A stretch of DNA of 64,000 nt, from NCBI GenBank assembly GCA_003693705.1, contig RBZT01000198.1:1-64000 (forward strand). The letters are read 5' to 3'. Both the position numbers and the translations under genes were made by a program. Each line of letters begins with the position of its first letter. Within the stretch, counting starts at the first letter, position 1. Source of the DNA: Polymyxa betae A26-41 (taxonomy: Eukaryota > Protista > Endomyxa: Phytomyxea). Shown in pieces: positions 1 to 64,000 of this stretch. The notes under the pieces were generated by a model that saw only the letters and a list, made by a program, of their open reading frames with translations, was not told the origin of the DNA and did not search any database.

Positions 1-455
1 CACGAATTACAGCTCGTTATCAACTCTGATTTATTCCAGCTCGAATCCCAGGACCCAAATCCAGCTCGGTCCGTACGGATGCCGTACGGTCCTCTCGGGG
101 GTCGAGCCTATTAATATTAAGGTACGTCGTCATACTTCCATCAGGTTCGCATCTTTGTTATGCATCAGACTTATGCGTCCGTCATCAGGAGCCATTGCGT
201 GCGCAGTTCGTCAAACTGCGTACGCTGTTTTTTGGGAATTCAGGATTTTATATTATTATTTTAATAAATCTGATACAGCTGCCTGTCAATGCATCGGTGA
301 CAGTTGCTCCATCCGGCAAGGATGTCAAGCCTGCCAACAATGACTACATCATTTCGTGTACTGAACTACAATCTCCGTATCGGCGGTCAACATCTCCTGG
401 CATTTCGAACCCAAAAACAGATCAGTCTTTCGGGACATGGTTTCGGGGCCCCTGA
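1..455 (+). other. Possible 3' part of an unknown spliced gene or degraded coding relic next to the Rep element
   Basis: Candidate GT-AG introns 122-168 and 220-278 would join an open frame (...GVEPINIK|TYASVIRSHCVRSSSNC|LPVNASVTVAPSGKDVKP...WFRGP*). No recognisable family, and other readings are possible. Confidence 0.2.
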
Positions 456-886
456 AGTCGTCAAGGAATGAACTTAATCTAAAACTGCGGGCTTTTACAA
501 AATTTTCAATATTACCATTCAATGAGCGGAAAAAAATTAACAATATACTGCAGTTTAATCTGAAGTCCGAATATTGTGCTGTGAGTGTGTGTCCGGATCT
601 GATATACGGATATAAATCTCACCGTCAGTGATGCTGCTGCCGTCTCTCCATTTGGCATGAGCGTGAAGCTATCAGCTGTCAGTTTTTGTGCTTTTGCAAG
701 GTCGTCTTTGCGGTTGCTCATGTGAAATTTGCATTCCGCAAGCATTTCTCCTTCCTCAGACGATCCGCAACACTCATCTTCCGAATCATCGAAATCCGAG
801 TCCAGGCGTCGTTTTCCTAAAACACTCACAGTAGAATCAACATCCGTGCTGCAAACCAAACATGACGATGTCGAAGGCGAATCCAT
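349..886 (-). CDS. Hypothetical ORF downstream of Rep (acidic tract, LGKRR NLS-like motif); 3' structure uncertain
   Basis: ATG at 886 (MDSPSTSSCLVC...VLGKRRLDSDFDDSEDECC). The frame is open to 512. A second frame (349-543, RGPETMSRKT...) could be joined by splicing or be a relic. Confidence 0.3.
379..565 (-). repeat. Left arm of a diverged inverted homology (partner 2964-3148)
   Basis: Reverse complement of 385-471 aligns ungapped to 3054-3140 at 63/87 nt (hand count). Similarity extends to CTTCAGATT at 557-565/2964-2972. Confidence 0.8.
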
Positions 887-1108
887 GTTAACAACAACGA
901 TCAAATTGAATAATGAACCAAAAACGGATCCGGTTACCACGACGTCAACATACTTACCTTGACGAAATACTCAAACATACCGCCATGCACAACAGCGACA
1001 CTTAACAACGTCATAGTGCATGGCACATCATATCTGCAGGGCACATCATGACGAAAACAGTCAACTTGGGAACATAACGAACACCAAAAATAGCATCCAC
1101 GAGGTGTA

Positions 1109-1234
1109 GTTAGGTAACCCTATTATCGACCAATATAGTTACCTAACACATCACCCCTGACTATACAGTTACCTAACTACTTATAAACAATATAGAGTTA
1201 CGTAACTACTTTCGACAATGTAGAGTTAGGTAAC
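1109..1234. repeat. Five palindromic GTTA(GG/CC/CG)TAAC units at 28-30 bp periodicity (iteron/origin-like minisatellite)
   Basis: Cores at 1109-1118 GTTAGGTAAC, 1138-1147 GTTACCTAAC, 1168-1177 GTTACCTAAC, 1197-1206 GTTACGTAAC and 1225-1234 GTTAGGTAAC. Confidence 0.9.
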
Positions 1235-1245
1235 TACAACTTTAT

Positions 1246-2610
1246 TTATTCCACATTAGACGGGGAATTCACACCCGAATCAACCGCAAGGGCCGCAAGA
1301 TCGCGAGCAGCAACGACGTCTTCGTCTATCGAAACTTGGGTAGAGGCCACATCCTCGATCGGACAAACACGAACAGGTACGTAACAACCGTCGTCGCCAA
1401 CAGTCAAACCCCAACCATCAACAACGGCCTTAATTTTAGCAGCCGCGCGCGACCGTACATCGTCGATACGACCGCATCGAACACAAGCACAAAACTGGGC
1501 GGTTCCAGCACACCGCTCTCGCAGATCGACTTCGGTAAATCGTCGATGGATCGGCAGACGTTGCCGGTCATCCGTATAGCATTCGTCGATAGAATAATTC
1601 GACGTCACAATCGTGTGACTCGGCCTGATCTTCCAATATTCCTGTTTAGGCTGTCCCATGAACGGATACACGTCCGCCCATTTCTTAATCCAGGATGACT
1701 TGATATCGCCGGGTTCGATCTCTTCCACGAACGTCACCGGCTCGTCATTGTAGCCACTCCACCATTTGTTAGAGTCCTTAAGAAAAACGTCGGTCGGGCG
1801 GAACGATTTCCAAACGAAATAACTTTTTCCAATATCGCCTGGACCCACAATCCAGACGTTACGATCGCGGGGATTACCGGGCAGGACCGGCAGCTGACGG
1901 CGGCCCATGAATTGCGTCCGATCAATCAGCAGCGCGTTCGCATGACGCATCCGCATCGAGGCGTCAATGGAATCCCAGTCACCGCGACGACAGGAGGCGA
2001 ACGCATCCTGAGCCAGAACCTTGAAGGGTGTCTTGTGGGCAGGGCGGGGGGGACGAACCCCCCGCTCCTCCCCGTCCCACGACGGATTAGCTCCCTCTTG
2101 GGACTGCTGTTCAGAGCCTTTGGTACAGTAGCAAAAGCAATTCCAACGAGAATGCTGATAGGTCGTCTTCTTGCCACACGGTAACACATTAGTGACGACG
2201 TCAAAGTGCGCATCGCCAATACCAAGCGCAGCCTTGACAGTACGACCACGCTTGCCGCCCGTCAGCTCCAGATAACATTGCAAATGCAGACCTTGCGTCT
2301 GCGTCACCTCACGCCCAAACACGACAAACGAAACCTATTACATTACTAAATTACTGCCTTCCTCAATGTTAACAACTTAAGACGTTACCCAATCGTTGTC
2401 GAACAGACTTAAAAACTTTGTAACACGTTCGACGTGGGAGCCCTCATCGTAATGTATAGTCACCAGCCAATACTTCGACTGTTTGTTGAGAACCGGAATA
2501 CCCTCCGGATTCAGAGCACCCGAGCCACGAGGGCGACCTGCACCGGGACGCCGACCACCTGCACCACGACGACCATCCTCTTCAGCATCCACATCAACAA
2601 ACGCCGACAT
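1246..2610 (-). CDS. rep: CRESS-DNA-virus-type replication initiator Rep (HUH endonuclease + SF3 helicase), 2 exons: 2610-2389, 2334-1246; 436 aa
   Basis: Motif I YWLVTIH, motif II LHLQC, motif III YCTK, Walker A GPGDIGKS, Walker B VEEI, motif C IVTSN, Arg finger IHRRF. A 54-nt GTAACG...TAATAG intron (2335-2388) holds the three in-frame stops. AATAAA overlaps the stop codon. Confidence 0.93.
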
Positions 2611-2963
2611 ATTATAAAAATAACATATTTTGATTACCTGTTCGCATTTTGATTATCTGTGAGGGGACCCCCATTCAGGAAATCAAAAGTGCGTGACAGG
2701 CACGAAGGGCCGCGCAGAGGCCACGCACCCGATTTCCACCAATCAATAGTATATCTGTTTGGTATAATTTTGGAGTCGTATTCGTTCGGGTTTTTTGTCC
2801 AGTGCTTGTTTGTCATACCCGAATGGGGGCCAATGCTCCGTTTCGCATCCGAAGCGATCCCATCTCGAAGCCTTGTGCTATGATACAGCACCGCCCGTTG
2901 AATCCAACAATTTAGTTGAATCGAATGGAATCCAATCCAATCCAGATCTATCAACAATAATCG

Positions 2964-3148
2964 CTTCAGATTCAAACTGTGGTTAATCGTTGATTCTTTG
3001 TTCATTGAATGGATATATTGCCGATCTGTGCGAGTTAAGGTTTCAAATGAAGTTTATGTCTCAATAATCTCAGGGGGCCCGAGGCCACTTCCCGAAAGAC
3101 TTATCTGATGTTGCGCTCTAATTGCGAGAAGTTGTTGACCGGGCCGAT
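2964..3148 (+). repeat. Right arm of the diverged inverted homology (degraded paralogous copy)
   Basis: Reads LNNLRGPEATSRKTYLMLRSNCEKLLT versus LDDFRGPETMSRKTDLFLGSKCQEMLT in the left arm. Its upstream part has a stop/frameshift in that frame. Confidence 0.8.
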
Positions 3149-3238
3149 TACTATAGCAACAAGGCAATTTAAAACGTCAAGCATTTAAGTTGTTCACTTT
3201 TGACAACGATGAACTTTATTATATTGTAGGCCGGTTTA

Positions 3239-6200
3239 TCATCCGTCAACTTCTAACAGCAATACTACACCGTTGAGAATCCATTTCGCAGGTGGCGCCT
3301 TTGTCCTTAAACCTGCTGCGAACACATATGTTGGTCCGCGTCGTTGTGTCTTGTACACCGGGCAGTTATATACACCCGTTTTTTCTTGCTTATCGGCAAG
3401 AATGGCACGACAGTTCATGACAGGTAATTCCATGAACATCTCTCTAGGCAGCGAATCTTCCAGGATACCCTGTTTTGTGTTCCAACGAGCGCCGACGATC
3501 TTCAGCCCTGATATGTAGGCGCCGTCACGAGCTGGACCATCGATTTGTTCAGCTTCATATCGAGTAACCTCCGTCTGAATCACGAGCTTGTCCAGTTCGA
3601 GATTGTTCCTTTGCGCTGTTGTCTGCATAATCGCCGTCAGGAACGATTGCGGATTAAAGAAGTATGGCAGCTGGACGACGAATGGCAGATTGGTAGGACT
3701 ATCGACCCATCTCTGTAGTTGAGCAATACGCAGAAGTAGATCCTCGGTCCAGGTTGCCAGATCTCGAAGGGATGGATATGCCACAGCGGCCTATAAAAAC
3801 ATTTAAAAAGCTAGATAACATTCAAGGTATAAGAATTACCCAAATTGTAGGAACCCGATTCAAGAAGAGAGACTGCTCAAGAGCTTCCATTCGGGCATTC
3901 CTGGTGAGAGCACCAGATAGACCCATGTCGAGCTCAGTAATTGATCGATTAATCTCATCAGTGAGGATATTCATACGAACACATTCTTGCATGAACACGT
4001 TCTGATATGGACCACGTTCCTCTTCGGTTAGAGCGGCGGAAATCTCCTCCATGTCGAAACGGATATCTCGGAACCTGTCTTGGAGCTGCTCCAGAACCTG
4101 CTCGATACGGGACTGGCTGCCTCGACCGCCATCTCCACCGCTTGCGCCTTTTGGTTGTAATTCCATTAAATTCGCAAATAAGTCACTAAAATTAGTGAGC
4201 ATGGTCGTCATAGCAGACTGCCGACGAACTTACTTTGATTCTTGAGTACGAACTCCAATTTCGGCATTCGGATGTAGACCGAACAGAACGGGACTTTCGA
4301 ATTGAAGTTCGCGATCAATATACGTGAAGTATTCGTCATATGGTAGTACAGGAGGTGCCCTGAAATGTTCCTCTCCTGTAGGTTCAACATATGGCAGCAG
4401 CTCCATCTCATCAAATAGCTCATCACGCATATAAAATTTAAGATACGTTGAGCAGAGCAAACGATCCCAATCGTCAGTGATGTGACCACCATACATGATC
4501 TCACCAAAGATATAACGAAGATCGTCCCATGGCACCTATCATAGACAACGTTTAGAATCTGGCAACGAGACGCGGACCTCCGTCTGAACCTTTTCGCCAG
4601 CTGATTCCAGATAGTTGGAGAGAACCGTTGCCGAATCCATCAAGTCGCCGGTGCTAAACGGGTATATGACGTTCCAACCTTTCGGGCCGAATTTTTTCCG
4701 CTCCAGAACGACTGAGTGGAAATGGCACAACCCGAAGATGATGCTCTTAATCTTCGGATCTTTGAATTCGAACTCATCCTTATCAAAGTTTGCAAACGCC
4801 CTACATCGCTACAGTTGAATATCTTTTCAAAAACAGATGTGATGAGGAGATATCGAACCGTTTTAGGTTGGATTTAAGACCTTGTGGTGGTTCATTGGTC
4901 AGTTTGATGGATCTTTCCAGGAGACCGATCGGGATCTTATCGTTAGGTTCGGCAGATAGGAACACGCGGAAGTCCTCGTGTGATTTCTGGATGGCGAAAT
5001 CATCGAGTTTCTTCTCGAGCTCCAACGTCCATTTCGGCATCAGATGGATATTCTCTAATATTACCCAATATCCTTCCTTATGTGCAGCTTCTAATCGAGC
5101 CATGGCGATAATATCCTGGCCTTGACCCATAGCAATCCTATGAACCTTATTGGCGAATCCCAACTTCTTGGCCAACGTCATGACAGTCGCTACAGGATCG
5201 GCACCGGCCGACAATATAAAGAATCTGCAAAAGTATTAGTGCAAGGAGCATATATCATGTAGTAAACTGACATTGGTGTGGTTGGGTTGCTATCGTTGAA
5301 TGAAGTCTCCAGAACATCAAAGAAAGAATTCTGGGCGTCCAGCTCGGTGTACGCCTTACCATTGGGCAGGGCGGTCGACACGAAATTGTTGATGGCAATG
5401 GTCATACGATCAGGACGCATGCACTTAACCACGAGCAGCTTCATGAATGGAGCCGATTCGTCCAGTTTACGCCAATCCAATGGGAGCGGTGTTGATTCCG
5501 GACGTGCCTTCAGGTACCAGTCTTTAAATCGGTTCGGTGAGGCGATCATGTCTTTAGCCAGGGCCTGGAACCCTTCCAGATCGATCAATGCTTGAATGGA
5601 CGCCCATGAACTTGATGATAAAAACGGGAGCGGGTTTTCAACTCCAATCTGTTCATGGCTATTAGCATTGAAGGCGAAACCCTAAGCCCCAAAAATCTTT
5701 GAAACCCGAACTTGAAAAATGTGGCAGATGTTATGAGGGTCCGTGATAAAGTAAAAGAAATGTGCGGGATAAAATGGAAACATGCGTGAGTGACAAAAAA
5801 CTGGAACCTTCTTGATGTCGCTAATTAAGAACTGGAAATGATCGCGATCGAAAGCGACGCTTAAGACGCCCCTCTCAGCCAAACGGAAGACGAGTTGCGA
5901 CGAGAAAATTAATTTGTGCTTCTCGAAGAGACCGCGGCAAACCCAGGTGAAGATAATGATGCGGATCTTCTCGGTGAGGTTCTTGACCCGATCCTTGGTA
6001 TTATCAGCTTTGGTCGATCGATCGATAGCCTTGTAGAAGAACCCAACGAATGCATCTAAAGAAAACCGATACATATGGTCGATTAATTGCAAGGAATTGA
6101 TGAGGAAGTAGATCCAGGACGCCTCAGCCGCCACCATTCGAAATTCGTTTCTCGTCTTATTGATGGCGATTTCCTGCTCCTTGGCGGCATCGACCTTCTT

Positions 6201-9200
6201 GGTGATCTCGACGGCCGCGATCTTGGTTGATTCCAAACCTTCGATCAAGGAAACATCTGACAGGATATCATCGGGTGCATTGCTCAGCTTGTACAGCAGC
6301 TCGTTCTCGAGGTCATTCAAATTCACCATATACTGATTGATAGAACGAACTAGACCAGTTCTTCTCTCTTCCAGCTCTGGTTTCTCCTTATTAACCACTA
6401 CACACATATCGTCAGCATGGCCCGTCTATGAGCGTACTGGTCCCGGCGTATTACCCAGAGCTAGGAGTTGGTCTTCCAGACCGGATTCTGTCACGATAAA
6501 GTTGATCAATGTGCATTGAGCGGCGACTTCCGGTTTATAATGCGGGTTCGACAATTTCGTCTGCAGGTACAGCTGGAAATTGTCGTCGTACGGAACCTGG
6601 AAGAGCCAGGTCGTCAACAGATTTTCCACATGTGCACGAGAGCGGATCTTTGGTTACCTCTTCGCCACCAAGCCGGATGAAGAGACTTCGCCCACGTTTA
6701 AAGAACGACCTTGATATGACGGGATCCAGAAGTCCATCGATCTCTTCAGATAGATTCTCAATAAGGACTGTGTATCCGTTCTGAACGGCGTTCACAACCG
6801 TGTTCAGCCATTTCGGTCCAGTTAAGGACACCACCTGCGAGCGGCAATGAACAAAACCCTAAAACCCTAGCCTAGTATAATCTCTTACTTTTAGGTCTTT
6901 CTCGCGTCCGCGAATCCATTTGACTCCCTGCAACTGCGGATCAATGAGAAGCGGCCATCGCTGACATTGTGTGATGATGGCGCCATTCTCCAACGAGATT
7001 GTATCGGCTGGCAGACCTTCGTTCTTCCATCCGGCGATTGTCGCCTCATCGGTTAGGACAGAGAACGGCGTGATGCCGGGCGTAATCGGAATCGCCTTCT
7101 CCCTGCAAAACACCATCAGCTGACTGTCAAATATCATTACAGCACGGCACGAACTTTAGATCGGGAATCCATTTCGATTGCCACAGAGAGAGGCGGAAAT
7201 CCTGATCGAAGGCGCCAATATACGAGACGAAGGCGGCGCCCAGCAGGACATCACCAACGATAGTACGCGCCTTCTCCTGGAATTCGATAATGCCTTTCCC
7301 CCATCTTTCATTCTCATCAGCCAGACCGCCAACCAACCGATTAGCCAGTGATAGACGCTGCTGACATACACGGGCGTCCTCTTCAACCTGATTCTTCTCA
7401 TTGATGGCTTCCTGCAATTTTGATGTGACCTTGTCCAGCTCGGTCTTCATATCAGCGACCTTCTTCTGAACAACTCCCAACTTCGCCATGGCGTCTTCAT
7501 ACTCAGCTTCGGCCTTGGCCTTGGCAGCCATCTTGGGCGCCACGTTCTTGTAGATGGAATTATACTGGACCGAACTAACGATCCATTTACAGAGGTTTGC
7601 TGCCGCCGAAGAGACCGCCATCATGGGTTCATATTGAAAATGTTCTAGCTTCATGATCGGTAACAGTTCGGTAATGGTTTGATCGGTTAATTCTCGTGCA
7701 TCAACTGCCTTTAACTGCCTTAAGAACTGATCAACACTTGCCATCATCTTCTTGGCCATGTTCCAATCAAACTTGCCAGCCTTCTTTCCAGTCATTAGGA
7801 TGTACGTCGCCTTAGTCACATCAATGACGGCAGCAGTCGGCGATTTGAACGATTTCAACATTGTCAGTGAGTCCTTGTTGAGACAGTTGACGGCCTCACT
7901 GGCCTGCTCCAGGATCGGCAACGCCTGGGCTAGTGCGACCTCACATTCACCTCGGATGGCGTTGGCGGTATCAGCGACGACCTTGCCCTTCTCGGCCTCG
8001 ATATTGGCCAGCGCTTGCTGCTCTTCGACCTTGCCACGTTCAACGCCCATGACGGCAATAAGGTCGGTGGCGCGGGCACTCTTCTGTGCCACAATCTTCA
8101 TGGTGCGCTGCAGATCCTCTTTTAGCAGCGATACGTCCTGCTGGGTCTTTTGCAATGTCGCGATACCCTTCTCCAAACGCGCCGTCTGCATTCCAAGCCT
8201 GACAGATCATTGAGCCCGATGTATCACGTTTATATAGCGGAAAAACAAAGGTTAACTAGGAAATGAGAAACCAAAACAACGATGACTGCGTACAGGTCTT
8301 TTTTCTGTTTGAGAAGTGCTTTATAGAAGGAGATCAGCTCGAGGAAGCTCTTTGGTGTTGTATAGTTATATCGCTTTTGTATAGCAAGGTACTGCTTGGA
8401 GGCTTCATTTACAGACAGATGCACCTCTGCCATATGATGGGCGATGTTCTCCCGCTGCCCATCATCTGCAAACTCGACATCGGCCAGGAATCGATAGGCG
8501 ACCGAGACCAGCGCGTCCTGAGGCCACGGATGGAACCAATCGATACTCGTACAGTTAAATAGGCCCGGGAATTGACGACATCGGACCCGGAACTTCTCAC
8601 CGACCGGTGAGAAGCACAGTACGACGTGCAGATTACGTTTGACCTTTGCCAGGAAGAATTGTTGCATGGCCTCTTTACTCTCAGTTTGTATACCGGCTGC
8701 TCTGGCCTCATTACGTAATGCTGCATAGATGGCATCCTTCTCATCAACTTCGAATAGATCCGGGATGTATCCAGACGACAACAAATCGTTAATATAGACG
8801 AGCCAATGCTCATTGGCGATCTGTGAGTCGGCAAACAAGAATGTGATCTTGACGTTCTTGACTCCGGATTTCTTGTAGAGCTCTTGGAGATCGGCTTTGA
8901 GTTCAGGGACGCCGTACGTCTTGGTCACCGAAATCTGGAACGTCTCATAGCCGCAAATGAACGACGCCAATCGTGCCAGACTCTGTTTACCGCTACCTCC
9001 AACTCCGACCAGTAGGGCATTTCCATTCGGATTCTCAATAATACGTGCAATACGACACACATGATCCATTGCCATACCGAAGAGGACTAAATCCATCACT
9101 GGATTATTGTCATTATACTCTTGAAGGAATGTTGTCAATGTCGTGTTCAATGCCGAATAGTCGGCCATTTGCTGATAGCGACGGTCTGTGCCGGCATCAC

Positions 9201-12200
9201 CTCCGAATGTGGTGAAGATAACGGGACGAACACCGAGCGCCTCCTGGTCCAGCTCTGTGAACGACTCCTTGACCTTATCCTTCAGAATTGATTCAAATCG
9301 CTCTAAATCATTGCTGGATGTTAAGCGATCAGAGAAAACGCGGAGAGCCTCATTGATCCATAGACGGACAAAGATGAGGGGTGTGCTTATGGAGGCAGGA
9401 CTAGCTCGACACACGCCCTGGAATACGTTGCTTAAATCACGCAGATTGAACAAATAATGGAAATTGCCGGCTGTCGGCATGAACCGCTCAGAGACGGATG
9501 CAAACAGGTTTATCGAGGCCTGGACCATAGCTGGGGCCAGCGCCTGTACAGCAGCAGGAAATGGACGTAAATGTCCAGCCAGTATGGAGAGAAAGATCCT
9601 CTTAACATTCTCTTCTGTTGGAAAGCTACATGCGAATGTTGTGAAATGTCGCATTAGACGTGCATTAACGAAGAAACTTCCGGCCGTTGGGTTCATACAG
9701 GCAACATATTGGACATCTTTGACCTCTTTCTTCTCGAGTTTAGCACGGTCATACCAGGCTCCATAATCCATATGTTGACGTAAGAAGGCTTCAGGTGATT
9801 GAGTCCCGTACACATCCACATAGGGCATGTTAAGATCATCAACGAAGTAGATGAGCTTGCGATTGCCAGGTGGACCGAACGTCCTTCCACTACGTTTATC
9901 GATAGGTTGTTCCATGATTGTCTGTAAGGCAGCTGCATCAGTTCTTGAATTAAGATTGATAGTTGCAGATAACATCTCATCCGATACAGAATTCAGATAT
10001 TGCTTCACAATACAGGTCTTCCCGGTACCAGCTGTGCCAACAAAAAGAACCGGCTTACGTTGACGCACCAGGGCATCCATCAAGAATGTCAGACGGATCG
10101 TGTCCGGGGTCGGTACGACCAGGTCTGTGACATCTGTGGTCGTGGCTAGTTCATCAGGTCGATATTCTGGTACGATAGATTGCCAGAGCTGTAGGCGACA
10201 TTCCTCGATGGATGCGAAATAATCGAATACTTCATATCTTGGCTGGTTAGCTTCTGGCAATGGATATTTAACCGTCTGAAAGGCGTTCTTGAACCAACTG
10301 CTAAACTCATTACGATAATTCCGCTGCTTATCAGCAACCAGAGCGCCACCGAATGCCCAAACACATGCGAATACGAAATAAATCTCGAAAAGTTCTTTAT
10401 CTTGCCCTGGAGCTGGTGCCTGACCGGATGTCTGCGTCTTCTTATGAGCGGAAAGTTTTGGCAAAAGACCTTCAAGCAAATAACAGAGTGATTGAACACG
10501 CATGATATCTGATTGTGGCACGATGGTCTTGAAATTACGTCGAATATATTCGAGAGTCTCAGGTGTAACGTATTTGTTGAACAATGACAGTAACGTGGAC
10601 TGTTCTTTCTCATCGTCACGTGATCCAATCCAGGAATCCACAAATGGTTTCCATCCGATGTCCTTCTCATTGATATAGATGATACCAGCGCGACTAACAG
10701 TAGCAGGTGTAGCATTCGCTAAGTTTGAAATTTCAAATAGAAGACGCATTGGTGGTGTCAATGGGATACGTTCGTTAGATACAAGTGTCAGGACCTGAGC
10801 CAGGATAACGGTCAGTAAATGAGACCGCAAGAGAATTCGAAACCGCGACCTTGTTATCGTCCATGACCGTGTTCAGCGACTCGATCCATGCTGGGTCGAT
10901 ATCTCCGTCCAGTACGACCACTTTCCATTTCTGTTGGTCATTATACGGAGGATTGTTCCTTGACATATTCCTATTCCAGAGACAAGTCAGTTGGTGCGGA
11001 GTGCGAGACGGACTGCGTGACAGTACAAAACCGTTACCTCATCATGCTACTGAGAATGCCATCATTCCAATCAGTCTTTGTAAGCCATCCATACAATTCA
11101 TCATTTCGTATAGCTTTCGGATTAAATACTTCATAAACACATTTCTGTCCAAGACGATTGTAGGCACGGAATAGAACCTTCCAGGTCTCTGATTTTCCGC
11201 ACCCTGTTGGACCGATTACAAATACTGAATGCCGAATATCTAGCAACTCCGCCAGTTGCACTGTCTACAACCAATGTCAATGCGTGGTCCACTCGTCCGC
11301 AGGGACCAGTACGGCACCACATACCTTCAGAATGAACATTTCTTCGGCCTGTAACTGTGATTCTTTAGTACAGAACTGGACAGCTGCTGTTAGAGCTTCA
11401 TCACTTTTTCTATCAATAGAAAGACCCGGGAATAGATCCATGACTAATCGTATAAAAATAGGAGTATCTTCAACTACAACTTTGGGTAAATTGAAATCAC
11501 GTAGAGCTCTCATTAGGATCTTATCCTCGCTGGTTGATGGTTCAGCACGTTTTAAAGATCCAGCTACACGTAAGACTGCCTTTGTAGCACGAAGGCCCCA
11601 GTCATAATGTGCTTGTTTTGATAATAGCTCTGACGATAGACGATATAGAGTGACGAACTTTAAGGCCAAAGGGCGAGCATTCAAGAATCCTTCAGACATG
11701 AGCATATTCTCACAGATCATTTGCATATCCGGTACGACCATAGCGCAAGATCGGAATAAAGCCTTCAGGTTCTCAGGTAGTTCAGTACGACCAGCATAAC
11801 CCGGATTCATGGTGATGAACGCGCCCACAGTCGGTACCAGTCGAATGTTCTCACCCATGAAATCGAACCTGCATGAAATGGATGGGTCGGTACGTCCCTT
11901 GGATGAATACGGCCGGTCTTGCCGCTTACCTCTCCTTCTTCTCTCGGATTGCATTCAAGATCGTACTGAACTGGGTTGATACCACCGACAAAACCTCAAT
12001 GGGGATTCGATTGAACTCGTCAAAACATCCCCAGGCACCTGTCTGTGATAGACCCTTGAAGATCGCCCCTGATGACACATCACTGAGACTCAGGAAAGGC
12101 GGGGACCAGTACGACGACCGCACATACCGAGACTCTCAACATTCATTTGTTCCGAGCAGTTAAAGACGTATACAGCTAAACCCATTCCTCTACCAAGATC

Positions 12201-15200
12201 TTTAGTAGTCTCAGTTTTACCAGTACCAGCAGGACCAGCTGGGGCACCACCCATGATTAAACGTAATGCCTATAAGAAATGATGAGGGGATGGGGGCCAG
12301 TACGAGCACAGAAATTGTACAGACCTGAGTTAGAGTAATGTAGCATCGATCAGTGAGTGGAGTGATAACTAGACGCCCAGTATTCCCAATATATTCATAG
12401 GAATATGAGAATGATGCATCAGCAACCAATATCTTACAATCTCGTACTTCAGATAACCATTTATATCGAAGCTGTGATTGCCATGCAAATGCATTCACTT
12501 GTTCAATCTTATTTGTAATCAAGCTCTGAACTACATCGCGATTATGAACATCAACTGTAATCAATGTAATGATCTTGATACGATCTTCACGACTTAGCTT
12601 GCCAAGAACCAGATTAATCAATTTCGATAAACGATCATTAAGGACCTGTACGCCCTTTATCAGACAAGCCCGAGGACAGCACCTATCAGAGTGATGTACC
12701 TTGAGATATTCCTTGAATGCTTGTTCATTACCATCTGCTTGTGCATCAAACTGTGCTTCAACCTCTTCAGTCCATAATACTTGGGATGCAGTTAAGGCTA
12801 TTTGTGCACAATAATCGAATAGCCATTCATGTCGTGGTTTTTCAATCTCCCACTGATCAGCTGCAAATTTGGATCTCTCCAGAATATCACGCAATGTCTC
12901 GCGCATGATGTCCACCAAACCATTCAACCAGATTTCAACTGGACCATCACATGCAAATGGACGAATAAATGGGACATATTCGTCCCCGTCCTTGCTGTAC
13001 ATACCAATGGCGTTCTTAGTGGGTTTTTTCGTCTCTGGGTCCATCTCGAACTCCAACTTCTTGATGTTATCGAAACAGTCGCCAAGATGGGCCTGTACGG
13101 CCTGCGGATTGTTCCCATTACTGAGGATATCGAGTAATGCTGTATTGCTGAGGAAATAGAACCTCGGAAATGCGACCTGGTTAGAGCATGTCAGTGTCAG
13201 TCCGTTTCTCTCTCGTAATAATAATCAGCACCTTTTTAGTCTCCAAATATTGATTGAGACTCTTTTCACATTTCTCTAAGCCACTCTTCATACCAACTAA
13301 TAGCTGAGATCTTCCCTTCCATGTACACGCCTCAATCGTATTCGGAGCAGCAGATGCCTCCTGCATCAACTCACGAAAACTGATGTCGATACCATCGAAT
13401 CTAAACACAATCAGCGAAGGGTCGTACCACCCTCGCGCCTGGCTCACCTTTTACTATCATCAGGTAATTGTACCCGAATATCTTGTGAGCTGATAAATAT
13501 ACTCTGTAAACTTGACCATTTGCTTTGTACTTCAAGCCAGTCATGCAGGACCGTCTCGGTCGTACCGAGATCTGACTGCCATTTCTCCACTTCGGATGTG
13601 AAATGTTCAACGTAGCGTCCTTGTCCTGCAATACCTTGTAGCATAGCCATATTCTCTTCTAATGCTTGTAATACTTCATCTGGTGTCTTTATAACTAATA
13701 CACTTGGTACATCACGATGTGGACCGAATAGTAATGGAAGATCAATCCATTGCGATGCAATCTTCTTTAACTGATTACCGATCTTATTCTGTTTATTCGC
13801 CAATTCCACAATCTCTTCCACATCAGTAACATACCTGAACGAATCTCAGAGAAATTAACAAATTCAGGAAACCCTAAACCCTAGAAATCCCTAAAACGCT
13901 GAAAACCCCAAGCATTCCCTACTTATGCAGTTCCAATGCGAGTAGATCTGCTAGACAGAATCGAGGTCCCATAATGAACTGTTTCTGCGTCACATTCATT
14001 AATTGTGTCCAATGACGATCTTGCATCGATGGCGAATGCAGAAGATTCACGAGGGGTAGGACGGTCATCATGTTCTTGACGTCGTTCTGTAGACCTAACA
14101 CGAGAGATTCAGGGAACCATGTCGTGCCGGCCTCTGACAGATTTCTTACCAAGATAGGCCTTCCAGCTTCGCATCTCTTTAGGCAAAGCTCCAATTCGTT
14201 TCTGTAAATTTTTGGCTTTCTCCATGAGGGCCTCTGTATCAATAGAATCCCATAATGTTGTCTTCCAATCGGCAAATAGATATGACACCATAGATATCAT
14301 ATCCCATAGAACTTTAAGAAGTTTGTTCTCTTTACGTGATAGAGGAATCTCACGATAACTTGATACACTCAGCTCAAATAAACCCTCAAGACGGTTTAAT
14401 TCTGCTGCTGCCTTCTCCACTATTGTGATCTGCGTATCAAAATACGCAATGTTCTTATAAGCCTATCATGGATATCAGCGATCAATAGCAGAAGAGTGGG
14501 ACAGGGGGGATGTACGACCTCATGCGGCTGAATATCATAGGAGAATGGAGCATCATCACGGAATGAGGCCCGGAATACACGCAGCTGTTCAGCAAAATTC
14601 TCAGCCTTCAGATTGATATTGTGAACACCACGATCTTGGAATGGCGTGATCTTCTCTTTGACCTTTGTGATGGCGGTGTCAGCAACAACCAGAATATACT
14701 GGTCGATATAATTACCTTGTAAACACGATCGACAGTGTTCTCCCATCTTACAGGGGCATCATCCAGCATTTTAAGTTCAGCATCAGATAGAGGAATCCCA
14801 TGACGTTTAAGTAGATTCACCATCTCACGTAGAGGACCGAATGAGGCCACTGTGGCTGTGCGCTTTGTACGAACTTGATGAATGTAAGTCAGGCTACGTT
14901 CTAAGGCGTCTGTATCGCCTTCTGGTACATCTGCTTCCAATCCAGCAGTAATCTGAAAATAAAACTGAGATCTTTTGATTCATGATAAGAAGATCACACC
15001 GACCTTATTGATAAATGACTCAAGACCATTAAGCTGTCGTGTGATTTGATTTTGTAAGAACGATGTATATGTGTGAATCCATTTACTTGCCCATGTTGAT
15101 AATGCCTGTTTAATTGGCTGGGCATTGATACGCAGCCAGCCAATCTCAATAATAGATTTCATTTCCTCAATCTTTGCCTGAACTGCTTTATAATGCATAA

Positions 15201-18200
15201 TCTTGGACTCGAATGATATCAATGGAGGCAACCCATTAGCCTTAGCACCCTGTCCTTGGTCCCCATCACCCTCATCACCAGCACCCGTCTCATTCCCATC
15301 CTTGCTGTCATCGGTTGAGGATTCCGCCACGGTCCTGACAACGATCAGTACTGAAGCGAGACGCGGGCCTGGGACGACGATCCGAACCTTTCCGAGACGA
15401 GGAAATCGCGGAACTCGACGTTGCGGTCTCTGAGCCAGAGATCTTCAAACTGTAGATATTGATTACGATACTCATTGCAGAGGTTCTGATTTTTAACAAG
15501 ATGTCCATTGAAACGTTCCATAAGTCGGACAATGACAGCGTCATTCTTGAGATCGGTCACGTAATCACCCTCGACTGAGTCCAGACGTGCAACGATCTTC
15601 CCAACATCAAAGAAACCATCGACCCAAGAGGCCACCTAACACATTCGATATCAATATACACCGACACATGATGGGGTCGAAGATGGCCCTGACCATGGCC
15701 CAGACATCCGGATTGGCACCAGCGACGTGAATATCTTTGGCATTGAACAGGACGTCCTTGTTATACAATCCCAATTTGATTTCCATCATCGGTGGTAATT
15801 CAGCTGTTACGATGTTCTCATGATCGATATTTTCGATCACGAATTCAATGGATGATGAGATCACCTTGGCAAGACCTTGACGAACATGCTCCTGCAAGAA
15901 CTGCACGTAATCCTTCCATGTTGCAGCACCTTTCGATACCTACACGCGAATGGATCAGTACGACCCGGATACCACGAACAGCACAGGCTCTACTTTAAGA
16001 GTTTCGTTGGTGCTAGCGATGAGTTTCTGAATCTGAACGGCGGCCTTCGAGATTTCATCGAATCTCGCCTTGCGTAATTTGTGAAGATTGTCCTCGAAGT
16101 CCTGCGGTGACAGCGCCTTGTTCTTACGATCAATTAGAGGCTTGGCGACCTCATCCATCAGTTTCAGAATCGAACGGAAATTGCGCTTCATGAACTGAAC
16201 GATGTCGTACACCTTCTGGACATTCTCCATACCAGATTGAATAAACTCATTGACAGATTTCGATTTCCAATTGAATTCGGTAGTGCCAGGTTTGATCTCT
16301 TGATCGATCTTCTCCAATGCCTTCTCAACCAACGGACGTTCAACTTGATTCAATGTCGCAATCATCTCATTATACATATTAACAATGAGTTGCAAGTTCG
16401 TAATCTGCATGCGATATGTTTGTGCTTGACTAAATATAGATATAGCTGATTCTGGAACATCCACATTCTGATTCAATAGATACTTCACTTCACGTAACAA
16501 TCGCACAACATCGTCATCGAAATTCACCGAGTACCCTGGACATGACAAGTTAATGCGTGAGCGCGTCCGCCGCGTACGGCCTTACGTTCCGCGGTCGGGT
16601 CGTACTTGAGGAGCGGCTTCCGTAAACTCTCTTGTGAGGTCTGATCGATCTCCTTCTTCCATTGTTCCACTTTTTCATTTTGATACGCTATCATAGTCTC
16701 TACGACCGTATTGACAGTCTTCATAATCTCCTGACTTTCATCTTGCGCTAGTTCTTCTGCTGTACTGAACTGACGTAGTTTCGCCATCGGCTTCGTAATA
16801 CGTTCAATCAGACCATGACACCAAGCTAGAGCACCAGCTGTACGAGGTTGGTTGCTATGGATTGGCGGATGATCTAAAACAGAATTTGAACGCACGACCC
16901 CTGAAACCCTAGCACCTGCCTCCATACCTTTGTTCTGTAGGAAGAGTTCCTGTACGACGCGCAGGTCGCTCGCATATTGCTGCAGTAGCATGGGTTTCTT
17001 CTTGTGTAATTCGTCTTGTATAATGGGTCGGTCTAAGAGTCCCTCGAATCCATCCAGTAAACTGAATCGTGCGAATATCGTGGCACTATCCAGGAAGGCA
17101 GCAGAGATCACCTTGGCAAGACGGCGATCGAGTTCTTTGATCTGGAGACGGAATCGATAGAAGTCATCATCAAACTCCTTCGCATTCACATCCATAATAT
17201 CATAATTCACACTCTTGAAACTCTCCACGTTCTTTGAGAACTCTATCATAAAAGGTAATCAGCGGCGAGAGGCAGTACGACATATCGGGCGGTACTCACC
17301 CAAATGGATCTGGCGCAGAGTATCGGTGAGAGATTTGCCTTTGGTGCCACCAATGTGGACCTTCTCAAGTTTGGAGAATTCGAGCACGATTTTGGTGAAA
17401 TCGAGAATATCTTCGCATCGTTCAATAAATAGATCTAATCGACTGAATAGAATCTCATTGCCAGCTTCCCATTGACGTTCAGCAGGCAACATCTGTGTTG
17501 AAGATTGCCGGCATTCATGATAGACTGTCTTAAAACGGGAGCAAACTTCAGCAGTAGAATGCAATGTTTGAATGGCCTCATTGACATTCTCGTCTTCCAT
17601 GAAGCGGAACAGAACAGGACCAGATATGAACTTCCGCGCCTGATCGATGATCGAGTTGCAGATCTCGCGGACCAGTATGACCAGGCGGGCGTTGGTGTTG
17701 TACGTGTCGGAATGTTTCCAGATCAGCAGCATTGTATGCAGAATGGGCGTGTACGAGTTCACAAGTCTGTGTGAGCATTACTCAGTGGTCGGGCTCGGTT
17801 AGGGTTTAGGGTTTTGTGGGCGTACTTGGGGAAGTCGAGCTCCTCAGCAAGGCGTGTGAAATGTCCTCTCAATGTTGACAGATATTTGGAGTTCTGATTG
17901 GCTTCGTTCTTGGCAGCGACAACATCAGCAGCCAATTTCTCGAATTGAGCTCCGAGTGTGCTTTGAGCTCCATCAAGCTCACGAAGGACCTGAACCATAG
18001 CCGCAGATGTAATCTGTCACAAAGATTAGTAGGATAGGAAGTTGGAAATATGGTAGACACCGACCTGAGCATGAACCAGATTCAAATTCTGTGATTTATT
18101 GTACCAGAAATCAATCTCAGTAAGCGGGCTTGGATATAAACCCGATTTGATCAATGATTCAGGCTCAAGTTTGAGCACAGATTTGATCTGTTTACTCCAT

Positions 18201-18940
18201 TGAACTATGCAGGTCTCCAACTGATGGATCCTCTCTTTTACCGGAAACCTGCCAACAATCAGCTCTGGTGCAATGATACACGACAATCAGCTCACTGTTT
18301 ACTGTAGATTGATTCCGGTGGAAACGCCAGTAATGTCTTCCCTTTAGATTGTCCTAAAGTCACATAAAGCTGTGATGAGAATGTCGACATTTTCGAGAGG
18401 ATCTCTTTAGCTGCTGGTTCAGTCCAGTTCTGTCGATTCATCGGATTACTGATTAATGGCTGCATGACATCCTGGATCACATAGGACATATTCTCCAATG
18501 GATTGGGCGTGTATTCCATACACAATAGCTCCCCATAGTTACCAGCTGTTACCGTCATCTCCTTCGTCTTCATTATCAACAGCGCCTTCTTCTTGAACCC
18601 CTCCGGAGCCGAGGTCGTTGCCTGCAATACAGCCATTTCAGATTCCAACGGGGGCACCGATGGGCGCGTACGACCTTCACCGGTTCGCTGGTGCCCGGAT
18701 AGAACGAGATCGTTCGGCAATCGTTCTGTTTGAAGAATTCGTTGATGGCAGCCCTGTATAAGAGACATTGCATCAAGGTCCAGAACGGCGCCAGCAAGCG
18801 GCGGCAACGTACGATGTCTCTTCGGTCTCGAACGCCTTCACAAATTTGTCTTTGTTGATGGATCCGCGCAGGGCATCATCAACCTTCTGACGCAGCCAGA
18901 TCATCTCAGGCGAGCTGGCCGCCTTATCAGCCTCCGCCAT
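3239..18940 (-). CDS. Axonemal outer-arm dynein heavy chain, beta type (DNAH9/11/17, Chlamydomonas ODA4-like); >30 exons
   Basis: P-loops [24 protein letters not shown] and GVGGSGKQS; stalk/MTBD; C-terminus [15 protein letters not shown]...[11 protein letters not shown] typical of beta-type outer-arm HCs. Start MAEADK at 18940. The introns checked are GT-AG. Confidence 0.95.
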
Positions 18941-19264
18941 GCTCGCGATGATAGCGGCGGAATGGGCGCCACGTCGCTACAATGAGCTGATGGTTTCTGT
19001 ATAACTCAAAGGTCCAGAGTACCCAGAAGTGATCCAAATTAGCAGCCGGTCATCATGATCAAGAAATTGTTACTAATTAGCGGGACCATGCAAGGCAGCT
19101 GAATTTCACACCTCGTTCAAAGGCAGATTCCTGAAAAACCTCTATCGTACTGGCTCCAACTAAACGCTTACTGATTGCAATTTACACTGGTTTAATTGTG
19201 CAGAAAATTCAGCAGTTTTTGCAGACCCAGAGAGAGAGCTCTGACAAAATCAACGGTGCAATAA

Positions 19265-19999
19265 TTAGGTTTGTACAGTGCAGAGCTCCCTGTCAGTTTC
19301 TGGAATCCATCTCTTCATGATTCTGCAAACAATTTGGGTGCTGTGCAGCCATTCTTGTTCAGATACAGAGGCAGCATTATCTATGTCACTGCTTACATAC
19401 AGTAGCATTGTCTGCTTCACAACTTGATGCGATGTCCTCATCAAACAATGTGCATTAGACCAGGAGCTGCCTCTCTGCTCTTTTCTGCATTGCCGATTAT
19501 CGATGACAATAACAGAATAACGGGCGTGATAGAATGAAGGCCCTTTCAAGTAGACAGCAAAATCGGCACCGAATTTCAGGCCCGATTTGGGAGTCCAGTT
19601 GGACTTCCTTAAACAGCAATAAGCTGCATAATTTACTGGAAACGACGCCGATAGTTTGATTAGGGCAAGCCAGAGCTGTTCTTCACCAAGCACATTGTTG
19701 GAATCGGCTTCCGATACAGAAAGGCAGTGTAACCCTTGCAAAGAGCATAGATACATCGCCTCCTCGTAAAGCAGATGCAGAACTTCGCCGCGATCGAGTT
19801 CTAATGGTATAGAACGGCTAAGAGAGCCTTTCCCAAAGCATCCCAGCTGAACCAAATAGACTATATCATGGCGGTTCTCGACGACAATGGCGACACCTCG
19901 AAGAACGGCATGACACTGTTTGCGTTGAGAGTCAGCTGATGATCCTGATAAGCTGCCTAACTGATTATGGGATGTGAACTGGCTTTTCGCAATAGACAT
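19265..19999 (-). CDS. SEN2: tRNA-splicing endonuclease subunit Sen2
   Basis: GCFGKGSLSRS, LLYEEAMYL and PKSGLKFGADFAVYLKGPSFYHARY. First ATG at 19999; intronless. Confidence 0.88.
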   Translation of the reverse strand: MSIAKSQFTSHNQLGSLSGSSADSQRKQCHAVLRGVAIVVENRHDIVYLVQLGCFGKGSLSRSIPLELDRGEVLHLLYEEAMYLCSLQGLHCLSVSEADSNNVLGEEQLWLALIKLSASFPVNYAAYCCLRKSNWTPKSGLKFGADFAVYLKGPSFYHARYSVIVIDNRQCRKEQRGSSWSNAHCLMRTSHQVVKQTMLLYVSSDIDNAASVSEQEWLHSTQIVCRIMKRWIPETDRELCTVQT

Positions 20000-20432
20000 T
20001 ACACAAATCGACGCGCAATCCCTAGTGTTATACGAGGTGTTGCAATTGTATACAAATAGAGGATAATATCGAATTATGGCATAAACGGGCACGATATTGC
20101 ATTTTATGTGTACCTGTAATATATAACCAGAAAGCCATCAGACGGGATAAATGTGTTTACAATCTGTGATTATTGATTCCCCCATTATGGACTGGCTTAG
20201 CAAATGGTAGACATCGTAAATTCACATTGCTTCAAATCATACGGAAAGACATTCAAAGGCGATAGCATTGCTTACACTTGCAAAATACAATCATGTTTTG
20301 GATTTTTTCATTCCAAAAATTTCAATAAAAACATGATAAAGTTTTAAAAATTGCGGATTGGATTCCGCAGTCTCCGTTGTTGATTTCTGTTAGACCTTCG
20401 ACATTTTTTGCTGACTGATCTTTTGTTCGAAG

Positions 20433-20993
20433 ATGGGTCAACCATTACCCAGCTATGACGATGAGGACAGATCTGGTTCTGATTATGAATCGCCGTCCAG
20501 GGATCACGAGCTATCTAACTCGGACTCGGATGCCCCAGAAATGGTGACGCAAGAGAACAGTAAACGATTAGCTCGACTACAGCGCAGCTCTGAAATGCAG
20601 TCGCAACGATACCTGAAAGAGCAACGAAAGAAACGTCTTCGAGCGTTAGCAGAACAAATACAAAAGTCATCTAAAGAGAAGATCGAGGCCGCAAAATCAC
20701 AGAAACTATCTGGCGATATCATCCAATGCATTCAAGATGTTCTTGAAGATCATAGTGCGGTCGAGGAGAACCAAGAGGACGATAATTCCCATTCTTTACC
20801 AGTGCCAAGACCGCAACGCATCGTTAGAGACGGATTTGAGCTACAATCACTTGCCTCAGCCAGAATCTCCAGTCAATGTGGTAAAGACGCTCTAGAGGTC
20901 TACAAGTTGGACGCAACCCGACATAAACGGTCAATAACCTATCGCAGTGCTCGTCCAGCTGCTCAGTTTATTGCTGAAAGGTTGCATCAATAA
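20433..20993 (+). CDS. Charged 186-aa protein, possibly U3 snoRNA-associated (Bud21/Utp16-like)
   Basis: Intronless ORF with acidic SDSDAPEMVT motif followed by a basic coiled coil (KEQRKKR). The stop overlaps AATAAA. Family call is tentative. Confidence 0.6.
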   Translation: MGQPLPSYDDEDRSGSDYESPSRDHELSNSDSDAPEMVTQENSKRLARLQRSSEMQSQRYLKEQRKKRLRALAEQIQKSSKEKIEAAKSQKLSGDIIQCIQDVLEDHSAVEENQEDDNSHSLPVPRPQRIVRDGFELQSLASARISSQCGKDALEVYKLDATRHKRSITYRSARPAAQFIAERLHQ

Positions 20994-21057
20994 ACAGAAA
21001 GTATTCGTTGCTAATTTTCTCTACTGTCAAAATTTTATAAATTTTCCACATTAAATT

Positions 21058-22684
21058 CTATGCGCCGTTCCCATTCTTGTCTTCGCTCCAATCATCAAAT
21101 AGAGAAATACGCGAGATGTCCTTAGCGGCTTCGTCGCGAGTGTTATCCGGAACATTATCGGCATTGCTAATGTCATTCTGGATAACATATGTAGAGGTCA
21201 ACCCCGTTTCTGGTGCTTTCGCATCGTTAAAAGCAGGCCTAGTTCTCTCCTAGATAAAAATTTTAAACGTTCCGCATGATCGCAAGTCAGAACAGCATGA
21301 ACTCACCTCCTTTTCATCATCAGCTGGTTTCGATTCGTTGCCACGAATACCCATTTTGTCATTGTAATTGAGGATTGTCTAATAAACAACTCAGTGATCG
21401 ACTAGACTTTTGTTGAAACGTACCCAATCAAATACATAGTCGACCTCGTAACTCTGCCTAAAAAATAAATCACGAAGTAAACGCCTCAAATAGGCATAGT
21501 CCTGTGGAAAAGTCTGAATATTGGAAGCTGGGAGTGAATAGATATTGTCATACAGGTTTATCATCGAAGCGCAAAGTTCTGCAGTAATTCATGTAAGTGG
21601 AGAACTCGGGAGGAAATCCTCTGCACAGCACTTCGATCGGCGTTGACATTTTCTTCTCAGATATTTTATCATATTTCTCTTTTTTGGTGTTCGCCTAATC
21701 ATCGTTGAGCCAATGGGTGTCTGGTGATTAGCTGATTACCTTCAAGCCTTGCCAAGGCAAACTACCTCGGTTGAAATACATTAGCAAGAATCCAATGGAT
21801 TCGAGATCGTCCCTGCGTGATTGTTCGATGCCCAAATGGGTGTTAATTGACGCATATCTGGCAGTTCCTGTCAGCGATTTGTGTTCAAGCTAAAGAGCAT
21901 AAGTTAGAAATACCCGCAGAAATCAAAAATTCCAAATTACATAAGGTATGTGTTGGTGGGTCTTAGGATCTCGGTATTTCTTTGCAAGACCAAAATCGAT
22001 GATATAGATCGTATTGCATCGCTTTCCAAGTCCAATCAGAAAGTTATCGGGTTTGATGTCTCGATGAATAAAATTTTTAGCGTGCACATATTCGACTCGC
22101 TACGATGGAAATGAACAAAAATGCCATTTGGTGACAGAAAGTATACAGCTAGTAATTGATCTGCAATCAGAAGCACGGTCTTGAGTGAGAATTTTCGACC
22201 ACAGAAGGTGAAAAGATCTTCCAGTGATGGACCCAGAAGTTCCATCACCATGATATTGAAATCGCCTTCCTTTCCGAACCACTTGACGTTCGGGATCCCA
22301 ACTAAACACATCTTGACAAATGAAACAGTCATTGAAGAAAACTCCCCTACTGGCTCCTTGAAGAATGCGATATAACTTAAACTCATAAGCAAGCTGAGGA
22401 TGTCTGGTTTTGATCGATTCCTAAACGTGAAGTTGAAAGATATTCAGACAACCTCCTCTCTAGTAAACTAACAAGTTTGACACCGAATTCTTCTCCGGTG
22501 TGTATATGTGTTCCTAAGCGAAAAGGCAATCGGAGACTGAAGCAACAAAACAGCAAGTCGCCACTCGCGTACCAAGATAAAGGTCCCCAAACGAACCCGA
22601 GCCAATTTTCTTCCCCAGTCGATACTTGCCACCGACTCTAAGCTCAAGTCGGGGTCGCCTCGACCTCGACGCAGTCGACGACAT
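21058..22684 (-). CDS. CK1: Casein kinase 1 (delta/epsilon-like), multi-exon
   Basis: [73 protein letters not shown]. Stop TAG at 21058-21060. Confidence 0.95.
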
Positions 22685-23107
22685 GGCCGGTTGGGACTAT
22701 CGCTGAGCGACGACAGAGATGTGCTGGTATTCAGAAAGGAGTTCAACTGAATATGGAGATTATCTTATCATACAAGGTACAAGTCCGCACAAATCACCAA
22801 GCATGCGTTAGGTCACAGTTCAAACTTCTCTACCACCAACAATACCTGACTTTTCATGGAAAATCAGACATGACCGTTGTATGATTTTATGACGAATCGT
22901 TTTCAATGATGCTTCGAAAATTAAACTGAAATGGTATCTGTCATTGAAATTATCGAATAGCACCCAATGAATAAGTTACAACGACAGCGTCAGAAATATA
23001 TGAGCTTTAATAAATGCTTCTCAGGTATATACAACAACGACTATTGTAGTAGGATAAAGATTTTTTTAAATGTACATAAATACACTGTACATTTCGTATA
23101 GGTAAGA

Positions 23108-24125
23108 TCATGAAGGAGATGGCTTTCTTCTGGTCGGTGACAGTACCGACACAGACTGCTTTGAATGCTGAGCTTTAGGCAAGCATTTCTGCGATAATGG
23201 ATGCTCTAAAACATCCAACACCTGCTGGCAGACGTATTCAATTGCGAAAGGCTCCGCATCTTGAAAATGGTTCCTAACAGCAAAACCATCAGGTTAATCG
23301 TGGACATCTTCTGAGCTTTAACACGTACATATACCAACGAGAATCAACGCTTAGACGTTCATTAGGAGGCAGCGACATATTCATCCAAATGATCGCCATG
23401 TGGACGCAAGCGATAGCGATAGTTTCGCTAGATTCAACAGTGCAAATTGGGGATTTCAGGGAGTCGTTAGCGAATCGTCCCGCAAAGTCAATGATATTCT
23501 TGATCTGATCACCATACGATGTCACACATCTGGCGATTCTCTCGATATGTTCATGGGGACTCTGTGGACACAAGTTGAAACCGATCGCCTGCAGGACCAG
23601 GATTTCGCACGACAGCGTTCGGTCTTGGAATTCGACGAGCTGGGGCGACGTCTTCGATAGCTTCACTTTATTCCTGAGATAGAGGATAACTTCTGCAAGG
23701 TGTAGGACAGTGCAACGCTGCTCTTCGAGCTTGCCAGCTAGGCATATACAGGCTGCTATAACATGGTACTGAACGAAGACGTATTTTCAGCAATACAATT
23801 CGTTCGAAATTCGACTAATCAACCTTATCATATCTAGAGTTCATAGGGAACACCATGTAGAATGTATGCAGAAGAGTCGAAGCCGATACAAGAATGGCTC
23901 TATCGAGCTTCAGCATCTTCACCACCTGGAATAGTTTTTAATGAAAAATGCCACCGGATGCATTGATCCAACACCAACATCAGACATGAATCCAACCATA
24001 TATTGTCGTAATCGCGATTCCATCTCCATCGAGATGCCAATCTTTCGCGATGGCGAGTCCAGGATTTGTTCGCGGGAAAACCGGGGCGGTATTCCACGCT
24101 TAACCGCCTGGCGACGACTGGCCAT
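23108..24125 (-). CDS. Cyclin T/K-family transcriptional cyclin, multi-exon
   Basis: FSREQILDSPSRKIGIS...ESRLR, AACICLAGKLEE, EILVLQAIGFNL, FANDSL. Confidence 0.85.
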
Positions 24126-25439
24126 GGTGGCGATCTGGACGGCCTTACGCCGTCTCTACCAGGTCGATTGTGGCCAAAATGATCCAGAACGGGCACGTGT
24201 TTGGCAGGCCCAGGCCTACCCCAACCGACCCGGCAATGTCAACTGCGTGAAAGCAAATGGACGTTTGAAGGTCAGAATAGGCAGGCCAAGACCCAGCGTA
24301 CTGTTCGATGCAATCGATGTCGTATGTACGGCTGAGCAGATAGAAATTGGATGTCCACTATGACCGAACTATCACCAGGTGAGATTGTCGTTTGAAACAG
24401 GACGGCATTTCTGTTGGCGATAAAACTGCTTGGAACTCGAAATCTGGGACAGTTTTCTTGCAGTTCTATTGTGTTGGTGATTTAACGGAAATGGTCTATC
24501 AAAAAGCTGCAAAACGTCTTCATTGACAGATAATTGTGATATGCAGTATGCGCCAATATATCTGCTATTTCCCCTTTCTTGTAATGAGTTTTATCTGCAC
24601 TCCTTGTCTCTTGATATCCGCCGACTGTCCAATGGCAATTAACCTCATCGCCTGCAGTGAAATTCTAATTGGATATTGATGAGATTTGATTGAATGATGC
24701 CGTCGGATTTTAGAGATCGGCAATAAAGCTCTGCAATCGACAAAACTGTTCAGGGTTAAACGAACCGGTTATCGGCGTATCTTTTGGACGCTCGTTGGTT
24801 TCCATTTTTCCTTACTTTTTAGGGGCAGAAAGCTCCATCAGTTCAGCGAATCGTGATCTTTACCAAAATTCACTAAAAACGGCAATGGCAATACTCGTGC
24901 TCAACCAATGCATCCGATTATAGAGAACTTCTCCATTGGAAGGGCTGTTTCGATTATACGACATTCATTCACCAAAGTCTAAAGGTATCGAGAGTGGTCA
25001 GAAAACACCAATGACCGCTGGGCTACGAATCGACTCAGATATGTTCTGGCGACACCATAGCTGTAGCAATCGCAATGAATAGACATAATGTATAATAACA
25101 ACACCAATCGACTTGATAGTTGTCACCGGAAAATCGCTCTACACCTGAAAGCCAGCTAAACTCGAACTTCTGCCAATATTTTTCACAAATACAACCTGAT
25201 GTTATCGGAGGATGTTTCCAAGATATCCTCTCTAAAAAGCCATTTCGAAAACCTGGATTCCGATATGAGAAATCTCGTACTTAGCCGTCGTAAAGCGAAT
25301 TGATTTACTGCGAGGATTTAGGTTATCCGTTTGTTAGAAGCCCGACTGTAGATCAAACCCTTGAGCCTTGTCATAGTCTAATTGTCTATCTGGTACCAGC
25401 TTCAGCCATCATATCAGCATATCTCGACTAGTGGAAATC

Positions 25440-26639
25440 ATGACCCTCGAACGCAATGCTGCTAACGGACCCGTCGTTCTGGTATGGTATCCCTGTCGTT
25501 ATTTGGATTCTCTCACTGATCGATGCTGGCAGGGAATGGGAAACCCTCTTCTCGACATTTCTGCCAACGTGCCCCAATCTCTTCTTGACAAATACGAGCT
25601 GAAGCTGAACGACGCGATCCTCGCCGCCGAAAAGCACCTGCCGATCTACCAAGAGCTGACGACCTCGTTCCCTGTCGACTATATCGCCGGCGGAGCCACC
25701 CAGAACGCCATTCGAATTTGCCAATGGATGATGCAGAAGCCGAATGCCACAGCCTACATCGGATCGGTTGGTGACGACGAGTTCGGCAAGATCCTGGCCG
25801 AGCGAGCCCGCTCTGAAGGGGTCGCCGTCCATTACCACGTTGAGAAAGACGTTCCAACCGGGACATGCGCCGTTCTGGTTCACGACCACGAACGAAGTCT
25901 GGTTGCAAATCTGGCTGCTGCCAACTGCTACAAGCACGAACACCTGCTTCAATCGGATATAGAAGCGGTTTGGAGCCAGGCTAAGATTTTCTATATTGCA
26001 GGATTCTTCCTAACGGTGTCACCCGTGTCCATCATGCATCTTGCCAAGTTTGCGGCTGCCAATGGCAGAACGTTCGTGATGAATTTGGCGGCTCCTTTCA
26101 TCTCCGAGTTCTTCAATGGGCCCTTGTCGGAGGCGCTTCCGTACTGCGATATCGTTATCGGCAATGGTCTGTCTGCGTACTATTGATCATCAACAAGTGT
26201 ATCTGAAGCGATTGGATAGAGAATGAATCGGCCGCCTATGCGAAGGTATTCAATCTGGAAGATAAGACCCCGGAAGGTGTCGCGGCCGCCATCGCCGCCC
26301 TGCCTTTGCAATCGCCAAAACAGAAGCAGCGTATTGTCATCATTACACAAGGTTCGTCTGTCAATCTTTTCGAAACACGTTGCATAATGTTTTGCAGGCG
26401 CTCATCCTACAATCGTCTACCAGAATGGTGCAATCACAAAGTATCCTGTCCCGGTAGTCCCCGAGAAGGAATTAGTCGATCTGAACGGTGCTGGAGACGC
26501 ATTCGTTGGTGGCTTGCTTGCCTACTTAGCAGAAGGCAAGCCCTTAGATCAAGCCATTGAAGCAGGACATTACTGTGCCGGTGTTGTAATTCGACGATCT
26601 GGATGCACTGTTCAAGGCAAACCCAATTTTAAAGCCTAA
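25440..26639 (+). CDS. ADK: Adenosine kinase (PfkB family), 4 exons
   Basis: GMGNPLLDISA, AGGATQN, PTGTCAVL, ERSLVANLAAAN, DLNGAGDAFVGG. Confidence 0.95.
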
Positions 26640-26669
26640 TCATTAAAAATTGTCCAATGTTATATTCAC

Positions 26670-29020
26670 TTAGTTTGCAATCCGCAATATCGCTGGATGG
26701 AAATGTTTCGACGTCGTATTCCTTAACAGAACGACCCTTGGAGAGTTACTGTAAAACCAAATCAGATAGCTGCACATCAAGGCAAACTAATTCGTCTCAC
26801 TTTTGTTGCTTCTGCAGAACAGTTACAGACGCGAAACCATACCCGATACCAGACCCAGCAGAGAACAGAAAGCCTCCAGCATTTATAATGGCAATAATCG
26901 GTCGGTCCGATCCAATTTCTGACAGGTCAAGACCAGACCATTTGTTGGCTTCGATGGACTTCCGATCGTCATCAGTCGACTTATAGACCAACGCGTTATC
27001 TTTGGGGACGCCACCCCATCGCATTTCAACACAAACACGAACCAATGTCTTCGGTATGCAAAACCTAGACACCTTTAGCAGAAGCTTCACGTTCAGCTCG
27101 TTTACAAACTGATCAGGTATTTTGCAGAAGTCGATCCATTCTCGAACGACCTGAATACCGGAATGGACTGAGCCTGTCTCAACGATGTCCAATTCGGTGA
27201 CTTCCTCCGAACTGATGTTCGGTTTCGAGCAATCCACAATCTGAGACCAATCCGGCAAGAATGGACTCGTAATCGCATTCGCCTCGAAGTTCACACGTTT
27301 GGCTTTCGGTGTGCGAGCATGCTTCTCAGCTTGAAGTTTGGCTTTGTAAGTAGATTGTGCAGAACAGGCAATAGTATCGGGATAATCCTCTGGGAAATGT
27401 AGAGCTCCTTCCTCCAGATATATATTCCGCCTATCATCCAATCCAATAGCACGACAGCCCTAAGAACACCTCTGAAAATTACAATGCTGGTGCATCAGAG
27501 AACGTACTGCGAAAATGATCGATTTCCAGAAGGCCAAAGCCCATCCTTTTGGTACGACCAAATCCCAGCCCGACATTTTGTATGATGATGTATTGGATAG
27601 TTGCCGCTGAATAAGAAGAACAGGAACATCGACCTCAGCGGTATCTGAAACCAGTAAAAATCAAATCTATAGACTGCATGATGAGATTGCCTACTTGATA
27701 ACGAGGAGGTCGCTTGATCTCTGCCCAGTTCAGTCCATAGACTGCTGGTAGAAAGCTCGGCTGGCCAGTCGGAGATGAATTCTTCAAGGCATGGCTCGTC
27801 CAAACGAATGCGATTATCGTTGCTATCCGGATAGGAAACCTTAATATGTTGAGCTGTAGAGAAAGATCGCGGATCAATAACTTGAAGACCGAGACAGACA
27901 CCACGAGGAAGTGCTGCTTGAGAACGAATCGATGATAGAATGTTCCACATCTGTTTCAATTGAGATTTGTCATATTCGTGTAATCAAAAGTATACCTTCG
28001 TTTTCATTTCAGAGCAAGAAGTTGCAGGACGCAGACAGTTACTTAGAATTGATTGACAGCGAGAGCCCAACAGCTCGAATTTCACCAAATCAACAAGCTT
28101 AACAGCCACGATTCCGTTTAACTCGAAGCATTCGGTGATGAGATTGGAAATGTATTGAGAGATTGCAGGATGGATCCAGATCCACAACGAACGATTGTTG
28201 CTTGAGTTATCAGATGGCGGATTCCATAATAAACTACATGGACCGATGGCTCCAGATGGGAACTCGCCCTTCTCATACAGCATCACAGTTCGGCACCGAT
28301 ATTCATCAGCAAACGTTGTAAAGTGTTTTGGTAGAAACGGCTTCAGATGCGATATAATAACATCGACTGGACCATCGAGCTGCAAGCAGCTATAGGATGA
28401 AGCGTCGTAAAGCGTAGCAAAATGCTGAGCTGCTTTATAAGTAGCACGCTGACCTGTTTACAATTGAGCATCTCTTAACATGGAATTCAAATAGATGACC
28501 TTTATCTGTTGGACGAACAGCTAGACGATATCTCCATATATTGTCCATATGCATTCGCTTGGCATGCCACAGATGGGTTTCCAGCCAGACGTGTTGTCGT
28601 GATCGTCGCTCATGATCCTGCATCATACGGGATGGACGACGACGTTCGCGGCGCTTGGGCTTGTTTGCAGGCTTCATGGCCTGCTGTTCCATTTCACTTT
28701 TAGCACGAGCTCGTAATCGAGCTGGTAAGCGGTAGACATTATGAGAACTTGCACGACGTCGCAGATGTCGAGGCAGGTCTTGTGCTGCACGTTTGTTGCC
28801 GCCTACTTTATTCTCAAGGGCAGATTTTAGAATGGAGATCTCCCGTAACCGTGCCTGAGCAAATTCTTCAACGGCGATCGTCTGCATTGGCATCCATCAG
28901 TTTTCAATCGTGATAGATAATGGAAAGGGCGACCCTGGGAAGTGACTGTGCCTGAACCGACGCAGCATCTCGATCTAGCTGATGGCTGACCAAATGCTTC
29001 CGACGTTCTTTGCGATTCAT
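26670..29020 (-). CDS. POP1: RNase P/MRP subunit POP1, multi-exon
   Basis: FAQARLREI, LPRHLRRRASSHN, WLETHLWHAKRMHM, LWIWIHP, FPEDYPD, TPKAKRVNF. Confidence 0.92.
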
Positions 29021-29536
29021 GGCAGTGATGCGTCCCTGCCGGAAATGGAATAAAGAGTTCAGCTAAAAAGAAGCGCGGCGCACATTAGGAAGAATAAAGA
29101 GAAATTCCGATTTAGAATGCAATATTGCATCACTTGATTCCATAACCATTCCATTGCTGGATGTGATTAGAAATCTGATTCCTAGTATAAGAGTATAGGA
29201 GATCATCTATAGAGATCCCTTTCCTACTGTCATATAAATGAGATTGAACCAGAAATGTCATTGAACATGTTCCAGATCTGGTTGCAGCTATGAGTAAGCT
29301 ATACTTGTCATGAGATCTGCCATTACACGTTCAAGCAGTTTGTACGCTGCTTTATTACCAGTTTATTTCATCCTGTATGCACTTCCTATACGGCCCTGAT
29401 TGTGTTGACAACTTATCACTGAACAATCTATATTAGACCATGTTGGATTAGTGATGATATTGAAGCGATCGTACTGTATCGGGTTTTGGTCCAGACCATA
29501 ATCAGTCCAGATAAGAACGGAACCCTTCCCCCAAAG

Positions 29537-31944
29537 ATGACAGATCCAGGAAGTCAAACGGAACAGACGATTGAAGTTTATTGTCGTATTCGCCCAGCAA
29601 AACGACAAAGCCGTATGTATGCCATCGATAACGAATCCAAGCAAAATGTCACATTCACTGTACCTCACGACCTGAACGCCGGCTTCATTAACAATCAACG
29701 CGAGACGTTCCAATTCCCCTTCGAGCGCGTCTTCGACCAAGATACGAAACAGGACCAGGTCTTCGACAAGATCGCAGCCAAAGTCATCAACAACGTCATC
29801 GATGGATATAATGGAACGGTCTTCGCTTATGGACAGACAGGATCTGGGAAGACATTCACAATTACAGGCGGTGCCGAGCATTATTCGGATCGCGGTCTGA
29901 TTCCCCGATCTATCAGCTATCTATTCGATTATATCGATAAACATCGTCATGAGGCCACCTTCACCGTTCTGGTATCGTATCTGGAGATTTATAACAATTG
30001 CGGCTATGATCTCCTCTCGCCTGATCACGACAGTAAAAGTAAATATCGAATGAACAAAAAGAGTTTGGATTAAGCAGAATTTCAGAGCTCGAGGATCTAC
30101 CGAAGATTACATGGACCGATGAAGATAGTGACGATGAAGGCGAGGAACGATTAAGCAGGTTGAAGCGGTACCCGGCAGCTACCACTGAAGATGCTCTTAA
30201 CTTACTATTTGTTGGTGATACGAATCGAGTCATCTGTGAGACCCCAATGAATGATGCATCCTCGCGATCACATTGTATTTTCATGCTGACGTTGGAATCG
30301 CGATCCAAGACCAGCGATATGATTCGTCGGTCTCGACTAAATCTCGTCGATCTAGCTGGGAGCGAACGTGTCGCCAAGACGCAAGTCTCAGGTCGGATCT
30401 TGACCGAAGCTCGAGCCATTAACTTGTCTTTGCATTATCTCGAGCAATGTATTGTTGCATTACATGAGAAGGTTTGGGTTCAAGGCGACCTCTTATAGAG
30501 AGCATTGGTTAACATTGGATCTGTACAGGCACAAGGCAAACGTGTTCATATTCCATATAGGAACTCAATGATTACGTGGGTATTGAAGGACAGTCTCGGT
30601 GGCAATTGCAAGACTGTCATGATCGCCAATATTAGTGTTGATCATCAGAATATTGTTGAATCCATATCAACATGTAGATTTGCTCAGCGAGTTGCCATGA
30701 TTGTTAACCGAGCTACCGTTAACGAGCATATTGATCCAGCACTCGTCATTGAACGTCTACAACGACGAATTCAAGAACTGCAGGATCAACTTGCCCGTGA
30801 GTTTTCGGAACGTTTTCCAGCGGTGCACGAACTAATGATAACGTCAGAAAGGTGCAGCTGCCAGGGCGAAGGGCAACAGCAAAATGAGCCTATTACGCCC
30901 GAGATCAAATCGTTAGTCGAGGACAAAATCGGAAGATTCCTCAGTTCCGATGATGACCAAGAGAGCGACGTCCTGGCGCTTTGGTCGCGATCTAAAATCT
31001 CATATGGATTCGTCCATTTAAAGTATCTGTATGGACACCGTCCTGAAAGGTTCGAGCATATCAATTCAATCATTAAGGGAACTTCTGAAGCCAATCTTAG
31101 AAAATCTATCGAAACCGACGATGGTACAATTCGCAATCTGAAATCGATGGTGGAATCACGTGATAACGAGATCGCTATTCTGGTGAATATGTTAAAAGCT
31201 CGAGGAATCCCAAAACGGCCCACTCATAATGCCGATAAAGTCGATACAGCTCTAGCAGCGGCCGGAGCTAAACTTCCTCCAGATCAAACCAATGATCTGG
31301 TGGAACGAGACCGGGCCCTGGAACTGTTTCGTCAAGGGCATTCATTGAACGTAAAGAGTATTCAAGCGTATCAATGAAAGGAATGACATCGTTCGAACAG
31401 ATAAAAATTCAGAAAGGGATTGAAGAGCTGCGAATCAAGTTCAGCGAGGCGAAGTCGCTTGGCGAACGGGTGGCGATCCTCATGAAAGAGATCGATCGAA
31501 CCAAAGCTGTGTTGCAAAAGCGAAAACTAGCGCAAGCTGTGAAGCAGATCTCTGATAGTGATCATCGAACAGAAATCGATGATAGCGAGATCATGGCGCT
31601 AACTGATAAGATGAACTCTGATAAGAGTGAATATAATGATGCCGTCACATCTTTAAAGAAACTCAAGCTGGAAATCGAACATATGCAGAGATTCTTGAAC
31701 AGTTCAAGGGCAAAACTGCAGTCAGAATTCGAAAGAAAGTAAGTCTTGAACGTAATTATTTAATTATTAAGAACTTCAATCTGATATAATCATGAAAAGT
31801 TGGGAAGAGAAAAAGAGACGGCAACAAGGCATGCAATTCAATATGGACCATAAAATCCCTACCCGTATCGGCGATAGCAGTGTCGATGCCGATATCAATG
31901 CATTTTATGAAATGAGCAGACAAGTAAAGAGAAATATAACTTAA
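29537..31944 (+). CDS. KIF6: Kinesin-9 family motor, KIF6-like, multi-exon
   Basis: YGQTGSGKTFTITGG, NDASSRSHC, LVDLAGSER, INLSLHYLEQCIVAL; C-terminal GDSSVDADINAFY motif typical of KIF6. Confidence 0.88.
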
Positions 31945-32187
31945 AATGAGCCTGGATTCAAAATCCAATCGACACATCAGAGGCCAAGCCATCCATCAGC
32001 AAGCTTGCAAATGGATTTCTGGTACTCTGTACTGTAACATAGTAGATTTTTTTCGGAAATTTTGAGTTTATGGGGTTTTGGAAGATTGCGTGAGCGCAGC
32101 CTGTTGGAGAGGCACCAACATTTTAATCTGGCCGCCCTGGACACTCTCATTTCTATCATTCGTATTGTTTAACTTGGCCGCCCGACC

Positions 32188-32742
32188 ATGTTTCGAGGTC
32201 CACCTCCTGATCTTGCTCGCTTTCATAGCGTTTTAGTAAACAACCTCACCGAGGGAACTACGTACGAACCCGCCCAGACCTGACTCAACTCGCGCTGATT
32301 TTGCAACTCTGGCAGGCCTGAAGATTTGAATGATCTTTTCAAGGCTTATGGAGAAATAGGCGACGTCTATGTCCCGAGAGAGCGTGGTGGACATGGTTAT
32401 AAGAATTTCGGATTTGTCAGGTATCTTTCGAAAGAATCAGCCGATAATGCTCTGGCCGCTGATGGTACCGAGTTGCTTGGCAACAAGATCGGTGTTCAAG
32501 AAGCCAAATATGGCCGACGTGACCGTGAGAGGCGCGATTCTGGTTACGGCCGAGGGTATGGCAGAGATAGGGAGTACGACCGTGAGTATCCTCGCGATTA
32601 TGATCGAGGTCGATACGATGACCGACGATATGAGCGTGATTATTATGATGATCGCCGCGACCGTGATTACCGACGTCGCTCTTACAGCCGCTCGCCGCCG
32701 CGCCATCGATCTCGTTCACCCCCCAGCCGTTATCAAGAGTAA
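32188..32742 (+). CDS. SR splicing factor SC35/SRSF2-like (RRM + RD/RS tail); intron 32262-32315
   Basis: GPPPDLARFHSVLVNNL, GDVYVPRER...NFGFVRY, QEAKYGR, RSYSRSPPRHRSRSP. Confidence 0.88.
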
Positions 32743-32972
32743 ATATGTTGCAGAATTTTTACAAAGTTATCGTGGCAATACAAACTCCAGCAGCTCCAGC
32801 TAACCTGGCTTCTATGTGATCACTGACCCGTACATTTGAATGCGCTTGTTGCTTAAACGTTCATTCGACTGGCTAAGCTAATTACTGATTTCGCGCTTGC
32901 TGATTGTAAATACCCAAAAATGACCGTATTCTTCAGCATAATTGTTGCCTTATATTGCAAATTGCAAGGTCA

Positions 32973-33700
32973 TTATGCAAACGTCATCCAAATCATGACC
33001 TAAAACAGCATTAGGGGACTTTCTCTTTCATTACCACACAACGAACTCCTACCAGAAAGCAAATCGTTCCTACTAATATGTTTTTATACCTTTTTATCCT
33101 GATTTTAATGCTCATCAGGCGCGTTTTTGAACGGAAACGTTTCGTTGATGTATCTAAATTGTCTGCTTTGTCTACAAGTAGCGATATTTTCTCACCTCGA
33201 TCGACAACCGTTTCGATGTTCAGTCTCATGTTTTCGGTTACATCATCAAGTTCACGGTTCAGCGAATCAATCCTTTCATACCCGTTCGTTTCTGTGAAGT
33301 CCCTCATCATTCGCGCCAGCATTCTGTTAATTTCAGGCTGCTCCTTGTTATCGATCAGTTTCGGATAGCGAGCAATGAAAACATTCAACAATTGGTCTAG
33401 AAAGTCAAATGGAAGCCTCCTTCCTGTCTCCACTTTGGTCATGCACATGATTGCAACTCCTTCTTTTACGACCATATGGAATGAATATCTGACAAATCGT
33501 TTGTAAAGTTTGCTAAACAATAACGAGTTTTACTTCTGGTTTGTATAAGTCAATTTCCGAATCTGCTCGTGTTCTGTCTTGAAGTTCATTCCATTCAGAA
33601 TCCGGCTGGCAACATCCCGAAAGTTGCCCCGATGACCCTCTTGGATACAATCCGCTAGAATGTGGCTGCGATTGCTTATCAAAGCGTATATGATGTCCAT
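32973..33700 (-). CDS. Longin R-SNARE, VAMP7-like, 3 exons
   Basis: MDIIYALIS longin start, RRLPFDFL, R-SNARE MRLNIETVVDRGEKISLLVDKADNL, C-terminal TM segment. Confidence 0.88.
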
Positions 33701-33867
33701 GACGTATGTGAAATGATGCAGCAAGTACTCACGAGAAATGACGAGGCTATCGTCACAGTTTGAAGTGCCTGTTCGTGATTAAAATTGTTGTTTGCTTCTC
33801 ACATTTATTAATTGCATATTACTGCTGTTAGATACTTTAAATTCAGTTCATCCATAATAAAACATAT

Positions 33868-34811
33868 TTACTGTACAAGTACCGATTCACAGTAGCTTGA
33901 TCTTACTACAGGAACTGTCTGCGGCTCTGAATGAAGCCCCAATGGCAAGACACCAGTCTTCCAGATCCCACTTAGGATTATGGATATTCCTGTATATATG
34001 GCGCTTATTCCACAAGTTATGCATATGATGCTAGCAGTGAAATTAGCATTGGCATCTATTTCTCCCCAGGCCAGTAAAAACAGAGAAAGCGATTTCGAAG
34101 AGAAGATGAAAGAGTGCGCCCTTGATATTTTCAAAGCGGGGATGAATATCGCTGCCGAGAAAATGCCCCAAATGCCGAATAAACTACTAATGGCTACAGA
34201 ACTCGAAGCTTGAAAAAGCGGCAAGTCCGTTAAAGCGGATGTGAACCCTGCAAGCCGCTCATAAGCTTTTGTTGATTCAATAATGATCCATATGCTCACC
34301 TATTCCAAGCCAGAGCGATCCAAAGCAGATAAACACGGATAATACCAGCAGGCGTTCAGCAGAGGGGTTCTTGAATGCATTGAAATTGGCTTCTAATATC
34401 CCTACAGTTAACTACAAATGCATGTAAGCCCATCGAAATGCAAAGTCGTGAATGAACAACCTGTATGATGCCCCCGACAATCAAGACAGCAGCAGTCTGG
34501 CTCAGCGATCTAGATCGGTCGGGCATCATGACAATGATTCCTATCGTAATCATCATGGAACCAAGTCCAAACAAGCCTGCAGGCGGCCAGTGCGCTTTGC
34601 GACCATGTCCCGACAAATTGTTATCATTCAGCTGCAGTTGGCCAACTCTCAGTGCCTGCATTTGTGTCCCAAGTTGTAAAATCGCTTCGTTTGTCTGATT
34701 CAACTTGGCCAGAAACCGTTTCGTACAGAGATCCGTATGCGACGCTATCATGGTCGCAATCTGCTGCTGGAAATGTGGCGACATCGCCTCTAGACTTGTC
34801 AGCTTCGTCAT
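33868..34811 (-). CDS. GPR1/FUN34/YaaH (SatP-like) acetate/carboxylate transporter, divergent; N-terminus uncertain
   Basis: PPAGLFGLG...GGIIQ, SAFGSLW, WGIFS, CGISAIY...GVLPLG resemble SatP-family TM motifs. Confidence 0.6.
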
Positions 34812-35345
34812 ACCGATTTGAGACTATATTGTGAATGGCATACAAGAGTGATAGAGGAAAATTGAGACATAGGAGGATCAGTAGATATCTATCAGTGTTC
34901 CAGAATGACACCGCCATCAGAGGCCACTTCGATCTCCCCCTCTGCTGTTGGTAGGTCACCCCATGTCACCGCCCCATGGCACCAAGTCATAGCAATCAAC
35001 TTCAGCTGGAAGCTCACCCCCATGGCATTCCCCATCAAGCTCAATCCGAACTGTTCATCCATTACACTTTTTTCAACCCATTGGTTTGGCTTCAGGCGCT
35101 TATAATTAAGTAGCTCCCATCAGTTGCCGTCAGTGGAAACAATCTCTTGTCCATGCTTTTAACTGGCCATCCGCATACATAAATCATTTTCCGACCAGGA
35201 AATACGAAGGAATCGAGCCGAAGCTTTAATAAAGAACTAGAATCGAATACGTATTAATATCGCTAGAATAAACAATATTTTTAGTACTGAAGCAACTAAG
35301 TAACAAAATATTGTTCGGGATTATATCCATTGTGATCATAAGTCG

Positions 35346-37484
35346 ATGTCAATTGGACGTCTTTTGCAGTCTAGACATGTTGGTCTAGCGCTTGGAGCAG
35401 GCGGTTTAGCAGCTACCGGTGCATTCGCTGTCTCTTTGTACAACGATGAAGGGCTAAAGCGCTCCATGGTTTTTTGGTCTAAGGCCATGCCCATTTACGC
35501 CCAGTATTTTTGAACAGGGCTTCTAACGATGCAATTAACTTGCAGATAGCTACAGGTTCACCCAATTTTGGGTAGAAACCCATCCGGAAGATGTTCAGGC
35601 TGCTGCATTCATGAAGCTGCATGATCGTTATGCATCCAGCGTCGAAGAGCTCGTTCTGAACTTGCGTGGCTTTTATTTGAAGCTTGTTCAGGTAAATGTT
35701 TTCATTAGAGTTCGTTGCATCTTTCTGATTACATTCAGGTCGGTTCAAGCAGAGATGAGTTACTCCCACCTCAGTATATGTCATGGGCGAAGAAAATGCA
35801 GGGTACCGAATTATTCGCTCCTGATGCATTTGCGCGATTGCTTCTCAGGATCCGTTCCTTCGAATACGCCTTTCCAAACAATTCGACAAATAATCGAGGA
35901 AGACTTGGGTGGTAAACTGGAAGACGTCTTCAGCGAATTTCAAGTAGAACCGATAGGCGCCGCCAGTATTGGTCAAGTGCACAAAGCACGGTTAAAGGAT
36001 GGTCGAGTGGTTGCAGGTTGAACTCGTTGTCTCGGTTGGATCACGAATCTCACTTCTTTTTGCAGTGAAGGTCATGTATCCAAATATCGAAGAGAAGTTT
36101 CGCGCTGATCTGAAAACAGCCAAAGCGTAGTGCAACATTATCAGCAATATGATTGCAATTATCCATTAGGTTTAGGTTCTGCGCTTTAGCTCAGCCAGCA
36201 CATCTGCCATTTATGAACGAAGTCGAGAGACAGTTTCTCACCGAGTTCGATTACAGGCTCGAGGCACAAAATCTAGATCAGATCCGCTCGAATATATTAC
36301 CTGTTTTCAAAAAGGTTTATATACCAAAACCTTATACTGAATTATGCAGGTTATCTAATGGTTTGTTGCATCTGTCAATATTTTGAGTGAATGCAGCAAG
36401 CGGGTTTTAGTGATGGAATATTTGGATGGAGTTAAACTTGCAGATGGAGTTATGGCTCAATATGAGAGAATTGCTCACAGGCTAGGCACAACGTTAGAAG
36501 CGCTGCAAGAGGAACAGAAGAAACAGATCGAGCTGGGTATGATTGCTTTACATTTTGCTATTAAACTTATTATTGAATATGGGTTCCAGGGCACGTAAAA
36601 TCGAAAAGTTTAATTCACCAGACGCTGATGACTTCACTAACAAATGGCGTTTTACTGCTTGCGAATTACATCAGAAATTCCTGTGCTGTTGTTCTAAATA
36701 TGACAGTTGCCAAGATTGGGGTTATCAAACCAATTCCTTACACGTATGAGATTGCTTTTCATAATCATTAATCTTTATTGGCCCTACTAGGCAATTCGAG
36801 TATCTCATCAATCTTGGCTCTATTTTACGGCTTCTATTGGACGTCCATGCTCATCAAATATTTGTCGATGGTAATTACATGGTGGTTGGAAAATATCAAT
36901 CTTATAGTTGTTTCAGGTTCTTTTAATGCAGATTGTCATCCTGGAAAGTAAGTCTTAGTGACTTTGATATTCTGTGCATACGGAAAATAACCCTATTGTA
37001 GTATTTTGCTGATGAAGGATGGTCGATTGGGTCTCATCGATTATGGTCAAGTGAAGCATATTAAGACAGACACTCAAGTAAAATACGCGAAGCTTATCAA
37101 AGCTCTTGCCAAAGATAACAAAGATGAAGTTGTCCGGCGGGTGATGGAGTGTGGCGTCAAAACTAAACGAATGGATCCCGATATTCTTTACAGGTGATAC
37201 AGATATCAGCCAGAATGTTTCTGCTGAGATGATATAGGTTATGTTGCTTTTGGCATGATAGAGATACTGATGATATTACACAAGGCAAGAATATTCAGCT
37301 GTTCATAGAAGAGATGGATAGCAAAGATCCGTTAATTGATCAAGATGATGAGTTTGTGATGCTGGGAAGAGTCAATATCCTGCTTCGTGGAATGGGCAAT
37401 GCATTTCATATTCGATTGAGAGTCTCGCCGTACTGGTCCCGTTATGCCGAGGATCTTCTGCACCGAACCCGAAAATTACAGTAA
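35346..37484 (+). CDS. ABC1/UbiB (ADCK) atypical kinase, multi-exon
   Basis: LRGFYLKLVQ, EPIGAASIGQVHKARLKDGRVVAVKV, EFDYRLEAQN, FNADCHPG, LGLIDYGQVK. Confidence 0.92.
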
Positions 37485-38032
37485 TTACGTCCCAGGCAAT
37501 AAGCTGTCACCCGAACATTAAGACTTGAACTCAACGAATATCAAAAGAACATAATCATTGTTGACTAAACTCATATTGTCGAAGCTAGTTTTTAGTTTTT
37601 CAGTCTTTCTGCTCGTGCATTAATTCGTAATTCGTACTTAGCAACGTATGATCCTGTACGAATTTAATTAAATGGTTGTGTTGTCTTCATAGAACAGATG
37701 TGCATATTTCTTAGCCCAAACACAATTAAGTTCTCTACATACCAGCTTGCTATAAGCAGAACCACAATAACTGACGAATTTTTGGTTGCCTTTCATTGCC
37801 TATATGACGCTTGATCGATGGGGCACATATTAAAGGCTCTTGATGCAGTTATTTGCTTCTGGAAGACATCGCAAACCTCACAATTAGTTCAACCCAAATG
37901 GTTTATGCTTGAATTAGCAACAGGTTAGTTAGTTGGTTTGATTATCAGGCCCATCTTATGAGTTATATTATATTATAGAGAGAATAGACCGGACCCAACA
38001 TCATCCATATTAAACTGATCATTTCTAAGATA

Positions 38033-38740
38033 ATGATTGTCCATACATCTACTGCTCTCGTCATATTCATATTTGCAATCCCGCATCTCTTCTATGCATT
38101 CGTCTGGACACGACCCAAGATGTTCCAGGATCTGATTCGCCCACCAAAGCATCCTGTTGATGCGTTCGCTATAGCTGCCACCCTGTTGAAAGTCGTTCAG
38201 GTTGTCGGTTTAACTCGCCATGATTACCGCTCATTTTACTATCTTCAGTTGTTTGCTATAATCGCTTGGCTGTTTGTGCACCCACCTGCTGCCAAAGAAT
38301 TGCCAGACATAATATCAATCAGAACATTGACCTGTGCTGGACTGATAATAATAGGACAAGTATGCAGTGTTTTATATGATGATATCAAAGCCTTATAGTG
38401 TTGGTCTATAGATCTTGAATATAGCTATCTATATAGCTATTGGACATGATGGTGTTTATTATGGGATTCGACTCGGTAAACCATGTCCTTGGTACTTACT
38501 TTGATGCTTTCATTCTGCCTATTAACATGTGTTGTAAGGCATACTGGTTTTCCATTTTCATTTGCTGGAATGAAGATACCTCATCCTCAATATCTGGGAT
38601 CCGTTATGACTATCTGGGGTTTACTTGGTCTTGTCCTAACATCAACTACTTTTGAGCTGGTTTATGTGGCTTCTGCTTCAACGATATATTATCTGTTGAC
38701 TGCTGCTATTGAGGACAATAAACTTCTGCCTACCAACTAG
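38033..38740 (+). CDS. Phospholipid N-methyltransferase (PEMT/plant PLMT-like), 4 exons
   Basis: GQ|ILNIAIYIAIGHDGVYYGIRLGK, TGFPFS...IPHPQYLGSVMT. Confidence 0.88.
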
Positions 38741-38853
38741 CTACCAGCAAATAAACACTTTAAGTCAATATCGAAACATTTGGCCAACATTATGTTATTA
38801 TTAACTGTTCAAAAAAATTAATGACATTCAATGATTCCTAACAGCATTCGTTA

Positions 38854-39838
38854 TCATAATTGTTCGCCTACTGCATCTTCCCGCTCCTTGCTATCCTGCT
38901 GCGATATCGTCGTTGTCGTCGTCGTCGTGGCCCCTGACCGTGCCTGCGTCTTCTGCTGTCTCGGATGAGATGGTGGCGGCGCCGGTTTTGTCGGTTCGAA
39001 TGTCATAATCTGCATCTGATGCATGACCAGATCGACTAGACAAGCCATTTTGTCAACAAAAACGAAAATGGGACTGATTGGACTAACTGGGATTTGGCTG
39101 GTAATAAGCAGATGGATAATATAGATGTGGATCAACATATTGTCCAGGAGCAGGAATATAAGCTGTATATGGATGATGCGCTAATGGAACACAATATCCA
39201 GATTCAAGGCCTGTATAGTCCATTGTCTCATGTCCATTCTGAAGATCAGCACCCGAGTCGTCGCCGACCTCCTCGTGGCTGTACAGATTCGGTCTCGGTT
39301 GGGGACCGGAGCTCCTGGCGAACTCGATTCGCACCAGACGTCCTTCCAGCTCGGTCCCATTCAGCGTCTCCATGGCTTTCGTCGCTGCCTCTATGATAAC
39401 CGATCAGATGGGACCCATGAACAAGGACAGATTCGATACCGTTCAGACCGAAACTCACGAACCCGAATCCTCGCGACCATCCGGAGCGACGATCTCGAAC
39501 GACGCGCGCTTCGGTAACCTGGCCGAATTTCGAGAACTCTTCACGAAGCCGATCTTCAGTGATCTGCCATTTCAAGTTCGAGACGTACAACCTCTGTAAA
39601 CAATCAGGTCATGAACTCATTGCTAGATTAAACAGATCACTACTTTTCTGGATGGGATGGAAGCGGTCTTGCTGTTGTCCGAATCATTACTGGCCTGAGT
39701 TCCACCCGGATTCGAAGCGCCTTCCTCCTGGGTTGTCGTGACGTCGCTGCTCTGATTGGCGGATTTCTTCCGGGGTCCATTTGAGGTTCTGGAATGCTGA
39801 TTGGTGCTGGATATTGTTGTCTTGGACATGATGGACAT
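38854..39838 (-). CDS. Single-RRM RNA-binding protein with low-complexity tail, multi-exon
   Basis: LYVSNL (RNP2), SRGFGFVSF (RNP1), LNGTELEGRLVRIEFA. Confidence 0.85.
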
Positions 39839-40177
39839 CTACAGATAGAACAACGATGCGATACAGGAAGCAGAACGAATGCGGACCTGAACGGCTCTAT
39901 TTAATCGGTAACATCTCGCTCTATCTTTATCTATCTATCTATCAATCTTCCAGCTGCCAGATCGATCACCTCGAGCTGCCTTAAAATTCTGCCCAACTGC
40001 GAACTTGCCAAAACCTACATCATCTAGTCCCAATATGATTTCTATGAGATTTCAATACATAGATGTATTAATATTTCATCTAGCGACCAAGTGAAGGATC
40101 AACAGAATGTTTGGGGAATAGCAATCTGTTGGTCACCATACTCCAGTGTCATATCAATCTTTGCTGCCGATCTGGAA

Positions 40178-42718
40178 TCAGGAAGCAGTCGGGGAAGCAG
40201 TCGGCGGCTGTGACATGATCAAAGCGATGTGATAGCCGCAGACGATATCATGGACCCGACCACAAACGACCGGGTCTAGTTCGAGAATTGTCGGTGAATC
40301 GAGGACCTGCTTGCCGTTCAGGGATCCGGCTATCAGGACATCAGCAGTTCGAGTTAGGGCCATTGTGGCCGTTTTAGCGCATGCAATTCTGACGACACCA
40401 CAATTAGCGAATGCCGGCACTAGAACAGGAGACATCGACATCTTGACAGCTGCTTGGATACCAAGCTGTCCATTGGCATTGCATCCCCAAGCATAGATCT
40501 GCCCAGACTTTGTACGAGCTACAACATGACGTCCGCCGGGGACCAAATCCATGATTTCCGATGGTATTGGAACGGCGGTCAGTTCGCTGCGATCTTGACA
40601 ATCTCCCAGGCCGAGACGTCCATGCCGTCCTGTTCCACATGCAAATACCTGTCCGGAATTGGTCACGACATAGCTGTGTAATAAAATATCAGAAATCAGA
40701 TGATTGCTAACGGGGAGATTATCCTGCCTGGATTCTGTTGAGCATGCCACTAACTGTACAGCAGCTGGCAATGGTGTCGTGATCAAAGTCGGAGTGAAAT
40801 GATGACCGGTCTGATCCCGTCCAAGCCATGGACCTTCTCCGCCCCATGACCAGATCTCATTTTCTAAAGAGACCACGAATGTGTGCTTAGCAGCAGATGC
40901 TACAGATCTGACTCTAATGTGTGCGAGAGCTGGGATCGGCGTCGTAGACGTCACGGTTTTAACCGCGCCTTTCATACCGAGCAGAGAGCATCGACCCCAC
41001 CCGTATAGCTGAAGGGATGGCGAGCTGCTCACAGCCAGGTGATGATCACGGCCGCACGATAACGCTGAAAAATTGACGCCATCGGGACGAGGAATGGTGA
41101 CGGGACCGGCGGCGACGCCATCTTCATTGAACGACCATTGTAGAATGGAACCGTCAATGGTGATTGCGGACGCTTCGGCACATCTCGCTGCTAGATGAAT
41201 GATATTTGCTGTCGATGTCAATTGACGTAACATGCCGTCCTTCTCAATCGATAAGACCTGGCAAGGGACCAAAGGGTCATTAACGGCAACGAAGGCCTTG
41301 GCAATCGCCGCCATTGCATTTGGTTTCGTAACTTTCTCGAAGAGAACAGCTGTTTTTTTAGATACATCGTCGTATTGCTTATTTGTATCAGTATGTTGGT
41401 TGAATTGTTTTCGGTTAGGCGGCGACTCCGGGCCATTGCTTGAGGCACGTTTGATTGAAGTCGCAGAAACCAGCGAGCGTGCGTCTGCGTATGATGAGCG
41501 AATCGATTTCATTTGAACCGAAACCGGAGCAACAAACGATGGCGACCGCAGCGGCTCAGGCTCAGGCTCAATTTCGATTTTCTTGCTGAGACTATTTCGT
41601 TTTTGTAACGTGGGTACCGAGACAACAATTGAACGACGTTGATTAGTCATCTCGTCCTTCCTGCTGAAATTCTCTCGTTTCTGTAAACTTGTCGTTGCCA
41701 TCAGTGACGGGCTCTGAAACGCTTCCGATTTTGCATCGCCTTTATCGAAACTGTCTCGTTTCGTGGCAACATGCAGCGACCGGTGACTTTGGTTCTGGAA
41801 CGTTTCAGGTTTGTTATCGTTCTTGTTGAAATTATCATGTTTTGGTAGATTTGATGATGATATTACTGCAGCATTTTGGCTCGATTTCGTCTCCAATCTC
41901 TCTTCTTTTTTGTTGAAATTTTCCCATTTTGCTGCAGACAGAAGCGACCGGCGTTGTCTCTGGCCGACCTCCTTCTCATCCTTTCTGCTGACATCATCAA
42001 GCTGCGAAGAGTTCACAGATGCGACATTCGGCGAATGTTGAGATTGAGGCAAGAATGCCGGCGGCGTCATTGCCACCAGTCCACGACTCTGCACAACCGA
42101 AGAGCGGCCCATAGGCGTCTTCCGAATTGTCATAGCGCGGTTAAACGCCACGACCCATTCCTGTCGCTCTCGTTCGCTTTTCATCTCCAGCAAATACTCC
42201 TGTTCTGCGCCTTTTAACAACGTCAATGTGATTCCGGTCTTCCTGGTCAAGATGATTTTTGTATGGGCGAGATTGATGAGCAGAATCGGGGTCGACCCTT
42301 GAGCAAAAATGATATGGGCGTTGCCCAAGAGTATTAACGTCACCGTCTTGCCATTTAAATCGGCCTGACCCAATCGAAGAAATTTGCAGTTCGGAGCGAT
42401 TGGTCTACTTGCAATTAGGGCATCAAGCAAGACACAAATCTGATCGGAGTCGTCGGAATTCGCCGTCTGGACATCGACCGGGATCTGGGCGCGCCGATAG
42501 ATGGTGAATTGTGTCTCTGGATTGCGGACATCAAACTGGAAGCAGATAATATAGGAGGCGCTGATTGACAGCAACAGGCCATCCATTGTGAAGAGCTCAA
42601 CGGATTGGTTCTGAGCATTGACACGAAGGATTCCATTCAGTAATTCGTTCGTGGTAGGATGCCGAAACGACGCCGCGAAGCAGTGCACGGCCTGAACATG
42701 GGCCTCGTCGACATCCAT
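40178..42718 (-). CDS. Protein with N-terminal PH-like domain(s), disordered linker and C-terminal RCC1 repeats
   Basis: PH C-terminal helix ERQEWVVAF; RCC1 repeats SCGRDHHLA, VFACGTGRHGRLGLG, IYAWGCNANGQLG; probable 54-nt GC-AG intron 40674-40727. Confidence 0.8.
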   Translation of the reverse strand: MDVDEAHVQAVHCFAASFRHPTTNELLNGILRVNAQNQSVELFTMDGLLLSISASYIICFQFDVRNPETQFTIYRRAQIPVDVQTANSDDSDQICVLLDALIASRPIAPNCKFLRLGQADLNGKTVTLILLGNAHIIFAQGSTPILLINLAHTKIILTRKTGITLTLLKGAEQEYLLEMKSERERQEWVVAFNRAMTIRKTPMGRSSVVQSRGLVAMTPPAFLPQSQHSPNVASVNSSQLDDVSRKDEKEVGQRQRRSLLSAAKWENFNKKEERLETKSSQNAAVISSSNLPKHDNFNKNDNKPETFQNQSHRSLHVATKRDSFDKGDAKSEAFQSPSLMATTSLQKRENFSRKDEMTNQRRSIVVSVPTLQKRNSLSKKIEIEPEPEPLRSPSFVAPVSVQMKSIRSSYADARSLVSATSIKRASSNGPESPPNRKQFNQHTDTNKQYDDVSKKTAVLFEKVTKPNAMAAIAKAFVAVNDPLVPCQVLSIEKDGMLRQLTSTANIIHLAARCAEASAITIDGSILQWSFNEDGVAAGPVTIPRPDGVNFSALSCGRDHHLAVSSSPSLQLYGWGRCSLLGMKGAVKTVTSTTPIPALAHIRVRSVASAAKHTFVVSLENEIWSWGGEGPWLGRDQTGHHFTPTLITTPLPAAVQLVACSTESRQDNLPVSNHLISDILLHSYVVTNSGQVFACGTGRHGRLGLGDCQDRSELTAVPIPSEIMDLVPGGRHVVARTKSGQIYAWGCNANGQLGIQAAVKMSMSPVLVPAFANCGVVRIACAKTATMALTRTADVLIAGSLNGKQVLDSPTILELDPVVCGRVHDIVCGYHIALIMSQPPTASPTAS

Positions 42719-43012
42719 GGCCGTGCAAAGCCGATATTGTCGACAGAAAATATCCAATACGTACTCGGAATATCGATCGCAGGAATGGCGATATTGCGGC
42801 TGCTATCCTGACCTTGATCCCCACACATGAAGGGCGTCGTCATAATGCCACAGTGGAAACCCAAGTTGTCGTTCGGGAGACTGGTCAATTCCAATATGTT
42901 TAGAACAATCGCATTGATAGACAATACGAAATAAACATTCAAGGCTGCCTGTTGTCGATCGAGAAGGGGTACACAAAGTTCAGAAGCATCGCGTGTAGGG
43001 AGAAATCTCTCT

Positions 43013-46000
43013 ATGACCGACTTCTACCTTCCTCCAAATCCCGCAACTTGGTCCACATTGGACGTTCTAAAATGGCTACGGTTGATCGAGGCACCTCAAC
43101 ACATCGAGCGGTTTCGAACCCGGGGCATTACAGGCTATGCGCTAATTGGCCTCGATGAGAGCGCTTTGGTCGATCTTGGCATAACAGATCCGATCGAGCG
43201 GCGGCGTATGTTTCTCGAGATCCGACTTCTAAAGACCAACGCTGTTCAGTCGGATATGGGCCTGTCATCTCAATCGCCATCCGAGCTAGAAATGGAATCG
43301 GATGGTCGCAAAGGCTCCTTGCTGAAAATGCGACGAGCGCTGAAAACCCGAACAAGCAGTGGCCGATATAATGCATCGTCATCGATATCCAATCTGAAGC
43401 CAATTAGGCCGGGGTCCAACAGGAGGATTGAGTTGAGACTAAAAGGTGCAAATACCAAACATTAATCAGATTCAGTGGTTTCAATATGCTTTAGAAAAAG
43501 ACGAGGATAATTCGGTTTCTCAGATGAGCGATCAATTGATGTTGGATGAGAGGCACAAAATTCAGTCGTTGGTAGCCAATCTAGTGAATGCCATGGATAT
43601 CCTGAAATCGTTGAAGAAGAAAGATGGTAGCGAAAGCGATTCATCGTCCGGCAGCGATTCGGATGACGGCAGTGACGAATGGGAAGGTCCTACCCCAGCA
43701 CTTTATAGGCGTCAGAAAGCTTTGAACTTGGCGGGACTTGAACGTCGCGAGGAACCAGAAACACCGGAGATGAACGAGAATAACAAGGACCCAAAGAACA
43801 GAACAATGTTCTCGGGAATCCTTGATGAGGAGGTCTTCAGAATATATCTTGATGTTAGCGATTGAAATTCTGTTCAGGCAACGAAGAAATCCAAGAAGAA
43901 ACAGCGCGATCATTGGTACGAAGTTATGGGACCGAAGCAAAGGCTTTCAGCAAAAGAGATCGCTGAACAGGTTGGATCCCTGAGAAACAGCGAAGTCGAA
44001 TAATTTACATAACGTCGCAGTATCGAATGGATGCCAGCTTCAAGAAACTCAGAAGAGGATCCCGAATTCTGTTGCGTTCCGATACCCAGACTTCATTGGA
44101 CGGTGACGATGAAAATGACGATGATCTCGGGGACGATCAGCAACCTGCCGTTGTAAGCGAATGGGTGATTCTGCCATTGAACCGATACAGATTAATTTGG
44201 GACTTCATCATCATGCTGCTGGTGGTTTATTACGGCCTGATAACACCCGTTAATATGGTATTGTTTATATGAATGATACATTGTCCTTACAACTAGTGAC
44301 ATCCGTTCCAAGGCCTTCAATGATTTAATAAGCAATTTCGCAATGGATACCACATTCAATTGTTTGTTCATAATCGATATCGGGTTAAACTTCCTAACAG
44401 CTTTCCGCATTGAGAAAGGACCTCGAAAGGGTCAGCTAGAAGTGCAATTGTCGCAAATTCGGAAGGTCTACAATAGTGCCTCGATTTGAAAGCAATCGCT
44501 ATAAGATTTCTACAGGAATACCTGAGGCAATGGTTTTGGATTGATTTGGTGGCCTCAGTGCCACTCGATATGATCTTCGGTTTGGCAGGAATCGGAGTCA
44601 GCGCTTCGTTTAACAAACTATTTCGACTCATCCGAGGATTTAAGCTGGTTCGTGTTATAAAGATGTCGCGCGCTGTTAAAAGGCTTACTCATGTTGGTCA
44701 CCTGGCATTGTTGCTATATGCAAAGTCAGATTCTTTCAGGGACATCGAGCAAATCCTGGTGTTGCTCGATTGGCGAAAAACCTGCTGTTTTTGATAATTA
44801 CCTGGCATTATATGGGTTGTGCTTATTGGATAGTTTCTGATTTCATTGGATTCGATACCGAAGGCTGGACTCCAGACCCAGATATGCACGACGCTAATGC
44901 CACTCTCAGATACCTCCAGGTCGATTGAGAGAATTAATTGCTCGTCGATGGTTAATCAATCATGGGAACAGGCTTTTTATTGGAGTCTGGCCGCTACCAC
45001 ATCAGTAGGGAAGAACCTGGAACCTACAGACAATTTGCAAACCTGGTTCTCGATGGTGATGGTCGTGGTCGGTGTAATGATCATGGCTTTTGTCGTCGGT
45101 GCATCCTCTATTGCTCTAGAAGATATGGACTCTGGTGATTCTGAAAAGAGAGCACGAGTTGAGGTCCAATAATTCCTATGAGTTCGAGTAAATTGCTCAC
45201 TCCTGTTCTCAGGCGGTCAATGCTCTTTTTGCAGAGAAACATGATATGGACGGCCGTTTAAAGAAGCATATTTTGGACTACTATGAGTATACGCTGACAA
45301 GAAGCGCAGGTCTGGACCTTCTTGAAGTAACAAATATCGTTATAGAACATGAGATGTTGCATCAATCCAGTGTTCTGTTTAGGATTTACACACGACATTG
45401 AAAAGTGAGCTTAACTGGAACCTGCACGAGAGGTTGCTCGCTAAGGTACCGATGTTTGACAAATTATCACATGATTGCTTATCAGCGATCATTCGCGAAC
45501 TGACGCCTAAGGTTGAGGAGATTGATCGAAAAATCTCTAAATCGATGCTAATCGTTTCAGCAGACTTACTTGCCGAAAGAGTACATATGCCTGGAAGGTG
45601 AACGTATGACGATGATATTTTTCATCTTGAGTGGTCGAGTGGCAGTCGTGGATACATCCAGCAGGAAGCAGAAGCCACTGGCTGTTCTAAAAGGTGACAA
45701 GGATTGGCTACCGGATTAGGCCAAGGTTTCTAAACCTGTTGATAGAGGGCGGGTTTTTCGGCGAGCGATGTGTTATAGACAATAGCCGAATGAATCAGAC
45801 GATGCAGGCTATGTGTTATTGTGATCTATTACTGCTCCATAAACAACAGGTCACGTCATGTGTGAAATCCACACACGGGATTGTCACGCTGAGATTTCCC
45901 CTCACAGGTCAAACGAATAATACGTTACTATCCCGAGTTCCTGCCAGCATTACAGAGTCATCTTTATAGAGAGGTTCAGTAACAAGCCTGTCATTTGGCA

Positions 46001-46205
46001 TTTGGTCTAAGATCCGATTCAGGCTAAGATGTCACACTGGGAGAAGATTGCATTCGTGTTGAACAATCTGAGAATGCTACATAAGGTGGGAGCCGACGCC
46101 AGATTTGAAGAGATGTATTGCAAATTCGACTTCATCGGTAAAATGGCAAAGGACACCCAACAGCCGATAAATCGGGGAAGTTTTATTTCAAGAATAAATA
46201 GATAA
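43013..46205 (+). CDS. Cyclic-nucleotide-binding-domain 6TM cation channel with N-terminal SAM domain, multi-exon
   Basis: SAM WSTLDVLKWL...GITGYALI...LGIT; S1-S4 WDFII...YLRQWFWIDLVASVP...RLIRGFKLVRVIK; pore AFYWSLAATTSVG; CNBD LAKVPMF...GGFFGE. Confidence 0.85.
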
Positions 46206-46274
46206 CCCAGGAGCTCAGCTTGGACAGAGATGGATAGGTGGAAATAGGCTTCCTAAGGCGGTATGGACACAGAA

Positions 46275-47478
46275 TTAAAAATGGACAACATCGACTTTGT
46301 TAGCGGCGATTCGTTGTTCGATAATATTCCAGAGGGTATGATACACACTGGTTGTTAAATGGCGCCTGGACTTGCTAACTGAGAACGATTTCACTCCCCA
46401 GGTTGCAATATTCGGATGCGGTTTCTCATCGTCGAAATGCAAATAACAACAGAAGACTTTTTCGAACACTTCCTGTGGCGTCTTTCCTATTTTCCAATCT
46501 TTGAATTGCCATGACTGACCCTGGACAATAATGCAGACGACACGACGCCACATATCTTGTGAGAACGACTCTGCATCATGATAGACCTCGTACTTAACTT
46601 GCTGATCGGATACGCCCGATTTCCTGCTAATCACAACTTTATCTGGCATCGCTTTTACCGACTGTCTTTTCTCATTTGAAGACACCCAGCGACCTTCTTG
46701 AAAGAACTCCAGAGCGTTGTAAATGGTGACGACGGAAGCCAAACTCGTTGGGACAATAATAATCGGAATGCCTTTTTTCACAGATTTCGGTGCTGGTGTA
46801 AAACATCAATCAATGCAGAAACATTGAAACGAAAGCCCACTTACTTGGATTAGATGGTCGCGGACGTTTCGATGGCGTTCGAGATTCGCTTCTCGTATCC
46901 TCTTTTCGTACAGATTCGAATAATTTCAAAGCAAGAGAGAATCCCTTCCTGGGATTCTGCATGATACTTTCCCTAGAAATGAGAAGAATCTCGTCAGATC
47001 TAAAACTACATTTGACATTGGAGACACCAGGGACGGCACTAGGCGCCAGTTCCTCTGGTTTAGCCTCAACTGCTGCTGTGCCTTTCTGCTCCAATAATAG
47101 GGCGACATCAATATAGTCGGATTGGGATGTAGCTCCAGTTAAATAGGCGAGCACATCTTTCAAGTCGTTGATGGCGACCGCTTTTTTGACGCCCTGATCA
47201 CGACACACCCGGAAATAATCTGAATATTTCACTTTCTGATCCGTTTGAAGCAGCATCAGGACGGCCAATGCATCGAGCGAATACGGCTCGCCTTTGCCCC
47301 GATTAGACCGATACTACAAGGACACTTAATTCAAGCATGTCGAGAACCATGGCGGAAGTACAGCGGTATTAACATCGACAGGAAACTTTCGGTCACCGAT
47401 TCTGTAATAATCTCCATCCCGTTCGATGCTGATTCCAGCTCGATATGCATCGCGGAGTGCTGTCAATGGATCGGCCAT
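46275..47478 (-). CDS. CDC73: Paf1 complex subunit CDC73/parafibromin, 2 exons
   Basis: MADPLTALR N-terminus; IPIIIVP...TIYNALEFF...WRRVVCIIVQGQSWQFKDW C-domain. Confidence 0.9.
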
Positions 47479-47888
47479 AACAGCGTGATGTCACCTCTCT
47501 ATCGATATGACAGAGGCCTTAGACCAGTATGATACCCGACTTCCCGCAATAGCATATGATAGCAAACTGTGCTACAGACCGGCATTTTATCACCAAGATC
47601 ATCTATTCAAATGATAAAGTGTCATTCTGCTCTGATAAATCAGCGAATGATTATCTACAGCTTCTGTAAAGATTTGATAATTGAGGTTTTCTTCAAAGAA
47701 ATGTAATCCTTTGAGGACATCTTTCATCATAATCATAAATGCATTCTAAACTCTATCTGTTTACCAATGCAAGTTTCAGCTGTTATGTAAAAGTTGTATT
47801 AACTATTGATAAAAATACTTGGAGATTTCTGAAGTCCGTTACGGAGTCCATTCATGGCATCTGCTTCAGGTCTAATCTGTTTGCCAGC

Positions 47889-48572
47889 ATGGCTGTTCAT
47901 CTACATGAGGCCAAAATCCAGGTCTCAGTTCCTATCCCTCCGGCTCTTCTGACAGAGCCCAGAGTGGCCATTCAGATATATTTAAATGACCTTTTGCTCA
48001 CGTAAAACACTTGCTCTTTGCCGGATGTTGGTCTTAGGAAAATCTTTCGCAGGCATGTTCCTGCTATCTCAGGAGTCGTTCTGTCATATTCGGATTTGAA
48101 GCTCGTTGATGAACTGGGCCAGATCGTAGACGGATCATCGTTAATCCATGTCCGAGTAAGAGCCAAGATTCTGTTTTATGAGTTACGTCATAATCAGTCA
48201 ATCAGTAAGAGACATTCCTGTTTACAGCTGAATGATTCCTGAATTGGTCCAGATTGTACCGTCACGAGTCTATCGCCTGAGTTCATCGGCCTCAATTTCC
48301 TTGATGTCTTCCATGTCTCGGTTCTTGCCCAGAAAATCACTTCATATTCGTGGGAATCGGGAATATGGACCTGCAGCGATACAGGAGTTGAATTAAGAAT
48401 CGGCGATACCATTCCTGTTATTGTAGATTCGTAATATCAAAGTTGTTGTGAATGTTCGCCTGATTCTAATATGCGTATTAGGCTGGTAACTACAGAGGGT
48501 CACTTGACCATCCATGGTAGTCTTGTCGGCAACTCTAAAGACCCCAAAAGGTTATCGAGGAAATCGAAATAA
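47889..48572 (+). CDS. RPA43: RNA polymerase I subunit RPA43-like (Rpb7 family), multi-exon
   Basis: IPPALL...LNDLLL...GVVLSYSDLK...IHVRVRA...SPEFIGL pattern. Confidence 0.75.
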
Positions 48573-48802
48573 AAAGCATATTTTTAAAGATACCGGTTTA
48601 TTTGACAATAGGGGGCTGTTTATGGAAGTTATCTATTTGTGTTCTTATCAAGTCAACCGAAAATGTTAGCAAAAGTGAAGCGCAACGATTCCCAAATTGA
48701 TCGCACCGATGAATTATCAAATTATGTGATTGGACGCAATCGCCCAATAATGCTGTCATAACTCTTGTTTCGTCTGGTTTGAGCACACGAGACTTAAACA
48801 AC

Positions 48803-49069
48803 ATGGTGCAACAGATTGACCTCAAACCTGAGCACATCCTGGAAGTTACGAAGCACAAAATGATGCTACAAGATATAGAGGAGAAGTCCTGGGAGCGTTT
48901 CCTGAAAGTCATTAAAGAGGATGAAGATCGCTTACTCGAAAATGTCGATCTAGCTATCAAAACGATCGACAATGCTGATTTACCCTATACACAGAAATGG
49001 TTTGTTACTTCAGCATGGGCGAAGAAATATGCACATCATTTCCCCAAAGCACCTGAATCCGAGCGCTGA
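48803..49069 (+). CDS. Small orphan protein, tandem paralog 1 (88 aa)
   Basis: Shares KHKxM...W.xFL...IKxI/VxxAxM/LPYxxKWFVTxxWxKK with paralogs 2 and 3; AATAAA ~45 nt downstream. Confidence 0.85.
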   Translation: MVQQIDLKPEHILEVTKHKMMLQDIEEKSWERFLKVIKEDEDRLLENVDLAIKTIDNADLPYTQKWFVTSAWAKKYAHHFPKAPESER

Positions 49070-49300
49070 TTTCAAGTATCAACTGAGTGTTGCTTTGAGG
49101 TGCGTTCGACATCAAATAAAACGGCTTGCTACAGTATACTTGAGAATTCAACGATGATTTTCTAGCATATGAATAGATTATTGCTAGTTTTAGTAACTTT
49201 TACAGATTTCTTCTTGATAAGTCGATGCGTAGGTATGGGTCGAATTTCAAGCTTACGCGGGACGCAGCGGTTCCTAATTCAACCAAAGCGAAGAAATGTC

Positions 49301-49355
49301 GCGTGAAATTATTGGATGCAATTTCGCCGCGAGGAATTACTGGATGCAATATCGC
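49301..49355 (+). promoter_or_regulatory. 27-bp imperfect direct repeat (x2) upstream of paralog 2, core AYTGGATGCAAT; related ATTGGACGCAAT at 48729-48740 upstream of paralog 1
   Basis: gcgtgaaattattggatgcaatttcgc / gcgaggaattactggatgcaatatcgc. Confidence 0.45.
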
Positions 49356-49463
49356 ATGAAAAGGAAATGAATTCACCGTCTTCGTGGTAGGTCCCAGTCA
49401 CCAAGCCGTAAGCGCCAAAACTCATCGGATCTGGTTTGAGCAAGAAAGGAGATTCAAGCGAAT

Positions 49464-49718
49464 ATGACTGAACTCAAGCAGCTGAACATCGACGTCCAAG
49501 ATATGGTCGACTGCCTGAAGCACAAGATCATGGAAAGTGAAATGGAACAAGAATGCTGGAAGAATTTCCTGGAAGTCACTGGTCAGGATGAACAAACAAT
49601 GATCACAGATATCGATCAATATATCAAGGCTGTGGATCAAGCCAAGATGCCTTACATGCAGAAATGGTTCGTGACGGCTAGCTGGGTAAAGAAGCATACA
49701 CATCCCACTGAGCGTTAG
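49464..49718 (+). CDS. Small orphan protein, tandem paralog 2 (84 aa)
   Basis: MTELKQLNIDV...MPYMQKWFVTASWVKKH; AATAAA downstream. Confidence 0.85.
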   Translation: MTELKQLNIDVQDMVDCLKHKIMESEMEQECWKNFLEVTGQDEQTMITDIDQYIKAVDQAKMPYMQKWFVTASWVKKHTHPTER

Positions 49719-50046
49719 TCTCACGATATACCTTGCCGAATGCTTGTTTGAAAATCACTATTTAAAATAAAATGGATCTGGTTTTAGGATTGAAATCACC
49801 CATCAGTTCTTGTTTATCGTTGATAGGATTCACATTGGCAACTCAACAACTCCAAATTGGTGTGCTTTTAGGCGATAGCCAGAATCTGTATGAACGGCGG
49901 ACTATATAAAGCGGAATGAAGCGCTCTGAGAATCAATCGTATAGTTGAATCTCTGGACTGGAGCAAACTATTCATCAGTTATAGCAGTCGGTAAATTTGT
50001 GGTCACAATTCTTTGGATTTGGGAGCTAGCACTACAACATTTGAGC

Positions 50047-50310
50047 ATGGTGCGAGGAAGAGTGAACATTGACGTCAATGATATGATGGAGATCATGAAA
50101 CACAAGGTCATGGAGAGCGAAGTTGAAGAGAAATGTTGGAAGTCTTTTTTGAAGCACTGTAAAGAGGACGAGAACAAATTGGTCGGTGACATGGAGTTGT
50201 ATATCAAAGCTATCGAACAGGCAGACATGCCTTATTTGGAGAAATGGTTCGTCACTGCTGCATGGGCGAAGAAGCATTATCATTTTCATCCTAAAACGGA
50301 GCGCTCTTGA
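50047..50310 (+). CDS. Small orphan protein, tandem paralog 3 (87 aa)
   Basis: MVRGRVNIDV...MPYLEKWFVTAAWAKKH; TATATAAA at ~49903-49910; AATAAA downstream. Confidence 0.85.
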   Translation: MVRGRVNIDVNDMMEIMKHKVMESEVEEKCWKSFLKHCKEDENKLVGDMELYIKAIEQADMPYLEKWFVTAAWAKKHYHFHPKTERS

Positions 50311-50618
50311 GTATCAAAAAGCGAGATTAATCATCCAGTTGCCCATATGTCGAATAAATGTGTGATGCTTGGCGTGCTGCGCCATCGCTTCAGAATCGTA
50401 TTGGTCGTGATAATTATAGGAGACTCAGAGCTCGGCCAATGGCTCACATTTAGAATGACAATTCCCAGATACGAATACCAATAGACAAATTTGAAAGTTG
50501 AAACATCATTGGGGGTTGGGTTGAGCAGCCTCCGTGCGCGCTCTGTTTATCATGGAAACCTGTATCATTGGTGCCGCTCACCTCATTACAAGTGCAATCC
50601 TTGATTGGACCCATTGTC

Positions 50619-53600
50619 ATGTCATCGTCCAGATTGCGAAACCAGCCTGGCCACAAAAGGGTTTCCGGCCTGGAAGCATTGATTCAAGCTAAGAAATCAG
50701 GCCAACGTCTGATTGAACAAGTCAAAGTTCGCTTCGCATCCAGTTTTTCTTGAATTGCAATTGATGGGTGTTTATTCAGCTGAATGATGAACTTATCTAC
50801 GAATCGCTGTCTGAGGATGAATTTGAACTGTCATCCAGAAAACGTGGCAACAAAAATACATCTGTTATTATAGATGAATTATACGGGTCAGCTGGTTCGA
50901 GTAGTGCTTGATTGAAATATTCAGTCATTCTCTAGATATGATGATGAGGAGGATGAAAATGAAGATGTCAATCGGAAGCATTCCAAGTCAAAGCGAGCAA
51001 AAATTCAGAAAGTGGGAACAATCTGCTCGTCATATCGGGGTCTCAGAAGATTGTGCTCTAGGCTGAAGCAGAGCGCAAACCGTTGCCTGCTGCATTTATA
51101 AAAAGAAAGCAAGCTGTGAGCGAAAACTCCAAATCTGTCAGCTCAAAGCCAGCAAGGTTGGTCTTTACCCAAGCGTTGGTTCGATTCGTTAAAGCTTTTT
51201 GTATCATTTCTAGGATGAATGACGCGTATGCCGAGGAAGTGCTGGAAAGCCTGATGAATTCCGAAGAACCTGTTACAACGGTAACTGAAGATCACAATGA
51301 CGGAGATCAGGAGGAGTTGGCGTTATTTGGACGAACACAGCAGATAGCAGAACTGCAGCAAGCGAAAGCTGAACCTCCAGATATCGGTAATCTGAACATT
51401 CATTTATGCTGCTGTAGAACAGACCGTTTCTGTACAGATTTGCATTGCTCTATTCCAGAATTTATGGTCAGTTCAAAGGCCAAAGAGCCTGTAGTCGAAC
51501 CTGAAGTTGTAAATGCGCTCGACCAAGAACCAACTGATTACATGGATTCATATCCAGATCTATGTATTGATGATCTCGAACTTGATGGAAAGCCGGACAT
51601 AACGCCTGTTGCTATTGGGGTTGTAAAAAAGGAAGATAAGCCCTCAGCTAACGACTCCAATGCATCAATACCCAGTGATTCCAAACAAGGTTTTCTTGCT
51701 ATTACGTTCACATGTTTGCTTATCCTTTGTAGATTTTCGTTGGCTAAAAGAGAAACAGTCAGGAACTGAAAACCGGAAAATTGAGGTAAAACAAATGGTC
51801 GTAACGTTCGCATATGCTTAGAGTCTGGCAGTTTTCGAATTTGATCGGAGAGGATAATTCTCTGCAGCTTTTTTGGTTGGATGCTTATGAAGACCCAGGA
51901 AATGCCCCAGGTCTGGAAATTGAAAACTGCAAAGCAGTTGAATTTCAATTTTTTTTGTAGGAAAAATATTCCTCTTCGGTAAAGCCAAAGCGAGTAACGA
52001 TTCGAACACGTTAGTGAGCTGCTGTGTCATCGTTGAAAATATTTGCCGAAATGTTTTCGTGATGCCGCGATCAAATATGGTTGAAGGTCAGACATCAATA
52101 TTATGCCAACGTGAAAGTTGGTTCTGAGATTTTTCCACAGATCCTGATGATCCATCCACTGAAACCAGCCAAGAAGTAACAATGACCGACGTGTATGATG
52201 AATTTCTGGAATTGACAAAAAAGCATAATATTCCGTTATGGAAGGCAAAACCAGTCACTCGGAAATATGCATTCGACAATCCAGGTAAATAAGCTGCCAG
52301 ATGTTTGACATTTTGAATCAACCTGTATTACAGATGGCAGGATCGCACTGGAGGCAGATGTTCTTAAGGTTGTCTACGCGGCAGATCTGCCTGCGCTACC
52401 AAGGTTTGTTTTCTGTTTTGCTGTAGCTGAAGTTTCTTGTCACTTAAGCAGAATCAAGGGATACCCGGGGTCGATCTTTCTCCCATCTTTTCGGATCACA
52501 AACCCCATGCTTGGAGAACTTTCTTTTAAAACGAAAGTTAATGGGGCCGCAGTGGCTCCGGATTGAAAATGTCGTTAAAAGCACCAGCCTTCGTTCATGG
52601 TGCAACGTTGAATTCACAACCGAATCTCCCAAGAACGTCAAGAAGATTGAAGGTTAGTGACTTTGACACTGAATCTAACGGTCTGATTACAGTATAGACA
52701 ACACGTCTCCGACCATCTCTGTTCTATCTTTATCAATACTTTGCTCGTTTAATCCTCAGACTCAACAAAACGAAGTCGTTGCTGCCTCCGGGTTACTTCA
52801 TTCTGAAGTTTCAGTTGACGGCGCCACCAGTGATCCTGATGCCTTGTCACATTTTGCAATTATTCGCCCCATCACTGGACAATCGTGGCCATCCGATCTT
52901 CAAAACATGATTGGACGCCATGTAATGCATGCCCATTCATCTGCCTTTGCATTAACGTGGCTTCCAGGGAATCTCTTTGAACGTTTGCCCAAATGAAAGA
53001 GCTTTGCTCTCTTTTCTAGCCACAAAAATCCATCTTTTGGATCCTGATGTTATTGCTGGTCATAATTTGTATAGGTACAGTATCAGTTCTTTTCTGGGAA
53101 GATTTACGCGCTCAATTGAAATTTAAGTGTCACACTTGACATCCTGCTCAATCGCATGGCTGAATTCAATTTTCCTCAATGGTCCAAGGTCTGCCTTCTG
53201 TTTACAGCCGGTGACCTATTTCTTACATTCTGAAGCTGGGAAGACTTCGTCGGAGTGGATATCCTCGTCTGTCTCGCAACGGTTACCAATCGAACTTCTT
53301 CGTTTCTTCCGTCTCAGGCGGCAGATTATTCTGTGATACAGCGCTTTCATCGAAAGAGCTAATCAGGGAAACGTCGTACGATCTTACTCATTTATCCCAA
53401 GTTCTTTTGAATATCAAGTAAATCAAACTTCTTTGACTGCCTTCGATGATACTAATTATGCTTTTGCAGGCGAGAATCAATAGATGTTTCGAAAATGATG
53501 TCAACTTCCGCTGATATTATTAATGTTGTTCGTTATTGCAGTAACGATGCGTATCTTGCCTTATCTGTCATGTTCCGTCTTCAGGTGTGTTGCGATATTA

Positions 53601-56411
53601 TTTCTCATGGCCCTTTGGGTGAGCTTTCTCAGATTTTGCCTTTAACCAAGCAGCTGACCGTTTTGGGTGGCCATACTTGGGCCAAATCGTTGCAATCTGC
53701 TCGTGCACAGCGTGTTGAGTTCCTTTTGTTGCACGAGTTTCATAGGCTGAAGTAAATGCTCACCTGCTTTCTGATTCCATTTCCAATTTGTTGTCGGCTA
53801 GATATATTAAGCCTGAAAAGTATTCATCAAGCGAAAGAAGGAAGATACAGCAGCAATCAGAGAACGGAACCGCTGTATGCAGATTCTCATATCTAGTACC
53901 TATGTGTAATGTTGTGCTTAGGAGTACTCTAAGAAGCGCAAGCCGGCCTATTCTGGAGGTCTCGTTTTAGAGCCAATCAAAGGATTCTATGATAGCTACA
54001 TTCTTCTGCTTGATTTCAATAGTCTATATCCCTCTATCATCCAGGAGTTTAATCTGTGTTTCACAACAGTGAAACACTGGCAGGTTTGCTCGAAACTTTG
54101 ATTCGGTCTTCATATTGAATCTTCATATAGTGGTCTGAAGGATCTGATCTACCGGATGTTCCTTCAGAATCGGAACCATTCGGCGTCCTTCCTCGTGTTA
54201 TCAAAACTCTTGTCGCTCGGCGCCAGGGTGTCAAGGGACTCTTAAAAACTGAGCAAAATCCGGTCATTCGTCAAGAATATGACATTAGGCAACAGGTTCT
54301 TTGCAAAACTGGCTGAGTTAAACGTCATCTGAGCTCTCAACAGGCCCTTAAGCTTGTTGCGAACTCGATGTATGGATGTCTTGGATTTCCTGGCTCGAGA
54401 TTTTATTGCAAATCATTGGCTGCTCTTATCACATTTCAGGGTCGATCTATCCTTAAGAAAACCGTTGACACTATAGAGTCACTGAACTACAAAGTTATCT
54501 GTATGGCAAACCATCGGGATAAATATGTGAAATGCTGAATTTTGCTTTAGATGGTGATACCGATTCCGTATGCATTGCTACCAATTCCACCGATTTGGAA
54601 ATGTGACTGTATTTTGTTTCACTTTGCGGCAGGTTCTCATTATGCTTAGGGTCAAGAAGATTGGCAGTGAAATCAAGCGAGAGATCAACAAACTGTATAA
54701 AACGCTTGAAATTGAGATTGATGGCATTTTTAAGTCTCTGTTACTTTTGCAAAAGAAGAAATATGCTGCACTCGTTGTTTCTGAAAGGGATGGGAAAATT
54801 TTCGAGAAAAAAGAGGTTAATTATCTCCTCAAGGCAATTATTTCATTGCTGATACGTTGATTTAGATCAAAGGTCTGGAAATGGTACGTCGAGATTGGTG
54901 CCCTCTCTCTAAGCGGATTGGAGAACAAATAATCGATATAATATTAAGCACGGCATCTCGTGATGATGTCGTTGATTCTATACATTCGCTTTTGTCAGAA
55001 GTTGCCCAAAAAACTCGCAATTCTCAAATTGAATTGAATGACTTCATCATCACCAAGGTTCGCACTACCATAAGGCTTGCGCCAGCGTTTTTGAACTTTT
55101 GTCGCAGGGACTTTCAAAGCATCCATCTGAGTATTCAGAAGCGGCGTCGTTGCCGCATGTTGCCGTTGCCCTGCAAATGATAGAAAATGGGGAAATCGTT
55201 AGGGTTGGGGATCACATCCCTTACGTAATCTGTCAGATAAATGAAAAGGTTCTTAAAACATTCGTATTTGCCACTCATTTTACAGGTCCTGATTATGATA
55301 TAGAGCTCACTCTTCCACAAGGCACGTCATCCTTCCACTTTACAAAACAATCCAGATCTTATTTTAGACTATGAGTGGTATCTTTCTCAGCAAGTATGCA
55401 GTTGCACGTTGATCAGTAATTCTCTCGTTCATGTGTTTTTTTGATTTTAGCTTCTTCCACCAGTTTTAAGACTTTGTGCTCATATTGAAGGCACTGATGC
55501 CAACCGCCTTGCGGATTGCCTTGGTTTAGTTGGTTCTCGATACTATAACCATGCACATTCCAATGTACAAGATGACCGTCAACAAGTCAGACCAATTGTT
55601 TCATCAATGAAGTCAAATGATTGTCTTGTAGGAATCGTTCCAAACTGTGCTACAGCTGCGACAGTTTGATGATGAAGAGGCTTTTAAGACGGTCCGAAAG
55701 CTCCAGATGAAATGTCCATATTGCAAATCCGAGTTCGAGTTTAAAGGGGTTTTTGACATGAACAGGTATCCAGCTTGCTGATAATTTATCTCTTATCTGA
55801 GTGTCGTCGTCCAGGTTTTGCTCTGGATTGAAATGCCCATCGACTGAATGTTCCAAATCTCTTGATGATCCTTCTTCAACCGTTTTTATCAGCAAAGAGG
55901 TAGAATTCAATCCAAGAGGATACTTTTACCCATTGCAATATCAGGTTGCCTCATACTTCTGGAGAGAGACCTCTACTTTCAATGAATTGTGGGACATCTG
56001 CGAAGATAAATCTTGTAATCAGCGCTGTCACAACGTTGCTTCATGCAATATTTGTACAGCTCCTGTACATCGTATTTACAAGGTTTTTCGTTATTGTTTC
56101 TTGCTAAAACCATTCTGAACGCACTGTAGGACTCTGACTTATACCTCGCGATCCGTTACTTGATTTCACTCTTTGATATCAACCGAGCATACCGCCGTAT
56201 GGCTCAAGAGAACATCAAAAGATCACGCCAGTCTTTGCCACCAATTGACCTGAATGTCACTGCTCCTGAGAGATCAGTTCTGGAATCCCTGAAAACAAAT
56301 TTAGAATTGTTGTTACTGAATGATTCCGAGTTCTGCCTTCTGGATGCTAAGGATGTCTTCGGTATGTTTCTTAAAGATCAGCCCAGGACCTCTGCTGATA
56401 TTGCAGTATAA
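50619..56411 (+). CDS. POLA1: DNA polymerase alpha catalytic subunit, multi-exon
   Basis: [68 protein letters not shown]-terminal Zn fingers. Confidence 0.95.
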
Positions 56412-56435
56412 ATAACTGGAGAATTGTACGAGACT

Positions 56436-59141
56436 CTATGCCCTGTTTATTCTTTGATGATTTCTATTGTGCTGAACTAATTTTTGACACCAGGAGGGCA
56501 ACGTTTTGGATTGTTGTTTCTTCGAAATGGTTTCTATTTTTGTCTGAAACTAATTTCATTAACGCACTGCAATGACAAAGAAACTTTTACATTCAAGTCT
56601 TGTTTTGATTCTGGCAGAGGGTCAACTTTCCGTTTAAGGAATCCACGAACATCCGTCTCCAGCTTGATTTTGCTTTCCGTTAAACAATCATTTTCCTGGA
56701 AAACAGGTCATTCATCCCAATGAATGTTACGACGTGCATGTATACTTTTTGCAAATCGGATACTTGCTGATAAAGCTGTTCGATTATCGTTTGTGAACGT
56801 CTGATCTGCTGCTCGTGCTCTTTGATAGATTCGATAAAAAATGTATACGGTTGCTCAATATTTTTAATGTCATTTCTGATCGATAGAGATCATCATCTTT
56901 ACTACAATGTCAATTACAAATACCTGTATTCGGAGATTTCTCTCTCCTTTTCCTTCAGCAGTCTTGTTCTATTGTCCAGTTCCTCTTTTAATTCCTGCAA
57001 CTCTTTTTGTTTCTGCAACAGGCGTTGTGCCAGAGCTACGCTGTGTTTTACGCGACGGCTGGGCATCGAAGGAACAGACGAAAGGACGTTACTTTCGTCC
57101 TATGAACCGGCATTGAGCAATTTGATTCAAATACAAAGCACAAACCTTGTTGTGTGGATATGCAGGATCGGTACATGTTATAACAGCATCCAAATCTTTT
57201 TCAAGCTGTTCATACGTATGTAGCTTTTCTTTAAGGTTTTCATTTATCGTTGTAAGTTCAGCTTCAACCCGGGATGAATCCGCTCTAAAATGCGCTGATT
57301 TATGAACATGAACTGATCAGATTCCAGAACGATACCTGAGCTGATAATACTGCTTCTTGTAGATGTCATTTTCTTCTACTGCTCGTTCAAGCGACTGGGA
57401 GACTTTTCGATACTGAGCGCTTGACTGCTCATATGCAATCGAGAGACGCTCAAACTCAAACGATTTCACCTTGATCTGAGCCCTTGATTCCTGATTTGGG
57501 ATGATTATACTTGTGGGTGAGTTTCAGAACTTAACGTACCTGAATCTGTCTTTCAAGCATTGTCTGACATGTCCCAGATTCGTTTCTGAGCTTTTCATAT
57601 AAACTTCTCAACTCTTCATATTTATGCTGTAAAAAGATGTTGAGATCATTGATTAGGCGCATAACCGCAAGCATTTGACATACCATTGCTCTTTCTTTTT
57701 CGGATATAAGAATATCTCTATACTCCTTTAATCCTAAAATTTCTCTTTCATAAGCTTCTTTTTGTTGCACCCGAATTTGGATGAGTTCTTTTCCGTTACT
57801 TTCTTGCAATCGAGCGAGCTCTGCATTCAGTTTATCTTCATATTGCGTTTTCCAGTCTATTCTATAAAGGACTGTCAAAACTCACGATAACGTGTAACTA
57901 CGTAAGACCGTTTAACCTGAGTTTCTCAATCCGCTCATATGACTCGTCCCGTTGCTGCTTCAGCTGGTTTACTCTGTCTTTTAAACTGTTCGATTCGGAC
58001 TCGTTTCCGGCGATTCTCTCCCTAAGGTTATCATTTTCTTTCTCAAAATATGCTTTATCTAATCGAAGCAATTCGTTTTCCTAATAGTCAAATGAACTAG
58101 GATGGGTCAAGAATGTCTCACTGAAAAACCTGGTCTTTTTCAAGCAAGTCTGCAACAGCTTTGTCTCTTTCTTTCACAACAATCTCGTATTTGGACAGTA
58201 TTAGAGACAATTCCTCTTTCACGCGTTCGCATTCGTTTCCGAGGAGCATCGATTTACCTAAAAATTGGAATTAAAGCCTTACGAGGCTTTAGTACGACTA
58301 ACTTTCTAATTCGCCGATGTGCTTGGCTTTGAGTTGAACATCATCCAAAACTGAAGATACATAAGCATATTCCTGAGTATTCGCTTGAAAAAAATCGGAA
58401 AATGGAGCAATTCGTATTACTTCAGAGAGGTTTTTGTTACGACTCTGTAAATTTTCTATTTCTGTTATAAATTCTTCATGTTGCACATCAATCGCCTTTT
58501 TTAATTTCGAATTCTCTTCAGATATCTAGATGAACATCAAAAACTCGAACTAGCCTCGAAATGAATAACCAGACCTGCTTGATAATATCCTTCTGCTCAA
58601 TCCCTTCACTCTTATAGTTTGCTATTTCCATCAACAAACGCGAGATTTTCGAGTCTGACTGCTCGAATTGCTTGTAAACATTTATCACAACCATGTGACG
58701 AAGAGATCGCAGATGTTCTGGTACAGAAACGGCATCAAAGTATGCCTGCTCTGTAATGGCTAAATTATGCAGATGTTCTTTGAGCTCGTGAAGGGCATTG
58801 TTTTCACTGGAACGGTAGCTTTCCAATGTAGCAATCCGGGTTTCTAGTTCTCTAATCCGAGTCTTGGCTGCGACTTTGTTTTGCCTTATTATTTCTACAA
58901 GTGAAAACAGTTAAAGTCGAGCATAACATTCTTAATGGGATCTACGTTGAAGGAAAGCTAGCTGCCTCTGATGTTTGACCCTCTCTGAATGTAAGAGACG
59001 CCTCAGATTCTGATCTGATTCCGACTGATCTGACGCCTGGTCGTCTTCGTTAGAAGTATTGGACGGAGTCGTTTGTAATAGCCGCTGATCATCTGGTTCG
59101 ACATGATATTGATTAATGAGATGTTGAAGGTCAGATGACAT
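56436..59141 (-). CDS. PIBF1: Centriolar coiled-coil protein PIBF1/CEP90, multi-exon
   Basis: KTQYEDKLNAELARL...EAYEREILGLKEYRD, RRVKHSVALAQRLL, C-terminal PSWCQKL. Confidence 0.8.
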
Positions 59142-59668
59142 GGAGTGAGACTATGATTTATGTGACGTAAAACAGGATCAGCCTGAGCCATGATAAGCCT
59201 CACCTTGGGGCCCAATAGGTCAGTCTTTCCATCGTTAAATGATTCTATTATGAACTGGGGCACCCTAACACCCCATATTCCCCCTGCGGAATCCATGTCA
59301 TGTGGTAGGCATCAGTTATCTAAAAGAATGCTTGATCGAACGGTAAGACTCATGAACTCGGTTTGCAGATATATGCCATTTCGTCCTTCACTATGATTTA
59401 GGAACAAGAGATATGTACTTCAAAGTAATCAAATGTTATTAGATTATAAAGTTAATTGGTATGTAAAAATTTCGGTAATGCAGTTAAAGGTTTACATTTA
59501 AAAAGCAATGAAATTTTCAAAAGATTTGCAAGAAAGATTTTGAAAAATAAGATGGCTGATATTCAACCGAACCGCATCGTAAGAGCGAAGTTGGACAGCA
59601 AGGTTAATATCGAAGCTTGAGCAAGAATGGCGCAGGCCCGGACGAATTTCATAACGCCTGGCCTTTAA

Positions 59669-60219
59669 GGGCTCGGTTTTTGGTCTAAAACCGGTTTTCA
59701 CGCAAAAACGACACGTTTGGCTACCAAAGATCTGGTTTTTCATCTTGGAAACCGGTTTTACGAAAAATATTTTTGTATTTTTTTTGTTATTACCGTAGCT
59801 ACCGCCGATGTCTATGAAAACTGAGGCAGGCAAGATCTATCGCGCTGTCTGGGACACTGACCGGGGCGCCCATCTAGGGGGGATTTCTCCAACAGCAGCA
59901 GGAATACTTGTCCGCTCATCCGAAGTTTTTCGAAGATTTCTAACAATATTACCCTTTTGCAATTCAAGCACCCACTGCCGTCCTTGCAGTGATGAAGTTC
60001 GGCAAGGATCCTTGCAGCAGTAGGTTTCAGCATACCACTCGCCAACCATACACGCCACAAGACTTTTTCGTTTTTCAAAAATTTCATATTCGTCGTCACC
60101 CGAAGAGCTCATGGTTGCGTTTGGTGCGGCAAACCGGGTTAGAACGGAACCGGTTTTGATAGCGGGCAAAACCATTAGGAAAAACCGGTTTTTTATTTGC
60201 GTGGCTTCCAAACGAGCCC
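59669..60219. mobile_element. Non-autonomous (internally deleted) PIF/Harbinger DNA transposon, 551 bp
   Basis: TAA target-site duplication (59666-59668, 60220-60222); TIRs GGGCTCGGTTTTTGG / CCAAACGAGCCC; subterminal AAACCGGTTTT-type palindromes; transposase N-terminus KDPCRTSSLQGRQWVLELQKG on the minus strand. Confidence 0.85.
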
Positions 60220-60514
60220 TAAGCGTAACAAGCCAGGATCAGGATGTTCTGCGAAAGAGAGTTTGTGAGTCGTCGCCTGCTGTCGTGCTCTGATCACTCT
60301 AGTCAGAATATCCCTGATGCGCAGCAGTCCATCTACTTCTTTGGGGAGCTGTCGAACTTCTCTCCACATGTTTCATACAATTACAGATTCATAAACTACA
60401 TGAAAATCCCAAACGATTACGGTAATATTATGATATTGGAAATCTTGCTGGAAAACAAAATCGAAAAATTTGTATCATGCTTGGTTTCACGAGGAAAGAC
60501 TTTTCAATTGCGAT

Positions 60515-61027
60515 TCAGAACCACCTGCTTTTTAACCCTAACATATACAGTACGATTGACGCAGCCGTCTTTAGATGGTACGAGCTCAAAACGACGGCGA
60601 AACAGGGTTTCAGCGACTCAATCATCGGGCCGGCGACAATGGCGGTGAAGTGAGTGTGGTACCGTACCGTAGTCCGATAGAGCACACCATCTGGGGATGC
60701 ACCAACGGCAGCGGCAGCGCGTTTCACGATCTGTTCCCATAAGGTGGGAGGACGGATTACAATGGCATAGTCGCCCGCTTCCACTGCTACGTACCCATAC
60801 ATGGCGCTGATCCTGCCGTTCCTGAAACGGGTTGGGACCCTGAGCGTTCCCCTCGCGTAATCAGGGTGGAAGATCTCGTCCTTCCAGAGCTTCCACGAGG
60901 GCATTATCACCATGCGGAGATTACCTTCGACAAAGCAGGAGCAGCACTTGCGCCTGAAGATACCTTCCTTGCTCATAATCAGCCTGTTCAGCGCCTCGTG
61001 GTAGGTGTGGACGCTTCTGAGCGTGTT
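60515..61027 (-). pseudogene. Fragment of a divergent RNA polymerase beta'/Rpb1-like (DPBB) gene, truncated before NADFDGD
   Basis: LNRLIMSKEGIFRR...V...RMVIMP...LWKDEIFHP...TLRVP...GDYAIVIRPPTL matches the KEGRFR...RVDFS-RTVI-P...DEV-VP...TL-VP...GD-V-FNRQPTLH pattern. In-frame TAG at 61028-61030. Confidence 0.6.
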
Positions 61028-61335
61028 CTAGCCCAGGAAGGGGCTGTGTGCACTCGAAGAACTTTTCTCTAGCTTATTGGAAGCGTCGAGGCCGTTTCGC
61101 CCGGGATTCTTGGTGGTTATCGGATTCAGTTGTGGCAGATGGCCTTCGTCGACGGTGGTGCGATTTTTGTGGGTTAATTGGCCGACCAATGTGGCGGCTT
61201 CTGCCAATGGTGTCAGGGTCATTTCTAGGACGAGTTCTTTCCACCAATTGGTCTGCGAGTGGAGGAGATTCTACACGTTCGTTGCCAATTGCTTGCCAAT
61301 TGAACATAGGCACTGACTCCATAAACGCTGCAATG

Positions 61336-61860
61336 TGTCATGTTATTGTACAGTACAAGTCAGCGCAACCATATTTGTTCACGTCTGGCCGATATTGTGT
61401 AACTTTACTGGTCGGAGGCCAATATGGGGCTGTATAGATCAGGTTAGTTCATGACCAGTATCCCCTTTGATAGCGGTCCCGGCTTGTGTGAATACTGTCG
61501 GTGAAATTGTTCGATGTGTTGGAGTAGCCATAATTGGCAGGGATCCAGAATCTAGATGCTTTTAGCGGGTTCTCACGTGTGTTCTTTTCCTGTGTACCTA
61601 GTCAAGCCAGTGCACGAGGTATTGTAGTTTCCGCGGTACATTCTCGAATCAACGATGTGGCTCTCTTCAAAATCACGAAGCGGACTTGTGTGCCGTTGGG
61701 ATCGTATTGGGCGCATAGGTTGCTAGAAGGGATAGGGATACGTGGAATACAGAGTGATGCACGAATCTGCTGGTATCTCCAGTTCGTAACTCCCCGGGTT
61801 GATAATGCGTTTCACAAAGAAGGGGCCTAATCCTGGCATTTGTCAGGCCTTGTCGTGGTA
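61336..61860 (-). mobile_element. Degraded 3' end of a Ty3/gypsy chromovirus: integrase GPF module, chromodomain, PPT, short 3' LTR (61336-61457)
   Basis: LGPFFVKRIINPGSYELEIP..HSVFHVS; FEESHIVDSRMYRG..YLVHW with stops/frameshifts; AAAGGGGATAC polypurine tract then TGGTCATG...CATGACA termini. Confidence 0.75.
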
Positions 61861-62381
61861 TGTCCTAAAGATAAAAGACTGAGATCTCGTAACTCTACTA
61901 GGAGGCGAAACGACGAAGTGAAAACGATTAGAGTTATGATCTTATATTACCAACGAGACAGTCAGCAAGAGACGTCGTTGCAGCAAAAGAGACGCCCAGA
62001 ACGGACACTGTGAGAATGGACCTTCGAATCAGGATTTTGGCGTAAATTTTTTGCGCGTTAGGGTTTGGGTCAATCAGAAAATCAGCCCAAAATTTTCGCG
62101 CACAAAAAATCTACTGTACGAGTGTACGTTATCGACTTCTTCGTTGCTTTGATTTTCCAAGTCGGTCTGTTCTCGAGGGCCAAAGAGGGAATATTTTATA
62201 TATTTCGTCGCGTTTTGGTAGCAAAAACTGCGAACTCTGTAAATATCATTCATCTTTATTTTCCCGGGATATCTGTCCTGTATTTTATTGAGGGCCGCGT
62301 CTTGTATCAATACCCGCTACCTTTCTCAGCACATTCTATCTTAAAGCCTTTGGATACCTCGGTCGACGGTCGTCTCTAATC

Positions 62382-63463
62382 ATGACGTCTCAGCTGAGCA
62401 AACATCCCATGGGGACGTCGCTTCGGAAGGTTGACATCTCCGAAATTGACAATGCAGTGCATGCGTTCGCTTCTACACTTGGCGATAATTTCGACGTTCG
62501 TCAGGGCCCTAATTACGAAAAGTTAGGCATCTTCGGCATGTCACTGCTCTGTATATAATGACATTTGTTTAGAACAGGGAAGAAGTCTAAATCTGACAAA
62601 AACATTGCTGAAATTATCGGTGTCGATCTTTTCAAATCTAACCGGAAAATAACACATGTTATGGAGCATGTTGCTATTCCGGAAGAACTTAGCACACCTC
62701 TAACATCGACATCTGATTTTGTATATATTCCTCAGGTTGATTGCAATCGGATTTCATTATGCTCATTTTTGAACACTGGATGTCGTAGCTGTTTGTCGTA
62801 AACTTCATGCTGCCATCGTATAACCCCGGAAATCCTCTTTGGGGATCTTCTGCTAGCGATGGCGAGAGCTACAGCGTCGTAATCTATATCAAGATTGGTC
62901 CTGAAGCGGTTGAAGCCATTAAACAAGATGCATTCTCTGCCGCTACGTTACTGAAGGTGTCCTTCGTCGATTTTTCCGGACTGTGCTGGACTAAAATAAT
63001 TGTCAGAATTTTTTTCAAATGGACACGAAATCGCAAGAAGATTACGCTCTACGAGGTCGACTAAAGGCTATTCCAATCTTGAGAAACCCGGATAATGTGA
63101 ACCTGGGTATTGCTATCAAGCAGATGGTGAAAACATATGATGCCAAGCCATTCTTAACGGGCCCAAAATATCATTCGTTTATCAAAAATGATCTGTATCT
63201 TGAATGCGACGTCGATATTCATAACTATGTTTATCCAGCTCGTAAAACCCTTTACAGGTGAGATTCTTGCACTTTATTTCATAGAGGTTAATCGAGTACT
63301 GTATAGCCTGCTACCTGAAATCCCCAGCATGATTATCGACTTTGGCCTCCTTGTCGAAGCTCAGGGCGAGGAAATGCCTGAGCGAATGCTCGCCAGTATG
63401 AGATTATCTCACGTAGACCCAGCATTGGCAACTGTTATTGATCTACCCGCTGTTTCAAAGTAA
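62382..63463 (+). CDS. EDR2 C-terminal (DUF1336) domain protein, multi-exon
   Basis: FDVRQGPNY, GVDLFKS, VNFMLP, RLKAIP, YLECDVDIH, IDFGLLVEA...EMPERML. Confidence 0.85.
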
Positions 63464-63545
63464 ACGCTCAAATTTCATGTAATCGAAGGCTCTGCTCGGT
63501 CAGTTAGACACCAGTATTGAATTGATGAGAAAATCCTGTGAAATA

Positions 63546-64000
63546 TCTGTGTCCTTTTATCGCCAACGACATGAGATCATGTGGTCTTCTTTTAATTCAC
63601 ATTCTATGCTGTAGAAGGACCGATAAGAGCGTTTCCAAATCCCGATAATTCTTCAAAGGTCATGTTACAGTACCTGAACAATTTCTTTTTTCGAAGAGCC
63701 TTGCTGGTGTCAGATTGCAGCGACGGAGTTTGTGAAGGCTGAAGGCCTCGCCCTCTATATCTGCCACAGCCTGCAATTATCTCAGTTTGGTCTTGCTAAA
63801 GGAATGCCTCATGTGGAGACGCTGCACCATAGGTCATGGAGGTTCGAATCTTGCAAAAGCCACATAGCCACTTCGGATCGATTGCATCTGTTTGTTTAAT
63901 ACGAGTACTTTTGCCTGCTGTTAATGGCATTGCCACAGGCTGGAGAAGTCCCTCAATATGCCATCGCTTCCTGAGATGGTTTACACTGATAATTGCATTC
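63546..64000 (-). CDS. Possible 3' end of an unidentified spliced gene running off the window
   Basis: Open frame ...DAIDPKWLCGFCKIRT... with splice-like sites; exon structure unresolved. Confidence 0.25.

Follow-up and report, generated by a model that had tools for sequence, protein, structure and literature searches.

Why should five short palindromes follow one another directly behind the stop codon of a Rep gene? The question is raised by one locus in the window, by which we mean the whole 64-kb stretch of DNA analysed here, and the original prediction offered three answers: Rep-binding iterons, an atypical nick or termination site, or an enhancer for the next open reading frame. We conclude that the array is genuine and not a product of chance, a cis-element of an endogenous CRESS-type family that is unclassified, and that it belongs to the same kind of element as the iterated intergenic motifs of ssDNA viruses. 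As to its function, we infer that its units are likely to be sites through which a bound protein switches the next gene, and not the start of replication.

The array and its predicted fold

1109..1234, no strand: array of five GTTA-SS-TAAC imperfect palindromes at a pitch of 28-30 nt

The five cores start at positions 1109, 1138, 1168, 1197 and 1225, spaced 29, 30, 29 and 28 nt apart, and carry the central dinucleotides GG, CC, CC, CG and GG in that order, all as first described. They are the only GTTASSTAAC matches in the 64 kb (five found, 0.08 expected), a number reached in none of 100 shuffles. A motif-blind search for repeated short palindromes likewise returned the array as its sole find in the window; among 20 simulated control windows, none contained a four-unit array and three contained a three-unit array. 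The placement directly behind Rep also held, as the stop codon (1246-1248, minus strand) lies 12 nt from core 5. So did the inverted match between 1106-1118 and 1168-1180, which turned out to be part of an 18-nt inverted pair of 89% identity. The flanks show that unit 1 is inverted relative to units 3-5, while units 3, 4 and 5 are direct copies of an extended 12-bp near-palindrome whose centre runs from CC through CG to GG.

A neutral minisatellite grown by slippage, with the central C/G changes arising through template switching between inverted units, would diverge uniformly along its unit. Instead, the eight arm positions are identical across all five units (40/40 cells, 0/40 mismatches), whereas 32-36 of the 90 cells in the flanks (nine positions per side) depart from the majority (36-40%); this comparison is a contrast and not a p-value or formal test, because the cores were picked after being seen. 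The spacers give the minisatellite some footing, as spacers 3 and 4 agree at 15 of 19 positions (79%, p=0.001). The likeness of three of the four spacers proposed originally stands for this pair; it is marginal for spacers 1 and 4 (12/20, p=0.07) and not significant for spacers 1 and 3 (p=0.45), and spacer 2 is unrelated to the others. Moreover, in the source-like DNA run X1 no other contig covers 983-1279 at 80% likeness, so at this threshold the array is no satellite spread through the genome; a diverged array could still have gone undetected. The suggested match to a PAR-bZIP site applies to a single unit: the consensus for PAR/C-EBP-type bZIP sites, which we take to be RTTAYGTAAY, fits one unit of five, the other four having no central CG.

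As a single strand, the array region is predicted to fold well (z-scores -4.3 and -4.8). Alternative hairpins had been anticipated; the fold is indeed strong but settles into one dominant arrangement, in which unit 1 pairs with unit 2 (0.97) and unit 3 with unit 5 (0.92). The unit 1:2 hairpin reaches -9.9 kcal/mol, and a unit on its own has almost no fold (0 to -1.5 kcal/mol). When the cores were kept and only the spacers were shuffled, folds at least as good as the real one arose in 33 of 200 sequences; the cores alone thus explain the fold, which gives no further argument for a selected hairpin. These results bear on a reading of the array as a single-strand or RNA signal, either a priming site for the complementary strand or a terminator or 3'-end element of the Rep mRNA. 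The fold scores would suit such a role, as would the position of the array right behind two AATAAA signals (see below). Priming of the complementary strand is also described for intergenic regions other than the origin, namely the SIR of mastreviruses and the CR-M of babuviruses (PMC10653810). Yet a role of structure only would not fix the sequence of the arms, and the fold follows from the cores, so that we consider this reading very unlikely.

The same hairpin underlies a second alternative: Rep would bind the cores as iterons, and the pairing of units 1 and 2 would supply the stem for a variant origin or a termination hairpin. Its loop opens at 1121 with TATTATCGAC, a nonanucleotide-like string (chance in shuffled spacers 0.01-0.13, depending on strictness) whose context resembles the origin of L021, a free crucivirus-like genome. 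Against this, 19 nt lie between the two cores, while 59 of 63 nonamer hairpins of free genomes (from 56 of 97 genomes) have loops of 9-13 nt and none exceeds 17 nt. In addition, the TCGAC of the loop recurs in spacer 4 and hence belongs to the repeat unit, and the stems are better conserved than the loops.

Rep, its neighbours and the chromosomal setting

The Rep gene and the elements around its two ends are as follows:
1241..1250, minus strand: two overlapping AATAAA hexamers that contain the Rep stop codon and, by sequence, are putative poly(A) signals
1246..2334, minus strand: Rep exon 2 (P0001, 362 aa, open)
2335..2388, minus strand: predicted Rep intron, 54 nt, GT..AG
2389..2610, minus strand: Rep exon 1, with motif I
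2628..2700, no strand: three TTTTGATT-based repeats (two direct, one inverted), placed in a long imperfect hairpin or next to it, immediately upstream of Rep
2735..2763, plus strand: weak hairpin (-2.7 kcal/mol) with TAGTATATC, two mismatches from the canonical nonanucleotide; candidate origin

Rep is an open, intron-bearing, CRESS-type gene embedded in the chromosome of a flagellated eukaryote. Exon 2 matches PF00910 at E 0.0014, which is below the cut-off, and solved Rep structures at E 3e-12; it contains HUH motifs II and III, the Walker A and B motifs, motif C and Arg finger of an SF3 helicase, and a Cys-rich C-terminal motif. An HUH endonuclease joined to an SF3 helicase is also indicated by 2,612 proteins that match at E<=1e-10 and by the PF02407 and PF00910 domains found on the relative P0154. 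Exon 1 shares 63% identity with the N-terminus of P0154 and 59% with that of P0156, and carries a GRPR motif that we take to be AT-hook-like. The intron is a prediction made with no spliced read seen: P0154 is collinear across its position, P0156 has an insert about ten residues upstream of it, and the second genomic Rep copy is unalignable at 2337-2417.

The closest relatives of Rep are three proteins, P0002, P0154 and P0156 (39-45% identity); a quick tree of 59 rows picked from 157 proteins groups Rep and these three as one clade (SH-aLRT 100). All four share the N-terminal GRPR motif and the C-terminal Cys-rich motif, and a looser Cys motif occurs in P0015, P0022, P0058 and P0059. Scans of viral contigs with P0001 and P0154 found no DNA of close relatives, and query A2 found nothing among metagenome contigs; queries A2, A5, P0059 and A6 yielded distant Reps only, and phages gave no match. 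An AlphaFold model of Rep from the four-sequence alignment was unusable (pLDDT 39).

Further Rep pieces in run X1 reveal that the genome also contains diverged copies, with Rep sequences about 84% identical to this one. In the best-covered copy, 30 of 35 differences fall at third codon positions, the 35 being drawn from 40 listed rows, with 79 further rows outside the count. The contig of the second copy extends 195 nt past 1367 toward the position of the array and then ends, which is suggestive at most. Two diverged Rep variants at 2051-2227 in the RNA-type run X4 carry changes absent from X1; other Rep copies therefore appear to be transcribed and to differ between isolates.

The window is eukaryotic. 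Datasets that contain the stretch bear five organism labels and one rhizosphere-metagenome label, which would suit a protist living on roots. The gene next to Rep encodes a flagellar outer-arm dynein heavy chain and has introns of 48-58 nt, and contigs of 34 kb and 21 kb from DNA runs of two studies (X1 and X2) span from Rep position 1368 into the dynein gene at single-copy depth. Rep is thus joined to the host gene on single contigs, and a contaminant reading fails. The array lies on an adjoining contig that overlaps the Rep-dynein contig at 1368-1396. Elsewhere in the window, 48955-50277 holds three partly repeated segments of up to 218 nt and 72-75% identity that are unrelated to the array.

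On either side of Rep and the array lie further elements:
34..277, no strand: host repeat of high copy number that directly adjoins the element on the side of ORF-A (summed contig depth about 20,000-29,000 vs about 204)
349..886, minus strand: ORF-A, downstream of the array and co-oriented with Rep, with a 124-aa acidic first frame from the ATG at 886
982..1024, no strand: perfect inverted repeat of 9 bp, with a pair of direct repeats of 15 nt at 1017 and 1035, all located between ORF-A and the array and close to the putative ORF-A start region
2753..3188, plus strand: ORF-B region, divergent from Rep; inverted paralog of the 3' part of ORF-A (70% DNA identity over 206 columns)

The ATG of ORF-A is 223 nt from core 1, and a further conserved frame occupies 352-618. 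We treated runs X3, X4 and X8, which are not recorded as RNA, as RNA because introns are skipped in them. Contigs of X3 cover ORF-A at 520-906, and contigs of X4 and X8 cover parts of it; for a paralog of ORF-A, an RNA-type contig extends past 960 by about 70 nt before it ends. A transcript start near 1030 would place the array about 80-200 nt upstream, though contigs cannot prove a start. Another RNA-type contig (depth 3.2) covers 1040-1191 and may be Rep read-through or DNA.

ORF-B contains a spliced 46-nt GT..AG intron at 3028-3073 (run X4), and no long open frame was found in its region. Examined as possible capsid genes, neither ORF-A nor ORF-B could be assigned to a Pfam family, and for neither did we find a longer homolog or a match in the atlas; the left side abuts the host repeat, which ends sharply at 277-278 and stands at about 100-140x single-copy depth in X1. 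The 3' end of the dynein transcript overlaps the ORF-B transcript on the opposite strand (2753-3240), and the two are merged in one RNA-type contig. An inverted similarity of 200 nt (379-577 and 2954-3148), first considered as a terminal inverted repeat, was dropped in favour of paralogous coding sequence, because the two segments share a peptide frame and conserve the splice acceptor. A 2.3-kb contig of X1 joins an ORF-A-like piece, matched weakly and with gaps, to an ORF-B-like piece; the interval between them is too short for Rep, and the contig may represent a Rep-less A/B derivative.

A search of 278-3200 for the canonical nonanucleotide NANTATTAC in a hairpin loop found none, only two weak variants. 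The absence of a canonical origin elsewhere in this interval speaks for the variant origin in units 1 and 2, as does the free genome L080, in which an origin does lie downstream of Rep. Iterons, too, are short repeats near an origin stem-loop (PMC9872696). Conversely, the TTTTGATT-based repeats upstream of Rep stand in the usual place of iterons and are candidate iterons or a Rep promoter, and the feature at 2735..2763 also includes a CCAAT box. No circle junction or copy end was seen at the array in the contigs, which drop rare forms. Iterons or a nick site at the array are therefore less supported than the enhancer among the three original options: the region lacks a canonical nonanucleotide in a hairpin loop, the cores are conserved better than the loops, and iteron-like repeats lie upstream of Rep. 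We regard Rep iterons or a variant origin at the array as possible but doubtful.

Palindrome arrays at other loci

If the core were a mark of Rep elements, Rep should accompany it elsewhere. Arrays of two GTTASSTAAC units occur at 19 viral loci, and arrays of three at 44 metagenome and 9 prokaryotic loci; tblastn and profile searches found Rep at none of these 72. Occurrence far and wide without Rep, as a generic minisatellite, would have told against the original prediction, as would absence from other Rep copies; half of this came true, in that the core does form arrays without Rep. Of the 53 three-unit arrays in public collections, many simply repeat one unit head to tail with hardly any change in the spacers, and in some of them CG and GG centres are mixed; together with the 0/72 count for Rep, these arrays lend weight to the minisatellite. 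Nevertheless, in those public minisatellites the spacers are as conserved as the cores, and here spacer 2 is unrelated and the arms are fixed; we judge a neutral origin of the array quite unlikely.

A different picture comes from 11 bacterial loci, which have the same core in alternating CC/GG orientation overlapping TTGACA/TATACT promoter-like sites and which support the shape of a binding site rather than noise. These promoters (L030, L042, L044, L054, L057, L060, L063, L066, L069, L073 and L075, of which L073 and L075 are labelled Omnitrophota) bear three to four alternating GTTACCTAAC operators upstream of a Pfam-less gene of about 105 aa and a PF12281 nucleotidyltransferase. Open reading frames were listed for ten of the 11 loci plus L034: all ten arrays precede the same ~105-aa gene, and the nucleotidyltransferase comes next in the one tested. 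The gene pair looks to us like an autoregulated type IV toxin-antitoxin-like operon. Since all 72 loci are without Rep and 11 arrays overlap promoters, GTTASSTAAC is a recurring operator-like shape and not a marker of Rep.

Do free Rep-encoding viruses place other palindromes in the same way? Arrays of at least three short palindromes were found in 12 of 97 free Rep-encoding viral loci and in 0/97 in each of 10 shuffles; the other 85 have none, and some of the 12 are of low complexity or near-duplicates. None of the 97 has the GTTASSTAAC core as an array, their arrays being built from other sequences, and the Reps of the loci with analogous arrays are at most about 33% identical to the one studied here. 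Five arrays in four loci (L021, L022 twice, L112 and L124) follow a stop codon by 16-316 nt and precede the next co-oriented ATG by 134-189 nt, with the nearest nonanucleotide 1.4-1.7 kb away; 7 of the 12 array-bearing CRESS loci do not have this layout. Because L021 and L022 are near-relatives, as are L112 and L124, the five arrays amount to about two independent lineages.

In L021 and L022 the core is TAGT-S-ACTA with a flipping G/C centre, and one array reads C, G, G, G, C, its outer units flipped as in the window array. The window array shares its place downstream of Rep with those of L112 and L124. The array is upstream of Rep in L021 and L022, where autoregulation of Rep would be an equal reading; L022 has a further array downstream of its Rep. 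The 8.2-kb contig of L022 comprises two related crucivirus-like genomes in tandem, with an array between capsid and Rep in each. When sets of three TAGT-S-ACTA units were searched for, 19 viral loci matched, with Rep only in three already known from L021/L022; as 16 of 18 newly numbered loci are without Rep, this motif is not CRESS-specific either. Separately, two free CRESS genomes carry GAAnnTTC-type arrays upstream of Rep (L151:342-427 and L153:1411-1450), which to our eye resemble heat-shock elements.

Function and comparison with known systems

The array is a repeated site that works out the same in either orientation and stands upstream of a transcribed gene, as an upstream-activating array would. 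Of the three options raised at the outset, an enhancer for the next open reading frame fits best on position, on arm conservation and on the analogs in free viruses, its effect on transcription being putative. We give about even chances to the specific proposal that a dimeric protein binds the clustered units on double-stranded DNA and so regulates transcription of ORF-A. Such an array would have grown by tandem duplication of a ~29-nt unit, with selection retaining the GTTA/TAAC half-sites. A binder of two-fold symmetry would be indifferent to orientation and to the central SS, so that units could flip. The binder could be a host transcription factor, for which we assume a bZIP- or Myb-like protein as candidate, or a protein encoded by the element, and the array would allow the gene behind the Rep poly(A) site to be transcribed independently. 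Intergenic repeats of plant ssDNA viruses can enhance transcription, as 14 of 105 tested did and 91 did not (PMC554758).

A broader alternative is an unclassified CRESS lineage whose Reps carry introns and a Cys-rich tail and for which the array serves as a non-canonical origin or an element-encoded switch. It would persist in the chromosome as a family of several copies, with inverted ORF-A/ORF-B paralogs on either flank and perhaps some derivatives that lack Rep, and would be more a rolling-circle transposon than a stranded virus. We think this unlikely.

The regulatory reading matters since gene control in CRESS viruses of hosts other than plants and animals is barely described. If it is true, palindrome arrays at boundaries of co-oriented genes would be a recurring CRESS promoter module distinct from iterons, and their sequences could hint at host transcription factors. 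The locus also links an unclassified Rep clade, whose three relatives are known here from proteins alone, to a flagellated eukaryote; this link rests on a multi-copy endogenous family, a predicted spliceosomal intron and mostly synonymous divergence. Our literature search found no description of such an array, nor of an endogenous CRESS element in a plasmodiophorid, though supplements of EVE surveys may list the element; the sections of PMC9615429 at hand name no Rhizaria or plasmodiophorid host.

Among known systems, the iterons of CRESS-DNA viruses (geminivirus, nanovirus, circovirus and crucivirus) are similar in being short direct and inverted motifs in intergenic DNA of an element with an HUH-SF3 Rep. 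They differ in being defined near the nonanucleotide stem-loop (PMC9872696), whereas the window array has no canonical origin beside it. Geminivirus iterons in particular measure 5-6 nt and lie upstream of Rep, as stated in the abstract of PMC12548392; the window units are 10-12-bp palindromes downstream of Rep. Enhancer repeats of gemini- and nanoviruses, such as the conserved late element, share with the array a repeated intergenic motif upstream of a gene and a proposed action through host factors (PMC554758). Their sequence is another, however, and here the host is not a plant and the array occupies the second intergenic region, between co-oriented genes, not the one containing the origin. 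The bacterial operator-like arrays have the identical 10-bp core, alternating orientation and a 26-32 nt pitch over a promoter, but they are bacterial, lack Rep and flank similarity, and are convergent. The homologous regions (hr) of baculoviruses are arrays of imperfect palindromes that are bound by dimeric proteins and act as enhancers; they belong to large dsDNA viruses and have palindromes of ~30 bp, a longer pitch and several arrays per genome, and no homology is implied. Finally, the arrays of L021/L022 (crucivirus-like, with Rep and a PF00729 capsid) and L112/L124 differ in their cores (TAGT-S-ACTA and TATA-NNN-TATA), their shorter pitch, their distant Reps and a function that is putative there, but they share with the window array the run of imperfect palindromes (three to nine) after a stop codon, within 134-189 nt of the next co-oriented ATG and far from any nonanucleotide.

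Follow-up and report, generated by a model that had tools for sequence, protein, structure and literature searches.

CRESS-type Reps nick single-stranded DNA with the tyrosine of motif III, form rings and unwind DNA with their SF3 domain, and small DNA is copied with them in the nucleus by the rolling-circle mode and the host polymerase. Endogenous Reps of this type are known from many protists and from fungi (Liu et al. 2011, PMC3198968), and for Polymyxa betae a draupnirvirus-like rep of 168 nt (41484-41651) with a putative cap has been reported (Kinsella et al. 2023, PMC10193959). Also known is a Rep-bearing TIR element in a fungus, the geminivirus-like transposon of Tuber melanosporum, with 42 copies of more than 95% identity, an interrupted Rep, two transposase ORFs and 37-bp TIRs (PMC3198968). 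Spliced Reps were predicted for 36 cruciviruses, for which SAR hosts were proposed (de la Higuera 2020, PMC7468197), and introns are described in the Reps of gemini/genomoviruses and circoviruses (Zhao 2019, 10.1101/687855); the word "intron" is absent from the main text of Liu et al. (PMC3198968). Among eukaryotic HUH elements, Replitrons are defined by a Y1 HUQ Rep, no helicase and short direct terminal repeats, and Helitrons by a Y2 Rep with an SF1B helicase (Craig 2023, PMC10288648). Of the CRESS replicons of SAR protists, HthCRESSV1 is described as mitochondrial, of Repensiviricetes type and without a jelly-roll capsid (bioRxiv 10.64898/2026.04.22.720165), and the Oomyviridae as having linear genomes that encode one (PMC12451638).

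The locus described here lies near the left end of the window, by which we mean the whole 64,000-nt stretch of DNA that was analyzed. The window carries an axonemal-type dynein heavy chain gene, short introns and a GC content of about 45%, indicating a flagellated protist, perhaps a plasmodiophorid. For an adenosine kinase used to place the host, the nearest homologues are 85-67% identical, and those from named organisms reach 64% at most. As in the endogenous Reps of protists and fungi, an HUH+SF3 Rep is found in host DNA, several copies occur per genome and no capsid is seen, which is the usual case in the accounts of PMC3198968 and PMC10193959. Where the published P. betae entry covers 168 nt (PMC10193959), we find a whole gene with a predicted intron, set in a cassette with two small units. 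Like the Tuber element as described in PMC3198968, the locus has a Rep of CRESS type within a repeated element of a eukaryote whose ends are inverted; it differs in having about three copies that are 82-86% identical, an intact Rep, no transposase and 200-nt arms at 70% identity. HthCRESSV1 and the Oomyviridae are set apart from the window Rep by their published descriptions. A literature search, with subscription journals mostly outside its coverage, found no prior report of this Rep family, and host terms gave no match in PMC9615429. The close clade of the Rep and its cassette appear to be undescribed. They link a deeply branching CRESS Rep clade that has no name to a flagellated protist as its host; the hosts of most CRESS lineages are not known.

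The features of the locus, in window coordinates, are as follows.

1-277, no strand, end of a high-copy host repeat (left flank, probably outside the element)
379-577, minus, left arm, i.e. the 3' part of the left unit and inverted paralogue of the right arm
512-886, minus, ORF2 (left unit), 124 aa, acidic with a basic patch
855-960, minus, ORF2 start and upstream region, almost identical in a diverged sister copy
1109-1234, no strand, array of five quasi-palindromic 10-mers with 28-30-nt spacing and two hairpins
1120-1172, minus, 53-nt GT-AG intron inside the array, spliced joint in run X7 (one contig, depth 3.3)
1240-1249, minus, two overlapping AATAAA signals at the Rep stop
1246-2334, minus, Rep exon 2, 362 aa, with HUQ motif II, motif III Tyr, helical middle domain, SF3 helicase and C-terminal Cys cluster
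2335-2388, minus, predicted Rep intron, 54 nt, GT-AG, between motifs I and II
2389-2610, minus, Rep exon 1, 74 aa, with a basic GAGRP stretch and RCR motif I
2627-2688, no strand, two 15-nt direct repeats and a hairpin just 5' of the Rep ATG
2753-3148, plus, right unit, a transcript with a spliced 46-nt intron (3028-3073; joint 3027-3074 in run X4, GT..AG)
2954-3148, right arm, within the right unit
3239-3790, minus, last exon of the host dynein heavy chain gene (right flank; introns spliced in runs X3 and X7)

The Rep gene is read on the minus strand from the ATG at 2610 to the stop codon at 1248-1246, and removal of the predicted intron 2388-2335 gives 74 + 362 = 436 aa. A script listing donor-acceptor pairs found 24 GT/GC-AG pairs that give an ORF of more than 380 aa, the 54-nt pair being the shortest. 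The protein resulting from this pair matches P0154, an uninterrupted environmental protein of 470 aa with 63% identity to exon 1 and 44% to exon 2; at the level of sequence, P0154 independently confirms the predicted exon 1, to which a second environmental protein, P0156, is 56% identical. The predicted intron has a GC content of 31% versus 54% for the exons, and its size is within that of the dynein introns seen spliced (48-58 nt, runs X3 and X7). Its position between motifs I and II would be an addition for HUQ-type Reps. In P0156, 24 residues are inserted a few codons upstream of the intron position in the window, possibly a read-through intron at a different site. The HUH motifs are located at aa 47 (motif I, in exon 1), 91 (HLQ) and 143 (YCTK), and the SF3 motifs at aa 238 (Walker A), 277 (Walker B), 317 (motif C) and 338 (Arg finger). 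The first-pass annotation had proposed the same frame with one GT-AG intron, all seven of these motifs, a poly(A) signal overlapping the stop, a repeat array and an accessory ORF, and each of these was recovered. Its statement that the Rep block directly abuts the dynein gene was wrong, as 628 nt lie between them and hold the separately spliced right unit on the plus strand.

Pfam searches gave only a weak SF3 match for exon 2 and, for P0154, matches to Viral_Rep (E 1e-5) and RNA_helicase. In the structure model of exon 2 (pLDDT 89.5), the predicted helicase part matches the ATPase domain of the PCV2 Rep (E 4e-8), and the best viral structure matches of the model are all CRESS Reps, unclassified ones included, at 16-29% identity. 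The P0154 model is poor overall (pLDDT 41) and was used for its nuclease part alone, which as modeled matches circovirus and nanovirus Rep nucleases. An HUH nuclease, here of the HUQ type, fused to an SF3 helicase is the Rep architecture of the Cressdnaviricota, and judged by sequence the Rep unit would work like a cressdnavirus replication module. Replitrons and Helitrons are likewise HUH-driven eukaryotic elements, and Replitrons share the Y1/HUQ nuclease type (PMC10288648). The window Rep, however, is a Y1 protein with SF3: its single motif III Tyr and SF3 helicase separate it from Helitrons (Y2, SF1B), and the fused helicase separates it from Replitrons.

Relatives of the Rep are distant and mostly environmental. 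In a search of 1.84 billion representatives, 3 out of 3,349 matches passed E 1e-30. A FastTree phylogeny of 210 rows was built from exon 2 only, leaving out proteins below 250 aa, ten near-duplicates and locus ORFs below 200 aa or above E 1e-15. It placed the window Rep in a close clade with P0001, P0154, P0156, P0161 and L071 (SH support 99, stem 0.70). The next branch has a support of 89 and the deeper ones 12-53. The phylogeny suggested by the first-pass annotation thus yielded a long-stemmed clade with five environmental rows and no supported sister among the 210 rows. The tree holds no family reference set, and a family-level name stands on one row only (P0012, Crucivirus-520). Cruciviruses and unclassified Arfiviricetes-type Reps resemble the window Rep in HUQ motif II and in the helicase word pattern, and for cruciviruses both splicing of the Rep and SAR hosts have been suggested (PMC7468197). 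The identity to these Reps is, however, about 31%, Crucivirus-520 is not grouped with the window Rep in the tree, and no tombus-like capsid lies near the window Rep. In contrast to crucivirus Reps, the close clade has a C-terminal CxCxxC cluster, which was found in 9 of 167 proteins, namely all of the clade plus P0010, and which we guess to be a zinc site. P0010 and P0029, both outside the close clade, are Reps with Cys/His-rich C-terminal extensions.

The environmental relatives sit on contigs of 1.3-6.3 kb, with P0001, P0156 and P0161 encoded on contigs of 4.1-6.3 kb. Circularity was seen for 63 of 75 relative loci, and many of the loci have Arg-rich ORFs that resemble capsid genes (judged by eye in the 16 shown). 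Four scans of viral contigs contained no close-clade member, one of them giving 11 pattern matches and no relative, and metagenome contigs gave five loci, one of them close to the window Rep. Close-clade DNA was found neither among 22 prokaryote genome stretches nor in plasmids and phages. L071 is the only close relative with DNA. It is not circular, and it has an AATAAA 7 nt past the Rep stop, one exact array unit 215 nt past that stop and after Rep only two ORFs, of 110-114 aa. A conserved array in L071 was considered and rejected: two sites lie within two mismatches, and 79 of 2,000 shuffles and 5 of 63 other loci have as many. By eye, L071 838-943 looks like an intron (donor, branch-point word, acceptor) that contains array-like words; its removal would connect a short exon with an ORF of 110 codons that appears helical.

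Sequence words of 300-3400 occur in fifteen sequencing runs of eight studies, and contigs of seven runs were aligned to the window. A 34,056-nt contig of run X1, which may be the source of the window, runs from 1368 across Rep into dynein, and so does a 20,752-nt contig of run X2 from another study, with the same start. Over 3,633 nt they differ from the window at 0 and 3 positions, respectively, with no gaps. On the left side, a single X2 contig covers 249-1396, and run X12 of a further study has 892-1214 unchanged. The X2 differences inside Rep, at 1765 and 1879, are both at third positions (frame read by hand). This Rep copy is common to runs of five studies, nearly unchanged and intact.

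On the left side, the 10-mer GTTASSTAAC occurs five times in the 64 kb, always at 1109-1234, versus 0.08 expected. The array folds with z-scores of -4.1/-4.3 and is a candidate non-canonical origin or regulatory array. A Cys/His-rich frame of 61 codons (934-1119, minus) starts exactly at the acceptor of the spliced intron 1120-1172; its end is close to a strong donor (about 957), and no in-frame start lies upstream. Between the array and ORF2 lie a hairpin (978-1030, z -3.3) and two 15-nt direct repeats (1017-1049). ORF2 gave no match in a protein family search and is too short for a jelly-roll capsid; its region is covered by low-depth contigs in runs X3, X4, X7 and X8. The sister of 855-960 is a contig in X3/X4 with one substitution and one insertion and with loose ends on both sides.

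On the right side, the hairpin at 2627-2688 is weak (z -2.4, with 6 of 200 shuffles equally good), and this stretch is a candidate Rep-binding or promoter site. The right unit has no long ORF after splicing. Its transcript overlaps the dynein 3' end head to head on one X4 contig (2753-3330, depth 59), so the unit is transcribed antisense to the host 3' end. Diverged homologues of the left and right units were seen as loose ends in X3, X4 and X7 (at 855, 960, 2882, 2905, 2944, 3070 and 3129); by eye, the peptides encoded by such ends of sister copies look similar. A tblastx comparison of both units with the 75 relative loci gave nothing under E 0.08, and Rfam gave no match.

The flanking arms noted in the first-pass annotation are real as an inverted similarity (379-577 versus 3148-2954, 70% identity over 206 columns, E 1e-15), with ends that are not fixed. 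Paralogous coding exons are not supported as an explanation by the differences, which are 10/12/5 by codon position with a synonymous excess in no frame. Against viral or transposon terminal repeats speaks the 70% identity beside an intact Rep. By their sequence, the arms are diverged inverted paralogues of about 200 nt and candidate termini at most.

No capsid-like gene was found in the 64-kb window, none of the 144 non-Rep ORFs of the relatives matched, and the neighbors of Rep are at most 124 aa long. A nonanucleotide stem-loop was likewise absent from 279-3240, where four published patterns gave 20 matches with a best stem of 4 bp; an origin stem of 7 bp or more is present in 44 of 70 relatives. 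Among the joints listed for the aligned contigs, none closes a circle. As for a transposable element, the seven runs showed neither young, near-identical copies nor an empty site. Because capsid, origin and young copies were all looked for with negative outcomes, we do not file the cassette under any virus family or transposon group.

The DNA runs that contain the window Rep also contain at least two further Rep copies, 82-86% identical to it. In X1, the sister pieces differ from the window at 26 of 144 positions (1510-1653), 70 of 434 (1904-2337), 21 of 128 (2417-2544) and 12 of 84 (2132-2215), with no gaps. The second and third of these lie on one 680-nt contig, where 82 unaligned letters replace 2338-2416, the intron region; the last overlaps the 1904-2337 piece and thus represents a third copy. 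The depths of the sister pieces (152-219 in X1, where the host contig has 204, and 12-14 in X2, versus 14.5) keep a steady ratio in two studies. Depth is not itself a copy number, but this ratio would fit one chromosomal copy per sister Rep, and for these short contigs the chromosomal context is deduced from depth alone. Third positions make up 11 of the 14 listed sites (of 26 differences) and 30 of the 36 listed sites (of 70), and among the listed sites 39 of 46 changed codons are synonymous and none is a stop. A near-identical second Rep copy is absent from the seven runs, since Rep is unbroken in the 34-kb single-depth contig. A stretch of 30 nt in the Rep coding sequence (1368-1397), which includes a partial array unit, is identical among the diverged copies, a possible DNA-level constraint.

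A Rep-less sibling was also found, as a 2,276-nt contig in X1 (depth 181) and with the same joint in X2 (depth 13). Its letters 994-1054 match 682-748, followed by 2837 onward; the left match is weak (61 letters, 6 mismatches, 6 gaps). At most 1,222 letters lie in between, compared to 2,088 in the window, so there is too little room for a Rep gene of 1,365 nt plus flanking sequence. The 748-2837 joint was considered as an allele or empty site and rejected, as it belongs to a diverged sibling, and a true empty site for the cassette was not seen in the seven runs.

The first-pass annotation had left a choice between a recently endogenised virus and an HUH-SF3 element. That choice stands: the gene is not single-copy, which counts toward an element family, and neither capsid nor canonical origin is near, while young copies and an empty site are missing. 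With a probability of roughly 0.5, we favor the view that the Rep stems from an undescribed lineage of cressdnaviruses with this protist as host, and that this lineage was endogenised repeatedly. Strains related to each other, which had already diverged by 14-18% and undergone selection during their circulation, would have entered the chromosome separately, via Rep-mediated strand transfer or repair. The two small outward-facing units may be accessory genes of the virus. Its capsid gene may not have been included in the piece that integrated, which the repeat at 1-277 now cuts, or may have been carried by a second component; the Rep-less 2.3-kb sibling is a candidate for such a component. Separate endogenisations are favored because they best explain the low copy number, the deep synonymous divergence and the intact frames, and the lack of a near-identical copy is expected from separate integrations rather than from a burst. 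The CRESS-type architecture and predicted fold, the circular relatives, a Rep GC3 above that of dynein (0.56 vs 0.48), the relatives on short contigs and the published precedent all count for this view. Against it count the lack of a capsid-like match and of a nonanucleotide stem-loop, the non-circular L071 and the absence of the close clade from the four viral-contig scans, and inverted paralogous units on both sides of Rep are unusual in a small circular virus. The intact copy across five studies and the third-position changes in X2 fit ongoing selection in the host as well.

We regard it as possible, though on present evidence doubtful, that the cassette is a capsid-less HUH-SF3 mobile element derived from a cressdnavirus, either a rolling-circle transposon or an integrating nuclear plasmid. 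In this scheme, Rep would introduce its nick in the palindromic array or at the ends of the cassette, and the single-stranded circle that it peels off would be inserted at another site; left unit, Rep and right unit would form the autonomous element, and the Rep-less sibling with the 748-2837 joint (X1, X2) a non-autonomous derivative. Lack of both a capsid and a canonical origin, together with the sibling, is explained better this way than by a virus. Further points in its favor are the diverged homologues of both flanking units, the array folding at z about -4, and the at least three Rep copies, one of which has an intron-sized stretch at the same site and whose mostly synonymous differences suggest purifying selection. 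It is weakened by the lack of young copies and of an empty site, by only about three Rep copies, by undefined ends with arms only 70% identical, and by the weak left match of the sibling and the shortness of the sister contigs. Put more broadly, and a shade more tentatively, the locus could represent a third kind of HUH element in eukaryotes. Such an HUH-SF3 cassette would lack a capsid, contain an intron and two accessory units, and carry a palindromic array where a virus has its origin; selection would maintain it in the nucleus of a protist, both autonomous and Rep-less members would exist, and other protists would harbor relatives. If true, it would add to Helitrons and Replitrons the HUH+SF3 class that is missing among rolling-circle elements, and provide a living intermediate between virus and transposon (or nuclear plasmid). 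The route from virus to transposon would then be directly testable, because one genome contains the intact enzyme together with its sister copies and the Rep-less sibling.

It is unlikely that a viral Rep was integrated once and then kept and duplicated by the host, for example to defend itself against related viruses through a dominant-negative or nicking action. The intact Rep in five studies, the third-position nature of both X2 differences and the host-sized intron would agree with such a role, and expressed endogenous Reps are reported in PMC3198968. Low-depth pieces of Rep and its sisters (in X4) also occur in the RNA-like runs X3, X4 and X8, but at a depth of about 3-7 these may be DNA carry-over. 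Moreover, none of the catalytic motifs has been lost, the cassette is still of viral type, and close homologues lie on short environmental contigs. An assembly error, or fusion of host DNA with that of a contaminating virus, which the first-pass annotation had named as a refuting case, is very improbable because contigs of two studies join Rep to dynein without gaps and one X2 contig covers 249-1396, even though this evidence comes from contigs and not from long reads.

Two further observations concern the surroundings of the cassette. The repeat at 1-277 has a summed depth of 19,000-46,000 versus 204 for the host in X1, i.e. 100-200 times the host depth, with many loose ends behind 277. It ends in CA, and its last 34 nt are common to several subfamilies with different inner sequence; as a side reading, it would be an LTR end or the terminal repeat of a DNA element. 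Near the right end of the window, a cluster of ORFs with higher GC and without an obvious host match (59837-61437) is possibly another mobile element.
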